Counted from the stretch's first letter, positions 1 through 64,000 are shown. The stretch is 64,000 bases of DNA from an uncultured Nitrospiraceae bacterium (GCA_963730935.1 CAVSTP010000002.1:96001-160000), one strand, 5' to 3'. The notes: generated from the sequence alone by a model not told the origin. Numbers and translations: made by a program.

Positions 1-54
1 GGCTGGAAACCCGCGTATAACCATGGCCCTTGCAGTCGTATGAGATGCGGCGAG

Positions 55-83
55 AGCTTAGCGCAGTAGGGCAATTTTCACAA
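55..83 (-). promoter_or_regulatory. Candidate sigma70 promoter (TTGTGA-N17-TAAGCT) for the gene downstream of rpmF, which lies off-window
   Basis: Minus strand reads TTGTGA (83-78), a 17-nt spacer, then TAAGCT (60-55). Confidence 0.35.
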
Positions 84-169
84 CGGACGGGTACGGCGAC
101 GGCGCACCGGACGCCCGACCGCTTCGAATGCGCTTCAGTCGAACGCCGAAGCCTGGGCGGGCGGACCGT

Positions 170-355
170 TTAGACTTCTTCGACCTGAATGACGGCCTTG
201 CCCTTATAGGTCCCGCAATTCAGACAGGTGTAATGGGGAAGCTTGAGTTCGTGACATTGCGGACAGACCGACATCCCCGGCGGGGTGACCCGCAGTTTCT
301 GCGTCCGGCGCTTGTCGCGTCTGGCTCGTGAATGTTTATGCTTTGGATTGGGCAT
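170..355 (-). CDS. rpmF: 50S ribosomal protein L32 (zinc-binding form)
   Basis: MPNPKHKHSRARRDKRR...CPQC...PHYTCLNCGTYKG; GGAGG RBS; follows yceD. Confidence 0.97.
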   Translation of the reverse strand: MPNPKHKHSRARRDKRRTQKLRVTPPGMSVCPQCHELKLPHYTCLNCGTYKGKAVIQVEEV

Positions 356-412
356 GGTTCCTCCTCCAACAGCCGGTCATCAGGGGCCGTGTGACCTCCA
401 TCGGCTGACTCA

Positions 413-1000
413 TCAATTTTTTGAGGTTCGGATGACCCGAATCGCCGTCGAAGGCGCTTCCGCAGGACACTGACAGGGTCCTTCGTTCAAGTCCTTCCCA
501 CATCGCGCGCAGAGTCCGGCGCAATTCTCCCGACAACGCGGCTGCATCGGCGACGCGAGAATAATATGTTCTCGAAGCATTGGGGCGAGCTCGATGTGGT
601 CGCCTTGATAAAAATACCGGTCATCCCCTTCGTCTTCGACCTCGACATCTGCTTCGGTTTTTGTTGCTCCCGGCCGTCCCTTGCGAGGCTCGCCCGGTTT
701 CGATTGGCGTGCGCCGACCTTCGACTCTTTGCCTTCGCGGTCAAAAGCGGCATGCACCGAAAACGCCACCGCATCGTCGTACTCCTTTAAGCACCGAACG
801 CATTGGCGAACCACCGTGCCTTCGAGGACACCGGTCACGGCGACCATGTCATCGGCCTTCATCAAATCCAGACTGACCGAGACCGGTCCGCGGAGAATCG
901 CATCAGTTTCTGCAAGCTCCAGCTCCTCGGCCGTGACATCGCCAACCAATGAAAGCCCTGTTGCTGTAATGTCCGACACCAGCGGTGTGAGCACTCCCAT
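413..1000 (-). CDS. yceD: YceD/DUF177 family protein (start uncertain, 1000-1030)
   Basis: CVRCL and PMQPRCRENCAGLCARCGKDLN motifs; conserved position upstream of rpmF. Confidence 0.9.
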   Translation of the reverse strand: MGVLTPLVSDITATGLSLVGDVTAEELELAETDAILRGPVSVSLDLMKADDMVAVTGVLEGTVVRQCVRCLKEYDDAVAFSVHAAFDREGKESKVGARQSKPGEPRKGRPGATKTEADVEVEDEGDDRYFYQGDHIELAPMLREHIILASPMQPRCRENCAGLCARCGKDLNEGPCQCPAEAPSTAIRVIRTSKN

Positions 1001-1039
1001 CGTCATCCCTGTAAAGATAGCCATCCTCAACGTCGTTTC

Positions 1040-1309
1040 TTAGCGCTCTTCGGCGAAACTGATCAGGGCAATGTGCCGTGCCCGCTTCACCGCCGTCGTC
1101 AACTCGCGCTGGTGGCCAAGGCAATTGCCCGAAATCCGGCGCGGCACGATCCGACCGCGCTCGGTCAGAAAATTCCGCAAGAGCCCGACGTCCTTGAAAT
1201 CAATGGAGCCCTTTTCGATGCAAAACCGGCAGGGCCGGCGCCGTTGAAAAAACCGCCCTCCGCCGCCGCCATCACCCCGTCCGCCGTTCCCGCCACGTTC
1301 CCGTTCCAT
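1040..1309 (-). CDS. rpsR: 30S ribosomal protein S18
   Basis: RRRPCRFC...[25 protein letters not shown]...[15 protein letters not shown] at 1309 after GAGGGAG. Confidence 0.97.
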
Positions 1310-1323
1310 AATCTCCCTCACAG

Positions 1324-1737
1324 TTATTGCGGTTCTTCGTATTCGTAATTCGGATCCTCCTGCTGCATGGAGGTATCACTGCCGCCGGTATGGGCGCCAC
1401 CGCCGTCACCGCGTTTCGGCAAAAACGTGATCGTCTGCGCGACGACTTCGTGCTTGCTGCGCTTTTGACCGTCCTCGGTCTCCCACCGTCGCTGCTGCAG
1501 CCGTCCGTCCACGATAACGCCGTTTCCCTTGCTCAGATACTGCCCACAATGCTCGGCCTGCTTGCCGAACACGACAATGTCCACGAAACACACTTCCTCT
1601 TTCAGATCATCACCCTGTTTGTACCGCCGGCTCACCGCCAGTCCCAGGGAGGCGACCGGGGTTCCGCTCGGCGTGTACCGCAGTTCGGGATTGCGGGTGA
1701 GGTTTCCGACGAGGATGACTTTGTTAAACCCGGCCAC
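1324..1737 (-). CDS. ssb: Single-stranded DNA-binding protein
   Basis: [22 protein letters not shown]...GRLQQRRWE; acidic tail; GTG start at 1737; lies between rpsF and rpsR. Confidence 0.96.
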
Positions 1738-2068
1738 CAGTGAACTCCTCGGACGGTGCCTCAACGCGACGCGGCACCAGTTCCTTTTCGAGATGAACCG
1801 TCAGGAACTTGATGATGTTGTCTTCCAGGCGGTAGGCGTGCTCCAGCTCGCCGACCGTATTGTTCGGCGCCTTGAAATAAAAGTACACGTACGTGCCTTT
1901 TCGCTCACGCCGCACTTCATAGGCCAGCTTCTTGCGGCCCCAATTTTCGGACTTGATGAACTGGGCGCTGGTTCTCTCAGCGACACCTTTCATCTTCTCG
2001 ATGAGCGCATTTGTCTCCTCATCGGAGACGGACGGACGAATAATGAACAGAGACTCGTAGAGCTCCAT
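1724..2068 (-). CDS. rpsF: 30S ribosomal protein S6
   Basis: MELYESLFIIRP...WGRKKLAYEV...GTY; ATG at 2068 with GGAGG RBS. Confidence 0.96.
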   Translation of the reverse strand: MELYESLFIIRPSVSDEETNALIEKMKGVAERTSAQFIKSENWGRKKLAYEVRRERKGTYVYFYFKAPNNTVGELEHAYRLEDNIIKFLTVHLEKELVPRRVEAPSEEFTGGRV

Positions 2069-2076
2069 GCAGGGAT

Positions 2077-2115
2077 CCTCCTGGACAAAGGCCCCGGAAC
2101 GCGTCCGGAGCGAGG
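2077..2115 (-). ncRNA. Putative S6:S18-binding autoregulatory leader RNA
   Basis: Minus strand CCTC-GCTCCGG-loop-CCGGGGC-C-TTTGTCCA-GGAGG: an inner hairpin plus an outer helix that pairs with the Shine-Dalgarno, the architecture of known rpsF leaders. Confidence 0.55.
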
Positions 2116-2197
2116 TGTAGGCGCAGCCGTCTAGACGGTGCGAAGCGCAGAACCTAACACAGCCCAAGCGGCTGATGCAAATAGGGTTTTTCCCGAA

Positions 2198-2235
2198 TTG
2201 ACTTCGAATCGACCGTTTGTAACCATTGGATACAA
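2198..2235 (+). promoter_or_regulatory. Candidate imuB promoter (-35 TTGACT) with a 19-bp imperfect palindrome TTGTAACCATTGGATACAA over the -10 region
   Basis: TTGACT at 2198-2203; palindrome at 2217-2235 with 8 of 9 arm positions paired. Confidence 0.45.
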
Positions 2236-2252
2236 CAAATGCCTTGTGATGC

Positions 2253-3431
2253 ATGGAACGGCAGATCGCTTGTTTGTACATTCCTTCTTTCGAAATTGCG
2301 CTGGCGCGCGCTCAAAACGCAGCACTGCGAAACCGACCGGTGGCCGTGGCCCCTGTGCACACTCCGCGGGCATTGATTCGGGAAGTTTCTCCCGAGGCAT
2401 CGGCAGAGGGTCTCCAGCCTGGCATGTCGATCGAACTGGCGCGGATGATGTGTCCGGCACTACGGATCGTGCCTCCCGACTCGTCGCGTGTGCAGGCTGC
2501 GCATCGCGAACTCGAACAGCGAGTATTCTCCTGTGCGCCGGCATGGGAATCCATTCGACCGGGCTCATTGTTTCTCGACTTCACCGGCACGACACGGCTT
2601 TTCGGTCCGCCCATCGATACTGCTACCCGCATCGGACAGGAACTGACCCGTCACCGGGGATGGGACAGCGTGATCGGATTAGCCGGCAGCAAGCTCGTCT
2701 CGCAGTTGGCTGCCGCCACGCTGAAACGGCCGCCACAAGTCCTTTGGATTCATCCCGGCTCGGAACCGCCGTTTCTGGCCCCCCTGCCGACTGTGTTGCT
2801 TCCCGGTCTCCCCCGCTGTTCGACGTCACTGATCGTCCAGCGGCTGGAGGATTTGAACCTTCGCACACTCGGTGCGATCGCCTCGGTCTCGCTGTCGCAG
2901 TTGCAAACCGTCTTCGGCACGTCCGCCACTCTCCTGCAGAACTGGGCGTTGGGCATCGATCCTTCGCCGGTTCATCCGCCGGTTGCACAGCCGATGATTG
3001 AACGGACTCTCCCCCTCGATCCTGACGAAGTGGACGATCCTCTCCTGCTCGGACGACTGTATGGACTGCTGGAAGCGCTCTGCGCCACGCTTCGGCAGCA
3101 ACAGCGGGTGTGTCGGCGACTGCGGCTTTTCCTCCGGCACAGCGACCACGTCGAGCGCACGGCACATGAACGATTGCCGCATGGCACGTGCTGGGAAGCG
3201 GATCTTCAACCGGTGCTCACCCGTCTCTTCTACCGGTGTCTGCGCCGGCGGGTACGGGTCACACGCCTGACGCTGCAGATCGATGGGCTGGAGTCGCCGG
3301 CCGAGCAACTATCGCTCTTTGACGAGGCGGCATCCGTCCCGCCCGAGTCGCATCGGCTGTCCGCGGCCCTGGATGCGATTCGAGCGAAATTCGGCGAACA
3401 TGCTTTGTGCTGGGGGAAAACTCTGCGATGA
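2253..3431 (+). CDS. imuB: ImuB-like catalytically inactive Y-family DNA polymerase
   Basis: Y-family layout (RPVAV, SPEA...G..PGM, FLDFTG) without the catalytic acidic residues; QLSLF clamp motif; ATGA overlap with dnaE2. Confidence 0.85.
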   Translation: MERQIACLYIPSFEIALARAQNAALRNRPVAVAPVHTPRALIREVSPEASAEGLQPGMSIELARMMCPALRIVPPDSSRVQAAHRELEQRVFSCAPAWESIRPGSLFLDFTGTTRLFGPPIDTATRIGQELTRHRGWDSVIGLAGSKLVSQLAAATLKRPPQVLWIHPGSEPPFLAPLPTVLLPGLPRCSTSLIVQRLEDLNLRTLGAIASVSLSQLQTVFGTSATLLQNWALGIDPSPVHPPVAQPMIERTLPLDPDEVDDPLLLGRLYGLLEALCATLRQQQRVCRRLRLFLRHSDHVERTAHERLPHGTCWEADLQPVLTRLFYRCLRRRVRVTRLTLQIDGLESPAEQLSLFDEAASVPPESHRLSAALDAIRAKFGEHALCWGKTLR

Positions 3432-6400
3432 CGCCTGTGTTCATACATCTGCACGTCCATTCCGAGTATTCGGCCATGCGCGGCGTGTCGTCGCTGGAAG
3501 CGCTGTGCCGCTCGGCCCGAGGGTGCGGATTTCCTGCCATGGCCTTGACCGATACGAATGGATTGTATGGCGCGATCAGATTTGTGGAGGAGGCCAAACA
3601 GCAGGGTCTTCGCCCCCTGCTCGGCGCCGAGTTGACGACCGCTGACCATCGGGCACTCCTCTTGGTCAAAACACCGGACGGGTACGCCTCGCTGTGTCGC
3701 CTCCTATCGGAACGGCATGGAGACCCGTCGTTCGATTTTTTCCGAGCCGTGTCGCGTTTCCGCGACGGCCTGATTGTGGCGACCGACGATGAGTCCGCCC
3801 TCCTGACATGGGCGGCGGAATCCCGTGACGATCTCTATGTGGAATTGACGCCGGGGCCGATGATGCATCACACGCTGTTGCTCAGCCGTCGCTTCGGTCT
3901 TCCCCCTGTGGCCACCAATCGCGTGTACTTTTCACGAGTTGAGGAATGCTCGACGCATCGGTTGTTGCGCGCGATCGCAATGAACACGACGCTCTCACGG
4001 CTGTCGAACGACGTGTGCGCCACACCCGCACAATGGCTGATGCCCAGCGCCCGCATGGCCCGGCACTTCCCCCACGTTCCCCAAGCGTTGGAGAACACTG
4101 TCCGCGTCGCCGAAGCCTGCCATAGCGATTGGCGTTTCAGCGACACCATTTTCCCTGCCTTCCGCCGGATGAAGGATGAGGATGCCTTTGCGCTCCTGAA
4201 AGAGAAAACCTACGAAGGAGCTCTCGGACGGTATGGCAGCCTGTCGCGCGAAGTTCGCGAACGAATCGAAAAGGAGTTGTCCGTCATCCGGCAGAAACGT
4301 TTCGCCCATTACTTTCTCGTGGTGGAGGAAATCGTCCGTCAGGCGCCCCGTACGTGCGGTAGAGGGTCGGTGGCCGCTTCGATCGTGTCCTACTGTCTCC
4401 AGATCACGCATGTCGACCCGCTCAAACATCATTTGTTCTTCGAGCGGTTTCTCAATCCCGGCCGGAAAGATCCACCCGACATCGACATTGATTTTCCGTG
4501 GGACGAGCGGGATCCGATCCTCGATTGGGTGTTCCGGCAATACGGAGAACGCCAGGCGGCCATGGTGGCGAATCAAAACAGTCTCGGCTTCCGGGCCGCG
4601 ATCCGCGAAACGGCCAAAGTCCATGGAATCCCCGCAGCGGAAATCACGGCGGTCGCCGCACGTGTCACCCGGCAAAAGGATCTTCTGCACTTTGCCGAAG
4701 CCCCGACCAACGAACAATGGGTGAACCGGCTCTGCCGGACGCTGAATCTTCACGCGCCGTGGCCGGCCATCCTCGCAGACGCCCTTCGCGCGCAAAACCA
4801 TTTTCGCCATCTTTCCATGCATTGCGGCGGGGTCGTGATCGTGCCCGACGACATCCGGCGATATGTGCCGGTCGAGTTTACCGTGAAAGGGTTGCCGGTG
4901 ATTCAGTGGGAAAAGGATCAAACAGAGGACGCGGGACTCGTCAAGATCGATCTGTTGGGAAACCGGTCGCTGGCCGTCATCCGGGACGCCATTGCCGCCG
5001 TGGCCCGTCACACGGGCCGCGTCATCGACTATGCGAGTTGGGATCCACTGGATGATAAAGCCACGCAGGACCTCATCCGACACGGCGACACCATCGGCTG
5101 TTTTTACATCGAATCTCCGGCCACCAGGCTCTTGCTCAGAAAGCTCTGGAGCGGCATGCCGTCCGACCGTCTCGCTTCGGCGGACGTCTTCGATTATCTG
5201 GTGATGGTGTCGTCGTTGGTCCGGCCAGCCGCAATCACCTTTGTGAACGACTTCATCCGGCGCGCGCATGGACAATCGCATGTCCCACTGCATCCGTTGC
5301 TCGAATCCATTTTGGAAGAGACTCATGGCATCATGGTCTATCAGGAAGACGTCACGAAGGTGGCCATGGCACTCGCCGATTTTTCCCTCGAAGATGCGGA
5401 TCAACTCCGAAAGGTCATCAGCAAGAAACATAAGCATCGGCAGCTGCGGGACTACTATCATCAGTTTTGCCGCGGTGCCGAGAACAACGGCGCTTCCCCC
5501 GCCATCATCGACAAGATCTGGACGATGATCATGAGCTTCGCCGGCTACAGTTTTTGCAAGCCCCATTCGGCCAGCTATGCCCAGGTCTCGTTCAAGTCTG
5601 CCTACCTTCGGGCGCACTATCCTGCAGAATTTATGGCAGCCGTCCTCAGCAATGAAGGCGGCTTTTATTCGACCTCTGCCTACCTTTCCGAAGCACGCCG
5701 CATGGGGCTGGCGATTCTCTCGCCGGACGTGAATGCCAGTGGCTGGGCCTATTGTGGCGAAGGAGACCGCCTGCGGATCGGCTTGATGCAAGTGAAAACC
5801 ATCCCGAAAACGCTCGGTACCGCGATCATGACAGAGCGCAACGAGAGAGGCCCCTATCGGTCATTTCAGGATTTTTTGCGACGGGTGAAGCCCGAGCCCG
5901 GGCATGCCCGCGCGCTGGTTCGCGCCGGCTGCTTGGATTCTCTCTCAGGTGAACTGACGAGGCCGGCCTTGCTGTGGCGGCTGTATGCGGGAACCGACGC
6001 GGGATCAGGTCCGCTCCCCGTCCCGGATGATTATCCGGCCTCTCAAAAGCAGGCTCATGAAATTGAGTCGTTTGGTTTTCTCGCCAGCCGCCATCCCTTA
6101 ATGCTCTACCGCAAGCCGATCGAGCGGCTGCAACCGGTACCTGCCTCGCAGATGCACCGGTATATCGGTAATCGCATCACCATGGTGGGATGGCTCATCA
6201 CGGAAAAGCCGGTTGAAACCAAACGCGGCCTGGCGATGGAATTCATCACGCTCGAGGATCACACCGCCCTCTACGACGCCACACTCTTTCCCGATGTGTA
6301 TCGACGTTGCAGCCATCTTCTTTCTTCCAACCGGGCCTACGTCGTACAGGGGCTCGTCGAAGAATCCTTCGGCGTCGTCACGCTCACGGTGCTCGATCTT

Positions 6401-6508
6401 CGCTGGCTGGAGTCCGCAACGGACGACTGCCCCCCTCTGCAACCGTGGGATGATGACTCATGCGACACCTTGCCCGGTCCACCCGCTCATTCCTCCCCGC
6501 TCAGCTAA
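3428..6508 (+). CDS. dnaE2: Error-prone DNA polymerase III alpha subunit (DnaE2/ImuC type)
   Basis: PHP HLHVHSEYS, GRGSVAAS, PPDIDIDF catalytic motif, YSFCKPHSASY, C-terminal OB fold; translationally coupled to imuB. Confidence 0.9.
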   Translation: MTPVFIHLHVHSEYSAMRGVSSLEALCRSARGCGFPAMALTDTNGLYGAIRFVEEAKQQGLRPLLGAELTTADHRALLLVKTPDGYASLCRLLSERHGDPSFDFFRAVSRFRDGLIVATDDESALLTWAAESRDDLYVELTPGPMMHHTLLLSRRFGLPPVATNRVYFSRVEECSTHRLLRAIAMNTTLSRLSNDVCATPAQWLMPSARMARHFPHVPQALENTVRVAEACHSDWRFSDTIFPAFRRMKDEDAFALLKEKTYEGALGRYGSLSREVRERIEKELSVIRQKRFAHYFLVVEEIVRQAPRTCGRGSVAASIVSYCLQITHVDPLKHHLFFERFLNPGRKDPPDIDIDFPWDERDPILDWVFRQYGERQAAMVANQNSLGFRAAIRETAKVHGIPAAEITAVAARVTRQKDLLHFAEAPTNEQWVNRLCRTLNLHAPWPAILADALRAQNHFRHLSMHCGGVVIVPDDIRRYVPVEFTVKGLPVIQWEKDQTEDAGLVKIDLLGNRSLAVIRDAIAAVARHTGRVIDYASWDPLDDKATQDLIRHGDTIGCFYIESPATRLLLRKLWSGMPSDRLASADVFDYLVMVSSLVRPAAITFVNDFIRRAHGQSHVPLHPLLESILEETHGIMVYQEDVTKVAMALADFSLEDADQLRKVISKKHKHRQLRDYYHQFCRGAENNGASPAIIDKIWTMIMSFAGYSFCKPHSASYAQVSFKSAYLRAHYPAEFMAAVLSNEGGFYSTSAYLSEARRMGLAILSPDVNASGWAYCGEGDRLRIGLMQVKTIPKTLGTAIMTERNERGPYRSFQDFLRRVKPEPGHARALVRAGCLDSLSGELTRPALLWRLYAGTDAGSGPLPVPDDYPASQKQAHEIESFGFLASRHPLMLYRKPIERLQPVPASQMHRYIGNRITMVGWLITEKPVETKRGLAMEFITLEDHTALYDATLFPDVYRRCSHLLSSNRAYVVQGLVEESFGVVTLTVLDLRWLESATDDCPPLQPWDDDSCDTLPGPPAHSSPLS

Positions 6509-6700
6509 GCATGGCACAATTGCGGGAATCCGCTGACGGCTCTACAAACACGCCACCCAAACGGTCTTTGGCGAAGGGGCCGTCCGCGCGTCAGTTATGT
6601 TTGTCGGGGAGCAACCAGCGATCAGGAAGACCTGGCAGGTCGTCCGTTTGTGGGTCCGGCGGGGAAAATTTTCGACAAGGCGCTGGAGAAGCTGGGATTG
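6460..6700 (+). pseudogene. Truncated, frameshifted UdgX/family-4 uracil-DNA glycosylase remnant
   Basis: Joining three frames gives ...MAQLRESADG / LYKHATQTVFGEGAVRASVMFVGEQP / DQEDLAGRPFVGPAGKIFDKALE / AGI; frame breaks near 6540, 6618 and 6689. Confidence 0.85.
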
Positions 6701-6738
6701 CTGCTGCGGTATCTCGAGGTAGGTCGGGTGATTCTTAC

Positions 6739-7371
6739 CTATCGGCCGCTTTCAAACCAATAGATAATTTCAAAAAGGTGGAGATCGACCCCGCGGCTCT
6801 CAGATCCGTAGATAGTCGCGTCGGAGTAATGTTGAAAATGATAGCCGGCGCCGAACGGCCCGGCGAACCGGCTGGTTGCACCCCACGTCCAAACAAACTG
6901 AAAGGGACCGCCGAAATTCTGCTCGCCAAACTTGTAGTCAGTGAGTAAGGCCACCCCGACCCCCATATCGATGGATAACAAGCCGTCCTTCCGACCAAAT
7001 ATGACATCCAAAGGCACCAGCGTGAAGACTCCGTTCGTCTCGTGAGATCCGCGGAGCACCCCCGCAGAGGTCAGCAGCCGGGTCTTGATGATCCAGCCGG
7101 TCCCGACGTTCCACTCCCAGGGAAGCCGCGCTGCTAGCGCAAGATCCACTTGGTTGAAATCAGTCTGCTGTTCTTCTCCTATGACTGAACTGCCACTAAA
7201 GCCTCCTCTCACGGCCAGGGATTCGAGCCTCAACTGTGCAGCCAGATTGGATGAACTGGTAAGGACGATCGCAGCCACCCAGCCGGCGACGATCACACGG
7301 CACAGTCTCGCACAAACAGCCATCTGACGCACGTGGCCTCTGGTATCGAACCGTTCCATACGCTCGATCAC
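6739..7371 (-). CDS. PagL-like lipid A 3-O-deacylase/acyloxyacyl hydrolase, outer-membrane beta-barrel (start uncertain)
   Basis: Signal-like N-terminus; alternating beta strands; NFGGPFQF...YHFQHYSDA motif with His-x-Ser. Confidence 0.7.
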   Translation of the reverse strand: MIERMERFDTRGHVRQMAVCARLCRVIVAGWVAAIVLTSSSNLAAQLRLESLAVRGGFSGSSVIGEEQQTDFNQVDLALAARLPWEWNVGTGWIIKTRLLTSAGVLRGSHETNGVFTLVPLDVIFGRKDGLLSIDMGVGVALLTDYKFGEQNFGGPFQFVWTWGATSRFAGPFGAGYHFQHYSDATIYGSESRGVDLHLFEIIYWFESGR

Positions 7372-8459
7372 ACGTTGAAACGGAAGTAGACGACGTCCGC
7401 TTCCTTGATCATGTAATCTTTCCCCTCTAAACGGAACAGCCCCTTTTCCTTCACCTTGGCTTCCGATCCGCAGGCCAGCAGATCATCGTAATGATAGACT
7501 TCGGCCCGGATGAAGCCACGTTCCATATCCGAGTGGATCTTGCCGGCCGCTTGAGGCGCCTTCGTGTCTTTCGGAATAGGCCAGGCACGCGATTCAGTTT
7601 CTCCGGCGGTGAAAAACGTAATGAGATCGAGCAGTGCGTATGCTTCCCGAGTCAGGCGAACGAGGCCCGACTCGGTCAATCCCATTTCGCGTAGAAAGTC
7701 CGCCCGCTCTTCGCCTGGTAACGTTGAGAGTTCGGCTTCGAGCTGTCCGCAGATCGTGACCACCCGGGCCGAGCGCTTTTCTGCGAAATCTCGGACGGTA
7801 TTGACCATCATGGCATCGGCATTCTGGCTTTCCGACACGTTGGCCACAAATAACACCGGCTTCGCGGCGAGCAACTGGCACTCATTGAGGATGAGCCGCT
7901 CCTCGGGCGTATAGCTGAGGTTGCCCAACCACTGCCCTTTGTCGAGCAGCGCCATCAGCCTCGTGAGGAATTCGACCTCAAAGGCCGCTTTTTTATCTCC
8001 GGCGCGGACCTTTTTCTCGGTTTTCTGTTTCCGGCGATCGAGTGTTTCAAGATCCGACAGCATCAGTTCGGTTTCAATGACGCCGATATCTCTCAGGGGA
8101 TTCACGCTGCCGCTCACGTGCACGACATCGCTTCCCTGAAAACACCGCACCACATGCAACAAGGCATCGACTTCCCGGATGTGTCCCAGGAATTGATTGC
8201 CCAGTCCTTCGCCCTTGCTGGCGCCTTCGACCAACCCGGCAATGTCGCGGACTTCCAGCGTGCTATACGTGGTTTTTTTGGACTTGAAGATGTCCGTCAG
8301 CGTGTGCAGACGGGGATCCGGCACCAATGCGATCCCGGTGTTGGGATCGACGGTTGCAAACGGATAGTTGGCCGCCAGCGCGCCTGCGGCGGTCAGTGCG
8401 TTGAAGACCGTCGTCTTCCCGACATTGGGCAGTCCGATCATGCCGCAGCAGAGTGCCAT
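7368..8459 (-). CDS. ychF: Redox-regulated ATPase YchF
   Basis: GLPNVGKTT, ANYPFAT, DIAGLV.GAS.GEGLGNQFL, TGS domain ending FRFNV. Confidence 0.97.
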   Translation of the reverse strand: MALCCGMIGLPNVGKTTVFNALTAAGALAANYPFATVDPNTGIALVPDPRLHTLTDIFKSKKTTYSTLEVRDIAGLVEGASKGEGLGNQFLGHIREVDALLHVVRCFQGSDVVHVSGSVNPLRDIGVIETELMLSDLETLDRRKQKTEKKVRAGDKKAAFEVEFLTRLMALLDKGQWLGNLSYTPEERLILNECQLLAAKPVLFVANVSESQNADAMMVNTVRDFAEKRSARVVTICGQLEAELSTLPGEERADFLREMGLTESGLVRLTREAYALLDLITFFTAGETESRAWPIPKDTKAPQAAGKIHSDMERGFIRAEVYHYDDLLACGSEAKVKEKGLFRLEGKDYMIKEADVVYFRFNV

Positions 8460-8548
8460 ACTTTATGCTCAATGGTGAATTATGATTGGGGGAGGAATAG
8501 GTGCTGCTGTACCAGGCAGCCCGCTCACAGGTTCAGACTTCAGATTCT

Positions 8549-9133
8549 TCATTCCTCATTGTCATCGCCGCGTTCACGGACATTGAATTGGTTCATGGCA
8601 GGCTCCGTCCCGCGGTGAATCAGCACCTCGAGGGCATCGACCGCTCGGTCGAGACAGGGCTCGATCACCTCCATCTCCTCCTTCGTGACCGTTTCCAAGA
8701 CGTAGTCCGCAGAATCCTGCCCCGGCGCCGGACGCCCAATGCCGATTTTGACTCTGACGAATTGAGCAGTTCCCAGCGCGTCGATCACCGATTTGATGCC
8801 GTTGTGACCGCCGTGCCCTCCGGCCTGCTTGATGCGCAGGCGGCCCGGCTCCAGATCCAGATCGTCATGCACGAGAATGAGATCGTCCGTGGTGAGCTGG
8901 TACTCGCGGAGAAGACCTTTGAGCGGCGCGCCCGTCACGTTCATGAAATCAAGCGTGCCCGCCAGTTCGATCAGTTGGGAGCCGTGGCGAACGGACGCTC
9001 GCTGAGCCGTTCCGCGCCTGACAAGACGACCCGCCCATCGTGCCGCAGCCCGTTCCACAACCCACATGCCGGCGTTGTGACGGGTCTGGGCATAGGCCGC
9101 GCCAGGGTTGCCCAGTCCTACGATGAGGCGCAA
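8549..9133 (-). CDS. pth: Peptidyl-tRNA hydrolase
   Basis: LIVGLGNPG..Y..TRHNAG; HDDLDL; GGHNGIKS. Confidence 0.96.
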   Translation of the reverse strand: MRLIVGLGNPGAAYAQTRHNAGMWVVERAAARWAGRLVRRGTAQRASVRHGSQLIELAGTLDFMNVTGAPLKGLLREYQLTTDDLILVHDDLDLEPGRLRIKQAGGHGGHNGIKSVIDALGTAQFVRVKIGIGRPAPGQDSADYVLETVTKEEMEVIEPCLDRAVDALEVLIHRGTEPAMNQFNVRERGDDNEE

Positions 9134-9135
9134 CG

Positions 9136-9939
9136 TTACTTCTTCTTCTCGGCTTCTTTCTTTTCGGCTTTCGGAGCAGCGGCGGCAGCGGCGCCTTCTT
9201 TCTTCTCTCCCGCTTTGGCTTCAGCACCGGGTGCCGGAGCAGCGGCTGCGGCACCGGGAGCAGCGGCGACTTCCTCCCCTTCGGCCGCTGCCTTGCCCTT
9301 GATCGCAACCTCCGGCTCTTTGGCCCCCTCAGGGCCTGCGGCTTGGCTCGTCAGTAGCGCCTCGAGCTTGGCATCGGATATCGGCACCGCCACGCTGACC
9401 ACCATCTGATCCGGATCGTCGAGGTACCGAACGCCTTCGATCTTTGCCATCTCCTTGAGGTGAATACCCTGCCCGATGGCGAACCCCGATGCATCGACTT
9501 CGATGTGGTCCGGCAGCGCGCCCGGCAAACACTCGACATGCAGTTCACGCGTATTGTAGAGAAGGATGCCGCCTTCCTTGACGCCCGCCGGAGTACCTCC
9601 GATCACATGGACCGGCACTTTGACACGAATCGGCTTGTCCATCGAGATTTCGAAGAGATCGGCATGCAAAACGTTGCCTTCCACTGGATCCACCTGGAAG
9701 TCACGCAGCAGCGCGGTCCGCTTGGCCTTGGATTTGGCCCCATTAACCGTCAGTGTAATCAGGGCCGTACTTCCCGCCTGGGACTTCAAAATCTTGGTCA
9801 ATGGTTCCGGCTCGATCGTCAACAACAAACACTCACCTTGGCCGTACAGCACGCCGGGAACCTTTCCGCTCCGGCGAAGTTGACGCGCCACGCCTTTTCC
9901 GGATTTCTCTCTCACCGTCACTGCCAAATCGAATTTCAT
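9136..9939 (-). CDS. rplY: 50S ribosomal protein L25/Ctc
   Basis: GKGVARQLRRSGKVPGVLYG; HADL; GVKEGG; Ala/Glu/Lys-rich tail. Confidence 0.95.
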   Translation of the reverse strand: MKFDLAVTVREKSGKGVARQLRRSGKVPGVLYGQGECLLLTIEPEPLTKILKSQAGSTALITLTVNGAKSKAKRTALLRDFQVDPVEGNVLHADLFEISMDKPIRVKVPVHVIGGTPAGVKEGGILLYNTRELHVECLPGALPDHIEVDASGFAIGQGIHLKEMAKIEGVRYLDDPDQMVVSVAVPISDAKLEALLTSQAAGPEGAKEPEVAIKGKAAAEGEEVAAAPGAAAAAPAPGAEAKAGEKKEGAAAAAAPKAEKKEAEKKK

Positions 9940-9980
9940 GATGCTCCTCCGTCCCCTCGCTCTCTTGACGCTGTCTTGTC

Positions 9981-10922
9981 CTAGGCAAACAGCGAGCTGA
10001 CCGACTCATCCGCATGGATGCGTCGGATCGCCTCGCCGAGCAGCGGCGCCACTGACAATTGATGAATTTTCGGGCACAATCGCTGCTTGTCCTGTAATGG
10101 AATCGTATTCGTCGTGATGACTTGTGTCAGGCATGATTGCTGAAGCCGGTCGAGTGCAGGCCCAGAGAGCACAGCGTGCGTACAGGCGGTCCACACCTCC
10201 CGTGCGCCCTTGTCCGCACAAGCCTGAGCCCCTTGTACAATCGTTCCCGCGGTATCGACCATGTCGTCCAGCAGAAGTGCGCTCTTTCCCTTGATGTCTC
10301 CGATGATGTTCATGATCTGCGTCTGGTTCGGGCCCTCTCGTCGTTTGTCGATGATGGCTAGATTCGCCTGTAGCCGCTTGGCAAACGCACGGGCTCGTTC
10401 CACGCCCCCGGCGTCGGGCGACACGATCACCAGATCGCTGACCTTCTTCTTCGTGATGTAATCCAAGATTACCGGCAACGCATAGAGATGGTCCACGGGA
10501 ACGTTGAAAAAGCCCTGGATTTGTCCGGCGTGCAGATCCATGGTCAGGACCCTGTCCGCACCGGCGGTTGTAATGAGATCCGCAACAAGCTTTGCCGTGA
10601 TGGGCACACGCGGCTGATCCTTCCGATCCTGCCGAGCATATCCGAAATAGGGTATGACGGCCGTGATGCGGTAGGCCGAGGAGCGTTTCAAGGCATCGAT
10701 CATGATGAGCAACTCCATGAGGGAGTCGTTCACCGGGCTGCAGGTGGATTGCACCACGTAGACATCCGCACCGCGCACGTTTTCTTCAATCTTGATGCGG
10801 ATTTCTCCGTCGCTGAACGACGAAACCGTCGCCTCGCCGAGCTTTGCGCCGAGGTAGGCGCAGATCTCATGAGCGAGGGCGAGATTCGCATTGCCAGAGA
10901 AAATCATCAATTCTCTGCTCAT
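9981..10922 (-). CDS. prs: Ribose-phosphate pyrophosphokinase
   Basis: [44 protein letters not shown]. Confidence 0.97.
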
Positions 10923-11123
10923 CGATCCCTCGACTAATTCCCCGTGCCTGGAACAGGAAGTGTTGCTCGTACGTGGTTCGTCTCGACGGCTGGCGTCGGT
11001 GGGCGTAGTCTCGAACCCGCCACCCTTATTTGCTGCGCGCTGTTGAGGAAGCCAACTAAGAGGCTGAACTGTAACGGAAATCAGGGAAGCTTGTCAACCG
11101 AGTGCGGCTTCCTGGGGAATATC

Positions 11124-12044
11124 CTATGACGTCCTGAGCGGGCCGGAACACGTTGGAACGACAAAGAGATTGAGCTCTGCGTCCTGCGCCAGCTCAGCCC
11201 CTGCACGCCGCGCCGTGGATTCCTCGTCGAAGAGCCCAAAGACCGTCGCGCCGCTACCGGACAGCAGGGCAAATTGAGCGCCTCTCGTCAGCAGGGAGCG
11301 CTTGATTTCTCCAAGTTGGGGATGGCGGGCAAATACCGGAATCTCAAAATCATTTTCTATACTGGCTGCCACCTGACTCCATGTGATCCTGTCGCGCCGG
11401 GCGAGTTCGCCATGATCGGCGGACAGCTGTCGCACTCCGGGTCTTGTGGCCGCCAATTCCTGGTACGCCCATTTCGTCTCGATCCCAAATGCAGGTTTGA
11501 CCAGCACAATCCAGCGGCCGCCTTCGATGGTGACCGGTCTGACCGATTCGCCCCGGCCGGATACGATCGCTGAAGGCGCAAACAGGAAGAACGCGACATC
11601 GCTGCCCAACGCCTGCCCGACTTCCGCCATCTTCGCCCTCGACCACCCGAGCTTCAACGACTGATTGAGGCCTACGATGGTTGCCGCCGCATCACTGCTT
11701 CCGCCGCCCAGTCCAGCGCCCATCGGAACACGCTTGTGAAGCTCGATGTCCACCCCGACCGACAGCCGTGCATGATCGAGAACCGCTGACGCCGCCTTCG
11801 AGACAAGATTGGTATGATCGACGGACAGACCCTCCACATTGCAGGCCAACCTGATCCCCCGCCGCGAGGGTGTGACGCGCATCGTCACCGCGTCTTCGAG
11901 CGCGACCGTGTGCATGATCGACCAGAGGTTGTGATAGCCGTCGGAGCGTCGATCCAATATGCGAAGGATCAAATTGACTTTGGCAGGAGCATGAACGGTG
12001 ACGGGAATTTCTGGAGGAAGGGATGCTGACTGACCCTTAGTCAC
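11124..12044 (-). CDS. ispE: 4-diphosphocytidyl-2-C-methyl-D-erythritol kinase
   Basis: APAKVNL, PMGAGLGGGSSDAA, LGSDV, LSGSGATVF. Confidence 0.95.
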   Translation of the reverse strand: MTKGQSASLPPEIPVTVHAPAKVNLILRILDRRSDGYHNLWSIMHTVALEDAVTMRVTPSRRGIRLACNVEGLSVDHTNLVSKAASAVLDHARLSVGVDIELHKRVPMGAGLGGGSSDAAATIVGLNQSLKLGWSRAKMAEVGQALGSDVAFFLFAPSAIVSGRGESVRPVTIEGGRWIVLVKPAFGIETKWAYQELAATRPGVRQLSADHGELARRDRITWSQVAASIENDFEIPVFARHPQLGEIKRSLLTRGAQFALLSGSGATVFGLFDEESTARRAGAELAQDAELNLFVVPTCSGPLRTS

Positions 12045-13422
12045 GGCCTCCTTTTATAGCATACTTCTCCAACCGATAACGGAATGACCTCGTATTGAGT
12101 TTGAGCAAACGGGCTGCTTTCTTCTTCACCCATTTCGAGCGTTCCAACGCTCTCATGAGGAAATCCTTCTCGATGCCGTTGATGAGGCCTTCCAGGTCGA
12201 GTCCGTCTTCGGGGAGATCTGTCGGGATCCCTTGCGACTGCTGAGGAATGACCGCGTGATGCAACCACCCGCGGATGTCGGTGTCGGTGACCGTGTTGCC
12301 CGTTGAAAAGGCGACGACCCGTTCGATCAGATTCTCGAGTTCCCGCACATTGCCGCGCCATTCGTGCCCCAGGAGGACGTGCATGGCTTCCGCCGTCAGG
12401 GTCGGAGCCATCCTCCCGCTTTCTTGGGCAAATTTTTCCAGGAAATGCGCGACGAGCAACGGAATATCGCCCGCTCGAAGTCGAAGCGGGGGAAGGCGGA
12501 TGGGAATGACATCCAGACGGTAGTAGAGATCTTCTCTGAACGATCCGTCTGCGACGGCCTTTTCGAGATCGCGGTTGGTCGCCGCGATCACGCGCACATC
12601 GACCTTCATGTCTTGAGTGCCGCCGACCCGACGGAATTCGCGCTCCTGAATCACACGCAGCAGCTTGACCTGGATGGCCGGCGTCGTGTCGCCGATTTCG
12701 TCCAGGAAAATCGTTCCGCCGTTGGCGATCTCGAACAAGCCTGCTTTGTTCGCCACGGCTCCCGTGAAGGAACCCTTCATATGCCCGAACAGTTCGCTCT
12801 CAAGCAAGGTCTCAGGAACGGCGCTGCAATTGACGGCCACAAAAGACATCGGGCTGCGTGCACTGTTGTAATGGATCGCGCGGGCTACCAGTTCTTTCCC
12901 CGTGCCGCTTTCGCCGCAGATGAGGACGTTGCTTTTCGAATCGGCCACTTTGCGAACCACGTCGAAGACTTTTTGCATGGCTTCGCTCTGCCCGACGATC
13001 TGCGCGAACGACGACTGGCTGGCAATTTCGCGCTTGAGCAGCATGTTCTCGGTCGACAGTCGGCGTTTCTCGAGGGCATTGCGGATGATGAGCTGAACCT
13101 CGTCCACCTGAAACGGCTTGGTGAGGTAATCGTAAGCACCTTGCTTCATCGCCTCGACGGCCGAGTCCGCTGTGCCGAAGGCGGTCACCACCAGTACCAC
13201 CGTCTCGGGTGAGGACGATTTCACCGCCTTGAGGACATCCATTCCGTCAGCCTTGGGCATGCGAAGATCGGTAATGACGAGATCGTAGATATCTTTATTG
13301 ACCTGGCCGATGGCTTGCTCGCCGTCGGAGGCTTCGGTCACCTCGTAGCCTGCTCGCTTGAGCATGATGCTCATGACTTCGCGCAAGCTCTTCTCGTCAT
13401 CGACGACTAGGATCTTTTCCAC
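12037..13422 (-). CDS. pilR: Sigma54-dependent response regulator (PilR-like)
   Basis: Receiver domain, AAA+ domain (GESGTGKE, GSFTGA) and Fis HTH; downstream of pilC-pilS. Confidence 0.85.
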   Translation of the reverse strand: MEKILVVDDEKSLREVMSIMLKRAGYEVTEASDGEQAIGQVNKDIYDLVITDLRMPKADGMDVLKAVKSSSPETVVLVVTAFGTADSAVEAMKQGAYDYLTKPFQVDEVQLIIRNALEKRRLSTENMLLKREIASQSSFAQIVGQSEAMQKVFDVVRKVADSKSNVLICGESGTGKELVARAIHYNSARSPMSFVAVNCSAVPETLLESELFGHMKGSFTGAVANKAGLFEIANGGTIFLDEIGDTTPAIQVKLLRVIQEREFRRVGGTQDMKVDVRVIAATNRDLEKAVADGSFREDLYYRLDVIPIRLPPLRLRAGDIPLLVAHFLEKFAQESGRMAPTLTAEAMHVLLGHEWRGNVRELENLIERVVAFSTGNTVTDTDIRGWLHHAVIPQQSQGIPTDLPEDGLDLEGLINGIEKDFLMRALERSKWVKKKAARLLKLNTRSFRYRLEKYAIKGGRD

Positions 13423-15098
13423 GGTGTTCGCCCCTCATGCCATAACCGTACACCATCGCCCCCGGAACGGGGCAGACAGACCACAAAGCGGGTCCCTTGC
13501 TGGGGCTGGCTTTCCACTTTGATCCAGCCCCCATGGAGATCGACGATGCGATGCACTGCCGCGAGCCCTAGACCCGAGCCTTCTTTTTTTGTCGTGAAAA
13601 AAGGGAGAAAAATCTTGTCCAGATTCCCTGGAGCAATGCCTTCTCCTGTGTCCTGAAAGGCGATTTCAACGACATCGCCTTTGCGTCCTCCGGCGTCGAT
13701 GTGACGAGACCCGGTCGTGATGGTCAGCTTTCCGCCCTCCGGCATGGCATCAAACGCATTCGTGGCGAGGTTCCAAAACACTTGCCGCATCTGGTTCTGG
13801 TCCACTTGGGCTGAGAGGGCCCCCCCGGCCAATGACGTTGCGATCGTGATCTGTTTTCTGTTCCGCGCTTCATGTTGTACTAGATCCAACGTCTCGGCAA
13901 GAATTTTGTCTATATTATGCTCAGCCAAGTCGAGGGCCGGCGGCCTCGCATATTGAAGAAATTCGGTGATGATGGCGTCGAGTCTCGTGGCTTCGCGGAC
14001 CGCGATGTCCATGAGTCGTCGATCGGTAGCGTCGGAAATCGCTTCCTTACGCAGCATCTGCATCGCGCCGGCCAACGCCCCGAGGGGATTCCTGATTTCG
14101 TGTGCCATGCCGGCCGACATCTCGCCGAGATTGGCGAGCCATTCCTTGCGACGCATTTCTTCTTCGAGATCCCGAATCTGGGTCAGATCCTTGAAGACTC
14201 CAACCAATCCGTGCGGTTCATCTTGCTCGTGCAACGGCGAGACAGTCATGCCGAGCACAAGCCGGTTCCCATTGGCGCCCTTGCATTCCACTTCAAACCG
14301 CGTCATGGCGGGCACGGCCGGGGCTGGTCCTTCGTCTGACGACTCGTTCGGATGCCAATTGAAGATTTCACGCCAGGACCGTCCAAATACTTGCCCGGCC
14401 GAATAGCCCGTCACTTCCTGCGCCGCAGGGTTGAACGAGGTGACCGCGCCTGTTGCATCGGCCGTGAACACCCCGCTGCTGATGCTTCGGACGATGTTCT
14501 CGTGAAAGGCCTGGAGGCGGGTCAATCCCTGTTCCTTCTCGCGCAACGATTGATCTGCCAGATGAAGCTGCTCCGCCAAGGTTCCGCTCAAGAGGCCGAC
14601 GACGAGCAGAGCCAAGGCATAGACCCCGAAGGTTTGAAGCATCGATGCGGGACTGATGTGGCCGATCTGGCCGGTCCAGCTTGGAGCCAGTCCGTAGAGC
14701 TGCGCATTGGTGACGACGCCGAACACAATGATGCAGGTGCAGGCGGCAAAGAGCCCAACCCGGCGTTGCGGGATCAAGCTGGCCACGGCCACGGTGATGA
14801 CATAGAGAACCGCGAACGGACTCTCGACGCCCCCGGTGCGTGCGACGAGGACCGTTTCCAACAGGAAATCGATGCCTACTTGCGTCCAAAAAAAGGCTGT
14901 GAGAGCGGACGGGGTTTTGAGCGCTCGGAGGAGCACCGCGGAAGGAATCGTGAGGGCATAGGTCAGGACGATCAGCGCATAGAAAGTTTCTAGACGAGTA
15001 CCGGCTGCTTCGAAGACAATGGACACACCCAGCATCAGGGTGACGAACGTCACCCGCAGCCCCATCAACCAATGAAGCCTGGCGCGCAACGCGTCCAT
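13407..15098 (-). CDS. pilS: Sensor histidine kinase (PilS-like)
   Basis: About six N-terminal TM helices, PAS domain, H-box AHEIRNPL, HATPase N/G boxes. Confidence 0.85.
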   Translation of the reverse strand: MDALRARLHWLMGLRVTFVTLMLGVSIVFEAAGTRLETFYALIVLTYALTIPSAVLLRALKTPSALTAFFWTQVGIDFLLETVLVARTGGVESPFAVLYVITVAVASLIPQRRVGLFAACTCIIVFGVVTNAQLYGLAPSWTGQIGHISPASMLQTFGVYALALLVVGLLSGTLAEQLHLADQSLREKEQGLTRLQAFHENIVRSISSGVFTADATGAVTSFNPAAQEVTGYSAGQVFGRSWREIFNWHPNESSDEGPAPAVPAMTRFEVECKGANGNRLVLGMTVSPLHEQDEPHGLVGVFKDLTQIRDLEEEMRRKEWLANLGEMSAGMAHEIRNPLGALAGAMQMLRKEAISDATDRRLMDIAVREATRLDAIITEFLQYARPPALDLAEHNIDKILAETLDLVQHEARNRKQITIATSLAGGALSAQVDQNQMRQVFWNLATNAFDAMPEGGKLTITTGSRHIDAGGRKGDVVEIAFQDTGEGIAPGNLDKIFLPFFTTKKEGSGLGLAAVHRIVDLHGGWIKVESQPQQGTRFVVCLPRSGGDGVRLWHEGRTPWKRS

Positions 15099-15110
15099 CA
15101 GTTGTCGCGG

Positions 15111-15142
15111 TTAAAAGATGCCTACCCAGCCGGGTGAGGCAT
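15111..15142 (-). terminator. Putative intrinsic terminator/attenuator between pilC and pilS
   Basis: Hairpin ATGCCT..ACCC/GGGT..AGGCAT followed on the minus strand by CTTTTAA. Confidence 0.5.
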
Positions 15143-15171
15143 TGAAGGAGTCTTGCGATGGGTGCAACAGC

Positions 15172-16383
15172 TTAGCCAATCGCCGATGCCATTTTGAAAA
15201 TGGGCAGATACATCGCGATGACAATGAACCCGATCACGACGCCCAAGAACACCATCATCATCGGTTCGAGCAGCGACGTCAGAGAGGCCACCGCCTGGTC
15301 GACCTCATCCTCGTAAAAGTCGGCAATCTTTCCCAGCATGGCATCCAACGCGCCGGTGGATTCTCCGACGGCAATCATGTGGGTAACCATCTTAGGAAAC
15401 ACCTGGCTCGCGGTCAGTGGATCGGCGATGGTTTTGCCTCCGCTGATACTGACCCGCGCGTTCAACAGCGCTTCTTCGATGACTTTGTTGCCGGAGGTCT
15501 TTGCGCAAATGATCAAGCCGTCCAGCAGCGGGACGCCGCTCGACAGCAATGTTCCGAGCGTTCTTGTGAATTTCGCAACGGACGCCTTTCGAATGAGATC
15601 ACCGAATACGGGGGTCTTCAACAGGAACTTGTCGATGGCGTACCTTCCTTTGGGCGTCGCATAATATTTCTTGATGATCATGACGGCACCGAAGATCAAG
15701 CCGGCTCCGATGTACCAATACGATTGAAAGGCGTTGCTGATATCAATCACGAGCTGCGTGGGACCCGGCAACCCGACTTTCCCTCCCGAGAGCTCGTCGA
15801 ACATCTTCGCGAAAATCGGAATCACGAAGATCATCAGGACGGTGATGACGATGCCCGCCACGCCGAGAATCGCCGAAGGGTAAATCATCGCGGATTTGAT
15901 CTGTCCCTTCAGCTTCATCGCCTTTTCAATGTGCTTGGCCAGACGGGTCAAAATGGTGTCAAGGAGACCGCCCACTTCGCCGGCGTGCACCATGTTCACG
16001 TAAAGGTCGTCGAACACCTTTGGATGCTTCCGCAGCGCGTCTGAAAAGGTGGAACCAGCTTCTACTTGTCCTCTCACGTCGCCGACGGTGTCACGGAGGA
16101 CCTTATTTTCCGATTGCGTGGAGAGAATTTCGAGGCATTGCACGAGCGGCAGGCCGGCGTTGATCATTGTGCCGAATTGTCTTGTAAAGACGACGAGGTC
16201 CTTGTCGGTCAATCCGGAGCCGAAGCTGAACTTCAGCCCACCGCCGGTTTTTTCTTCCAGACTCGTGACGACGACGCTCTGCTTCCGGAGTTGGTCGACC
16301 GCGTCGTCCTTACTTTTGGCGGTGAGTTCCCCTTTTTTCACCGACCCGGATCGTGTCCGCCCGACATACGCAAATGTCGTCAT
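15172..16383 (-). CDS. pilC: Type IV pilus inner-membrane platform protein (GspF/PilC family)
   Basis: FTRQFGTMINAGLPL, AGEVGGLLD, VGESTGALD, EPMMMV. Confidence 0.93.
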   Translation of the reverse strand: MTTFAYVGRTRSGSVKKGELTAKSKDDAVDQLRKQSVVVTSLEEKTGGGLKFSFGSGLTDKDLVVFTRQFGTMINAGLPLVQCLEILSTQSENKVLRDTVGDVRGQVEAGSTFSDALRKHPKVFDDLYVNMVHAGEVGGLLDTILTRLAKHIEKAMKLKGQIKSAMIYPSAILGVAGIVITVLMIFVIPIFAKMFDELSGGKVGLPGPTQLVIDISNAFQSYWYIGAGLIFGAVMIIKKYYATPKGRYAIDKFLLKTPVFGDLIRKASVAKFTRTLGTLLSSGVPLLDGLIICAKTSGNKVIEEALLNARVSISGGKTIADPLTASQVFPKMVTHMIAVGESTGALDAMLGKIADFYEDEVDQAVASLTSLLEPMMMVFLGVVIGFIVIAMYLPIFKMASAIG

Positions 16384-16530
16384 AGGTCACTCTCATCCTT
16401 CGAGGCTTCGCTCAACGGCCGGTTTTCTCGGCGAAATTACCTACTTGGCGAGTCTACTGGCGACCTAAAAACCTGTCAAACAAATGCAGAATCTATGCGG
16501 AGGCTGACGACGAGGGCGTAGGATGAGAAC

Positions 16531-17067
16531 TTAAGACGGGGAGGACCCGGCTGACCGATAGCCACGATACAAATAATGACAGCCCGATGACACCGTAAAT
16601 GCCACCATTGCGATTAGCAGAGGGTTGAGTAAGGACAGATCCATCTGACGGGAACTGAGAAAAATGACGAGCAGCACGTAGGCCAGTTGGAGAAAGGTCG
16701 CCCCTTTCCCGAAAAACGTTGGCGCAATGTCGATGTTCGACTCGGTAAACTGCGCCACTGCGGTTCCCAGCAGCAGCATGGCATCACGGCTCACCACGAG
16801 GATCGTCACCCACGAAGGAATAAGATGGATGGTCGAAAGCGTAATGAACCCGGAGGTCAGGAGCAGTTTATCGGCCAACGGGTCCAGGAAGGCGCCTAAA
16901 CGCGTCCGTTGATTGGCAGCCCGGGCGATCGTGCCATCGAGCGCATCGGTCACACCGGCCAGCAGTAACACACCCATCGCCGCGTCGAAGCGCTCGTAAA
17001 CCAACAACCCGACATAGATGGGAATCAGCAAAATGCGAAGGATGGTCAGGCTGTTGGGGATATTCAT
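16531..17067 (-). CDS. CDP-alcohol phosphatidyltransferase (PgsA/cardiolipin synthase-like)
   Basis: MNIPNSLTILR; DALDG.IAR...T.LGAFLDPLADK. Confidence 0.9.
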   Translation of the reverse strand: MNIPNSLTILRILLIPIYVGLLVYERFDAAMGVLLLAGVTDALDGTIARAANQRTRLGAFLDPLADKLLLTSGFITLSTIHLIPSWVTILVVSRDAMLLLGTAVAQFTESNIDIAPTFFGKGATFLQLAYVLLVIFLSSRQMDLSLLNPLLIAMVAFTVSSGCHYLYRGYRSAGSSPS

Positions 17068-17199
17068 GCGGTCTCGAACACAGGCGGCAACCGCGACGAG
17101 CACGGAATAATAGGTGGGCACCGCAATGAAGTCAACGGCTTGCAGTCAGCTTCGGATGTGCCTATACTGCAGCCTCTTCGAAGGCGTACGGAGGAGTCG

Positions 17200-17517
17200 A
17201 TGAATGCTCTGGCTTCACTGTTTAAACGAGACGGACTGATCGAGAAACATCAGTTGGAAGGCGTCGATCCAAGCGATCGCTACTTCAACCGGGCCGTTCT
17301 CGTCAATCGCACCTCGTCGGGTTACCAAGCCAAGGTTATGTACGAGGCTCTGACTGTGGAAGGCCAATCGCATCCTACGATCGCTGCCGCCGTCACGGAA
17401 CTGGTGCAAAAACTCCAGGCCTTCGGGTTCATCCGGCTCCGGAGCCGGGCAAATTTCAAGGGCTCCAAATACCTCGCCGAAAAAGAAACCTGGATCGAAT
17501 ACCCCGACCGCACCTGA
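17200..17517 (+). CDS. Hypothetical protein (105 aa)
   Basis: ATG at 17200 after GGAGGAG; fills the gap between two minus-strand genes. Confidence 0.75.
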   Translation: MNALASLFKRDGLIEKHQLEGVDPSDRYFNRAVLVNRTSSGYQAKVMYEALTVEGQSHPTIAAAVTELVQKLQAFGFIRLRSRANFKGSKYLAEKETWIEYPDRT

Positions 17518-17520
17518 CCC

Positions 17521-18648
17521 CTAGGCACGCGTCAATACCCCATAGGCCAGATCGTGGATGAGGGGCCGGAAGACCCGAATTGAGTCGTTGCTTCGGCTCG
17601 GATGTACGCGGTTCGTCAGCAACACCAGTTCCAGCTTCCTCCGTGGATCAATCCACAGAGACGTGCCGGTGAATCCGAGATGGCCGAAGGACTCAGGCGA
17701 GAAATGAGTTCCGGAGGAAGAAGGTGCCGTCGGCGTATCCCAGCCCAAGGCCCAGCTCGATTCCCGAGGATGCGATTGCTTTGTGGTGAACTCCCGAACA
17801 AGCCGCCGATCAAGGATGGATCGGGTTCCGTGGTAGCCCGCTACCCAGGCACCCGAGACGGCGAGCACAGCTTCCGCAGTTCCAAATAGGCCGGCATGTC
17901 CCGCGACACCACCCATCGCTGCGGCATTTTCGTCGTGCACTTCGCCTTTCAGCATGCGTTGTCTCCAGTCATCCCATTCTGTGGGTGCGCTCGTCACATC
18001 CGGCCGACTGACTAGAGATTGAGGCGCTGCCGCCCCGGTACGGTTGAAGAACAGCGCGTTCACCCCGAGCGGCCGTGCGACCGCCTCGTAAAAATACTCA
18101 TCCAAGGACAGGCCACTTGCTCGTTCCACCGCACACCCCAACAAGATAAACCCCAGATCGCTGTATAGGCTCTGCTCACCGACCTGAGACACGAGTGATT
18201 CCTCTCTGATGAGGCGCAGTACCGACTGCCTCACGATGCCTGGTGCAGCCCGGCCCCATGCACATCCTTCGGCATTCAGCCGTTCATAGAGCGGACGCCA
18301 TCCAGGCAAGCCTGAGCGATGACTCAACAAGTCGCGGACGGAGGCTAGGCCAATCGGCGCATGCTTCAACTCGACGAGCACGTCCCCCACTGCGACATCG
18401 AGCTTGAGTTTTCCCGCTTGCACGAGCAGGAGGACTGACGTCACTGTCGCGAGGGGCTTGGTCAACGATGCAAGATCATAGAGGGTTGATGGCTGGACCG
18501 GTTGAGCAGCGGATTCGGAGGAAAGTCGCCCGGCAACCACGAGGATCCTGATCTCGCCGTCCAACCGCCCTGCCAACACTCCACCGGGAAAAACGCCGTC
18601 CCGCACAGCCTGATCCATGGCAGCTTGGATAACGCCGATGTCCTTCAT
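17521..18648 (-). CDS. Serine hydrolase, beta-lactamase class C/PBP-like family
   Basis: YDLASLTK (SxxK), LLSHRSGL, YSD, GEVHDENA, GHAGLF, GHLGFTGTS. Confidence 0.9.
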   Translation of the reverse strand: MKDIGVIQAAMDQAVRDGVFPGGVLAGRLDGEIRILVVAGRLSSESAAQPVQPSTLYDLASLTKPLATVTSVLLLVQAGKLKLDVAVGDVLVELKHAPIGLASVRDLLSHRSGLPGWRPLYERLNAEGCAWGRAAPGIVRQSVLRLIREESLVSQVGEQSLYSDLGFILLGCAVERASGLSLDEYFYEAVARPLGVNALFFNRTGAAAPQSLVSRPDVTSAPTEWDDWRQRMLKGEVHDENAAAMGGVAGHAGLFGTAEAVLAVSGAWVAGYHGTRSILDRRLVREFTTKQSHPRESSWALGWDTPTAPSSSGTHFSPESFGHLGFTGTSLWIDPRRKLELVLLTNRVHPSRSNDSIRVFRPLIHDLAYGVLTRA

Positions 18649-18807
18649 CTCGGAACAGCGAGGTGCGGCGAAGGGAAGCGTGTGGACGCCGCAGCCGGCG
18701 TGTGCCAGGGTGGTAAGCAGAGACAAGCAGCGGGGAGCTGGTGTGCAGCAGGGAACGAGACAACCGGTGGGTAACGCGTGCTGGAGAAGGAGCGTTCCGA
18801 CATGCGG

Positions 18808-19320
18808 TTACAATGCCGGGCTCGACTCTCCCTCCAACTTGTGCTCAGCGTGTGTCGCACCATCATGGAAGGCCTCTTGCTCCTCGACCTCGAGCATGCG
18901 CTCGTACGTGCGCAAGGTCGCCCGCAAGCGTTCCACCATCAACAGGCGCTGCTTCTGAAGGGTCGACAGATCCCGCTGGGTATTAGAGAGTTCCACCCGA
19001 GCCTGACGGATCATTTCACCCGCCTTCAGCTCGGCCTCCTTGATGACCAGCTCGGACTCACGTTGGGCGCTGCGCTTCACGTCTTCCGCGAGCGACTGAG
19101 CGGATACGAGCGTATTCGAGAGCGTCGCTTCGGTGCGCTTCAATTCCGTCAATTGCTGCTCGAGAAAGACGATCTTCTCACGCTGGACCGCGTTTTCGCG
19201 ATTCAACTCCTCGACGGTTTCGGCGATCTCCTCCAGGAAACGATTGACTTCTTCCTTGTCGTAGCCCCGGAAACCCGTCCTGAAGACGGTCTGTTGGATG
19301 TCCAGCGGTGTGATTTTCAT
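18808..19320 (-). CDS. divIVA: DivIVA domain protein
   Basis: MKITPLDI...FRGYDKEEVNRFL followed by coiled coil. Confidence 0.93.
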   Translation of the reverse strand: MKITPLDIQQTVFRTGFRGYDKEEVNRFLEEIAETVEELNRENAVQREKIVFLEQQLTELKRTEATLSNTLVSAQSLAEDVKRSAQRESELVIKEAELKAGEMIRQARVELSNTQRDLSTLQKQRLLMVERLRATLRTYERMLEVEEQEAFHDGATHAEHKLEGESSPAL

Positions 19321-19336
19321 GGCGCCCCCCTTCGCG

Positions 19337-19633
19337 TCAATTCATCTGATGGGCAAAATCGCTCAACGTTTTGACGACCGCGATTTGTAGGAAACTGATA
19401 ATCAGAATGGCGATGATCGGCGAGAGATCGATGCCCATTCTCCATCCGATCCACCGGCGAATCGGCGCAAGCACCGGCTCCGTGACACGCTCCAAAAACT
19501 GCACGATCGGATTCCACGGATCTGGATTGACCCAGGAAATCAGGGCCCTGGCAATGATGACCCACATGTAGAGCCACAACACGGTATCCAAGACCGTGGC
19601 CAATCCCTGCAACACATTACTCATGACGAACAT
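19337..19633 (-). CDS. yggT: YggT family membrane protein
   Basis: ISWVNPDPWNPIVQFL...TEP.L.PIRR...IDLSP. Confidence 0.93.
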   Translation of the reverse strand: MFVMSNVLQGLATVLDTVLWLYMWVIIARALISWVNPDPWNPIVQFLERVTEPVLAPIRRWIGWRMGIDLSPIIAILIISFLQIAVVKTLSDFAHQMN

Positions 19634-20448
19634 CAGCGCGCAAGCTCCTGCGAGCGCTTGGTTGCTGCTTCCACAGCCCCCATCAGTGTAGCACGGAACC
19701 GGCCCTCTTCGAGGCGATGCAGGCCTGCGATCGTGGTTCCACCAGGCGATGCCACACGGTCTTTCAGCTTAGCCGGATGCTCGCCCGATTCAAGGACCAT
19801 TTTGGCGGCGCCCAACACGGTTTGAGCCGCCAGGATTTCCGCCGTCTGACGGGGGAGTCCCATCTTCACACCGCCGTCTGCCAGCGCTTCGATCGCTTGA
19901 AACACGTAGGCCGGACCGCTGCCGCTGAGTCCGGTGACTGCATCCATGAGCCGCTCTTCAATGGGAATCACCCGACCCACTGCTTGGAAAACGGCACGGG
20001 CGATCCCCTTGTCTTCCTCGGTAATCGCGCCGGTCCATGACAGCGCGGTGATGCCTTCCCTGACCAGCACGGGCATGTTCGGCATTGCACGAATGACGCG
20101 CTGTGCCCCTGCTGCCTGGTTCAGGATCGACTGAATGGTCGTCCCCGCCGCGATCGAGATGACGAGCACGCGGTGGAGCTCTCCGCCTATGTCTCCGAGT
20201 ACCTGCGCCATAGCCTGTGGCTTCACCGCAAGTACCACGACGTCGGCCCAAGCGACCGCCTGACGATTATCCGATCCAACGCGAATCGCAAACTGGCTTT
20301 TCAATCGATCGCAACGGACGGGGACCGGATCGGTGGCCCAGAGCAACTCCGGGCGACAGACCTGTCCTGCGAGCAGGCCGCCGATGATCGCTTCCGCCAT
20401 CTGCCCACCCCCGACGAACGCAATCTTGTTGGTTAATGGATTACTCAC
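19633..20448 (-). CDS. proC: Pyrroline-5-carboxylate reductase
   Basis: GGGQMAEA, AVKPQ, RAMPN, GSGPAY, SPGGTT. Confidence 0.96.
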   Translation of the reverse strand: MSNPLTNKIAFVGGGQMAEAIIGGLLAGQVCRPELLWATDPVPVRCDRLKSQFAIRVGSDNRQAVAWADVVVLAVKPQAMAQVLGDIGGELHRVLVISIAAGTTIQSILNQAAGAQRVIRAMPNMPVLVREGITALSWTGAITEEDKGIARAVFQAVGRVIPIEERLMDAVTGLSGSGPAYVFQAIEALADGGVKMGLPRQTAEILAAQTVLGAAKMVLESGEHPAKLKDRVASPGGTTIAGLHRLEEGRFRATLMGAVEAATKRSQELAR

Positions 20449-21151
20449 GCCGCCCTCCGAATATCGCCGTGCCCAAGCGAATCAATGTGGCCCCCTCCTG
20501 GATGGCCACCACGTAATCGTTCGACATCCCCATGGAAAGCTCTTTCAGCGAGACACCGGGAAGCCCCTGGTTCGTCAAGCGCACCGCCAGTTCCCGGAGA
20601 CGGCGAAAATATGGTCGCGATTGCTCTGCCTCACGGACGGACGGAGGAACGGCCATCAATCCTTCAATCGCCACATGATTCAGTACCGCCAATTGGGGAA
20701 GCGCCTGTTCCACCTCGTCGGCCAAAAACCCTGCTTTGCTCTGTTCTGCCCCGAGGTTGATCTCGAGCAAAATCTTCTGCCGCAGTCCGGCGTCTGCCGC
20801 CCGCCGATCAATCTCAGTCGCCAATTCCACACTGTCCACGGAATGGACCAAATCGAAGACGCCCACCACCGCACGGACCTTCCGCCGTTGAAGGTGACCG
20901 ATGAAGTGCCAGGTGATGCACTCTCCCTTCAGCGCCTCGATCTTGGGAAGGGCCTCTTGGAGGCGGTTTTCACCGGCGATCCGCACTCCTGCGTTGATGG
21001 CTTCGCGGATGCGGTCGATCGAAACCGTCTTGCTTGCCGCCACCAACCGCACACTACTCTCGTCCCGGCCGGCCTCCAGCATCGCGCTTCGGGTTCGATC
21101 GAATACGCCTGCCAGACGATCCTTGATTGAGTCCCCCGCTTGGACATCCAT
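20441..21151 (-). CDS. yggS: PLP homeostasis protein YggS
   Basis: LVAASK, GENRLQE, WHFIGHLQ, LSMGMSNDY, RLGTAIFG. Confidence 0.95.
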   Translation of the reverse strand: MDVQAGDSIKDRLAGVFDRTRSAMLEAGRDESSVRLVAASKTVSIDRIREAINAGVRIAGENRLQEALPKIEALKGECITWHFIGHLQRRKVRAVVGVFDLVHSVDSVELATEIDRRAADAGLRQKILLEINLGAEQSKAGFLADEVEQALPQLAVLNHVAIEGLMAVPPSVREAEQSRPYFRRLRELAVRLTNQGLPGVSLKELSMGMSNDYVVAIQEGATLIRLGTAIFGGRRE

Positions 21152-21217
21152 CTTCGCTTGACCGACCGCGCCATTGCCCGCGGACCGCGTATTCTACCGA
21201 AATCGCGGAAGGTACGG

Positions 21218-21970
21218 CTAGCGGCGAGACACCAACGAGATCCCATTGAGCATCGTTCCGTTGACACGTCCTTCGCGTCGATAGGAATAGAAGAGTGCGG
21301 GATGACAAATTGTGCACACATTGACGACAGTGATCTGTTCCTGAGGGATGCCGATCTCTGCGGTCTGTCGCCGCACGAGCGCTTTCAAATCCAATCGCGC
21401 TTTGCTGCCGCGATCGTCGCGCACCAGCGTAGGCCAGTCCTGACGGCTACGGCGTAACGGTTCGAGCACCGCATGATCGACCTCGTAACAACAAGGGCCG
21501 GCCGAGGGACCAATGCTGACTCGCAGATCGCTTGGCTGGACGGCGAACCTTGCGACCAGCAACTCGATGGTCTTGGGCACGATGCCGGCCAATGCCCCGC
21601 GCCAGCCCGCATGGACGGATGCGACGGCCTTCCGGCGGCGGTCATAGAGGAGCACGGGGACACAATCGGCCGTTCGCACGGCCACCGTCACTCCCGGCTG
21701 ATCCGTGATCAACGCGTCCCATCCGCCTTCGAAGCGATCGGCTCCCGTGATCGGTCGATCGACGATCAGCGCATCGGTCCCATGCACCTGCTTCACCGAC
21801 AAGGTCCAGGCATGATCCCGCGCAGCCGAGTCGAGCACGGGCACACCGGTTTCATAGGCGACGGGAGTGCGATGCCTTGTGCCGAAGAAATGCCTGACGC
21901 CGTCGTGCGCCGAGCCAAACGCAGGCACGGTAATGACCGGTGCGCGCACTGCCGCCCTCCCCTGATCCAA
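21218..21970 (-). CDS. pgeF: Peptidoglycan editing factor/purine nucleoside phosphorylase PgeF (YfiH)
   Basis: QVHG, TADCVP, HAGWRG, CYEV, CT.C...FYSYRR. Confidence 0.93.
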   Translation of the reverse strand: MDQGRAAVRAPVITVPAFGSAHDGVRHFFGTRHRTPVAYETGVPVLDSAARDHAWTLSVKQVHGTDALIVDRPITGADRFEGGWDALITDQPGVTVAVRTADCVPVLLYDRRRKAVASVHAGWRGALAGIVPKTIELLVARFAVQPSDLRVSIGPSAGPCCYEVDHAVLEPLRRSRQDWPTLVRDDRGSKARLDLKALVRRQTAEIGIPQEQITVVNVCTICHPALFYSYRREGRVNGTMLNGISLVSRR

Positions 21971-21974
21971 TGGA

Positions 21975-23153
21975 TCAGTCAGTTTGCTTTCTCAAGAACG
22001 TCGGCACGTCCCATTCGTCGTCAGCAGAGGCAGCGAGACGTTCGATCGCGTCCCGCTGTTCACCCATCCGCCGCAAGTAGGTGGGCCGGTCGAGGTCTTT
22101 GTGCGGCCGGTCCGCGACCGCCGCTCCGAGAGCCAGTCCCGCCTGAGTCGCGCGTGCCGGGCGTGCCGCGGCCACGCCGACCGGCGTCGGTTGATCGTCC
22201 CGCTCGAACCCGGTGGCAATGACGGTGACGACCAGATCGTCACCCATGTCCGGATTGATGACCTGGCCGACGATGATATTGGCTTCTGGATCCGCGGCCT
22301 GCTGGATGATGGAAGCCGCTTCTTCGATCTCGTGCAGGGACATGTTCGGGCCGCCGGAGATGTTGAGCAGGACGCCGCGTGCGCCTTCCACGCTGCCCTC
22401 TTCGAGCAACGGGCTGCAGATTGCCTTCTGCGCCGCCTCAATTGCGCGATTGGTTCCGCGCGACACTCCCATGCCCATGACGGCACGCCCAGTGTGCGAC
22501 ATCACGGTGCGCACGTCCGCAAAGTCCACGTTGACATGTCCCGTGGTCGTGATCACATCGGCGATGCCTTGAATCGCTTGCCGCAAGACGTCGTCGGCGA
22601 CCTTGAAGGCCTCGAGCAACGGCGTGGCCTTGTCCACGATCCCGAGCAAGCGTTGATTGGGAATCACCAAGAGCGTATCGACGTGCCGTCTGAGATCCCG
22701 GATTCCTTCATCGGCATGGGTCATTCGCCGATGGCCCTCATACGAAAACGGCTTCGTGACCACTCCGACCGTGAGGATGCCCAGTTCCCTGGCAATGCTG
22801 GCCACGATCGGCGCTGCGCCGGTTCCTGTACCGCCTCCCATTCCTGCCGTGACGAAGACCATATCCGCTCCTTCGAGGCATTCGCGGATTTGATCCTTGC
22901 TCTCCAGCGCAGATTCCTTTCCGATTTCCGGCCTCGCGCCTGCTCCCAATCCCCTCGTCCGTTCCGGGCCGAGTTGGACCTTGTACGCCGCCCGCGAGCG
23001 ATCCAACGCCTGAAGGTCCGTGTTCGCCGCGATGAGCTCGACGCGGGCTAGGCCCGACGTGATCATCGTATTCACGGCATTGCATCCCGCACCGCCCACA
23101 CCAATCACTTTGATGCGGACGGGCGACAGACAATCTTCTTGGAATGAGAACAT
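21975..23153 (-). CDS. ftsZ: Cell division protein FtsZ
   Basis: [25 protein letters not shown]-terminal DVPTFLR. Confidence 0.98.
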
Positions 23154-23198
23154 CAGGACACCTCCCTTGGCGCGAGGCCGGGCCGCGCGCCGGTTAAG

Positions 23199-24434
23199 TT
23201 AGAAGAACTCGAACATCCACGACTTCATTCGATCCAACATCCGGCCGATCGGTCTTCCGCTTCTGAGTCCGACCGCGGCGATCTCCTCCGTGTGACGCCG
23301 TGCATACAACAGCAATCCGACTCCTGTGGCATGCATGGGATTGCTCACGATGTCTCGGAGTCCGCCGATGCCGCTGGGCGCCCCCCGGCGGGCGGGAAGG
23401 TTGAGCACGTGCTCAGCCGCGTCCGGCATGCCTTCCAATAATGATGTGCCTCCGGTGACGACCACTCCGGCCCCTAACATGCCTTCATAGCCCGCGCGCG
23501 TGATCTCGCGCCGGACAAGTTCGAACATTTCTTCCACGCGCGGCTCGAGAATCTCGGCAATGTCGCGTCGAGAAAACGTTCGTGCCGGACGATCGCCGAC
23601 GGAGGGCACTTCGACAGTCTCATGACCTTGCACCAGATCTGTCCTCGTCACCCCGTGCTGGACTTTGATTTTTTCAGCTTCCGTTTGTGAGGTGAGCAGC
23701 CCGATGGCGAGATCTTTGGTCAAGTTCTGCCCGCCGATCGGCAGCACCGCCGAATGCCGGATGCTTCCGTCAAGATAGATGGCCAAGTCCGTCGTGCCTC
23801 CTCCCAGGTCCACCATCGCGACACCCAGATCGCGCTCTTCCTGGCTGAGGACCGCCTCGCTGGAAGCCAAGGGCTGCAAGATAATGTCGACCACATCGAG
23901 GCCGGCACGGTTCACGCTCTTAATGATGTTTTGTGCCGATGTGACGGCGCCGGTAATTACGTGGACGTTCACTTCCAGGCGATTCCCCGACAGTCCCAAT
24001 GGCTCTCTGACTCCCTCCTGTCCGTCAACCATGAACTCGCGCGGAAGGACGTGAAGGATGCGGCGTTCATGAGGGATGACGGCCAGTGTTCGGGCGCTTT
24101 CAATGGCTCGATGAATGTCGTCTCGGGTGACCTCGGATTTTTTGAGCGCCACGACCCCTTTGCAGTTTTCGGCTGAGATATGGCTACCGGCGATCCCGGT
24201 ATAGACGGAATTTATCTGCACCGCTGCCATCAATTCGGCTTCCTCGACCGCCTTCTTGATAGATTCGACGGTGCTCTCGATGTCGACCACCACCCCTTTG
24301 CGAAGTCCGCGAGAGGGGCTCGAACCGACGCCGATAATGTTGAGCGTGCCCTCTTCGGTGACTTCCGATACGATGGCGCAGATCTTAGTGGTGCCGATGT
24401 CCAACCCGACGAGAATTTGCTCTCGTTTCGCCAC
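23199..24434 (-). CDS. ftsA: Cell division protein FtsA
   Basis: GLDIGTTK, DLGGGTTD, TGGTS; GTG start at 24434. Confidence 0.97.
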   Translation of the reverse strand: MAKREQILVGLDIGTTKICAIVSEVTEEGTLNIIGVGSSPSRGLRKGVVVDIESTVESIKKAVEEAELMAAVQINSVYTGIAGSHISAENCKGVVALKKSEVTRDDIHRAIESARTLAVIPHERRILHVLPREFMVDGQEGVREPLGLSGNRLEVNVHVITGAVTSAQNIIKSVNRAGLDVVDIILQPLASSEAVLSQEERDLGVAMVDLGGGTTDLAIYLDGSIRHSAVLPIGGQNLTKDLAIGLLTSQTEAEKIKVQHGVTRTDLVQGHETVEVPSVGDRPARTFSRRDIAEILEPRVEEMFELVRREITRAGYEGMLGAGVVVTGGTSLLEGMPDAAEHVLNLPARRGAPSGIGGLRDIVSNPMHATGVGLLLYARRHTEEIAAVGLRSGRPIGRMLDRMKSWMFEFF

Positions 24435-24438
24435 AGCC

Positions 24439-25308
24439 TCACCCCCCCTCGCGAACAATCACGCGGTTCTCGTAGCGCAGGTCTACGTCGTGCCCATCGT
24501 GTTTTCGCCCGTCAAACGCCGGCACTTTGAACGCTGCTCTCACGTTCATATACCGATCCCACTGCTCCTTCAGCCCATCGCTTCCGAAGTGGAATCGCAC
24601 GCCCCTCGCCGAGGCCACGAGATTGACGGGATGACTGGCATCGATCTCAATGCGGCCATCCAGGGTTTCGGCCATCCATTTGGCTAACTCGATGGAGGAC
24701 TGGACCCGCTGCTTCACGCGAAGATCGCTTTGCGCCAAGAGTGTGCCCTCCACGCCGAGCAACAGCGGCAATGTCGTCTGATCCTGCGTGCCAAGGCGTG
24801 CGAGCACGACGCCTTCTTCATCAGTCAATAGATGTTCGGATCCGATCCGCACAATGGCCGCCGGTTTGCGCTCGACGATCGTCACTCGTAGCGCGTGCAG
24901 CGGAAGCCGTTCGACCGTGGCTTCTTTGATCCACGGATGGGTCCGCACGCGTTCGGCGAGATACGCGAGGCCCACTTGATGCTGGGCGAGCCCTTTCTTG
25001 AGCGCCAATCGATCAACGACTTCCTGTTTGGTCACCTGGCGTATCCCTTCGACGGATACCTCCCTGATCTCAAGGCCCCGTTGCAGAACCGGACCTACTT
25101 GACGAACCAGCAGAAGTCCGGCCCAGCACACGGCGGCCGCCGCGACCAGCCACCCGGCAACCTGCAAAACTCTTCGCCATCGAGCCATGAACGCTGAACG
25201 ACGGGCTTGCATCCTACGTTCTCGCGTCTGGACCGCGCGGGCTCCTTTCCACTGGTTGCTGCGAAAGCTGATCGCCTTCGCGGGTCGCCTGCGAAACACA
25301 TTTTTCAT
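24439..25308 (-). CDS. ftsQ: Cell division protein FtsQ/DivIB
   Basis: Single TM helix, POTRA domain (PWIK.A.V.R.P...I.ER), C-terminal DLRY; position in dcw cluster. Confidence 0.88.
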   Translation of the reverse strand: MKNVFRRRPAKAISFRSNQWKGARAVQTRERRMQARRSAFMARWRRVLQVAGWLVAAAAVCWAGLLLVRQVGPVLQRGLEIREVSVEGIRQVTKQEVVDRLALKKGLAQHQVGLAYLAERVRTHPWIKEATVERLPLHALRVTIVERKPAAIVRIGSEHLLTDEEGVVLARLGTQDQTTLPLLLGVEGTLLAQSDLRVKQRVQSSIELAKWMAETLDGRIEIDASHPVNLVASARGVRFHFGSDGLKEQWDRYMNVRAAFKVPAFDGRKHDGHDVDLRYENRVIVREGG

Positions 25309-26303
25309 GCCGCGTGCCCCGTCTGGCTCATTCTCTCGATCGCAGATTCCAGGATCCGTTCGGTCAGCTCTTCGTAATCAATGCCCGCCTGGGCAGCTGC
25401 CATCGGCAAGAGGCTCGTCTCCGTCATTCCGGGGACGGTGTTGATTTCGAGTACATAGGGGCGGCCGCGAGGAGTAATGCGAAAATCCACCCTGGCTGCG
25501 CCGGCACACCCCAAGACGTCATACGTTCGCAAAGCGAGATTTCGAATCTGCTTCGTGATCGCAGACGGGAGAGGCGCCGGACATAAGTACCGGGTCTTCC
25601 CCTTCTCGTATTTCGCCGAGAAATCATAGAAGCCGTCCGGAGCCACGATTTCGACGGCGGGCAGAGCCAGCGGCACCTCGTCCTTGCGGCCCAGAAGCGA
25701 GACGGTAACCTCATGACCGGGAATGTACGCTTCCACCATCGCATCTCGATCATAACGGTGCGCCAACGCCAAGGCCTCATCCCATTGAGCCGGTTTTTTT
25801 ACGATCGTGACGCCGATGGTCGAACCTTCCGATGCCGGCTTCACGACGACGGGCCGCCGCAGTTTCGCTGATCGCAATGCCTGCGCATGCGAGAGCCGTT
25901 CACCGCGCTTGATGACGAGACCCGCCGGCACGGGAATCCCGTGAGCGGCGAGAACAGTCTTGGTAGTGACCTTGTGCATCCCAACCGCGCTCGCGTGAAC
26001 GCCCGACCCCGTGTACGGGATCCCCAGGGTTTCCAAGAAGCCCTGAATGGAGCCGTCTTCTCCTCCGGGACCGTGCAGTGCGAGAAAGGCCACAGCGATC
26101 TTCTGATCCTGCAACTCCCGGCTCAAGGTCGGGCCGACATCGATGATGACCGCGTCATATCCGCGCCGGCAAAGTGCCCGATGCACAGCGGCCCCGGTGC
26201 GCAGTGACACTTCGCGCTCGGACGATTGACCACCCATCAATACGCCGATCCGGCCCTGAGTCAGCAATGGTTTCCCGCCCATTCCGCTATGCCTCACCGA
26301 CAA
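25305..26303 (-). CDS. ddl: D-alanine--D-alanine ligase (start uncertain)
   Basis: GGQSSEREVSL, LHGPGGEDG, YDFSAKY, EINTVPGMT. Confidence 0.96.
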   Translation of the reverse strand: MSVRHSGMGGKPLLTQGRIGVLMGGQSSEREVSLRTGAAVHRALCRRGYDAVIIDVGPTLSRELQDQKIAVAFLALHGPGGEDGSIQGFLETLGIPYTGSGVHASAVGMHKVTTKTVLAAHGIPVPAGLVIKRGERLSHAQALRSAKLRRPVVVKPASEGSTIGVTIVKKPAQWDEALALAHRYDRDAMVEAYIPGHEVTVSLLGRKDEVPLALPAVEIVAPDGFYDFSAKYEKGKTRYLCPAPLPSAITKQIRNLALRTYDVLGCAGAARVDFRITPRGRPYVLEINTVPGMTETSLLPMAAAQAGIDYEELTERILESAIERMSQTGHAA

Positions 26304-27234
26304 TTTTGAGTTCGAGGTCCAGCCGGACTCCGGCCTTCTGTTTGAGCGTGCGTCTGACCTTGTGGATCAGACCGATCACGTCGGCAGCACTCGCGTGTCC
26401 GCGATTGACGATGAAATTTCCATGCTTGGTTGAGACTTCTGCATCGCCGATGCGCATGCCCTTTAATCCTGCGGCCTCGAGCAACCGGCCGGCGGAGTCT
26501 CGAGGAGGATTCTTGAACACGCAACCGGCGCTGGGCATCGCCAGCGGCTGCGTGTCCTTTCTATAATGGAGGTAGTCCTTCACGATTCTGGCTATCTCAG
26601 ACCGTAGGCCCGGTCGTAATTGAAGCCAGACCCCTACGACGATGCCCTTCGGCAGGTGGGCGCGCCGATAGTCAAACCGGATCGACGCAGCCGGCAAATC
26701 CCGGACATCACCTTTCGTGGTGACAATCCGCACAGCCTTCACCGCGTTCTTCATTTCACCCAGCCGCGTCCCGGCATTCATGACGAGACACCCTCCGACC
26801 GTTCCCGGTATACCGGCCGCCCATTCCAATCCGGCCAATGACCGGCGGATTGCGTATCCGATGAGCGTCGGCATTCCGACACCACCTTCGGCATAGAGGA
26901 CCGCGCCGGCTTCTTCTCGAATCGTGCGCAAATTGGACAGGCTCACCACGATGCCGCGGATTCCCCCGTCTCTGATGAGAAGATTGGTGCCGCCGACGAC
27001 AAAGATCGGAAGCTTGGCCGCACGCGCCTGCGCGAGCAGGTGACACGCATCGTCCACATCCGCCGGTTCCACAAGCACATCTGCCGGTCCACCAATCTTG
27101 AAGGAGGTGTACCCTCGCAGCATGGCGCCGAAGGTGACACGCCCACGGAGACCCGCCACTGCCATTTCCAAGCGCTTCCTGTCGATTCTGAGTGCGGCAT
27201 GCGCGCCACTCGTTCTGCCTTTCCCAACCTTCAT
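26287..27234 (-). CDS. murB: UDP-N-acetylenolpyruvoylglucosamine reductase (start uncertain)
   Basis: SFKIGGPA, GIPGTVGG..MNAG, SAGCVFKNP, KHGNF. Confidence 0.95.
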   Translation of the reverse strand: MKVGKGRTSGAHAALRIDRKRLEMAVAGLRGRVTFGAMLRGYTSFKIGGPADVLVEPADVDDACHLLAQARAAKLPIFVVGGTNLLIRDGGIRGIVVSLSNLRTIREEAGAVLYAEGGVGMPTLIGYAIRRSLAGLEWAAGIPGTVGGCLVMNAGTRLGEMKNAVKAVRIVTTKGDVRDLPAASIRFDYRRAHLPKGIVVGVWLQLRPGLRSEIARIVKDYLHYRKDTQPLAMPSAGCVFKNPPRDSAGRLLEAAGLKGMRIGDAEVSTKHGNFIVNRGHASAADVIGLIHKVRRTLKQKAGVRLDLELKIVGEA

Positions 27235-27238
27235 CGCC

Positions 27239-28630
27239 TCATGTGCCGCGTTCAAGCTTCGCCAGTAATGCAGGTCCGGTCTTCCAAATGTCTCCCGCTC
27301 CCAACGTCAAGACGAGATCTCCGGGCTTCAACTGAGGGAACACCATTTCGACAAGCCGGTCCTTCTGTTCAACAAAGGTGACAGACGGATGGCCTGCGCC
27401 ACGAATCGCTTCGGCCAATTTGGCGCCGGATACACCGGGAATTGGCTGTTCGCTGGCCGCGTAAATCTCGGTGAGAAAGAGATGGTCCGCCTGGCGAAAT
27501 GCGTGAGAAAATTCCTCGAGCAAATCCCTGGTTCTCGTATAGCGGTGGGGTTGAAACAGCACGAGCAGCCGCCGATCAGGCCAGCCTTGTTTCGCCGCTG
27601 CCAGTGTCGCCTTGATTTCCGTCGGATGATGGCCGTAATCGTCGACGACCATGATGTCGTTCGTCTCTCCTCGCAGATGAAACCGCCGCTCGACGCCCGT
27701 GAAGGCCGCCAGCGCCTTGCGGATGAGATCCACGGGCACATCCAGTTCGACCCCGATGGCAATTGCCGCCAGCGCATTCGAGACGTTATGGATGCCTGGA
27801 ACGGAGAGTCGGAACGGACCAAGGTTTCGCGTGCGGAAAAACGCGCGAAACTCCGAGCCGCCTTGTTTGGCCACGATCTCTGTCGCGCGAAAATCCAGGG
27901 CGACTCCTTCGGCTTCGGACAGGCCGTACGTGTAGTAGCGCTTGACGATCTTGGGGAAGAGGGAGCGAAGCCGCTCGTCATCTGCGCAGAGGACCGCCAG
28001 CCCGTAGAACGGCACCTTGTTGATGAACTCCAGAAAGGTGTCGTAGATCCGTTCCATGCTGCCGTAGTGATCCAAATGTTCTCGGTCGAGATTCGTCACT
28101 GCCACGATGGTAGGAGACAGGCGCAAGAACGATCCGTCGCTCTCGTCGGCTTCCGCCACCAGAAGCTCTCCCCGTCCCAGCCGGGCGTGGCTTCCCAGGG
28201 CATTCACCTTGCCGCCGATCACCATCGTCGGATCCAATCCGCCTTGTGCGAGAATATTGGCCACCATCGACGTCGTGGTGGTTTTTCCATGCGCGCCCGC
28301 GATGGCGACGCCAAATTTCAACCGCATGAGTTCGGCGAGCATTTCTGCGCGAGGGATCACCGGAATCTGTTTCGCTTTCGCGGCCAGTACCTCAGGGTTT
28401 TGAGGCGAGACGGCCGAGGAAATGACCACCACCTGCGCTTCTCCGATATGCGTCGCCAGATGGCCGATAAAGATACGTCCTCCCAGCTCTTCCAACCGAC
28501 GGGTCGTATCTGACGCCTGCAGATCAGAGCCACTGACCTTGTAACCGAGTGTCAGCAGCACTTCGGCGATGCCGCTCATACCGGCGCCGCCGATCCCTAC
28601 CAGATGAATGTGTTGCGTCTTACGAAACAT
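27239..28630 (-). CDS. murC: UDP-N-acetylmuramate--L-alanine ligase
   Basis: HLVGIGGAGMSGIA, GAHGKTTT, EADESDGSF, DDYGHHPTE. Confidence 0.97.
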   Translation of the reverse strand: MFRKTQHIHLVGIGGAGMSGIAEVLLTLGYKVSGSDLQASDTTRRLEELGGRIFIGHLATHIGEAQVVVISSAVSPQNPEVLAAKAKQIPVIPRAEMLAELMRLKFGVAIAGAHGKTTTTSMVANILAQGGLDPTMVIGGKVNALGSHARLGRGELLVAEADESDGSFLRLSPTIVAVTNLDREHLDHYGSMERIYDTFLEFINKVPFYGLAVLCADDERLRSLFPKIVKRYYTYGLSEAEGVALDFRATEIVAKQGGSEFRAFFRTRNLGPFRLSVPGIHNVSNALAAIAIGVELDVPVDLIRKALAAFTGVERRFHLRGETNDIMVVDDYGHHPTEIKATLAAAKQGWPDRRLLVLFQPHRYTRTRDLLEEFSHAFRQADHLFLTEIYAASEQPIPGVSGAKLAEAIRGAGHPSVTFVEQKDRLVEMVFPQLKPGDLVLTLGAGDIWKTGPALLAKLERGT

Positions 28631-28694
28631 CGATGTGCGCCTCAAACCTCCTGCTGGCTGTGATTGGGTGATACCGTTGCGCTGTCCTGCACCA

Positions 28695-29819
28695 TTAGAT
28701 TCCGGCCGCTCCAAGAGACTGGTTAACATCATGCTGGTCTCCTATGAGTGCATAGCATTCACGGACGATTGCCTCGGCCGCGTCCATTCGTCCCAAGCTC
28801 AGACTCGCAGCACCCATCGCTCGCATCCTGCCAGGGTCGTCGAGCACTCCCGTCAGTACTTGCGTCAGTCTTGCACCGCTCAATGCGGCTTGGGGGATGA
28901 CGACAGCGGCGCCGGCGTCTTCCATGACCTTGGCGTTCTTGGCCTGGTGGTCATAGATCGCTGTGGGCAAGGGAATGAGGATCGCCGGCTTGCCGCAGGC
29001 CGTGAGTTCGGCCACCGTCATCGCCCCGGCTCGTGCCACAACGACATCCGCAGCATTGATCGCCGCCGGCATGTCGTAGAGAAACGGGACCACATTCACA
29101 GAAACGCCGGCGCGATCGTAGGCCTCCTTCACACGGGCGTGATCCAATTCCCCGGTCTGGTGTGTCACAGTGATCGCGGAGCGCCGTTTCAACAATTCCG
29201 GCAGGCTTTCGATGGCTGCGCTGTTGACCGCCTTGGCCCCCTGACTTCCGCCGAACACGAGCACCTGCCGTCGATCCGCTGGCTTCGCCACGGAAGAGGA
29301 AGCGGCTCGCGTCAGAAAATCTCGCCGGATGGGCGTGCCGACAACACGGACCTTGTCCGGGCTAAAGGAGTCTGCCGCGGAAGCAAACGCCAAGAAGACG
29401 CGCTGAACGAACGCACCAACCGCCTTATTCGCAAGCCCCGCATGAGCATTGGGTTCGAGGATCACCCGGGGGATGCCCTTGAGCGTTGCTGCCATGACGA
29501 TCATCGGACTGGTGTAGCCTCCGACGCCGATCACGAGGTCCGCGCGCCGTTGCCGCAAAATTCGTCCGCATTGCCAAAAACTGATGGGCATGGCACACAA
29601 CCCCCTGAGCATGTCGACGGGTCCTCTGCCCATAATCGGTTTCGCGCTAATCAAGGCCAACTCGAATCGCTCGTGTGCTAAGACTTTTGATTCCAGCCCG
29701 CGTGTCGTGCCGACAAACAAGACCTTGGTCATCGGATCGCGCCGCAGAAATTCCCGCGCCAGTGCGATGGCCGGATACAGATGGCCCCCGGTTCCTCCCG
29801 CTGCAATGACGATCGTCAT
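28695..29819 (-). CDS. murG: Undecaprenyl-PP-MurNAc-pentapeptide GlcNAc transferase
   Basis: AGGTGGHLYP, GGSQGA, RAGAMTVAE; ATG at 29819 overlaps the ftsW stop (TGATG). Confidence 0.96.
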   Translation of the reverse strand: MTIVIAAGGTGGHLYPAIALAREFLRRDPMTKVLFVGTTRGLESKVLAHERFELALISAKPIMGRGPVDMLRGLCAMPISFWQCGRILRQRRADLVIGVGGYTSPMIVMAATLKGIPRVILEPNAHAGLANKAVGAFVQRVFLAFASAADSFSPDKVRVVGTPIRRDFLTRAASSSVAKPADRRQVLVFGGSQGAKAVNSAAIESLPELLKRRSAITVTHQTGELDHARVKEAYDRAGVSVNVVPFLYDMPAAINAADVVVARAGAMTVAELTACGKPAILIPLPTAIYDHQAKNAKVMEDAGAAVVIPQAALSGARLTQVLTGVLDDPGRMRAMGAASLSLGRMDAAEAIVRECYALIGDQHDVNQSLGAAGI

Positions 29820-31012
29820 CAGTGATCCGACCCACCGCGTCCGCCTTTGGATGCACCGCCGTGCCGATCTCGCGAGATGCTGAGAAGCATCCCGACACCC
29901 ACGAAACTCACGACCAACGAGGAGCCGCCATAGCTGACAAAGGGCAGCGTCAATCCCTTGGTCGGCAACAAACCGGTGACCACCGCCGCGTTGACGAGCG
30001 CCTGGACGCCAATCAGGAGCGTAATGCCGAGGCCCAGATACTTTCCGAATGGCATCCGTGCGCGCGACGCAATCTGAAAACCCCGCCACACAAACAACGC
30101 AAAGAGCACGATCACGGAAGCTGTGCCCGCTAGGCCCAGTTCTTCTCCGACGAGCGCCAGAACGAAATCGGTGTGCGCTTCCGGCAGAAAGAACAACTTC
30201 TGTTTGCCTTCGCCCAAGCCGACTCCAAACGGGCCTCCGCTGCCGAACGCGAGAAATGACTGCGTGATCTGAAAACCGGCATCCGCAGCGTCCTTCCACG
30301 GGGCGAGAAACGTCATGAGCCGCTGGCGACGGTAACTGGACCCTAAGACCAGGATCAACACCACCGGAATCGCGCAGAGCCCCAGTCCAAGCAGATGAGT
30401 GATCCGCGCACCGCCCAAAAACAACAGAGAGACGGTCACCAAGCCCATCACGACGACGGTGCCGAGATCCGGCTCGAGCAACACGAGCCCACTGAGAACG
30501 CCGACGACGATCAACGCGGGGAGAAGCCCGCCGCGAAACAGTGTGATCTTGTCCGATTTCTTGGCCAGGTAGGCGGCGAGGTAGATGACGGCGACGAGCT
30601 TGACCATCTCGGCCGGTTGGATCGAGATGAGACCCCATCGTAACCATCGCCTTGCGCCCTTCGCCGCGACTCCTAGCGACGGGACCAAGACCATCACCAG
30701 CAGCACCGTCATCGCGATGAGAATCGGGATCGAAAGTTTTTTCCACAGCTGATAATCGATCCGCGAGGTGAGATGCATCAGCAGGACACCGAATCCCAGC
30801 CAGGCGATCTGTCGCTTCAGAAAAAACTCCGGGTCCTGAAATCGATTGCCGGCCACAATGGCGCTGGCACTGAAGACCATCACCAACCCCATTAAAGCCA
30901 GCGTCAGCGTCACGAACAGCAGTACGTGGTCCATCGCCACTCGGGAAACACCCGAGCGTTGCCCGCTCGTTGGCCAAGGCAACGACAACGTTCCTGCAGA
31001 TCGTGAGCCCAT
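29819..31012 (-). CDS. ftsW: Peptidoglycan polymerase FtsW
   Basis: GARRW, QPAE, EPDLGT, LPEAHTDF, LPFVSYGGSS. Confidence 0.96.
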   Translation of the reverse strand: MGSRSAGTLSLPWPTSGQRSGVSRVAMDHVLLFVTLTLALMGLVMVFSASAIVAGNRFQDPEFFLKRQIAWLGFGVLLMHLTSRIDYQLWKKLSIPILIAMTVLLVMVLVPSLGVAAKGARRWLRWGLISIQPAEMVKLVAVIYLAAYLAKKSDKITLFRGGLLPALIVVGVLSGLVLLEPDLGTVVVMGLVTVSLLFLGGARITHLLGLGLCAIPVVLILVLGSSYRRQRLMTFLAPWKDAADAGFQITQSFLAFGSGGPFGVGLGEGKQKLFFLPEAHTDFVLALVGEELGLAGTASVIVLFALFVWRGFQIASRARMPFGKYLGLGITLLIGVQALVNAAVVTGLLPTKGLTLPFVSYGGSSLVVSFVGVGMLLSISRDRHGGASKGGRGGSDH

Positions 31013-31042
31013 TGTTCAGAACCACCCCCCTGGGCAACGATG

Positions 31043-32458
31043 CTATTCCGGCAGCGCCTGCACCGCCGATTTGAATTGCCGTCCCCGGTCTTGATAGTCG
31101 CGAAACATGTCAAAACTCGCGCAGGCCGGCGACATCAACACGACGTCGCCGGCCGCTGCCTCGCGAGCTGCCCACTCCACTGCGTCCCGCAAGGACTTTG
31201 CTTCGCTCATCGTCGTCGCTCCCTCCCACGCCGACTTCAAAAGCGGCGCAGCTTCGCCGATCAAGATGGCATGCTTCACGCGACGCCGGACCATTTCGGT
31301 CAGGCGGGAAAAATCTCCGCCCTTGTCGCGCCCGCCGGCAATGAGCCAAATTGGACGATCGATCCCTTCCAAAGCCTTTAACGTCGCATCGACGTTCGTC
31401 CCCTTCGAATCATTCACGAAACGGACACCCCGCCGCTCTCTAACCAGTTCCAAGGCATGTTCGAGTCCAGGGAACGTGGTCACGACGCGGCGGATCATGT
31501 CTGGAGGACATCCCCAGAGCGCCGCATAGGTCGCCGCGGCCATGACATTCTCGACGTTATGATGGCCGAGAATCTTGAGATCGCTCTTGCGACAGATCTC
31601 CTGACGCCGACCGGTGACGGTCGTGACGATCTGATCGCCGTCGAGGAATGTTCCTCCGTCGAAACCGCGACCCACCTCCTGCCGCCTTGAAAAGCCAAGC
31701 CGCTTGGCGCGCACCGTGTTGGACAGCGTGGCCACACGAGGATCATCGAGATTGAAGAGGGCAAAGTCGTCGCCGGTCTGATTCTCAAAAATCCTGCGTT
31801 TTGCGGCTAGGTATTCGTCGATGGAGTCGTACCGGTCTTGATGATCCACCGTCACATTCAGAATGGCCGCCACCCAGGGATGAAAGCGCTCGATCGTTTC
31901 CAGCTGGAAACTGGAGACCTCGACCGCCAGGTAATCGTAGGGCTCCGGCTTTCCCTGCTTTTTCGCCTGCAATGCCGTCCAAGCGGCTTCGCTGAGCGCC
32001 GTCCCTAGATTGCCGCCGACGAATGCGCGTTTACCCTGCTCCGCCAGCATTTTTCCAATCAAGGTCACGGTGGTGCTTTTGCCGTTTGTGCCCGTCACCG
32101 CGAGAATGGGAGCGGAAAGAAACCGAGATGCCAGTTCGAGTTCACTAATCACCTTGATTCCGCGTTGACGTACACGCTCGAGCGCCGCCATGCGATAGGG
32201 AACACCCGGACTGATGACCACGAGGTCGGCGTGATCCAGTGAGCGTTCGTACTCTGCGCCAACGGAGACCTGAACCTGAGTGCGGTCGACACTCTTCAGA
32301 ACCGCCGTCAGTTCGTCCTCGCCTTTGCGGTCGGCCGCCGTCACACGAGCACCGGCCTCGTTCAACAACTGACACGCCGCTATTCCGCTTCGTGCCAACC
32401 CGAGCACCGTGACCTGGGCTCCAGACAAATCCACCTCTTCGACCTCCACCATCTCCAT
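31043..32458 (-). CDS. murD: UDP-MurNAc-L-Ala--D-glutamate ligase
   Basis: [41 protein letters not shown]. Confidence 0.96.
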
Positions 32459-33534
32459 CACCGCAACTTCAACGTGCTGAGACTCAAGAGGGCCAACAGA
32501 ATCGCGATAATCCAAAGACGCACGACGACCTTTGGCTCTTCCCAGCCCTTCATCTCAAAATGATGATGGATGGGTGCCATCAGAAAAATACGTTTCCCGC
32601 GCGACTTGAATGAGGCTACCTGAAAGATGACTGAAACCGCTTCGATCACGAACACTCCGCCGACCATCAGAAGCAGCAGTTCGTGCTTACTGATGACAGC
32701 CACCGTGCCGAGCGCTGCGCCTAGCGGCAGTGAACCGACGTCGCCCATGAACACCGACGCAGGATAGGTGTTGAACCATAGAAACCCCAGACTCGAGCCC
32801 AAGATGGCGGCCGTGAACACAGCAATCTCTCCGGCACCTTCGATGTGAGGGATGAGCAGGTAATCCGACATGATCCGGTGGCCAGCAACATAGGCCACAA
32901 TGGTGTAGGCAAGCGCGGCAATCATGATGGGTCCGATCGCCAGCCCATCGAGGCCATCCGTCAAATTGACCGCATTGGAACTGCCGACGATGACCAGAAC
33001 CACGAAGACCACATAAAACCATCCGAGGTCCGGCGTGAAATTCTTGAAAAACGGCACGTTCAGCTTGGTCGAATAGCTGGGAAGGAAATAGAGCGCGAGG
33101 GCGATCAACAGAGCGACGCCGATTTGCGCGGCGAACTTTTGCGTAGGAGACAATCCCTTCGACCGGGCCTTAATAAACTTCAGGTAGTCGTCAGCAAATC
33201 CGATTGCACCAAACCCGAGGGTGGCGATCAGGACCAGCCAGACGTACGGTTTTGTGATATCTGCCCACAACAGCGTCGAAAGCAAGACGGCAAAAATAAT
33301 GAGCAGTCCTCCCATCGTGGGCGTACCGCTCTTTGCGAGGTGATGCTTGGGGCCGTCGTCACGGATTTGCTGGCCAAGCTTGATCTCCTGCAACTTCCGG
33401 ATGAGCCATGGGGTCAGCACAAACGCGATGAGGAAGGCCGTAACGGCCGCATAGATAATGCGAAAACTCAAATACCGGAAGACGTTGAGAAATCCGTATT
33501 CGGTATGGAGCGGATACAACCAGTTGTACAGCAT
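32458..33534 (-). CDS. mraY: Phospho-N-acetylmuramoyl-pentapeptide transferase
   Basis: [34 protein letters not shown]. Confidence 0.97.
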
Positions 33535-33565
33535 GCTCGACCTACGCCCTACATCCGCGCCGACG

Positions 33566-35014
33566 TTATGACGCCTGCTTCGTGACGGCTTTCATGCCGG
33601 TCAAACCTTGCACAATCTGTTCCATGCGCATGCCACGCGAGGCCTTCACGAGAACCACATCTCCACGGTGAACAGACTTCTTGAGAAGCTCAGCTGCCGA
33701 AGTTGCGTCCGCTACCTCCACGATGACCGACTGCGACATTCCCTCCTGCCTCGCACCAACAGCAATCTCCTTTCCTAACTGCCCACACACGATCAACCGA
33801 GAGAGTTGGAGCCCCGCAGCAAACCGTCCAACATCGCGATGCATTTGTTGGGCCTCACGCCCGAGCTCCAACATGTCTCCCAACACCGCGACCCGTTCAC
33901 GAGCCGGAGTCCACTCGCCGAGGAGTTGCAGGGCGGCCTTCATAGAAGCCGGGTTGGCGTTGTAACAGTCGTTGATGATCTGCACGCCATGATGAGTCAC
34001 CACTTGTGATCGCATGACGGCGGGGCGGAACTTGGCGAGGCCCTGCGCGATCATCACACCCGGCAGATTCAAGGAGAACCCCACGGCTGCTGCGGCCAGC
34101 GCATTGATTACATTGTGCGTGCCGGGCACTTTGATGACGACGGACGTGGGGCGGCTCTTCCCGGGAAGCAGCAGCCCGAACCTGGTGCCTTTTCGGGCAT
34201 CGGAGGCGACGTGAATTGCGCGGACGTGCGCCCGTTCGAACAAACCAAACGAGACGACACGGCAGCGGGCCCGCGCAGCCAGATAGTCGAAATAGGGGTC
34301 GTCCGCATTCAAGACTGCCGTGCCGTCCGGCGGCAGCATGTCGAGCAGTTCCGCCTTCGCCTGCGCGGATCCTTCCATGCCGCCGAAGAATTCCAAATGA
34401 TCCGGCCCGATGTTGGTGATGAGACCGATGGTGGGACGGACGATTTCGCAAAGGCGCGTCGTCTGCCCACGATGGTCCACGCCCATTTCAATCACAGCCG
34501 CTTGATGTCTGGCTGTGAGCCGAAACAGCGTGTGGGGCACCCCGATACGGTTGTTGTAGTTGCCTTCGGTCTTCAATGTCCGCCAACGTTGGGCCAGAAC
34601 GCTGCCGACCATATCCTTTGTCGTCGTCTTGCCGTTGCTCCCCGTGACGGCGACAACTGGAATTGCGAACCGACTTCGATGATGTGTCGCAAGCTGCTGA
34701 TAAGCGAAGAGCGGATCCTGCACGCCGAACAGAAACGGTTCCTGGCGGTTCCCTATGGGTTTTGCGCCTTTCCCTTCCCACCGATAGCCGTCGTCCACGA
34801 TGGCACCGGCCGCCCCCTTGGACAGCACCACCGGAACGAACTGATGCCCATCGAACCGCTCGCCCCGCAGCGCCACGAACAGATCGCCACGACGGACAGA
34901 CCGAGAATCCGTGCTGATGCCGCGAATCCGCCGCTTGGCGGTAGGCGAGGAGTCGCCCGCCAGCACCTTGACGCTGATGACTTCGCGCAGCTCAGCTATC
35001 GTAAAGAGCGCCAT
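33566..35014 (-). CDS. murF: UDP-MurNAc-tripeptide--D-Ala-D-Ala ligase (start could be 35014-35065)
   Basis: TDSR, GSNGKTTTK, NNRIGVP, DCYNANPASM, GDMLELG, KASRG. Confidence 0.96.
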   Translation of the reverse strand: MALFTIAELREVISVKVLAGDSSPTAKRRIRGISTDSRSVRRGDLFVALRGERFDGHQFVPVVLSKGAAGAIVDDGYRWEGKGAKPIGNRQEPFLFGVQDPLFAYQQLATHHRSRFAIPVVAVTGSNGKTTTKDMVGSVLAQRWRTLKTEGNYNNRIGVPHTLFRLTARHQAAVIEMGVDHRGQTTRLCEIVRPTIGLITNIGPDHLEFFGGMEGSAQAKAELLDMLPPDGTAVLNADDPYFDYLAARARCRVVSFGLFERAHVRAIHVASDARKGTRFGLLLPGKSRPTSVVIKVPGTHNVINALAAAAVGFSLNLPGVMIAQGLAKFRPAVMRSQVVTHHGVQIINDCYNANPASMKAALQLLGEWTPARERVAVLGDMLELGREAQQMHRDVGRFAAGLQLSRLIVCGQLGKEIAVGARQEGMSQSVIVEVADATSAAELLKKSVHRGDVVLVKASRGMRMEQIVQGLTGMKAVTKQAS

Positions 35015-35055
35015 CTCTTCGTCGCCTCGCTCGGATTTCCCATCCGGGTGCACAG

Positions 35056-36576
35056 TCACGCGCAATTCCTCATCTGCTGAATCGCCTCTCGCGCGACTTC
35101 TCGATCGTCGAAATGCACTTTCTTCGTCCCAAGGATCTGGTAGTCCTCATGCCCTTTCCCTGCGATAAGGACGATGTCCCCAGCCCGGGCCAGACGCACC
35201 GCCGCCATAATGGCTTCCCTGCGGTCCGCGATGAGATGGTATTCGACGTGAGACCGGGCTTGGAGCGCCTCGCGTACGCCGGTTTCGACTTCACGGAGAA
35301 TGGCCAGCGGATCTTCCGTTCGCGGGTTGTCGGATGTCAGGACTACCACATCACTGTGCTCGACGGCGGCCCGGCCCATCTTCGGGCGCTTGCCTCGGTC
35401 GCGATCGCCGCCGCAGCCGAAAACCGTGATAATCCGGTGTGTCTTCAACGCTTGGGCAGCGGTCAGCAAGCGTACGAGGGCGTCTTCGGTATGGGCATAA
35501 TCCACAACGACCGTAAAATCTTGCCCGGCCGATACCCGCTCAAAGCGACCCGGCACGTTGGTTAAGGCTGCCACCGCTTTTCGCACCTGATCGCAGGTCG
35601 CTCCGGCGTGCAGCGCCACACCGATTGCCCCAAGCAGGTTATAGACGTTGTGTTCGCCGACGAGTCGGCTCTCGACGGTAAAGTTACCGACCGGCGTCAC
35701 AGCAGTGAAGGTGGTGCCGTTCATCGAAAGTCGCACGTGTTCCGCCTGCAGATCGGCCCGGCCTTTTACCGCGAAACCCCACACCGGCACGCGACAGGCC
35801 GCACGCACTTGTGCACCTCGAGGATCATCCATATTGATGATGGCGCGTTGACCGGTTTTCTTTCCCTGTCCCAGCGTCGTAAACAACCGTAACTTCGCAT
35901 TGAAGTACTCTTCCATCGTCTGATGGAAGTCGAGGTGATCCTGCGTCAGATTGGTGAAGACCGCGACGTCATACTCACATCCGGCCGTCCGGTCCATGGC
36001 CAACGCATGAGAGGACACTTCCATGACGACACTGTCCATGTGTGAGTGACACATCTTTGCCAGCAGACCTTGCAATTCGAGCGCACCGGGGGTTGTGTGA
36101 GAAGCCGGAATGGTCTCGGCGCCAATCTGATAGGCCACTGTTCCGATGAGCCCGACCTGACGGCCGATGCCTTCCAGCAGCGCCTTACAGAGATAGGTGG
36201 TCGTCGTCTTCCCATTGGTTCCAGTCACGCCAATCATCGTCAATCGCACCGATGGATCGCCGTAGAATCGTCCGCCAATGAGTCCAAGCGCTTTGCGTGA
36301 ATCCACCACCTTCACAAAGGGGAGCGATTCATGCTCAAGGGATTCCTGCCCAACGATCGCGGCCGCTCCCGCTTCAATCGCTTGACCCACGTATCGGTGA
36401 CCGTCAACGCGTTCACCCTTGACGGCGATGAAGAGACTACCTGATGCGACCGCTCGCGAATCATCGGTCACTGAAGTCACCAGCCGGTCCAACGCTCCAT
36501 GCCGTTCGACAATCGCGACCTGGCCGTTGAGTGCTGCCAGCAACTGCGTGACCGTCATCGATCGAGTATCCATCAT
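35056..36576 (-). CDS. murE: UDP-MurNAc-dipeptide--meso-DAP ligase
   Basis: GTNGKTTT, EVSSH, DYAHT, DNPR (meso-DAP specificity motif), GKGHEDYQ. Confidence 0.97.
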   Translation of the reverse strand: MMDTRSMTVTQLLAALNGQVAIVERHGALDRLVTSVTDDSRAVASGSLFIAVKGERVDGHRYVGQAIEAGAAAIVGQESLEHESLPFVKVVDSRKALGLIGGRFYGDPSVRLTMIGVTGTNGKTTTTYLCKALLEGIGRQVGLIGTVAYQIGAETIPASHTTPGALELQGLLAKMCHSHMDSVVMEVSSHALAMDRTAGCEYDVAVFTNLTQDHLDFHQTMEEYFNAKLRLFTTLGQGKKTGQRAIINMDDPRGAQVRAACRVPVWGFAVKGRADLQAEHVRLSMNGTTFTAVTPVGNFTVESRLVGEHNVYNLLGAIGVALHAGATCDQVRKAVAALTNVPGRFERVSAGQDFTVVVDYAHTEDALVRLLTAAQALKTHRIITVFGCGGDRDRGKRPKMGRAAVEHSDVVVLTSDNPRTEDPLAILREVETGVREALQARSHVEYHLIADRREAIMAAVRLARAGDIVLIAGKGHEDYQILGTKKVHFDDREVAREAIQQMRNCA

Positions 36577-36584
36577 GGATCCGA

Positions 36585-38291
36585 CTATCGCGCCGCCATG
36601 GCGATCTTCACTTGATCATCCCGAGGCACGCCCAAATACGTCAGCACCTGCTCACCGACTCGCCGGAAGACAGGCGCCGCCACGACGCCACCCCAGGACT
36701 CGCCCTGAGGTTCATCGACGACCACGATGATCGCGAGACGTGGAGCATCTGCCGGCACGAAACCGACGAACGAACCTATGGACAATGCCGAGGAGTAGGT
36801 CCCGGTACGCGGATCGACTTTTTGGGCCGTCCCGGTCTTCCCCGCAACGCGAAACCCGGGGATGGCCGCTTTCGTTCCTGTTCCGCTGGTGACCACGCCT
36901 TCCATGATGGTGGTGAGCGTGCGTGCCGTCGCTGGGGACACCACACGACGCTTGACCTGCGGAAGAATCTCCTTCACGCGCTGGCCCTTCTGATCTCTCA
37001 CCTCGGCGACGACATAGGGCTTCATGAGAACACCGTCATTGGCAATGGCTGAAACCGCCGTGATCATCTGCAACGGCGTAACTCCCACTTCCTGACCCAT
37101 CGAAATCGACGCCAGAGAGCGCCGGCCCCACTCACGCGGAGATTTGAGCAATCCTGAGACTTCTCCCGGAAGGTCGATGTCGGTCCGTTGGCCGAACCCA
37201 AAAGCCTGAAGATACCGGTAGAGCCGTTGATCTCCGACCAACATGCCGGTTTTGGCTGCACCGATATTGCTCGACTTTTGAATCATCTGAGCAAACGTCA
37301 TCCATCCGAGCTTTTCATGGTCATGAATGGTCGTGTTCGCAATCGTCATCCGGCCGTTTTCTCCGAACAGCATGGAGCCCGGCATCATCACCCGTTCCTC
37401 CAGCGCGGCAGCCGCCACCACCACCTTCATGGTTGAGCCAGGCTCGTACGTGTCGGTCAGGGCCCTATTTCGCCAGCGGTCTGCCGTCAATGAGGCAACG
37501 GTATTCGGGTCGAACCGCGGGCTTACCGCCATGGCAAGAATGGCACCGGTCCTGGGTTCCATTACGATGATGGTCCCAGATTTTGCGCGAGCATGATCAA
37601 CGGCTTCCTCAAGTTCCTTTTCGGCGATGTACTGGATCACCTCGTCGATGGTCAGAGTGAGCGCCTCCCCTGTAGTAGGAACTTGTTCACGGAGGCCTTT
37701 AGGGAATACCGTTCGACCGAGCGCGTCGCGCTGAAGAATTGTCAGTCGTTTTTCTCCGTGCAGCTGGGATTCATACCGACGCTCTAATCCCTCAAGTCCC
37801 ACCCCGTCCATGCCGACAAATCCAAGGACATGGGCAAGCAGGGGGCCTTTCGGATAGAATCTTCGGCCCTCCATCACCATACCGATGCCGTCAATCGACA
37901 ATTGCTCGAGCCGACGCCCCTGCTCCGGCTCGACCTTCCGCGCCAGCCACACGAAATGCTTGTCCTGACGCAGCTTCTTTTCAATTTCTTCGCGGCGGAT
38001 ATGCAGCACGGGCGAAAGGGATCTTGCGGCATTCGCAGGACTATCGAGGGAAGTTGGGACGCCGAAGATCGAGGGGACTTCGACGTTCATCGCCAGCACC
38101 TTCCCGTGACGGTCGGTGACCGCTCCTCTGGCGCCTTCCAGCGTCACAGTCTTTTGATGCTGCCGATCCGCTCGAGCCGTGAGCTCAGCCGCTTGCAATA
38201 CCTGGAGGTTGACCAGCCGAAACAAGATGACGCCAAAACCGGCGAGGAGAAGATGCAGCAAAATGTATCGCCGGCCCCGCGAAGGACCCAT
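36585..38291 (-). CDS. ftsI: Class B penicillin-binding protein FtsI (PBP3)
   Basis: EPGSTMK (SxxK), SSN, KTGT; TM anchor. Confidence 0.93.
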   Translation of the reverse strand: MGPSRGRRYILLHLLLAGFGVILFRLVNLQVLQAAELTARADRQHQKTVTLEGARGAVTDRHGKVLAMNVEVPSIFGVPTSLDSPANAARSLSPVLHIRREEIEKKLRQDKHFVWLARKVEPEQGRRLEQLSIDGIGMVMEGRRFYPKGPLLAHVLGFVGMDGVGLEGLERRYESQLHGEKRLTILQRDALGRTVFPKGLREQVPTTGEALTLTIDEVIQYIAEKELEEAVDHARAKSGTIIVMEPRTGAILAMAVSPRFDPNTVASLTADRWRNRALTDTYEPGSTMKVVVAAAALEERVMMPGSMLFGENGRMTIANTTIHDHEKLGWMTFAQMIQKSSNIGAAKTGMLVGDQRLYRYLQAFGFGQRTDIDLPGEVSGLLKSPREWGRRSLASISMGQEVGVTPLQMITAVSAIANDGVLMKPYVVAEVRDQKGQRVKEILPQVKRRVVSPATARTLTTIMEGVVTSGTGTKAAIPGFRVAGKTGTAQKVDPRTGTYSSALSIGSFVGFVPADAPRLAIIVVVDEPQGESWGGVVAAPVFRRVGEQVLTYLGVPRDDQVKIAMAAR

Positions 38292-38293
38292 GA

Positions 38294-38629
38294 CTATTTC
38301 GCACCTCCTGCAGGCGGCATCGTGCGAGCAATTCGCAATTGCTCCACGGGCGGCGTCGCCAGGAGCGGTCTGTCGGGCTGTGGATGGACGATGAAGACTT
38401 GGCCTTGCTGCGGCGGAATCAGCCCCAATTTGTCTGTCGCCACCCTGGCAATTCGTTCAGGAGCCGTCAGCGCGGAAACCTTGACTTGCAGCTGATCACG
38501 TTCCCGTTCGAGGAGCGTCTTTTGTGTTTTCAAGCGCTCGATGGAGTACCCCAGCCGCACCATATCGACCCTCTCCCAGACGAAGACAAACACAAGGCAC
38601 ATGCCCGCCACGATGGCGACCGCTTTCAT
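38294..38629 (-). CDS. ftsL: Cell division protein FtsL
   Basis: TM helix, leucine-zipper coiled coil, ERIAR.A...LG; located between rsmH and ftsI. Confidence 0.85.
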   Translation of the reverse strand: MKAVAIVAGMCLVFVFVWERVDMVRLGYSIERLKTQKTLLERERDQLQVKVSALTAPERIARVATDKLGLIPPQQGQVFIVHPQPDRPLLATPPVEQLRIARTMPPAGGAK

Positions 38630-39585
38630 GCGCGTCCCTCCTTGAAGATCCGTTGCATGACTCTCAGCTTGGCGCTTCGAGATCTCGGGTTGCGATCTCT
38701 TTCCTCTTCGGACGGCACCTGCGGTCGCTTCGTTAGAATTTCCAGCTCACCGCCGCTTTCACTCGAAAGCCCTTTGAAAGTCTGCTTCACGATGCGATCC
38801 TCGAGGGAATGGAAGGAGATCACACACAACCGCCCTCCCGGCGCCAATGCATCGGCCGCATCGCGGAGCGACGTCTCCAAGTGATCCAATTCTTGATTGA
38901 CGGCGATCCGGAGCGCCTGAAATGTTCTCGTCGCGGCATGAATGCGGCCCCGTCGATAATGACCGGGGACCGCAGACTCAATCACGGATACCAACTGACG
39001 CGTGGTGGTCAAGGTCTGGCGGTGGCGGGCGCTCACGATGGCCCGGGCAATGCGACGGGAATACCGTTCTTCCCCCAAGCGGTAAATCATGTCGGCTAGG
39101 TCGGTCTCGTCGAGCTCATTTACGATATCAGCCGCCGTCCGACCACTGCTCTGGTCCATTCGCATGTCGAGCGGTCCCTCCGACCGAAAACTGAAGCCGC
39201 GGGATGGTTCGTCGAACTGAGGCGACGACACGCCAAGGTCGAACAACATGCCGTGCACATGGGGAATGCCTCGTTCCGCCAAAATCTGCTTCAATTCCAT
39301 GAAATGCGCCTTGACCAGAATCGCTCGGTCTCCGAAGCTCTGTAGTTCCTTTCGGCCGGCATTGAGAGCTTGGACATCTCGATCGATACCAAGAACAATC
39401 CCGTGGGGTTGGCTGGCTCGAAGAACATCCTTGGCATGCCCACAATATCCCACTGTGCAATCCACGTAGATGCCACCGGAGTGCGGCTGCAGCCAGGACA
39501 GCACCTCCGAAGGCATAACGGGCAAGTGGGCAGGACTATTACTGTTCTTATTGAACCCAGTTTCACCCACAATCTCCCACGCCAC
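38626..39585 (-). CDS. rsmH: 16S rRNA m4C1402 methyltransferase (start uncertain)
   Basis: HLPVM, DCTVG, DLGVSSPQ, GPLDMRM, FQALRIAVN, FHSLEDR, NPRSRSAKLR. Confidence 0.96.
   Translation of the reverse strand: MAWEIVGETGFNKNSNSPAHLPVMPSEVLSWLQPHSGGIYVDCTVGYCGHAKDVLRASQPHGIVLGIDRDVQALNAGRKELQSFGDRAILVKAHFMELKQILAERGIPHVHGMLFDLGVSSPQFDEPSRGFSFRSEGPLDMRMDQSSGRTAADIVNELDETDLADMIYRLGEERYSRRIARAIVSARHRQTLTTTRQLVSVIESAVPGHYRRGRIHAATRTFQALRIAVNQELDHLETSLRDAADALAPGGRLCVISFHSLEDRIVKQTFKGLSSESGGELEILTKRPQVPSEEERDRNPRSRSAKLRVMQRIFKEGRA
39556..39580 (-). promoter_or_regulatory. MraZ-type direct-repeat boxes GTGGG-N5-GTGGG-N5-CTGGG
   Basis: Three TGGG repeats with 10-bp periodicity immediately downstream of the dcw promoter. 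Confidence 0.65.
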
Positions 39586-39590
39586 GGCGG

Positions 39591-39618
39591 AGTATACTCC
39601 TCAGCAAGACATTGTCAA
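39591..39618 (-). promoter_or_regulatory. Sigma70 promoter of the dcw operon (TTGACA-N16-TATACT)
   Basis: Near-consensus -35 and -10 elements on the minus strand. Confidence 0.7.
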
Positions 39619-39785
39619 TAAAAAATTCGAGGACTTACAAGTTTTTTTGAGCAGTAGAAAATGCCGCATTTGTGGCGGCAGAAATGAGGCTGGCAATGAG
39701 GGATTCGAGCAGCGCGGTAAGCGCCTCCCCACCCTAACCAGATTTTTGATGGACCCGATGGATAGCGGAATGGAGGCTTCGGAGG

Positions 39786-41081
39786 TCAGGGATATAGCTT
39801 ATACAGCATGCGAGGGAATGGAATCGTCTCCCGGACGTGCTCGAGTCCGCAAATCCAGGCTACGGCACGTTCAATACCCATCCCGAAGCCGGCATGTGGA
39901 ACCGATCCAAACTGGCGAAGATCCAGATACCACTTAAAGGCATCTTCTGGAAGGTGGTGTTCCTTTAAACGCCTGCGTAACAACTCCGCATCGTGAATGC
40001 GCTGCCCTCCGCCGATGATCTCTCCGTACCCTTCAGGTGCTAATACGTCCATGCACAGTGCGAGATCCGGACGCGCCTCGTCCGGCTGCATGTAAAACGC
40101 CTTGAGCGCAGTCGGATAACGATGGATGATGACTGGCCGATCGAATTGTTGCGAGATAATGGTTTCTTCATCGCCTCCGAAGTCATCTCCAAGCTGCGTG
40201 GGATTATTTTTTTGCTGCAATAGTCGGATCGCCTCTTCATAGGTCAGCCGGGGAAACGGCGGCTTCACAACTTCCAGCTTTGCAATATCGCGCTCGAGCA
40301 CAGCCAGTTCTTGTTTTCTCGTTTCGAGGACTCGCTGTACGATGGAGGTCAAAAATTGCTCCGCGAGCTCCATCATGTCCGCCAGCTGTGCGAACGCGAC
40401 TTCGGGCTCGACCATCCAGAATTCCATTAGATGCCGGCGCGTCTTCGATTTTTCAGCACGAAATGTCGGACCGAAACAATACACTTTGCCGAATGCGGCG
40501 GCGGTGGCCTCGCTATAGAGCTGGCCGCTTTGGGTCAAATAGGCCGTTTCGTCAAAGTACTGCGTCTGAAAGAGCGTCGTGGTGCCTTCACATGCGTTCG
40601 GCGTAAAGATCGGCGCATCGACGAGAATGAATCCCCGCTCGTCAAAGAAGTTCCGTGAGGCCCGGATAATCTCGTGCCGAATGCGCAGGATGGCGTGCTG
40701 CCGGTGCGAGCGTAGCCACAGATGCCGGTGCTCCATCAAGAAGCCGATACCATGTTCTTTGGGCTGGATCGGGAACGGCTGCGCAACCTGCAACGCTTCG
40801 ATGCGTGTGACGTCCAGTTCATAGCCCCCCGGCGCACGATGGTCTTGTCGAAGCTGTCCGGTAACGACCAACGATGATTCCTGAGTCAGACCGGCTGAGA
40901 CCGCAAACTGGTCGTCTCCGACGGCTTTCTTGCTCACGATCGCCTGCAGATCGCCGGTGCCATCTCGAATGGTCAAAAAATGAAGTTTCCCGCTATCGCG
41001 GCGGCTCCGCAGCCATCCACGAATGGTCACTTCCTGTCCCACATGCTGTCCAACCGCATCAATCATAATGATGACCGGCAT
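39786..41081 (-). CDS. asnS: Asparagine--tRNA ligase
   Basis: OB fold (GWL...RDGTG), [39 protein letters not shown]. Confidence 0.93.
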
Positions 41082-41205
41082 CCGGACGTCCTCCTGCAAC
41101 AGTCAGATCGTCAAAATGGCAGCCTAGCGGATTGCCCCTCTGCATTCAAGAACACGAAGTTCCAGGTTTGTTGACAAGGGGCCTCAGTGAGATAAGAATC
41201 AAGCT

Positions 41206-42213
41206 ATGCAAATGTCCCCGTTCCTGCATAGGAAAGTGCTGGTCGCCCTGTTGGCTGCGGCCATCGCTGTGGTCGTGTTGCCGGAGTTCACTGCCTCCGC
41301 GGCATCGACCATCTATTATTGTCCCGATAGAAAGGGAGATCAGCAGTATTCGGCGCAATCAGGGCCCGGCTGCACACCGCTCGTGGACAAGAAAACAGAG
41401 CGGGTGGAAGGCATGCCCCAGCGACATTTTCAACCAGACAACCTTCAGCAGGATGTTTCAGCGTTTCTCACCCGCTATAAGAAATTTCTCGAGTGCTGCA
41501 AGACAGACTTGAATGAAGTTCGCGAACTCGAGGAGATGGCCGACGAACTCGACCAGTTGCTGGCCTCGGCCCAAGCCAACCTGTCGAACTATTCGCTCGC
41601 CTCGAGGGGGATCATGCTTCGAGAGCTTATTCCCAGAGTCGCCAGAGCCAGAAGTGATCTCAAAGTCCTGCATGCCCGGCTCGAAAAGATCAACGAGCTC
41701 TCCAGCCGGCGCGATCAACTTGACTTCGAAGATGCAGGACGGGACGCTCAAACAATTCGTGACTTGCAGGAGTCGATCGAGCGAGATATTCGCGCTCCCA
41801 AATTGCCGGGAAGCGCGAAAACGGGAACCGGCATCGGCGCGGCTCCCGCTGCCGGGCCGGCAATTGGTCGAAGCCCCAAGACGGGAACGGAGATCGGACA
41901 AGAAGGCGTCACAGGTCACAACATCGGCGCGACGCCGCGAAACAGCCGGGACATCGGGGGCAGCGGACTCTCAGGATTCGAGATCGGGGCGACGGACCGA
42001 GCTGGCCCTGCCATCGGAGAGTCGACACTCAACGAGGAGACTTCTTCCAGCGTAAGCTCAACGCTTCAGCGATCGACGGTCGGATCCAGCATTTCCGATT
42101 CGAGCGTTGGCTCCAGCATGAATTCCTCGACTGTCGGCTCGAGCATGCAGGATACATCAGTGGGATCGTCGTTGGGCGGGTCGTCGGTCGGCTCGAGCAT
42201 GCCAAGCCGTTAA
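41206..42213 (+). CDS. Secreted hypothetical protein with a helical region and C-terminal Gly/Ser-rich tandem repeats
   Basis: Signal-like N-terminus; TTGACA at 41171 upstream; decapeptide and nonapeptide repeats in the last third. Confidence 0.8.
   Translation: MQMSPFLHRKVLVALLAAAIAVVVLPEFTASAASTIYYCPDRKGDQQYSAQSGPGCTPLVDKKTERVEGMPQRHFQPDNLQQDVSAFLTRYKKFLECCKTDLNEVRELEEMADELDQLLASAQANLSNYSLASRGIMLRELIPRVARARSDLKVLHARLEKINELSSRRDQLDFEDAGRDAQTIRDLQESIERDIRAPKLPGSAKTGTGIGAAPAAGPAIGRSPKTGTEIGQEGVTGHNIGATPRNSRDIGGSGLSGFEIGATDRAGPAIGESTLNEETSSSVSSTLQRSTVGSSISDSSVGSSMNSSTVGSSMQDTSVGSSLGGSSVGSSMPSR
41818..42210 (+). repeat. Coding tandem repeats: 7 x 10 aa (xxGxxIGxxx), then about 6 x 9 aa (S[ST]VGSSxxx)
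   Basis: KTGTGIGAAP/AAGPAIGRSP/KTGTEIGQEG/VTGHNIGATP/RNSRDIGGSG/LSGFEIGATD/RAGPAIGEST, then STVGSSISD/SSVGSSMNS/STVGSSMQD/TSVGSSLGG/SSVGSSMPS. Confidence 0.85.
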
Positions 42214-42252
42214 CAGTCTTCCTTCCGAACGAAGTAACTTCCTCCCTTGGGA

Positions 42253-43317
42253 TCAGCCCGCCGCGTTGTGCGCAACTGCCGGCATCGGCTCCCAGGTCTC
42301 CCCGCCATTGCGGCTTAGATAGAGGCCGCTGCCGTTCGTGCCTGCGTAGAACACCTCCGGATCCGTAGCACTCTGAGCAATCGACCGAATGTTGGTGCTG
42401 GCAAATCCTTTATTCTGCGTTCTCCAGGTCATCCCTCCGTCATCACTTCGGTGCACGCCGTCTCGCCCCGTGATATAGATGACGCCCTTTCTGCTCCGGT
42501 CCAAAATCATGGCCATGATCATCTGATCGGAGAGCGATTCCCCGATCCTCACCCACGACTTCGCCCCGTCTGTGGTTTTGAAGAGGCCCGCGAGGGTTGC
42601 AGCGTAGACGGTTTCAGGCTCGAACGAATCGACGTGGATGGACGTGACGTTCAAAGCGCGGGAGCTCTTGATGATTTCAGGCGGTACCAATCCGTTATTG
42701 ACCTTTTCCCAATGCCCGCCTTCGTTTACCGTCTTGTAGACGCCTCCGCTGGTGCCTGCGTAGAGAATGGCCGGCCGTGTCGGGTCCATGGCGAGGGTCA
42801 CGACCATGAGCACTTCCTTCATCCCTTCCATCCTCTTGCTCCAACTTCCGCCGCCGCTCTTCGTCTCGAAAATCCCCATCGTCGTTGCCACGAATATATG
42901 ATTGCTATCGTACGGATCAAACACGAACTGATTGACGACCGAAGAAATGGTCGCATCGTCCAATCCGGTGCGCATGGAGGCCCATCGCTGTCCGCCGTCA
43001 TAGCTCTTGTAGACCGCGTCGCCCTTCGTCCCCGCGTACACGGTGGCCGGATACGAAGGATCGACCGCCATGGCGATCACACGGGAATGACTCATTCCCT
43101 TCGAGATGTTAGTCCATGTTCGCCCGCCATCCCGCGACTTATAGATGTAATCGTTGGTGGTCACGTACAAGATGTCCGGATTTTTAGGATGGAGTTGAAT
43201 GACGACGATCGGCTCGCTGCGATCGCACCCGAGCAGACCAAGCTGGAGGACCAGGAACCCGACAACGGCCCATCGCGTCATCCACTCACGGCGTCGATGG
43301 ATGCCGTCGCCATTCAT
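42253..43317 (-). CDS. BNR/Asp-box repeat beta-propeller lipoprotein (YCF48-like)
   Basis: Repeated S/T-x-D-G-G-x-[TS]-W motifs; LLGC lipobox. Confidence 0.85.
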   Translation of the reverse strand: MNGDGIHRRREWMTRWAVVGFLVLQLGLLGCDRSEPIVVIQLHPKNPDILYVTTNDYIYKSRDGGRTWTNISKGMSHSRVIAMAVDPSYPATVYAGTKGDAVYKSYDGGQRWASMRTGLDDATISSVVNQFVFDPYDSNHIFVATTMGIFETKSGGGSWSKRMEGMKEVLMVVTLAMDPTRPAILYAGTSGGVYKTVNEGGHWEKVNNGLVPPEIIKSSRALNVTSIHVDSFEPETVYAATLAGLFKTTDGAKSWVRIGESLSDQMIMAMILDRSRKGVIYITGRDGVHRSDDGGMTWRTQNKGFASTNIRSIAQSATDPEVFYAGTNGSGLYLSRNGGETWEPMPAVAHNAAG

Positions 43318-43811
43318 CGATAATTGATAAACTGCAAGTCGATGCCGAAGTCCTTCCCTCGCAGAAAGGCGATCGCCGATTGCAGTTCGTCCTTGCTCTT
43401 GCTCAAGATCCGTACCTGCTCGCCTTGGATTTGGGCCTGCACCTTTAACTTTGAATCCTTGATCCCCTTCGCAATCTCTTTCGCTTTCTCTGTGGCCAGA
43501 CCGCTCTGAATCTTTGCCACCTGCCGCACGGTGCCGCTCAGTGCGGGCTCAATGGCCCCGTGGTTAAACGCTTTCAACGAAACGCCGCGTTTCACGCATT
43601 TCGCCTTGATGATCTCTTGCACTGCGTTCAACTTGTACTCGTCGTCCGACAGGACGACCAATTCCTTCTCTTTCTCTTTCAAGCTGATGTCGGTCTTTGA
43701 GTTCTTAAAATCAAATCGCTGCTTAATTTCCTTGGTTGCCTGATCAAGCGCGTTCTTCAATTCCTGCATATTCACTTCCGACACGATATCGAACGAAAAT
43801 TGGTCAGCCAT
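43314..43811 (-). CDS. yajQ: YajQ family nucleotide/c-di-GMP-binding protein
   Basis: SFDIVSEV..QEL.NA.DQ..KEI..RFDFK; VQAQIQGEQVR; QFINYR. Confidence 0.95.
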   Translation of the reverse strand: MADQFSFDIVSEVNMQELKNALDQATKEIKQRFDFKNSKTDISLKEKEKELVVLSDDEYKLNAVQEIIKAKCVKRGVSLKAFNHGAIEPALSGTVRQVAKIQSGLATEKAKEIAKGIKDSKLKVQAQIQGEQVRILSKSKDELQSAIAFLRGKDFGIDLQFINYR

Positions 43812-43835
43812 ATCACACCTCCGCTCTGTTCCGGT

Positions 43836-45839
43836 TCAGCAACAACCTGTGCCGTGCGGCAGCCGGAAGCCGTCGTCGTCCTGTGTGACCGTCGCGTGCA
43901 GATTTCCAGCCGACCCGCCTCCGGCCATGACGACAATCTCAGTGCTGGTAAACGGCCTTTTTTGGATGAGATATCCGTACCATTGCCTCATGCTGTCGCT
44001 CAAGACCACCAATCCCAGAATCGCAACGATCGCCACTAACGCGGCATCGAGATACAGGGCGAGCGCTTGACCGGCGGTGAAGGTTCCGGCCGCTGCCACG
44101 AACATTCGGAACATTTCATAGGAGCCGGTGAGCGTAATCACGCCGACAAAGAGCATGGGCAGCGCCGTAATCCAGAGATACTGGGATTTTCGCATCTTGA
44201 TCAGCACAGTCGTGCCGATACAGAGAGCGAGCGTCCCCAACAGTTGGTTAGCTGCGCCGAACATCGGCCAGATTGTGGAAATGCTGCCCGTCGCAATCAG
44301 GGAAGCCCAGCCCCCGACGACGACGCCGCTGCTGAGCAACACTCCTGGCAGCCAATTCAATTGGCGGAACGATGGAGATACGCGCCCTGCCATTTCCTGA
44401 ATCAGGTACCGTGCAACGCGGGTCCCAGTATCGATGGTGGTCAAAATGAACAACGCCTCGAACAGAAGCGCAAACTGGTACCAATAGGCCATTAGCCCCG
44501 CCATTCCGGGCAACGCCGAAAAGATCGAGGCCATTCCTACCGCAAGGGAAACAGCACCGCCGGGCCGGCCGGCGACTTCGACCTCAACCAGCCGAGAAAG
44601 TTCGGCGATTCGGAACGGCGGGAAACCCATTGCCGCGAGCGCATCGGACGACAATGTCGTATTGATGGAGAAATAGTCCCCTGGCAAGAGCACCGTGGCT
44701 GCAACCAAAGCCATCACTCCCACGAAGCTTTCGAGGAGCATGGCCGCATAGCCTACGAGTGCCTGTGATTCCTGCTCAATCATTTTCGGCGTGGTGCCGG
44801 AAGAGACTAAGGCGTGGAAACCTGAGACGGCTCCACAGGCGATGGTAATAAAGAGAAATGGGAATACGGTGCCCGGAATGATCGGGCCTCCGCCGTCCAC
44901 AAACGTCGTCATGCGGGGCATTTGGACAGTTGGCGCCAGCGCGATGACGCCGAATCCGAGAAGGATCACGACGCCAAGCTTCATAAAGGTCGAAAGGTAC
45001 CCGCGGGGCACCAAGAGCATCCAGCCGGGTAACACAGAGGCGAGAAAGCCGTAGCCGGCCAGCAGCCAGACCAATGTCGATCGCTCGTACTCGAACCAGG
45101 ATGCATACGAAGACTGAGCCACGACACGGCCCAGCAGCACGGCGATGATCAACAATGCCACGCCAAGGAACGAGACCTCCGCAACGGCACCTGGACGGAA
45201 CTTCTGAAGATAGAACCCCATGACGAAACCGATAGGGATCGTCATCGCGATGGTGAACGTTCCCCACGCATTGTGGTAGAGCGCGTTGACAACGGCAAAC
45301 CCGAGTCCCGCAAGCGCCACGACGACAATAAAGAGGACAGCCAAAGCGGTCGCCGTGCCTGTCACGACGCCCAACTCGTCGCGGGCGATTTCCGGAAGTG
45401 ATCGCCCATTCCGTCGCATCGACGCCACGAGGATGACCAAATCCTGCACCGCTCCCGCCATCACCGCGCCGATCACCAACCAGAGAAACCCGGGGAGAAA
45501 TCCGAATTGCGCCGCCAGGACCGGTCCGAGTAAGGGGCCGGCTCCCGCGATAGCCGCAAAGTGGTGGCCGAAGAGGACGACGCTATTCGTGGGATGGAAA
45601 TTCACGCCGTCGTTCAAACGCACGGCGGGAGTAATACGTTGATTATTGAGTTCGATGACTCTCGAAGCGATCCATCGACCGTAGAAGCGATAGGCCAGTA
45701 CATACAGGCATGCTGCAGCGACAACCAGCCACAGCGCATTCACCTGTTCATGAGGAGACACGAGACCGGCGACAATGGCAAGTGCGCCGGCACCAAGAAG
45801 AGCCACGAATCCCCAACACAGGAGCTTGAGTGCCGACAT
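43836..45839 (-). CDS. cstA: Carbon starvation protein A family transporter
   Basis: FGHHFAAIAGAGPL.GP, ITIACGAVSGFH, SSGTTPK, FEALFILTT.D.GTR. Confidence 0.95.
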   Translation of the reverse strand: MSALKLLCWGFVALLGAGALAIVAGLVSPHEQVNALWLVVAAACLYVLAYRFYGRWIASRVIELNNQRITPAVRLNDGVNFHPTNSVVLFGHHFAAIAGAGPLLGPVLAAQFGFLPGFLWLVIGAVMAGAVQDLVILVASMRRNGRSLPEIARDELGVVTGTATALAVLFIVVVALAGLGFAVVNALYHNAWGTFTIAMTIPIGFVMGFYLQKFRPGAVAEVSFLGVALLIIAVLLGRVVAQSSYASWFEYERSTLVWLLAGYGFLASVLPGWMLLVPRGYLSTFMKLGVVILLGFGVIALAPTVQMPRMTTFVDGGGPIIPGTVFPFLFITIACGAVSGFHALVSSGTTPKMIEQESQALVGYAAMLLESFVGVMALVAATVLLPGDYFSINTTLSSDALAAMGFPPFRIAELSRLVEVEVAGRPGGAVSLAVGMASIFSALPGMAGLMAYWYQFALLFEALFILTTIDTGTRVARYLIQEMAGRVSPSFRQLNWLPGVLLSSGVVVGGWASLIATGSISTIWPMFGAANQLLGTLALCIGTTVLIKMRKSQYLWITALPMLFVGVITLTGSYEMFRMFVAAAGTFTAGQALALYLDAALVAIVAILGLVVLSDSMRQWYGYLIQKRPFTSTEIVVMAGGGSAGNLHATVTQDDDGFRLPHGTGCC

Positions 45840-46047
45840 GGCGAGCCATCCTAGCACAAAGCAGGGTTCGGAGCCTGCGGCTCGGTTCTCCTCCTCTCCA
45901 CGAGAAGTCTGGGGGCCAATGTCCTGATCCGAGTCAGCAACGAAGGACAGATAATTTTCCGCGGCGCCACGTCGAGTGGGGTGAGTTAGATGGGATACAT
46001 GAAGACATTCGACTGTGGTTTAGCTCCTGACGCATCCCTCTGACGGG

Positions 46048-46084
46048 GGAGGAAATTCTCGGCAAGAGGCGGGAATTTTCCGCC
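46048..46084 (+). promoter_or_regulatory. Candidate tandem enhancer (UAS) sites for a sigma54 activator
   Basis: Inverted repeat GGCGGGAATTTTCCGCC (46068-46084) plus degenerate copy GGAGGAAATTCTCGGCA 20 bp upstream; about 120-150 bp before a -24/-12 element. Confidence 0.45.
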
Positions 46085-46200
46085 AGTTTCGTTACCGGGT
46101 GGTCCTGCGATTTCGCTGGATACTTTTCGTCACAAGGCCTTTCGATAGGAAACTGCATTGGATCAAGCACTTCGAGCACCCCTTCTTTGTAGGTATTTCT

Positions 46201-46217
46201 CTGGCCCTGGCATTGCA
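46201..46217 (+). promoter_or_regulatory. Sigma54 -24/-12 promoter CTGGCCCTGGCATTGCA
   Basis: TGGC-N7-TTGCA with exact GG-N10-GC spacing (GG 46203-46204, GC 46215-46216). Confidence 0.6.
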
Positions 46218-46259
46218 GACCATCAGGGCATGCTCACGCAGCTCAAAAGGAGATACAAC

Positions 46260-46370
46260 ATGTCACCTTTGATGTTGATGCTAGTTCTCAGCCTGGTCCC
46301 CTTTCCCGTTCTCGCGATCGCCATCCTTGCCGATCGCTGGTTAAAGGCGACGCAAAAGACAGTGTCTTGA
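46260..46370 (+). CDS. Small single-TM membrane protein (36 aa)
   Basis: AGGAGA RBS 6 nt before the ATG; MSPLMLMLVLSLVPFPVLAIAILADRWLKATQKTVS. Confidence 0.6.
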   Translation: MSPLMLMLVLSLVPFPVLAIAILADRWLKATQKTVS

Positions 46371-46405
46371 CGGTCTGACTCCTCTCTTGTCGATTCACTC
46401 AAGGA

Positions 46406-46744
46406 ATGACGGAGGGATCGATGACGGCCCGACGCCGACAATTCCGTATGCCGGTTTCTCGGTGTGGTCTCGTGACAAGAGATCGCACCACCACGCTCTG
46501 CGAGATCCTGGACATCACCGATCAGGGCCTGCATTTCTCCACAGATCTGCTCCTCTCCGAGAATGACACGGTCCGAATCGAGTGCCAACTGGATGCCGAC
46601 TGCATCATGCAATGCGGGTTGGTCATCACGCATGCAGAACCTCCTCGCTTCGGCGGGCGAATGACGCACCTGCTCCCGGAACACCAGCAACAGCTAGCGT
46701 TGTTTATACAACGATTGATCACCTCCAGTATGGCGGGGTTGTAA
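46406..46744 (+). CDS. Single-domain PilZ protein
   Basis: RRQFR (RxxxR) and DITDQG motifs. Confidence 0.8.
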   Translation: MTEGSMTARRRQFRMPVSRCGLVTRDRTTTLCEILDITDQGLHFSTDLLLSENDTVRIECQLDADCIMQCGLVITHAEPPRFGGRMTHLLPEHQQQLALFIQRLITSSMAGL

Positions 46745-46746
46745 GG

Positions 46747-47805
46747 ATGCTCTCCTCACCTTCGGATCCGGCGCAGGCCAAAGACCCCTCATCCCAAGTC
46801 GTTCCCATCCTCTGTCTCCTCGGAGTGGTCGCATTGCTCAGTTCGATCACCCCGACCACGAAATATGTGTTTCAGCATAGCAGCCTTACCTTCCTCTCAA
46901 TCGCAAGCGGACGGATTGTCATTGGCTTCCTGTTCCTCGCGGCAGTGACGGCCTGTTTGGATTGGCAAGGATTGCGCTCGCTCAGCATCGCCGATGGGGC
47001 ACGGTTTGGCGTTCTGGGCCTCCTCGGCGTCGGATCCTACATCGTCGCCGCGTACGGACTGTTGTACACCGACGTCACGCACTACGCGTTGATCTATAGT
47101 CTCCTCCCCACATTTACCGCATTTTTCAGCTGGTGCCTCTCGAAGGACAGCCTGAACTGCGCCAGCCTGTTCGGCATCGTGCTCTCCTGGACCGGCTGTC
47201 TGGTGGCGTTGGTCCCCAACCTACAAACGGGATCCATTGAATTCGGATCAGGAGACCCCCTCGTCCTACTGTTCACGTTCATGATGGCGGCTCACCTTGT
47301 TCTCAGCATGCACATCGTGAGACGACATGGCGTCCTCACCGCCAATACTGCGATGTTCGGAATCACAGCGGTCTTCATATCGGGGGGCACGGTCGCATGG
47401 GACGAGCCGACGTCACCAGGGGATCTTTCCTGGACTGTCTGGGGCTCCGTGCTCTTCATCGGGCTAGGGACCGCCAGCGTGTTCCTACTGCGTTGTTGGT
47501 CCTTACAGTCCCTGACGCCTGCGACCGTAGGTGCCTATCACAATCTTATTCCGATCTGCACCATCGCGATTGCCCATTTGTCGTTGGGTGAACCTGTGAC
47601 CACCCAGACGATGACGGGGGCGCTGGCCGTCCTGCTGGGGACCGAACTCGTGCGGCGCAAACCGGCGTGGTCTGCTTTGTCTGCTCACAAGAGATTCTTG
47701 GGCCTAGCGTTCGCAGCCGGAAGGTCTTCAATCGCTTGGGGCGCATTGAGGAAGGCGGAGGCGGAGACTCATCGATTTCGCCCCTCGAAGGGGGGATACA
47801 TTTGA
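46747..47805 (+). CDS. DMT/EamA family transporter
   Basis: About ten TM helices in two EamA repeats; P.FT...S...KD and P...I..A...LGE motifs. Confidence 0.85.
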   Translation: MLSSPSDPAQAKDPSSQVVPILCLLGVVALLSSITPTTKYVFQHSSLTFLSIASGRIVIGFLFLAAVTACLDWQGLRSLSIADGARFGVLGLLGVGSYIVAAYGLLYTDVTHYALIYSLLPTFTAFFSWCLSKDSLNCASLFGIVLSWTGCLVALVPNLQTGSIEFGSGDPLVLLFTFMMAAHLVLSMHIVRRHGVLTANTAMFGITAVFISGGTVAWDEPTSPGDLSWTVWGSVLFIGLGTASVFLLRCWSLQSLTPATVGAYHNLIPICTIAIAHLSLGEPVTTQTMTGALAVLLGTELVRRKPAWSALSAHKRFLGLAFAAGRSSIAWGALRKAEAETHRFRPSKGGYI

Positions 47806-47832
47806 TCGGCTGCAGCACAGTACACTGGCCAC

Positions 47833-48198
47833 ATGGATGACATCAGGGCATACCATCGAGGTCTCTACCGCCTGTCGTTAACGTATCCCGCCATGTACTG
47901 CATCACGTCGACCGTCGGAGAAGGAACGATCACCAACCTGTCGGCCATGGGATGCTCGATCGAAACGGACGAGCCGCTCCCCACACAGCAGCACGTGGCG
48001 CTTCGCCTGCTCCTTCCCGACAAAACAGAATCCTTGGCAATCGACGAAGCCGAAGTCAAATGGGTCAAGGGCACGCGCGCCGGCGTCGAATTCATTCAAG
48101 TGGAGCGGAAAGCCAACTTACGCTTGCATTCCTTCGTTTGGGACAAGATGATCGAGCGGATTCAGCAGCTTCAACAACAGCGCGCCGCCTTATCCTAG
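47833..48198 (+). CDS. Single-domain PilZ protein
   Basis: RGLYR and NLSAMG motifs; VKW...GVEF. Confidence 0.85.
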   Translation: MDDIRAYHRGLYRLSLTYPAMYCITSTVGEGTITNLSAMGCSIETDEPLPTQQHVALRLLLPDKTESLAIDEAEVKWVKGTRAGVEFIQVERKANLRLHSFVWDKMIERIQQLQQQRAALS

Positions 48199-49200
48199 TT
48201 TTGGAGCGTCTCGCTTTTGTCCTCTTCCCATCGCCGCCAAGCAAAGCAGTCCGATTCCGATCCAGACTAGTTCTCGGAAACGCCGCAAGAGCGCGAAGGT
48301 AATCCCCGTGACGTCCGAATACCCGAAGGCCTTCAGCAACAATAAATTGCCTCCGTCCTGCGTGCCCAGACTCCCCGGGATAAAAAAAGTTCCGCCTTTG
48401 ATGAACACCGACAGCGCGCCGATGGAAATCGCGGACAATAGCGAGGCTGGACCTCCCAAATACAAAATGATCACATACACTTCCACGGCTTCCGCCAGCC
48501 ATCCCAGAAGGTAGAGCGCCGTGGCCGCGTAGAAGGCCGACCGATGGTGCATGTAGAAATTGAGGATGATCCCGTCCAGCGACCGCAATTTCTCCTCGCG
48601 GCTCTCGAGAAAGGCCACATGCAGACCGAGCCCGCGCAGCGTCCGGAGGATCCACATGAACAGCCCACGCTTCTGCACGAAAATGAAGGCTGCAACTCCG
48701 AATAACAGCAAGGCGACAGAAAGGAGGCTGGCTGCCGCAACTTGGCCGGATGATCCTTCCGCGCCCAGCATCCAGAACGCCAGCGCAATCCCCACCAGGA
48801 TGAATAGCACCTGGGCAAGCGTCATGATGGTCTTGGCGATCACGACTGATGCGAGTCCTTCGACCATCGGGATCTGGTGTCGCTGGAGAAAATAGGCCTT
48901 GAGCGGCTCACCGCCGACATACGCGGTGGGGGTCGTCATATTGACCACTTCGCCGGCCGTCCTGATTGCAAGAATCTTCCAGAAGGCAATGCCGTGTGCC
49001 GCTGAGCCTAGCGTGAGCTTCCACCCATAGGCTTCGAACACATACATCAGCAGCGAAGGGATCAATATGACGAGGAGCGCACCGGAACCGACTTGGGTGG
49101 CCGCTTCATAAATTTTACCTGGACCGATGTGCCAAACGAGGAGAGTGAGGGTGAGGAAACCGAGAGCCAATAGAAGATAACGCCACACGCTATGAGGCAA
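48190..49200 (-). CDS. Lysylphosphatidylglycerol-synthase TM-domain (UPF0104, flippase-like) membrane protein
   Basis: N..TP.AYVGGEPLKAY; PGSLGTQDG; LLRR; multiple TM helices. Confidence 0.85.
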   Translation of the reverse strand: MPHSVWRYLLLALGFLTLTLLVWHIGPGKIYEAATQVGSGALLVILIPSLLMYVFEAYGWKLTLGSAAHGIAFWKILAIRTAGEVVNMTTPTAYVGGEPLKAYFLQRHQIPMVEGLASVVIAKTIMTLAQVLFILVGIALAFWMLGAEGSSGQVAAASLLSVALLLFGVAAFIFVQKRGLFMWILRTLRGLGLHVAFLESREEKLRSLDGIILNFYMHHRSAFYAATALYLLGWLAEAVEVYVIILYLGGPASLLSAISIGALSVFIKGGTFFIPGSLGTQDGGNLLLLKAFGYSDVTGITFALLRRFRELVWIGIGLLCLAAMGRGQKRDAPKLG

Positions 49201-49277
49201 GACGAAGTGGGACGAGCAAGGTTTGTGGCGACCAGACGGGAACGCTATGGCGGCGCATGACTTTCACTCCCAACCGA

Positions 49278-50672
49278 TCACGCAGACGGTCTGGTTGCAA
49301 TCGCGGCCGGCCGGATGATCCAAATCATGACTCCGGCGAATGCGAGCGACCCGATTGCGGCCAGCCACAGAAATGCTTCGAGCTTCCCGAGGAGGGCAAA
49401 CAGGAACACGACGACGGAAAAATCCCTGGTGGCGACGTTCTTCAACATGAAATCCGACCAAGCCGCATGCAACGGTGTTTTCCATTCACTGGCCGTCTTG
49501 ATTTTTTGAGCCCTGTTGATCAACAAAAACGACAGAGCGTTACCGCAAATGGCAGCAGCTCCGAGAGCAAGTGGGATCCAGGCGTGATCACCGCCGGCCG
49601 CCTCCCGATAGGCCCCGATGGAGATTCCACCGAAGATGGCCATGTGCACGACATTATCAAGTGCGAGATCCAACCATGCACCAAATGCAGACTCGGTGAA
49701 CGTCAAACGGGCGACTTCCCCGTCGCTACAGTCAATGATCGCCGCCAGTTGGAACAGCAGTGCCGCACCAAGACCAGCGGCATATGTCCCGAAGGCAAAC
49801 CCTGCCGCGGCGACAAGACCGATCACGGTGGCCAGGATCGTAATGGCGTTCGGCGACCAGCCGAGCGCAAGAAACGCTCGCGTACACCACCGCGATAATT
49901 TCCGATTGAAGTAACGATCGACGACGCCTTCGAACTCCCCTTTCAGCGACGAATATAAGCGACGCTCGGCCTGGCGTAAATCGGCGTTGGTGAGGACCGG
50001 CTGATACCAGCGGGATGAATCGTCGTCTCTCGTCGTCAGCAGGCGCACACGGCCATCTACAGCGGCTCGCTCCAGCCACCTGGCAATCGGCACCGTGTCA
50101 AACTCGGCCGCCAATCGTCCGACGGCGCTCAGCTCCGACGCCGGCATCACCATCACGTCCGCGATTGCGCCGATGCCGCCTGACCTCCATGCACGCGCCA
50201 CTGCCTCCGAACCGGTGTCTTCGGTGGTCGGCAGTCCCACGACAATCGCCTGGCCAGCACGGACATCGCGGCGCAATTCTTCGATCAGGGACCGGGGAAA
50301 CACTGTGCCGACCCCCGACACCAGGCAAGCCCCCCGCACTTCAGCGGCGAGCGATTCCCAGGTTCGGGGATCGTCCAAGGGGAATTCTCGGATTGGCATC
50401 CACCGCACGGGCACCGTCACGCGCGGTCCTTTGTGAAGCGCCTGCTTCAGTTGCTCTTCCTCCGGTCCGGAAAGGACGATCAGTTGCCTGATTCCGGCCC
50501 GCTGGAGCGTGAGGATGGTCCGCTGAAAGAGACTTACGCCTACGATCGGAGTGAGCGGCCCGACCGCCTTCCGCACGGGGGCGCCGAAAAGATCAATGGA
50601 GGGGAGCAATACAGCCGTTGATAGCCCTTGGAGTTCCGTGCCCTTGTCTAAGGTCGGTTCATTCATCGACAT
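49278..50672 (-). CDS. Degenerate nucleotidyltransferase-like domain fused to a CDP-alcohol phosphotransferase
   Basis: Intact DCSDGEVAR-x8-G-x3-D-x3-D motif; DRYFNRKLS..SPNAIT; N-terminal GVSLFQRTI..L..AGI. Confidence 0.85.
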   Translation of the reverse strand: MSMNEPTLDKGTELQGLSTAVLLPSIDLFGAPVRKAVGPLTPIVGVSLFQRTILTLQRAGIRQLIVLSGPEEEQLKQALHKGPRVTVPVRWMPIREFPLDDPRTWESLAAEVRGACLVSGVGTVFPRSLIEELRRDVRAGQAIVVGLPTTEDTGSEAVARAWRSGGIGAIADVMVMPASELSAVGRLAAEFDTVPIARWLERAAVDGRVRLLTTRDDDSSRWYQPVLTNADLRQAERRLYSSLKGEFEGVVDRYFNRKLSRWCTRAFLALGWSPNAITILATVIGLVAAAGFAFGTYAAGLGAALLFQLAAIIDCSDGEVARLTFTESAFGAWLDLALDNVVHMAIFGGISIGAYREAAGGDHAWIPLALGAAAICGNALSFLLINRAQKIKTASEWKTPLHAAWSDFMLKNVATRDFSVVVFLFALLGKLEAFLWLAAIGSLAFAGVMIWIIRPAAIATRPSA

Positions 50673-50696
50673 ACGCCTTATCGCGCGACACTCACC

Positions 50697-51416
50697 TCAA
50701 AGGTTTGGGAGTATCTCCCGCTCTGCCTTCTCGATATCTACTGCAAAATCAATCTCGGTCCAGGGCAGCCCTCCAATGACTTCATAGCCTACCTTGACGT
50801 CGCGGAAGAACCCGATGAGCGCGTCTTCATAGTCCATGTGCCAGGCGTCACGATCCACGAACGTCCTCAAGGACGCCACGACATGGGGAGTGTCCGCATG
50901 GCGCACTTTGAGAAATCCGACGCCCTCCCCGGCCTGGTCATACCGCGACGGCATCTTTTTGGTCAGCGCGATTACGCGTCCACCTTCGGCAACGACCATG
51001 CATTCTTCGCCGGTCTGCTTGACGGAATCATCCATCAGTAAGGCGTTGGGATACGCCGACCGCACCAACCGGCGCAGAATGTCCCGGTGAAAGAGCACGT
51101 CGGCATCCATGATCACCACGTCATCATCCAGCGCCGTACGTGCTATCCAAAGTGAGGAAATGCTGCCACGATGGAACTGCTCGTTCACCAAAAACTGTAC
51201 GCGCACCCCGAAGGAGTTGGCCTCGACGGCCGCACGAATCATATCCTGCTGGTATCCGACGACAATATCGGCACGCTGCACACCCAGACTGGCCAGCGAA
51301 GCCAAATAGCGTGAGAGCAAAGTTTGCCCGCCGATTTCAATGAGGCATTTGGGACGGTGCTGCGTAACGGGCCAGAGACGCTTCCCGACTCCGGCGGCCA
51401 AAATGACGGCTTTCAT
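50697..51416 (-). CDS. LicC/PntC-like (phosphonate) cytidylyltransferase
   Basis: MKAVILAAGVGKRL.P.T...PKCL; DADV; GEGVG; W.EID...D. Confidence 0.85.
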   Translation of the reverse strand: MKAVILAAGVGKRLWPVTQHRPKCLIEIGGQTLLSRYLASLASLGVQRADIVVGYQQDMIRAAVEANSFGVRVQFLVNEQFHRGSISSLWIARTALDDDVVIMDADVLFHRDILRRLVRSAYPNALLMDDSVKQTGEECMVVAEGGRVIALTKKMPSRYDQAGEGVGFLKVRHADTPHVVASLRTFVDRDAWHMDYEDALIGFFRDVKVGYEVIGGLPWTEIDFAVDIEKAEREILPNL

Positions 51417-52495
51417 CCAGGCTTGCCGATCTCTTCAAAAACATCGAGGAACTCCACGAACTGCTGTTCGGCGAGGGCGCCCATGTTGGCAATGCGGAAG
51501 ATCTTGTGTTCGAGATTCCCTTGGCCGGCATAAATCACGTATCCCCGTGCCCTCAACCGAGCATGCAGTGTCTGATACGAAAATCCCTCCGGCAGGTAAT
51601 AGGCGGTGATACTGTTTGATTGCCGGTCCGGTGGAAGCACGGGTTTGACGCCGATCTTCGCCATTCGCTCACGAATCAACATCGCCATCCGTTTATAGCG
51701 CTGAATGCGCTTGGCCACCCCCTCTTCCAGAAGTTCGTTGAGCGCTTCGTCGAAGGCGTAATAGATCTGAATTGCCGGAGTGAACGGTATGACCCCTCGA
51801 CCCTGATCATCGACGTAGTGCGTCAGATGCAAGTACCAGGACCGCTTGGGATAGGTGCGCATCCGCTCCAAAAAACCTTTGCGCACGAGGACAAAGGAGA
51901 CGCCGGGAAATCCCTGAATACATTTGCCTGCAGTTCCCGCCACCATGTAGATCTTTGAACCGGCAATATCGATGTATTCTCCCCCCAAGGCACTCACGGC
52001 ATCCAGAATGAAGACGCGGTTCAGTCCGTCAACGACTTCGGCGATGGCCTTCCCCGGATTGAGCAACCCCGTGGTTGTTTCATGATGGACCATTCCCACG
52101 GCATGGACTTCCGGGTGCTGCCGGAGAGCGAGACGCAGACGCTCGGGATCCGGCCGCTCAGTCCAATCATGCTTGAGCTCCGAGACCCCCAGGCGATGCA
52201 GCCCGACCATCTGCGCCATCCGCTCTCCATAGACGCCGTTATTGATGATCAAGGCGCGTTTGCCATGGGGGATGGATGACATCAAGGCCGATTCAACTGC
52301 CGCGGTGCCCGAACCGGTGATCAGGACGGCGGTATAGTCAGCTTCTGCTCCCGGCACAAACGCGTTCAACAGCTTATTCTGGATGCCGTGCTGTAATTCG
52401 GCGAAGTCCGACTCGCGATGGCAGATGTCGGGACGGTTGAGCGCCTGCCGTACACGCTCCGACACATTCACCGGCCCGGGATTTAACAACATCAT
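51413..52495 (-). CDS. 2-aminoethylphosphonate aminotransferase (PhnW/AepZ-like, class V PLP enzyme)
   Basis: LLNPGP, GSGTAAVE, NGVYGERM, HHETTTG.LN, DAVS, GKCIQG.PG, FTP, YAG..FRI.NMG. Confidence 0.88.
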   Translation of the reverse strand: MMLLNPGPVNVSERVRQALNRPDICHRESDFAELQHGIQNKLLNAFVPGAEADYTAVLITGSGTAAVESALMSSIPHGKRALIINNGVYGERMAQMVGLHRLGVSELKHDWTERPDPERLRLALRQHPEVHAVGMVHHETTTGLLNPGKAIAEVVDGLNRVFILDAVSALGGEYIDIAGSKIYMVAGTAGKCIQGFPGVSFVLVRKGFLERMRTYPKRSWYLHLTHYVDDQGRGVIPFTPAIQIYYAFDEALNELLEEGVAKRIQRYKRMAMLIRERMAKIGVKPVLPPDRQSNSITAYYLPEGFSYQTLHARLRARGYVIYAGQGNLEHKIFRIANMGALAEQQFVEFLDVFEEIGKPG

Positions 52496-52525
52496 GGGTG
52501 TTTCTCTTTGTCTCTCTAGCGCCCG

Positions 52526-53104
52526 TTATTCTATCGCCTTCATAAACCGGTTCGTAATGTCCGGGGGATCGAGCACGATACGTCCGGCATCTTCTGCGAA
52601 CTCATTGACTTTGATAAGCAGCAGGCTCGGTCCTTCCTTCTTCAGTATGTCCTTGAATTCATAGACCAGATCGTCACGGTCCAGTACGCGTTCTACATTC
52701 ACATAGCCGGCAGCCTTGGCGACCTTGTCGAGCGCAACGACATTTGAAATCGTCGGCTGGTTGCCTGTCGTGCCGTACACCTCATTGTCGAACACGACAT
52801 GAATGAAGTTCCTCGGTCTCAACGCACCGATCGTGGCCAGCGTGCCCATCCCCATCAGGACATTGCCGTCGCCATCGAATATGACGACTTGTTTCTCCGG
52901 TTTGGCCAGCGCCACGCCCAGCGCGATGGCTGGCGCGTTCCCCATGGACCCGATCATGTAAAAATGTGTCGGTCGATCGGCGATTTTCTGCACCTCGCGC
53001 GACGGGAATCCGTTGCACACAATCAACGGCTGGTCCGTCAACAACTCAAGCAGCGCAGCCATCGCCTGGGCCCGGCTGATCAATGTTCCCTGCTCCGGCC
53101 TCAT
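52526..53104 (-). CDS. Phosphonopyruvate (ComE-like) decarboxylase beta subunit
   Basis: FYMIGSMG; ThDP motif DGDG...N; ATGA overlap with the alpha subunit. Confidence 0.85.
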   Translation of the reverse strand: MRPEQGTLISRAQAMAALLELLTDQPLIVCNGFPSREVQKIADRPTHFYMIGSMGNAPAIALGVALAKPEKQVVIFDGDGNVLMGMGTLATIGALRPRNFIHVVFDNEVYGTTGNQPTISNVVALDKVAKAAGYVNVERVLDRDDLVYEFKDILKKEGPSLLLIKVNEFAEDAGRIVLDPPDITNRFMKAIE

Positions 53105-53598
53105 GGATGCAAACCCTTCACGACCCCTTTGGTGATGAACAGCGCTACCGGAATCCGCTGCTTCATGAACGTTTCCGCGACCCACTTAAAATCTTCGATC
53201 GCCGTCTTTTCGGTCAAGGTCCGGTGGGGAATTTTCATCGTATCAAGAAACTGGGGCATGACCTCGCCCATCACGAGGTGCTCGGGTGCGTCCTTGCCGC
53301 CCTGACCGCGCCATGACACGATCAGGATGCAAGGCTGCCGGTAGATCACGTTCAGCGAAATCAGCGTGTTGAGAGACGTGCCCAGTCCCGAGTTCTGCAT
53401 CAGCACCGCGGGGATCTTCCCGCCCATATAAGCGCCCGCAGCCATGGCTACGGCTTCATCTTCGCGGACGGCAGGCGTGTAGAGGCGCCTATCCATCAGC
53501 TCGGCGATGATTCCTCCGAGAATGGAATCGGGGACGCCGGTGAAAAAATTCACCCCCATGTCCTGCATGGCCTGTACGAACGCATCGCTCTCGATCAT
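53101..53598 (-). CDS. Phosphonopyruvate (ComD-like) decarboxylase alpha subunit
   Basis: FFTGVPDS, REDEA, MQNSGLG, SWRG..GKDAPEH..MG. Confidence 0.85.
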   Translation of the reverse strand: MIESDAFVQAMQDMGVNFFTGVPDSILGGIIAELMDRRLYTPAVREDEAVAMAAGAYMGGKIPAVLMQNSGLGTSLNTLISLNVIYRQPCILIVSWRGQGGKDAPEHLVMGEVMPQFLDTMKIPHRTLTEKTAIEDFKWVAETFMKQRIPVALFITKGVVKGLHP

Positions 53599-53636
53599 GC
53601 TCGACGAATTCCTTCGCGGAGGGAAAAATCCGGCGC

Positions 53637-53666
53637 ATTATAAGCCATGCTACGACGCTTTCTCAA
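53637..53666 (-). promoter_or_regulatory. Candidate sigma70 promoter for the decarboxylase-to-flippase operon (TTGAGA-N18-TATAAT)
   Basis: Perfect TATAAT at 53642-53637 and TTGAGA at 53666-53661 on the minus strand. Confidence 0.55.
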
Positions 53667-53714
53667 GGAAACGAACCGGTTGCGCGGGTCCGGACAGCGT
53701 GATAGCGTTACCGA

Positions 53715-54221
53715 ATGCGACTCGGTTGCGCTTTGCTCACAGCGTGGCTGCTCTGGGCTCCTGCCCTCGCCGGCGCCGTGTCGATGACGAACGATCCGAA
53801 GGGGTTTCGCAACATCGTGTGGGGGGCGGCGTTGAACACGCGGACGGATCTGGAGCGGACGCGCCAAGGCTCTAACATCATCGAATACCGGTTCAAGAAC
53901 ACGCAGCCTTCGTTCGCTGATATTCCGGTGGAAAGCCTTCAGCTCTCCACAGTGGATGATCAATTTGCGCGCGTCACCATCCGGTATCGTGGCGAGGACA
54001 CGCATAAAAAGATTCTGGCATATCTCGAGTCGGAGTTCGGCCGCATGGAACGCTTGCCCGGACAAATGTTGCGCGGGCTGAATCAGCAGTACAACTGGCG
54101 CGGCACTGAATCGGAGATCAACCTGACGTATCAGGCCGGCACAGAACGCGGGTATCTCTTCTTGGACAGCCGGACGCTGGCGCCCCGATTCAACGATTTG
54201 CTCGCCGATACGGCAGAGTAG
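53715..54221 (+). CDS. Secreted hypothetical protein, paralog A
   Basis: Signal peptide (..APALA-); DPKGF..I.WG motif; homologous to the next ORF. Confidence 0.8.
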   Translation: MRLGCALLTAWLLWAPALAGAVSMTNDPKGFRNIVWGAALNTRTDLERTRQGSNIIEYRFKNTQPSFADIPVESLQLSTVDDQFARVTIRYRGEDTHKKILAYLESEFGRMERLPGQMLRGLNQQYNWRGTESEINLTYQAGTERGYLFLDSRTLAPRFNDLLADTAE

Positions 54222-54225
54222 CCTC

Positions 54226-54771
54226 ATGTTCGACCGGCCGACCTTCACCCCTCGCGCATGCCTCACCGCCGTCTTGTGCGTGCTTTTCTGCGGCAGCCCG
54301 GCGTTTGCCGTGCAGATGAAAGAAGATCCCAAGGGGTTCGAGGGAATCCCCTGGGGAGCCACGCTTTCCGAATCGGAGACCTTCGGGAAAGTCGAGGACG
54401 CAGGCCGGCTGAAGACGTATGAACTGAAAGGCGGACCGCCGTCCTTTGGCCCGGCAAAAGTCGAATCGATGAGGTTCACCACCGTGGATGACCGATTCGC
54501 GCGCGTTACCGTCCGATATCAGGGCAAAGAGACACATGATCAACTGCTGGCCTTCCTTCAATCCCGATACGGCTCTCTCGATCGCACCCCGGGGCAGTTC
54601 GCCGGAGGGGCCGTCAAACTCTTTGCATGGCAGGGCGTAGAGACGGAAGTGAGCCTCCGCTACGAGACGCGCACCGATCGCGGCATCATCTTTTTTGAGA
54701 ATCCCTTGCTCGCCAGCCGGATCGAAGGCGCGATGGCGCCGGAGCAGGACCTCGGCGGAGCCACATACTAG
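54226..54771 (+). CDS. Secreted hypothetical protein, paralog B
   Basis: Signal peptide (..SPAFA-); DPKGF..I.WG and VDD.FARVT.RY.G..TH shared with the previous ORF. Confidence 0.8.
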   Translation: MFDRPTFTPRACLTAVLCVLFCGSPAFAVQMKEDPKGFEGIPWGATLSESETFGKVEDAGRLKTYELKGGPPSFGPAKVESMRFTTVDDRFARVTVRYQGKETHDQLLAFLQSRYGSLDRTPGQFAGGAVKLFAWQGVETEVSLRYETRTDRGIIFFENPLLASRIEGAMAPEQDLGGATY

Positions 54772-54844
54772 CTCTCGAACACGCATCTGCGCAAAACTTT
54801 TCATTGACAATGCCCGTACGGCTTTCGCATCATGCGCCATCATC

Positions 54845-56524
54845 ATGCATAACGCCACAAAGTTACGGGAGGCCCTCAAGAGGCCGGGAGCACTCAAGGT
54901 CGTCGGCGCTCATGACGCACTGAGCGCTCGTCTGATCGAGCAGGCTGGCTTTGACGGCGTATGGGCCAGCGGCTTCGCTATTTCCGCCTCGTTGAAGTGC
55001 ATTCCGGATGCCAGCTTCATCACCTCCAGCGAGCAGCTCGAGGTTGAACGCAACATCGCCGACGCGGTGAACATTCCGGTTATCGCGGATTGCGACACCG
55101 GGTATGGCAACGCCTTGAACGTCATGCGCACGGTGAACGATCGCGAACGGGCCGGCATCGCCGCCATTTGCATTGAAGACAACGTATACCCGAAGCGTTG
55201 CAGCTTTTACGCCGGTGTCCGCCGAGAGTTGATCCCGGTTGAAGAGCATTGTGGAAAGATCAAGGCCGCCAAGGCGGCGCAAACGGTGCCGGACTTCATG
55301 ATTATCGCCCGCACGGAAGCCTTGATTGCCGGTTGGGGACAGGAAGAGGCACTGAAACGAGCGGAGGCGTATGCGAAAGCAGGAGCGGACGCCGTCTTGA
55401 TCCACTCCAAATCAAAAACCTTCGACGAACTCAGGACTGTGTACAGACTCTGGTCCGGGCAGGTTCCGCTGGTTGTGGTTCCGACGATCTTTGACCAAAC
55501 AACTGCGGAGGACATGGAGCAGGCGGGTGCGAAGATCATCATTTACGCCAATCAACCGGTCCGCGCCGCCATTCGGGCCATGAAAGAGACGCTGGCCCTC
55601 CTACGAAAAGACACCCGGCCGGGCGCAGCCAACGATCGCATCGTCACCTTGCCGGAAGTGTATGACATCGTTGGCGTGCCGCAAATGGAGCAGGATGAGA
55701 AAGCATTTCTTCCGGTCGGCGGCGAAAAAATCACAGCCATCATTCCGGCGGCGGGATTCGAAAAGCAATTGCTTCCCCTGATCGAGAACAAACCCAAGTG
55801 TCTGCTGGATATCAAAGGCAAAACCATCCTCGAGCGGGCCGTAGGAGCGCTCAACGAGGCCAATATTAAGGAAATCGCAGTCGTGCGCGGCTATAAGAAG
55901 GAAGCCATCGCACTGCCCAACATCCGGTATTACGACAATGATCGGTATGAGGAGACCGGAGAGCTGTTCTCCATTTTCTGTGCGGAAAGCGAGATGAAGG
56001 GGCGGACCATCGTGCTCTACGGGGACATCATGTTTGACAGTCCCATATTGGAAAAGCTATTGAAGAGTCCGGCCGATATCGCCCTCGTCGCGGATTTGGC
56101 CTGGAGAGACCAACACCAACGTGGCGGACCTTCCTCTCATCTCAATCCGGATCTCGTGACCTTCGCGGAACCGCCCGGAAACAGTTCCCACTCACGATTC
56201 GTCATGGGAGACGAGGAACACCGGGTTGTGAAAATCGGCCAGCACCTGCCGTTCGACCATGTGCACGGCGAATTTATCGGCATGGCGATGTTTTCCGAGA
56301 AAGGCACACAAGCGCTGAAGGACTGCTACCGTAGCTCGCAAGAGCGGTATAAGTCTTCGGGGTTTCACGAAGCCAGCAGCGTCAGCAAGGCATCCTTTAC
56401 CGACCTGATACAGGAATTGATCGATCAGGGACACCGCGTCGACGCCGTGCCTATTTTCAAAGGTTGGATGGAAGTCGATTCTTTCGAGGAATACCAGAAG
56501 GCGTGGGCCAAAATCCGCCACTAA
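54845..56524 (+). CDS. pepM: Phosphoenolpyruvate mutase-like enzyme fused to a C-terminal nucleotidyltransferase
   Basis: GAHDALSA, WASG, ADCDTGYG, EDNVYPKRCS, ARTEA, IHSK, IYANQ; C-terminal AIIPAAG...KPKC.L and W.EVD; phosphonate gene context. Confidence 0.8.
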   Translation: MHNATKLREALKRPGALKVVGAHDALSARLIEQAGFDGVWASGFAISASLKCIPDASFITSSEQLEVERNIADAVNIPVIADCDTGYGNALNVMRTVNDRERAGIAAICIEDNVYPKRCSFYAGVRRELIPVEEHCGKIKAAKAAQTVPDFMIIARTEALIAGWGQEEALKRAEAYAKAGADAVLIHSKSKTFDELRTVYRLWSGQVPLVVVPTIFDQTTAEDMEQAGAKIIIYANQPVRAAIRAMKETLALLRKDTRPGAANDRIVTLPEVYDIVGVPQMEQDEKAFLPVGGEKITAIIPAAGFEKQLLPLIENKPKCLLDIKGKTILERAVGALNEANIKEIAVVRGYKKEAIALPNIRYYDNDRYEETGELFSIFCAESEMKGRTIVLYGDIMFDSPILEKLLKSPADIALVADLAWRDQHQRGGPSSHLNPDLVTFAEPPGNSSHSRFVMGDEEHRVVKIGQHLPFDHVHGEFIGMAMFSEKGTQALKDCYRSSQERYKSSGFHEASSVSKASFTDLIQELIDQGHRVDAVPIFKGWMEVDSFEEYQKAWAKIRH

Positions 56525-56673
56525 TCGCCACGCAAAAGCACGTAGTCCTTTCTTCCTTCTCGCAGACCCCTGTCCTTTCCCCCTCCTTTGTGGGACCCTG
56601 ATCCCCCTCTCCCTGGGAATGGTCGAATTTATCATCCGAGGTACCCTCTAGGTGTCGCAATTGGGAGGTACCG

Positions 56674-57093
56674 ATGAAAGGCAATTTACTTAAACAGAAT
56701 CTGGTAGCGCCCCGCACGCATACTCCTCTTGACCGCCGCTACGCCGAACGGGCACTCATCCAGCATGACGTCACCTACACTAGCACTGAAGGTGCCAGGT
56801 TCACGACCTCCACTGGCTCGCTGAAAGATCTCTCAAAGACCGGCTGCAAAATCGTTGGAACAACGCTTCCGGTCGTTGGGGTCCGTGTCACGATCACCTT
56901 GTATTTGAACGACGGACAGGCGCCCTTGTGTCTAACGGATGCTTCTGTCTCGTGGATCAAAGGCAATGTCTTCGCCGTACGATTTCCTAAGTTGACCGAC
57001 GACGAGCGGAAACGGATTCAAGGGGTCGTCTGGAAACATGTCAGCTTGTCCGACGCTAAAAATCACCGTACGGCCTTCCGCATCGTCATCTAA
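56674..57093 (+). CDS. Single-domain PilZ protein
   Basis: RYAER and DLSKTG motifs; GGAGG RBS. Confidence 0.85.
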   Translation: MKGNLLKQNLVAPRTHTPLDRRYAERALIQHDVTYTSTEGARFTTSTGSLKDLSKTGCKIVGTTLPVVGVRVTITLYLNDGQAPLCLTDASVSWIKGNVFAVRFPKLTDDERKRIQGVVWKHVSLSDAKNHRTAFRIVI

Positions 57094-57135
57094 CCGTTAT
57101 GCGGTCGCATTGGGTAGGAGCTGAGTAAGGGAGGA

Positions 57136-57534
57136 ATGGGCATGAGACAAGCGAGCATCGACAGGTCCCGCCGGACTGACAAGCCATCTGACGACAACCG
57201 CCGGGGAACCGAGCGAGTCCCCGCTCAGTTCAGCTTGATGTACTCGGGCATGAGTGACGGCCGCATGCTGATCGGTAACGGCGTCGTGAGCAACGTCTCA
57301 AAATCCGGCATTGGAATTCTGGGCAACCATCCGGTCAAACACGGAATGGATCTGTCCCTTTTTATCGACCTCCCGGGCATCGAGGAGCCGATTTGCATCG
57401 CCGAAACCCGAGTCTCGTGGGTGTCGGGACGGCGTTTCGGAGTCGAAATGATTGCGCCAAAATTGGACGTGCAGAATGAGCTGCGGTTTTACGTCTGGAA
57501 TCATCTGTATCGGCAAGATGCCAAAAAACCATAA
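57136..57534 (+). CDS. Single-domain PilZ protein
   Basis: RGTER and NVSKSG motifs; VSW...FGVE. Confidence 0.85.
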   Translation: MGMRQASIDRSRRTDKPSDDNRRGTERVPAQFSLMYSGMSDGRMLIGNGVVSNVSKSGIGILGNHPVKHGMDLSLFIDLPGIEEPICIAETRVSWVSGRRFGVEMIAPKLDVQNELRFYVWNHLYRQDAKKP

Positions 57535-57546
57535 CAGGGTGATGCA

Positions 57547-57927
57547 ATGAAACAGGCAAGACTTCGAGCCCTCCGATCCCAACACCGCACTCATCCGGCC
57601 TGCGATCGTCGGACGGACCACCGAGTCCACATCGATTTCCGGCTCATGTATTCGGCACAGGACGACCGAGAAGAAATGATCATGGGCGACGGCAGTGTGG
57701 TCGATCTTTCCAACAAGGGACTACGCATCCGTGGCAACATGGCCGTAAAGTCCGGCCTCGAAATGACGTTGTTTCTCTATCTTCCCGACGGGCGTGATCC
57801 CCTCTTTGTCCTTAGTGCAAAGGTGGCATGGTCGAAGGGTCACGAGTTCGGCGTGGAGATTCTGAAGATGAATGTGCGCGAGCGCAATCGCTTACGTTAC
57901 TTCCTCTCCTCGAATCTGCAGCACTAG
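57547..57927 (+). CDS. Single-domain PilZ protein
   Basis: RTDHR and DLSNKG motifs; VAW...FGVE. Confidence 0.85.
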   Translation: MKQARLRALRSQHRTHPACDRRTDHRVHIDFRLMYSAQDDREEMIMGDGSVVDLSNKGLRIRGNMAVKSGLEMTLFLYLPDGRDPLFVLSAKVAWSKGHEFGVEILKMNVRERNRLRYFLSSNLQH

Positions 57928-57963
57928 GCGGGTTCCCCGCTTCGCGTGAAATCCCCATCTCGG

Positions 57964-58014
57964 TTGTCAGGCGTGAGACGTTCATGCTACGCTCAGCGGT
58001 GAGTAATTACTCAC
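57964..58014 (+). promoter_or_regulatory. Promoter (TTGTCA...TGnTACGCT) and TetR operator palindrome GTGAGTAATTACTCAC
   Basis: Perfect 16-bp palindrome at 57999-58014, just downstream of the -10 and upstream of tetR. Confidence 0.7.
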
Positions 58015-58030
58015 TTACTGAACGAATGTC

Positions 58031-58654
58031 ATGGCCAGACAACCGCGGTCGACAAGTCAGCAACGCCAGGCCGGCCTCATTGCCGCAGCCGCCTCTCTCT
58101 TCGCAGCCAAAGGCTTCAACGGGACAACGACCAAGGAGATCGCGAGAGCCGCCGGCGTGAGCGAAGCGCTGGTCTTCAAGCATTTCCCGACCAAGCGTGC
58201 GCTCTACGGCGCCATTCTGGCCGAAAAGGTCACCGTCGACGAATTGCTGGTGGCGGTCGAAGAATCCGCCAAAAAACGCGATGACCGCCGGGTGTTTACG
58301 CTGATCGCCCGATTTCGCATCAGACCCGGGGTGGATTCCACCTTCCTTCGACTGCTTTTGTTCAGTGCGCTCGAAGGTCATGAATTGTCGGACATGTTCT
58401 TCGGGAAACACCACCGGGTCTTTTACGATCACCTCGCCACATATATCGAGACCAGAATCGGCGAAGGCGCTTTTCGCGAGGTGGATCCGCTGCTGGCCGC
58501 CCGAGCATTCATTGGAATGGTCGTCCATCACCGGCTCCTTCACGAGATCTTTGGTGTCCCCATGCATCGGTCCCATGACGAAACGGTCGCCACCTATGTC
58601 GATTTGTTCTTGGCCGGCCTCATGAACAGTCCTGTACGGAGACGGGCCTCATGA
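58031..58654 (+). CDS. TetR/AcrR family transcriptional regulator
   Basis: AA..LFA.KGF.GTT.KEIA..AGVSEALVFKHFPTK. Confidence 0.93.
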   Translation: MARQPRSTSQQRQAGLIAAAASLFAAKGFNGTTTKEIARAAGVSEALVFKHFPTKRALYGAILAEKVTVDELLVAVEESAKKRDDRRVFTLIARFRIRPGVDSTFLRLLLFSALEGHELSDMFFGKHHRVFYDHLATYIETRIGEGAFREVDPLLAARAFIGMVVHHRLLHEIFGVPMHRSHDETVATYVDLFLAGLMNSPVRRRAS

Positions 58655-59838
58655 ATCCGGTAAGACAGCATCCCATCGTCACGCTCGGCGTCATCATCTT
58701 TTTTGCCGTCACCGCGCTGGTGGTCTTTCGGCTCAGCAGCGGAGCAAAGGTCGATCAGAAAAAATCACGAGTCATCACCGTGGGCACCGTTATGCCGTTC
58801 AAGCGGGACCTGGACATCCGGCTGGCCTATACGGCGGATATCACGCCCAATCAGGTGGTCAACATCTTCTCCCGAGTAGATGGCTACATTGCCAAACTGT
58901 ACGTCGATAAGGGCGATCTCGTGAAGGCCAACCAATTGCTCCTCGAAATCGACCATCAGGACTATCTCCATGCACTGAATCAGGCAAAAGCCAACGTCGC
59001 GGCGGCAAAAGCCAAGGTCACCCAGCAGGAGGCGTCCGTTCGCAATGCCAAGCTGACGCTCGACCGTATGCAGGCCCTCATCAAAGACCAGTTCGTCTCC
59101 CAACAGGACTTGGACAACGCTGAAGTGAATCTAGACGCGGCGGTGGCCGCTCTCGAGTCGCTCCGAGCGCAAGTCAAGCAGATGGAAGTCGCGCTCGCTC
59201 AGGCCGAGACCAACCTCGCCTACTCCTACATCCGTGCGCCGTTCGCCGGATACGTGGCGGAGCGGAACCTGGACTTAGGCGCCTACGTGACGGGAGCGGC
59301 AACCGCCAATTCCACGACCTCTCGAGGCATTGTCAGCTTGCACGATGTCGAAACGGTTCGCACGTTGATTGAAGTCGTGGAAAAAGATGTGCCACTGGTG
59401 CAGATCGGGCAAAAAGCGGAGGTCCGCGCGGAAGCCTATCCGGACCGGGTGTTCGAGGGCACGGTGACGCGCGTGGTCCAGGCCTTGAACCGCGCCACCC
59501 GCACCATGACGGTCGAAGTGGACCTTCCCAATAAGGACCGCCTGCTCAAGGGGGGGATGTTCGCCCGTGTCGAAGTCCTGGTGGGGAAACATCACAACGC
59601 GCTACAAATTCCGATTGATGCCGTCAGCCGGTTGGAGGACGCCCAATACGTGTACATCGTCCGCGATGGAAAGGCCGAACGCATCGCGGTGGAAATTGGG
59701 GTGCGTGACGAGAATCGCGTGGAGATTACGAAAGGACTCGTCGGCTCCGAACAGGTCATCGTGTCCGGGAAGGACCTCGTTCACGACGGGACGCCGGTGC
59801 AAACCGAGCCGCTCAATCCAGTGAAGACTGAGGGATGA
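58651..59838 (+). CDS. RND efflux periplasmic adaptor (membrane fusion protein)
   Basis: N-terminal TM helix, lipoyl halves (G.I.KL.V..GD.V; IRAPF.G.V), coiled hairpin, TRT..VEV..PN. Confidence 0.93.
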   Translation: MNPVRQHPIVTLGVIIFFAVTALVVFRLSSGAKVDQKKSRVITVGTVMPFKRDLDIRLAYTADITPNQVVNIFSRVDGYIAKLYVDKGDLVKANQLLLEIDHQDYLHALNQAKANVAAAKAKVTQQEASVRNAKLTLDRMQALIKDQFVSQQDLDNAEVNLDAAVAALESLRAQVKQMEVALAQAETNLAYSYIRAPFAGYVAERNLDLGAYVTGAATANSTTSRGIVSLHDVETVRTLIEVVEKDVPLVQIGQKAEVRAEAYPDRVFEGTVTRVVQALNRATRTMTVEVDLPNKDRLLKGGMFARVEVLVGKHHNALQIPIDAVSRLEDAQYVYIVRDGKAERIAVEIGVRDENRVEITKGLVGSEQVIVSGKDLVHDGTPVQTEPLNPVKTEG

Positions 59839-59860
59839 TGTGGCCATGAGCCGTTGACGT

Positions 59861-62800
59861 ATGTGGCTAACCCTCCTCGCGCTACGGAACCGAATCGGCA
59901 TTCTGATGTTGTCGCTGGCCATGATTGTGCTCGGCGCGACATCCCTGAATCGTTTGCCCGTCGACCTGTTTCCCAATATCCAGGTACCCGTGGCCTTCGT
60001 GGGCGTCATCTACAAAGGCGCTCCTCCTCTCGATATCGAGCAAAGTGTCGTTTACCCCATTGAAAAAGCCGTCAGCTCGGCGTCAAACGTCGAACACGTC
60101 GAGTCGTTCGCAAAACAGGGCATCGGAGCGGTCCAGATCTGGTTCAACTGGGGTGCCGACATCAACGTCGGACAGATGGAGGTGATGCAGCGCATCACCC
60201 AGATCCTCAACAGTCTGCCGCCCGGCATCCTCCAACCCTTCATCGTCAAGTTCGACGTCTCGAATATTCCGGTCTCGTTCGTGACGGTCTCCAGCGACGA
60301 TCTCGATGAACGGGCACTCTACGACCTTGCCTTCAATACCATCGCACCGCAGATCGAACAGATTGCCAATGTCGCGGCGGCGACGGTTGAAGGGGGTAAA
60401 ATCCGCCAAATCAACATTAATTTGGACCCGGCGCTGCTCAACGCACGGGGCTTATCGATCCTGGACGTCGTGAAGGCGGTCAAAGCGGCGAACCTGATTC
60501 TGCCGTCCGGCGACATTAAGGCCGGAAACCTCGATTACAACGTATTTACGAACAACCAGTTCCGCACGGTCGAGCCGATTCAGGACGTCATCGTGAAGGT
60601 GAACCAGCAGGGCAACCCCGTTCGCGTGCGCGATTTGGGCACCGTGAGCGATTCCTCGGATATCCAAACGAACGTGGTGAGGACCGACGGGAAGCGCGCG
60701 GTCTATCTTCGCGTCAACAAGCAGCCGATCGCCAATACCGTCGAGGTCGTCGATGCCTTGCGCGCCGCATTGCCGAAGATGATCGGCATCCCCCCGGGCG
60801 TCCAACTCGGCATCTCGTTCGACCAGTCGGTGTACATCCGGCAATCCATCAACAATCTCGTTGAGCAGGCGTTGCATGGCTCGCTCCTGGCTGCCGCCGT
60901 GATTTTGGTTTTTCTCCGCAACCTGACGAGCACGGTGATCATTTCCGTCGCCATTCCCCTTTCGATCATGGTCACGTTCATCGTGCTGTACTTCACCGGT
61001 CAGACGCTGAACGTCTTCACTCTGGGAGGCTTGGCGCTCGGTATCGGCCGCCTAGTCGACGATTCGATCGTTGAACTGGAAAACATCCAGCGGCATCTCA
61101 ATACAAATCCGCGGCGCTGGGACGCAATTCTGGACGCCGCCCGCGAAGTGGCCATGCCGATTTTTGCGTCGACGGTTACAACCGTCGTGGTGTTCCTGCC
61201 GATCTTTTTTGTCGTCGGCATCGCCCGCCTCTTGCTGATTCCCCTGACCCTGACCATTGCCATCGCCCTGTTCACATCCTTCTTCGTGTCACGGACGGTC
61301 ACGCCGGCGCTTTGCTTCAAGTTTCTGAAACCCGAGCATGAAGCCCACCGCTCGATGCCTCGGTGGTTCGTCCGTGTGATGGAGTGGAGCCGGACGCGGT
61401 ACGAATCCCTGGACCGTGGATTCGAGGATTCCCTTCGCTGGGTGCTCGGCCATCGCAGGCGGTTTATCATCGGAATTCTCGTGATCTTCGCCGCCTCCAT
61501 CGCCTTGATCCCAAAGATCGGAACGGAGTTTCTCCCGGTCTCCGACGAGAGCCAGTTCCGCATCGTGCTCCGTGCGCCGGTCGGGCAGCGGGTCGAGAAG
61601 ACCGAACAGCAGGTCGCCGAAGTCGAACGAATGCTGCGCGCAAACATTCCGGCCGGCGAGTTGGAAACCATCGTGTCCAGCACCGGCGTGCTGGCACAAG
61701 GCCGCTCGTCGCTCTTCAATCCGAACACGGGACCGCACACCTCGATCATCTCGGTGTATCTGACTTCGCCCGATAAGCGCTCCCGGAACCAAGTGCAGAT
61801 CATGAACGAGGTGCGGCCGAACATCGTCAAGCTCTTTCCCGGCGTCGCGATGTTTTTCGACCCCGGGGGTCTGGTCAAACGCGTGACGAGTTTCGGCTCA
61901 CAGAAGTCTGTGGACGTGGAGATTTACGGTTACGACTTCGAAAAGGCTCGTGACGTCATTCGAGAGGTGGAAGGTCTGATGCACCGGATCGATGGTCTCG
62001 CCGACATCGAAGTCAGCCGCGAGGAAAACTATCCCGAAATCAATGTTGTCGTCGATCGCGAAAAAGCCGCGCTGTTGGGCATCAGCGAAACCGACATCGC
62101 AAATGCGGTCTTATTCTCCCTGAATGGCAACGGCCAGACCGATCCGATTATCTATACCGATCCGCAGAACGGCAATGAGTACTACATCAGCGCCTGGCTG
62201 GCCGAGGAGCACCGGAAGGACCTGACCGACCTCGAGAACATCATTCTCACCGCCAGAAACGGAGAACCGGTTCTCCTCAAGAATGTTGCTTCGCTGAAAT
62301 TGAATGCAGGTCCGGTAAAAATCGACCGGAAATATTTTCAACGGGTGATCCACATCACCGCGAATCCGTTGAACCGGGATCTCGGCGCCATCGCGGAGGA
62401 TCTTGAGGCCGGTTTTGCCCAGCTACAACTGCCGACGGGCTTCAGCATCCGGCTGGCCGGTCAAATCCAACAGCAACGGGAAACGTTTTCAGGGCTGCTG
62501 TTCGCCACAATCCTCGCGCTGGTCCTGGTCTATATGGTGATGGCCGCCCAGTTCAAATCGCTGGTGGACCCCTTCATTATCATGTTCTCGGTTCCCATGG
62601 GCTTTCCGGGAGTAATCTTGGCGCTATTTCTCACCAACACGACCCTGTCGACCACCTCCATGATGGGCATCATCATGATGCTCGGCATCGTGGTGAGCAA
62701 TGGCGTGCTGCTGGTCGACTACACGAACGTCTTGCGGGGAAAGGGGTTGGCGCTCCATGACGCCGTCGTCCAGGCGGCTCGGATCCGGCTGCGCCCGATT

Positions 62801-63055
62801 CTGATGACGTCGCTGGCGACGGTGTTTGGATTACTGCCGATGGCGATTGGCTGGGGCACCGGTGGAGAAACCAATGCGCCGCTGGCCCGGGCGGTCGTAG
62901 GTGGGCTCAGCGCCTCCACGCTGCTGACCCTGTTTCTTGTGCCAACAATGTATCTGATTCTTGAAGAACGCTTTCCGCGGCGGGCGCCCGCGCAAGGGTC
63001 GACCGTATTTCAGGAGCTTCCCGCCGAAACGCCGCTCGTGCCGGCAAATCGCTAG
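59861..63055 (+). CDS. RND efflux transporter permease (AcrB/AcrD/AcrF family)
   Basis: LPVDLFP, VDDSIV..ENI, RLRPILMT, PLARAVVGGL. Confidence 0.95.
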   Translation: MWLTLLALRNRIGILMLSLAMIVLGATSLNRLPVDLFPNIQVPVAFVGVIYKGAPPLDIEQSVVYPIEKAVSSASNVEHVESFAKQGIGAVQIWFNWGADINVGQMEVMQRITQILNSLPPGILQPFIVKFDVSNIPVSFVTVSSDDLDERALYDLAFNTIAPQIEQIANVAAATVEGGKIRQININLDPALLNARGLSILDVVKAVKAANLILPSGDIKAGNLDYNVFTNNQFRTVEPIQDVIVKVNQQGNPVRVRDLGTVSDSSDIQTNVVRTDGKRAVYLRVNKQPIANTVEVVDALRAALPKMIGIPPGVQLGISFDQSVYIRQSINNLVEQALHGSLLAAAVILVFLRNLTSTVIISVAIPLSIMVTFIVLYFTGQTLNVFTLGGLALGIGRLVDDSIVELENIQRHLNTNPRRWDAILDAAREVAMPIFASTVTTVVVFLPIFFVVGIARLLLIPLTLTIAIALFTSFFVSRTVTPALCFKFLKPEHEAHRSMPRWFVRVMEWSRTRYESLDRGFEDSLRWVLGHRRRFIIGILVIFAASIALIPKIGTEFLPVSDESQFRIVLRAPVGQRVEKTEQQVAEVERMLRANIPAGELETIVSSTGVLAQGRSSLFNPNTGPHTSIISVYLTSPDKRSRNQVQIMNEVRPNIVKLFPGVAMFFDPGGLVKRVTSFGSQKSVDVEIYGYDFEKARDVIREVEGLMHRIDGLADIEVSREENYPEINVVVDREKAALLGISETDIANAVLFSLNGNGQTDPIIYTDPQNGNEYYISAWLAEEHRKDLTDLENIILTARNGEPVLLKNVASLKLNAGPVKIDRKYFQRVIHITANPLNRDLGAIAEDLEAGFAQLQLPTGFSIRLAGQIQQQRETFSGLLFATILALVLVYMVMAAQFKSLVDPFIIMFSVPMGFPGVILALFLTNTTLSTTSMMGIIMMLGIVVSNGVLLVDYTNVLRGKGLALHDAVVQAARIRLRPILMTSLATVFGLLPMAIGWGTGGETNAPLARAVVGGLSASTLLTLFLVPTMYLILEERFPRRAPAQGSTVFQELPAETPLVPANR

Positions 63056-63090
63056 GGCGGGACACGCGCAAGCGAAGGCCGCCGCCAGAG

Positions 63091-63426
63091 CTAACCGCTG
63101 ATGCTTGGAAACAGCGCTCGCAATTGCATGGCTAATCCCATGTCGCCACTGATCCTGATTCGTCCGGACATGGCTGCAGCGGGTCCGCTGAGCTCACCAT
63201 TTAGCACCCTCACGCAGTCTTCGCCGGCCATCGACAAGATCACGTGCGGATCCTCGTGCCGGCCTTCCTTCACCTGGCAGACCCCTTCGCGGATCGTCAC
63301 GACATACTGCCCGCCTTGTACTCCGCTCAAATCGAACTGATACACCGCATCCAAATCCTCCGCAGCTTCCGCATCGAGCTTGGAAGGCAAGTGTCTGAAA
63401 AATTCCTTGATGCCGGCAACGTTCAT
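63091..63426 (-). CDS. SCP2 sterol/lipid-binding domain protein
   Basis: YQFDLSG..GG; G.L....A.MSGRIRISGDMGLAM.L. Confidence 0.88.
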   Translation of the reverse strand: MNVAGIKEFFRHLPSKLDAEAAEDLDAVYQFDLSGVQGGQYVVTIREGVCQVKEGRHEDPHVILSMAGEDCVRVLNGELSGPAAAMSGRIRISGDMGLAMQLRALFPSISG

Positions 63427-63455
63427 GGTTGGGAAGCCAGAGGATGGTTGGGCAC

Positions 63456-63479
63456 GGGAGCGGAGGATCCGCCGCTCCC
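63456..63479. repeat. GC-rich inverted repeat (GGGAGCGG...CCGCTCCC) between the speD-like and SCP2 genes
   Basis: 8-bp perfect stem with an 8-nt inner region; no U-tract toward SCP2. Confidence 0.5.
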
Positions 63480-63495
63480 ATTGCCGTTTGTTTAG

Positions 63496-63939
63496 CTAAT
63501 AGCGAAGCGTGACGGTTGCGGTCGACCGCCGCGCACCGAAGAACTGCTTCGAAAATTCTTCCACAACCGCCGGGTCGTAGCCCTTGCAGCTGAAAATATC
63601 GAGATAGGCATTGTTGGTGTCGTTTGCAAAGTGGCCGCTGATCAGCGAGGTTGAGATCAATTGGACCATCGAATACCCTGCGACCCGCCCTGAGCCGAAG
63701 TCCACGACCTGACATTCGCCGAATCGCTGCATGTCGATGAGCTCGCAGAGCTCGACGACGTAGCGGCGGATATGGTCGGCATTGCGGATCAAGTCGGGAT
63801 GGCAGTCTTGCAGGTCAACGGCAGTGCACAATCCCCAGGCCTTCCCTTCTCCTACCATCTCCCGTACAGGGGTGGTTGAGGAAGCCGCTGGGGCACTCGA
63901 TGGCAAAATCGTCTCTTCGGAACCAACCGGGACGCTCAT
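63496..63939 (-). CDS. speD: S-adenosylmethionine decarboxylase proenzyme family protein
   Basis: WG....DL..C; GYSMVQLISTSLISGHF; YLDIFSCK. Confidence 0.8.
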   Translation of the reverse strand: MSVPVGSEETILPSSAPAASSTTPVREMVGEGKAWGLCTAVDLQDCHPDLIRNADHIRRYVVELCELIDMQRFGECQVVDFGSGRVAGYSMVQLISTSLISGHFANDTNNAYLDIFSCKGYDPAVVEEFSKQFFGARRSTATVTLRY

Positions 63940-64000
63940 AGGGCAGTCCGCCTTTCTGTGTGTGGGTGAGAAACACGGAGAAATTTTTTTCACTATACCA

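Follow-up and report, generated by a model that had tools for sequence, protein, structure and literature searches.

The window, a stretch of 64,000 nucleotides from an uncultured Nitrospiraceae bacterium (GCA_963730935.1 CAVSTP010000002.1:96001-160000), carries on its forward strand a gene for a PEP-mutase-like protein fused to a nucleotidyltransferase domain. The pathway context proposed from the sequence alone was recovered: an operon of predicted phosphonate genes is encoded by the other strand, 1.2-6.7 kb upstream of the mutase gene and past two hypothetical ORFs. The features of the locus are:

54845..56524, forward strand: PEP-mutase/nucleotidyltransferase fusion of 559 aa (PF13714, residues about 1-291, followed by a PF12804 domain)
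55175..55204, forward strand: active-site loop EDNVYPKRCS, residues 111-120 of the fusion (translation and alignment)
54804..54833, forward strand: predicted sigma-70-like promoter TTGACA-N18-CATCAT, ending 11 nt before the start codon (consensus match and conservation)
53715-54221 and 54226-54771, forward strand: two paralogous hypothetical ORFs between the mutase gene and the operon
53637..53666, reverse strand: predicted sigma-70-like promoter upstream of the decarboxylase operon, 11/12 match (4 such sites were found against 3.6 expected by chance)
53101..53598, reverse strand: TPP-dependent decarboxylase alpha subunit, split Ppd-like (TIGR03297 128.8 bits, TIGR03845 108.7 bits, both below cut-off)
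52526..53104, reverse strand: TPP-dependent decarboxylase beta subunit (best PDB match 9IZ3, E 2e-27)
51413..52495, reverse strand: 2-aminoethylphosphonate (AEP) aminotransferase-like protein (TIGR03301 340.7 bits, cut-off 360.8)
50697..51416, reverse strand: PntC/LicC-type cytidylyltransferase (best PDB matches 6PD1, E 4e-14, and LicC 1JYK)
49278..50672, reverse strand: CDP-alcohol phosphotransferase (PF01066 at residues 274-430; N-terminal region without a family match)
48190..49200, reverse strand: HpnL-like/LPG_synthase_TM flippase-like membrane protein (family matches)

All 80 related loci have a TTGAC-like box ahead of the mutase start. In the 25 loci that were viewed, the TTGACA...CATCAT box ended about 5-13 nt before the start, with no obvious ribosome-binding site, and this arrangement suggests a leaderless or near-leaderless mutase mRNA. 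The products of the two hypothetical ORFs are about 170-180 aa long and hydrophobic at the N-terminus. They have no Pfam or NCBIfam match, and their nearest Atlas clusters are unnamed and mostly from Nitrospirota. Both are probably outside the pathway, because they are retained in genomes without PepM too. On the other side of the mutase gene, three tandem PilZ-domain ORFs (56674-57927, forward strand) are followed by a TetR-family gene and RND-like efflux genes.

For the decarboxylase beta subunit of the operon, the sulfopyruvate model gives a marginally better score (185) than the phosphonopyruvate-type model TIGR03297 does (176); in the PDB this subunit is best matched by 9IZ3, the putative beta subunit of a phosphonopyruvate decarboxylase. 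In the PntC-like protein, the residue equivalent to Tde-PntC E196 is again Glu, and that equivalent to E104 is Asp, as in LicC. Judged by the Tde-PntC positions in section 8 of PMC6697681, its substrate pocket may be of an intermediate kind.

The sequence-only reading of the loop as E-D-N-V-Y-P-K-R-C-S was borne out by translation and by conservation in relatives. The loop runs on as FYAGVRRE, in which Tyr122 and Arg127 are typical of the clade, and it departs at two positions from the EDK-x5-NS motif used to recognise PepM. In a phmmer alignment with PepM of Mytilus edulis (1M1B chain), Cys119 falls on Asn122 and Asn113 on Lys116, while Lys120 and Ser123 of the Mytilus loop are retained. Mytilus D58, D85, D87 and E114 correspond to D55, D82, D84 and E111, so that the Mg ligands are kept, and K120, S123, R159 and H190 correspond to K117, S120, R156 and H187. 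We take Lys120 of the Mytilus enzyme to belong with the phosphoryl-binding residues. Every residue named as metal- or phosphoryl-binding in the accessible part of PMC7916636 is retained in the alignment except Asn122. The WASG, ARTEA and IHSK motifs, at residues 40-43, 155-159 and 186-189, had been taken as PepM-type. They do set the protein apart from the lyases, but all three also occur in a Sinorhizobium protein annotated as a hydrolase. This protein, from a Sinorhizobium meliloti plasmid (L281, 1601-2473) and annotated as phosphonopyruvate hydrolase, reads EDKTFPKVTS in its loop and has IHSK where the Variovorax hydrolase has IHSR.

The closest structure by sequence was PepM 5UNC (E 5e-85). 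The AlphaFold model (pLDDT 95.5) matched 5UNC with a TM score of 0.97, followed by Mytilus PepM, the hydrolase and the lyases; in Foldseek, ranks 1-10 were PepM chains, with the hydrolase at 13 and lyases from 16. None of four NCBIfam models accepts the protein, which scored 274 bits with TIGR02320 (PEP mutase; cut-off 319.55), 264 with TIGR02321 (phosphonopyruvate hydrolase; 374.4), 198 with TIGR02317 (PrpB; 354.4) and 152 with TIGR02319 (carboxy-PEP phosphonomutase; 420). Two of four other Cys-type proteins scanned scored higher with the hydrolase model than with the mutase model. A canonical Nitrospirales PepM, about 41% identical to the Cys-type protein, scored 380 on TIGR02320.

Comparison with known enzymes placed the protein nearest to canonical PepM (Streptomyces platensis 5UNC, Mytilus edulis 1PYM/1M1B). 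It shares with them the predicted fold (TM 0.95-0.97), the metal ligands, the Arg, His and Ser phosphoryl contacts, the loop Lys and Ser, and the PF12804 fusion, which the available text of PMC6697681 reports in 33% of Ppm. It differs in having EDN-x2-PKRCS-FY instead of EDK-x5-NS, in scoring below the TIGR02320 cut-off and in lying outside the EDK clade described below. The phosphonopyruvate hydrolase of Variovorax (2DUA) shares 44% identity, the fold, a loop residue other than Asn, W-x-SG and AR-x-EA, but has Thr, EDK and YGNH where the Nitrospira protein has Cys, EDN and YANQ, and the latter is fused and lies in a biosynthetic context. Thus the features of a hydrolase (a score above the TIGR02321 cut-off, Thr at the Asn122 position and a catabolic operon with a transporter) are absent. 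Relatives of 2-methylisocitrate lyase (PrpB; EDQ-x2-PK[KR]CGH) have the loop Cys at the same position, preceded by Arg or Lys. In contrast, they carry Gly-His after the Cys, ARTDA and a lyase segment, where the Nitrospira protein has Ser-Phe, ARTEA and IHSK, and they are separated from it by supported branches. With KRCSF and a score below the model cut-off, the protein lacks the K[KR]CGH loop and profile match of a lyase.

The loop is strongly conserved. In the query and the best 120 of 3255 homologues, 117 of 121 proteins read EDNVYPKRCS, three EDNMYPKRCS and one EDTVYPKRCS, PKRCS being present in all 121. Of 422 genome loci, the best 80 comprise 78 with EDNVY and two with EDNIY, each followed by PKRCS; these two Val/Ile replacements are the sole non-synonymous loop changes, while all ten codons vary synonymously (for the Cys, TGC in 67 and TGT in 13). 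This conservation in protein and genome relatives, together with the synonymous variation, rules out a sequencing error or chance as the source of the loop. All but two of the 80 loci are titled Nitrospira or Nitrospiraceae (the exceptions being Planctomycetaceae, L014, and an uncultured bacterium, L029), and they include Nitrospira moscoviensis, which carries the Cys type only. The best 150 representatives at 50% identity, which as a sample lean toward the query, included 93 canonical proteins, 22 with ED[NS]xxPKxCS, 25 with the Cys in any form and 21 with ED(not K)..NS. The last group, which includes P0141, P0143, P0167 and P0165, fails the strict motif too.

The search for such proteins and their neighbourhoods that had been suggested from the sequence found Cys-type loci beyond Nitrospiraceae. 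Proteins with the loop are labelled Thermodesulfobacteriota, Ca. Binatia, Deltaproteobacteria, Nitrospiria, Methylomirabilota and Desulfurellaceae. Scanning metagenomes for EDNxFPKRCS gave at least 80 loci, with fusions making up 52 of 62 complete ORFs. Of the loci of at least 6 kb, 22 of 39 carried ppd or aept, which were absent nearby in the other 17; most of the 22 contained a co-directional pepM-ppdA-ppdB-aept-pntC(-CDP-OH) operon headed by relatives of 50-62% identity. Viral contigs gave no match to the EDNx[FY]PKRCS DNA pattern. Plasmids gave 442 records, all below 60% identity, and motifs were read in three of them. In RNA data, 18 runs matched, none with half the words; the four that were inspected are no sign of transcription, because they are assembled contigs that span the neighbouring genes too.

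To place the loop in the family, a tree of 54 chosen sequences was computed with its columns removed (IQ-TREE, LG+G4 without mixture, rooted on the lyase types; bootstrap not converged, 0.956). A small EDQ..PKRC[GA] family branches first, followed by a 47-sequence clade (100/98) that holds both EDN and EDK proteins. Within it, the 19 EDK proteins, which comprise the canonical PepMs and the two hydrolases, group together in a single clade (95/95). EDN proteins, whether they have Cys or Asn, fall outside that EDK clade, in a relative order that is poorly settled, so the Nitrospira protein is not nested among canonical EDK-x5-NS sequences. Monophyly of the Cys type was neither recovered nor rejected (p-AU 0.36), and the backbone of a FastTree phylogeny was poorly supported. 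Arg118, Tyr122 and Arg127 are found in 19, 21 and 21 of 22 Cys-group proteins and are infrequent or missing among canonical proteins, so that the two groups differ over the loop as a whole. Three representatives (P0185, P0203 and P0210) with EDQ-x2-PKRC[GA]-L[YF]P, ARTD[AS] and PISK, and without the catalytic His, lie between the lyases and the PepM-like proteins. A lyase-type family member (G336:C2:36210-37007) has an internal TAA.

Since the EDN proteins fall outside the supported EDK clade, it is more likely that the Cys was retained from a lyase-like ancestor than that it was re-acquired. The simplest reading would start from the lyase loop EDQ..KRCGH and pass by way of EDN..KRCS to EDK..NS. 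The sequence-only reading had described a hybrid in which Asn changed to Cys; given the loop-free tree, this direction is probably backwards.

In the source genome, which is 99.9% complete, a single PepM-like gene was found, and just one further member of the family, which belongs to the KKCGH lyase type. A canonical pepM elsewhere, which would have offered another supply for the pathway, was found neither in this genome (tblastn, six-frame scan for EDK-x5-NS, TIGR02320) nor, as a second gene matching a canonical query, in 31 Cys-type genomes. The source genome also gave no ComA and no PhnX above cut-off. All six downstream genes were present in 49 of 49 loci with at least 8 kb of upstream sequence, and ppdAB-like genes were adjacent in all 49, coupling the mutase gene in the genome to a predicted consumer of phosphonopyruvate. 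A neighbouring EamA transporter is poorly conserved, being present in 4 of 49 loci.

The gene set resembles the 'Burkholderiales_CDP-OH' or Group 1 clusters (section 13 of PMC8942020; Mycetohabitans, L280). As in the description given there, it comprises a Ppm-PntC fusion, Ppd, AEP transaminase, a second PntC, a CDP-alcohol transferase and an LPG-synthase-domain protein, the last two being the lipid genes. The Nitrospira locus differs in that Ppd is split in two, the mutase is divergently placed and non-canonical, and relatives adjoin hopanoid genes. The 2OG-Fe(II) oxygenase gene of the Group 1 clusters was not seen among the Nitrospira operon ORFs scanned. In the accessible part of PMC8942020, Group 1 clusters are predicted to make phosphonolipids and no product from the group is characterised. 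In 55 clustered loci, an HpnJ-family ORF was found in 11, HpnI in 9 and HpnA in 5. In other lineages, HpnJ and HpnI, or HpnA and farnesyl diphosphate synthase, adjoin the Cys-type pepM; loci with hopanoid-gene neighbours are L168, L194, L201, L204, L210, L224 and L237, and L098 and L099. Because Hpn genes lie near Cys-type pepM and the source genome has a hopene cyclase, a hopanoid acceptor for the phosphonate is possible.

We then compared the distribution of the two PepM types. Of 401 genomes of the phylum that were searched, 131 belong to the order Nitrospirales: 30 carry the Cys type (68-100% identity), 96 the canonical type (39-42%), none both and five neither. About 22 genomes with both would be expected if the types were independent, a contrast inflated by kinship among the genomes, so that the counts overstate independence. 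Outside the order there were one Cys-type and two canonical-type genomes. EDK-x5-NS was present in all 42 sequences fetched from the 98 low-identity matches, and PKRCS in all eight high-identity matches fetched, one of them with EDS.

The operon is kept whichever PepM is present. Genes aept and ppdB were found in 66 of 66 chosen genomes of either type, and the CDP-alcohol transferase in 31/31 Cys-type genomes, 30/30 canonical genomes and 0/15 genomes of the same class without PepM; the CMP-activation and transfer genes thus track the presence of either type. In canonical genomes, the operon was intact at 29 of 29 loci, 28 of which had no pepM match at the operon. The canonical gene sits amid unrelated housekeeping genes, in differing places, at all seven loci examined, two of which have their own Ppd; over 22 loci, a Ppd lay beside it in eight. 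On the operon tree (aept+ppdB+ppdA, 108 sequences, FastTree), the PepM type changes state at least nine times, five sequences from genomes without PepM being left out of the count.

One genome (G041) preserves a step of this process. A decayed Cys-type pseudogene, with stops and a large internal deletion, remains between intact neighbours in the old slot (L282:8484-9026), and a complete canonical pepM lies on another contig, which gives the direction of replacement as from Cys type to canonical. The Cys type has been swapped repeatedly for canonical pepM in related bacteria, and the two behave as genetically interchangeable. Because of this mutual exclusion, the retention of the operon either way, the at least nine switches and the pseudogene, the Cys type is very probably a working mutase. 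Two observations speak against this reading. In four genomes (G060, G386, G260 and G284; L144-L147), ppdAB and aept are kept, while PepM, PntC and the CDP-alcohol transferase were not found; they form one clade and represent a single event. In a further genome (G372, 95% complete), every operon gene is retained and no PepM was found.

Taken together, we consider the Nitrospira protein to be a working PEP mutase of a distinct, probably early-branching EDN-x2-PKRCS subfamily, with a probability of about 0.87. The sequence, the predicted fold, the gene context, the mutual exclusion and the replacement were observed, and from them we infer activity, mechanism and product. Comparative genomics thereby supports the cryptic clade of C-P bond-forming enzymes first proposed from the sequence, as a predicted activity. 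In the proposed pathway, the Cys-type enzyme would rearrange Mg2+-bound PEP to phosphonopyruvate, and the split decarboxylase would pull the reaction on to phosphonoacetaldehyde, shifting the equilibrium toward AEP and CMP-AEP. The aminotransferase would form 2-aminoethylphosphonate, and CMP-AEP would be made by PntC or by the fused nucleotidyltransferase domain. The CDP-alcohol transferase could then attach AEP to a lipid of the membrane, perhaps one related to hopanoids, and the HpnL-like protein would move the phosphonate lipid. The most likely chemistry would be the dissociative, metaphosphate-like transfer described for canonical PepM in the available text of PMC7916636 and PMC4030948. 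The metal ligands are all kept, as are Arg156, His187 and Ser120, which hold the phosphoryl group. Cys119 would make a weaker contact than Asn122, a loss that Arg118, Tyr122 and Arg127, which vary together with it, may make good.

Within the mutase reading, Cys119 might instead act as a nucleophile, through a phospho-cysteine intermediate and a double displacement, which we regard as distinctly unlikely. PepM retains configuration at phosphorus, as a double displacement would give, and the Cys is invariant in 28 of 28 diverse EDNxFPKRCS-type proteins, although these were selected on that motif. Cys119 also occupies a position said in the accessible part of PMC7916636 to touch the phosphoryl group. 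However, loops without the Cys, EDN-x5-NS among them, also turn up on these EDN branches (21 of 150 representatives), which makes Cys and Asn appear interchangeable, and PMC4030948, as far as its accessible text goes, gives a concerted metaphosphate-like transition state with no trapped intermediate for canonical PepM. A broader proposal, that the EDN..CS enzymes are early PEP mutases using the kept lyase Cys as nucleophile in a second, covalent C-P mechanism, and that they supply common nitrifiers and several lineages without cultured members with an undescribed AEP lipid that may be linked to hopanoids, is unlikely.

Two further readings deny mutase activity. Phylogenetic bracketing gives no proof of activity, since the protein lies outside the EDK clade, and the closeness of the TIGR02321 and TIGR02320 scores (264 and 274) would suit a phosphonopyruvate hydrolase cleaving the C-P bond, or a PEP phosphatase, in which the Cys protonates the pyruvate enolate as the lyase loop Cys does. 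This risk is real, because PMC7916636 and PMC3266647, in the portions available, ascribe the mutase/hydrolase switch to Asn122 to Thr, at the position of Cys119, and because WASG, ARTEA and IHSK recur in an annotated hydrolase. Yet the known hydrolases lie inside the EDK clade, apart from the Nitrospira protein. The Variovorax gene sits with ABC-transporter genes, whereas the Cys-type gene carries a nucleotidyltransferase fusion and stands first in biosynthetic operons; a hydrolase would also destroy the substrate of the decarboxylase, and the Cys type is replaced by canonical PepM. We therefore regard hydrolysis as the least probable function of all. A lyase, or an enzyme for another substrate, in an operon for a sulfonate (sulfopyruvate converted through sulfoacetaldehyde into taurine) or for some other head group, would fit the match of R118-C119 to the lyase K/R-C-G-H loop, the resemblance of the split decarboxylase to sulfopyruvate decarboxylase, and the single four-genome clade that keeps ppdAB and aept with no PepM found. 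It is nevertheless very improbable: ComA was not found in the source genome, which has its own separate KKCGH lyase type, the lyase-type ARTDA and CGH are absent from the protein, the CMP-activation and transfer genes follow either PepM type, and orphan canonical PepMs substitute for the Cys type.

If the protein is a mutase, as we favour, it bears on how phosphonate producers are counted. In their accessible text, PMC12723261, PMC8942020, PMC6697681 and PMC9426474 use EDK-x5-NS as a hard filter in phosphonate surveys, and PMC6697681 reports that 22 fused proteins without the motif were discarded. A relaxed rule, in the part of bioRxiv 2020.11.04.368217 available, tolerates two missing residues if a TIGR03297 gene lies within 5 kb; it probably misses the Cys types too, because each half of the split Ppd falls below the cut-off of that model (129 and 176 against 312.5). 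Nitrospirota phosphonate genes are in print, with no loop analysis in the accessible text of bioRxiv 818815 and PMC10734540, and no paper describing the Cys loop was found in the literature within reach, which mostly excluded subscription journals and supplements. The undercounting of environmental producers foreseen by the sequence-only reading would hold for surveys filtered by the motif or by TIGR02320, but not beyond them, as JGI already lists Cys-type proteins as phosphoenolpyruvate phosphomutase and pepM is the name in one NCBI record. Of the 126 sampled Nitrospirales genomes with a PepM, strict filters would miss 30 (24%), along with relatives that carry the labels Binatia, Methylomirabilota, Deltaproteobacteria, Desulfurellaceae and Thermodesulfobacteriota. 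Global counts would be affected to a limited extent, because KEGG-style annotation names such genes pepM already. For the family itself, the Cys type would be a natural intermediate between lyase and mutase, in which the origin of C-P bond formation and the role of Asn122 may be addressed.
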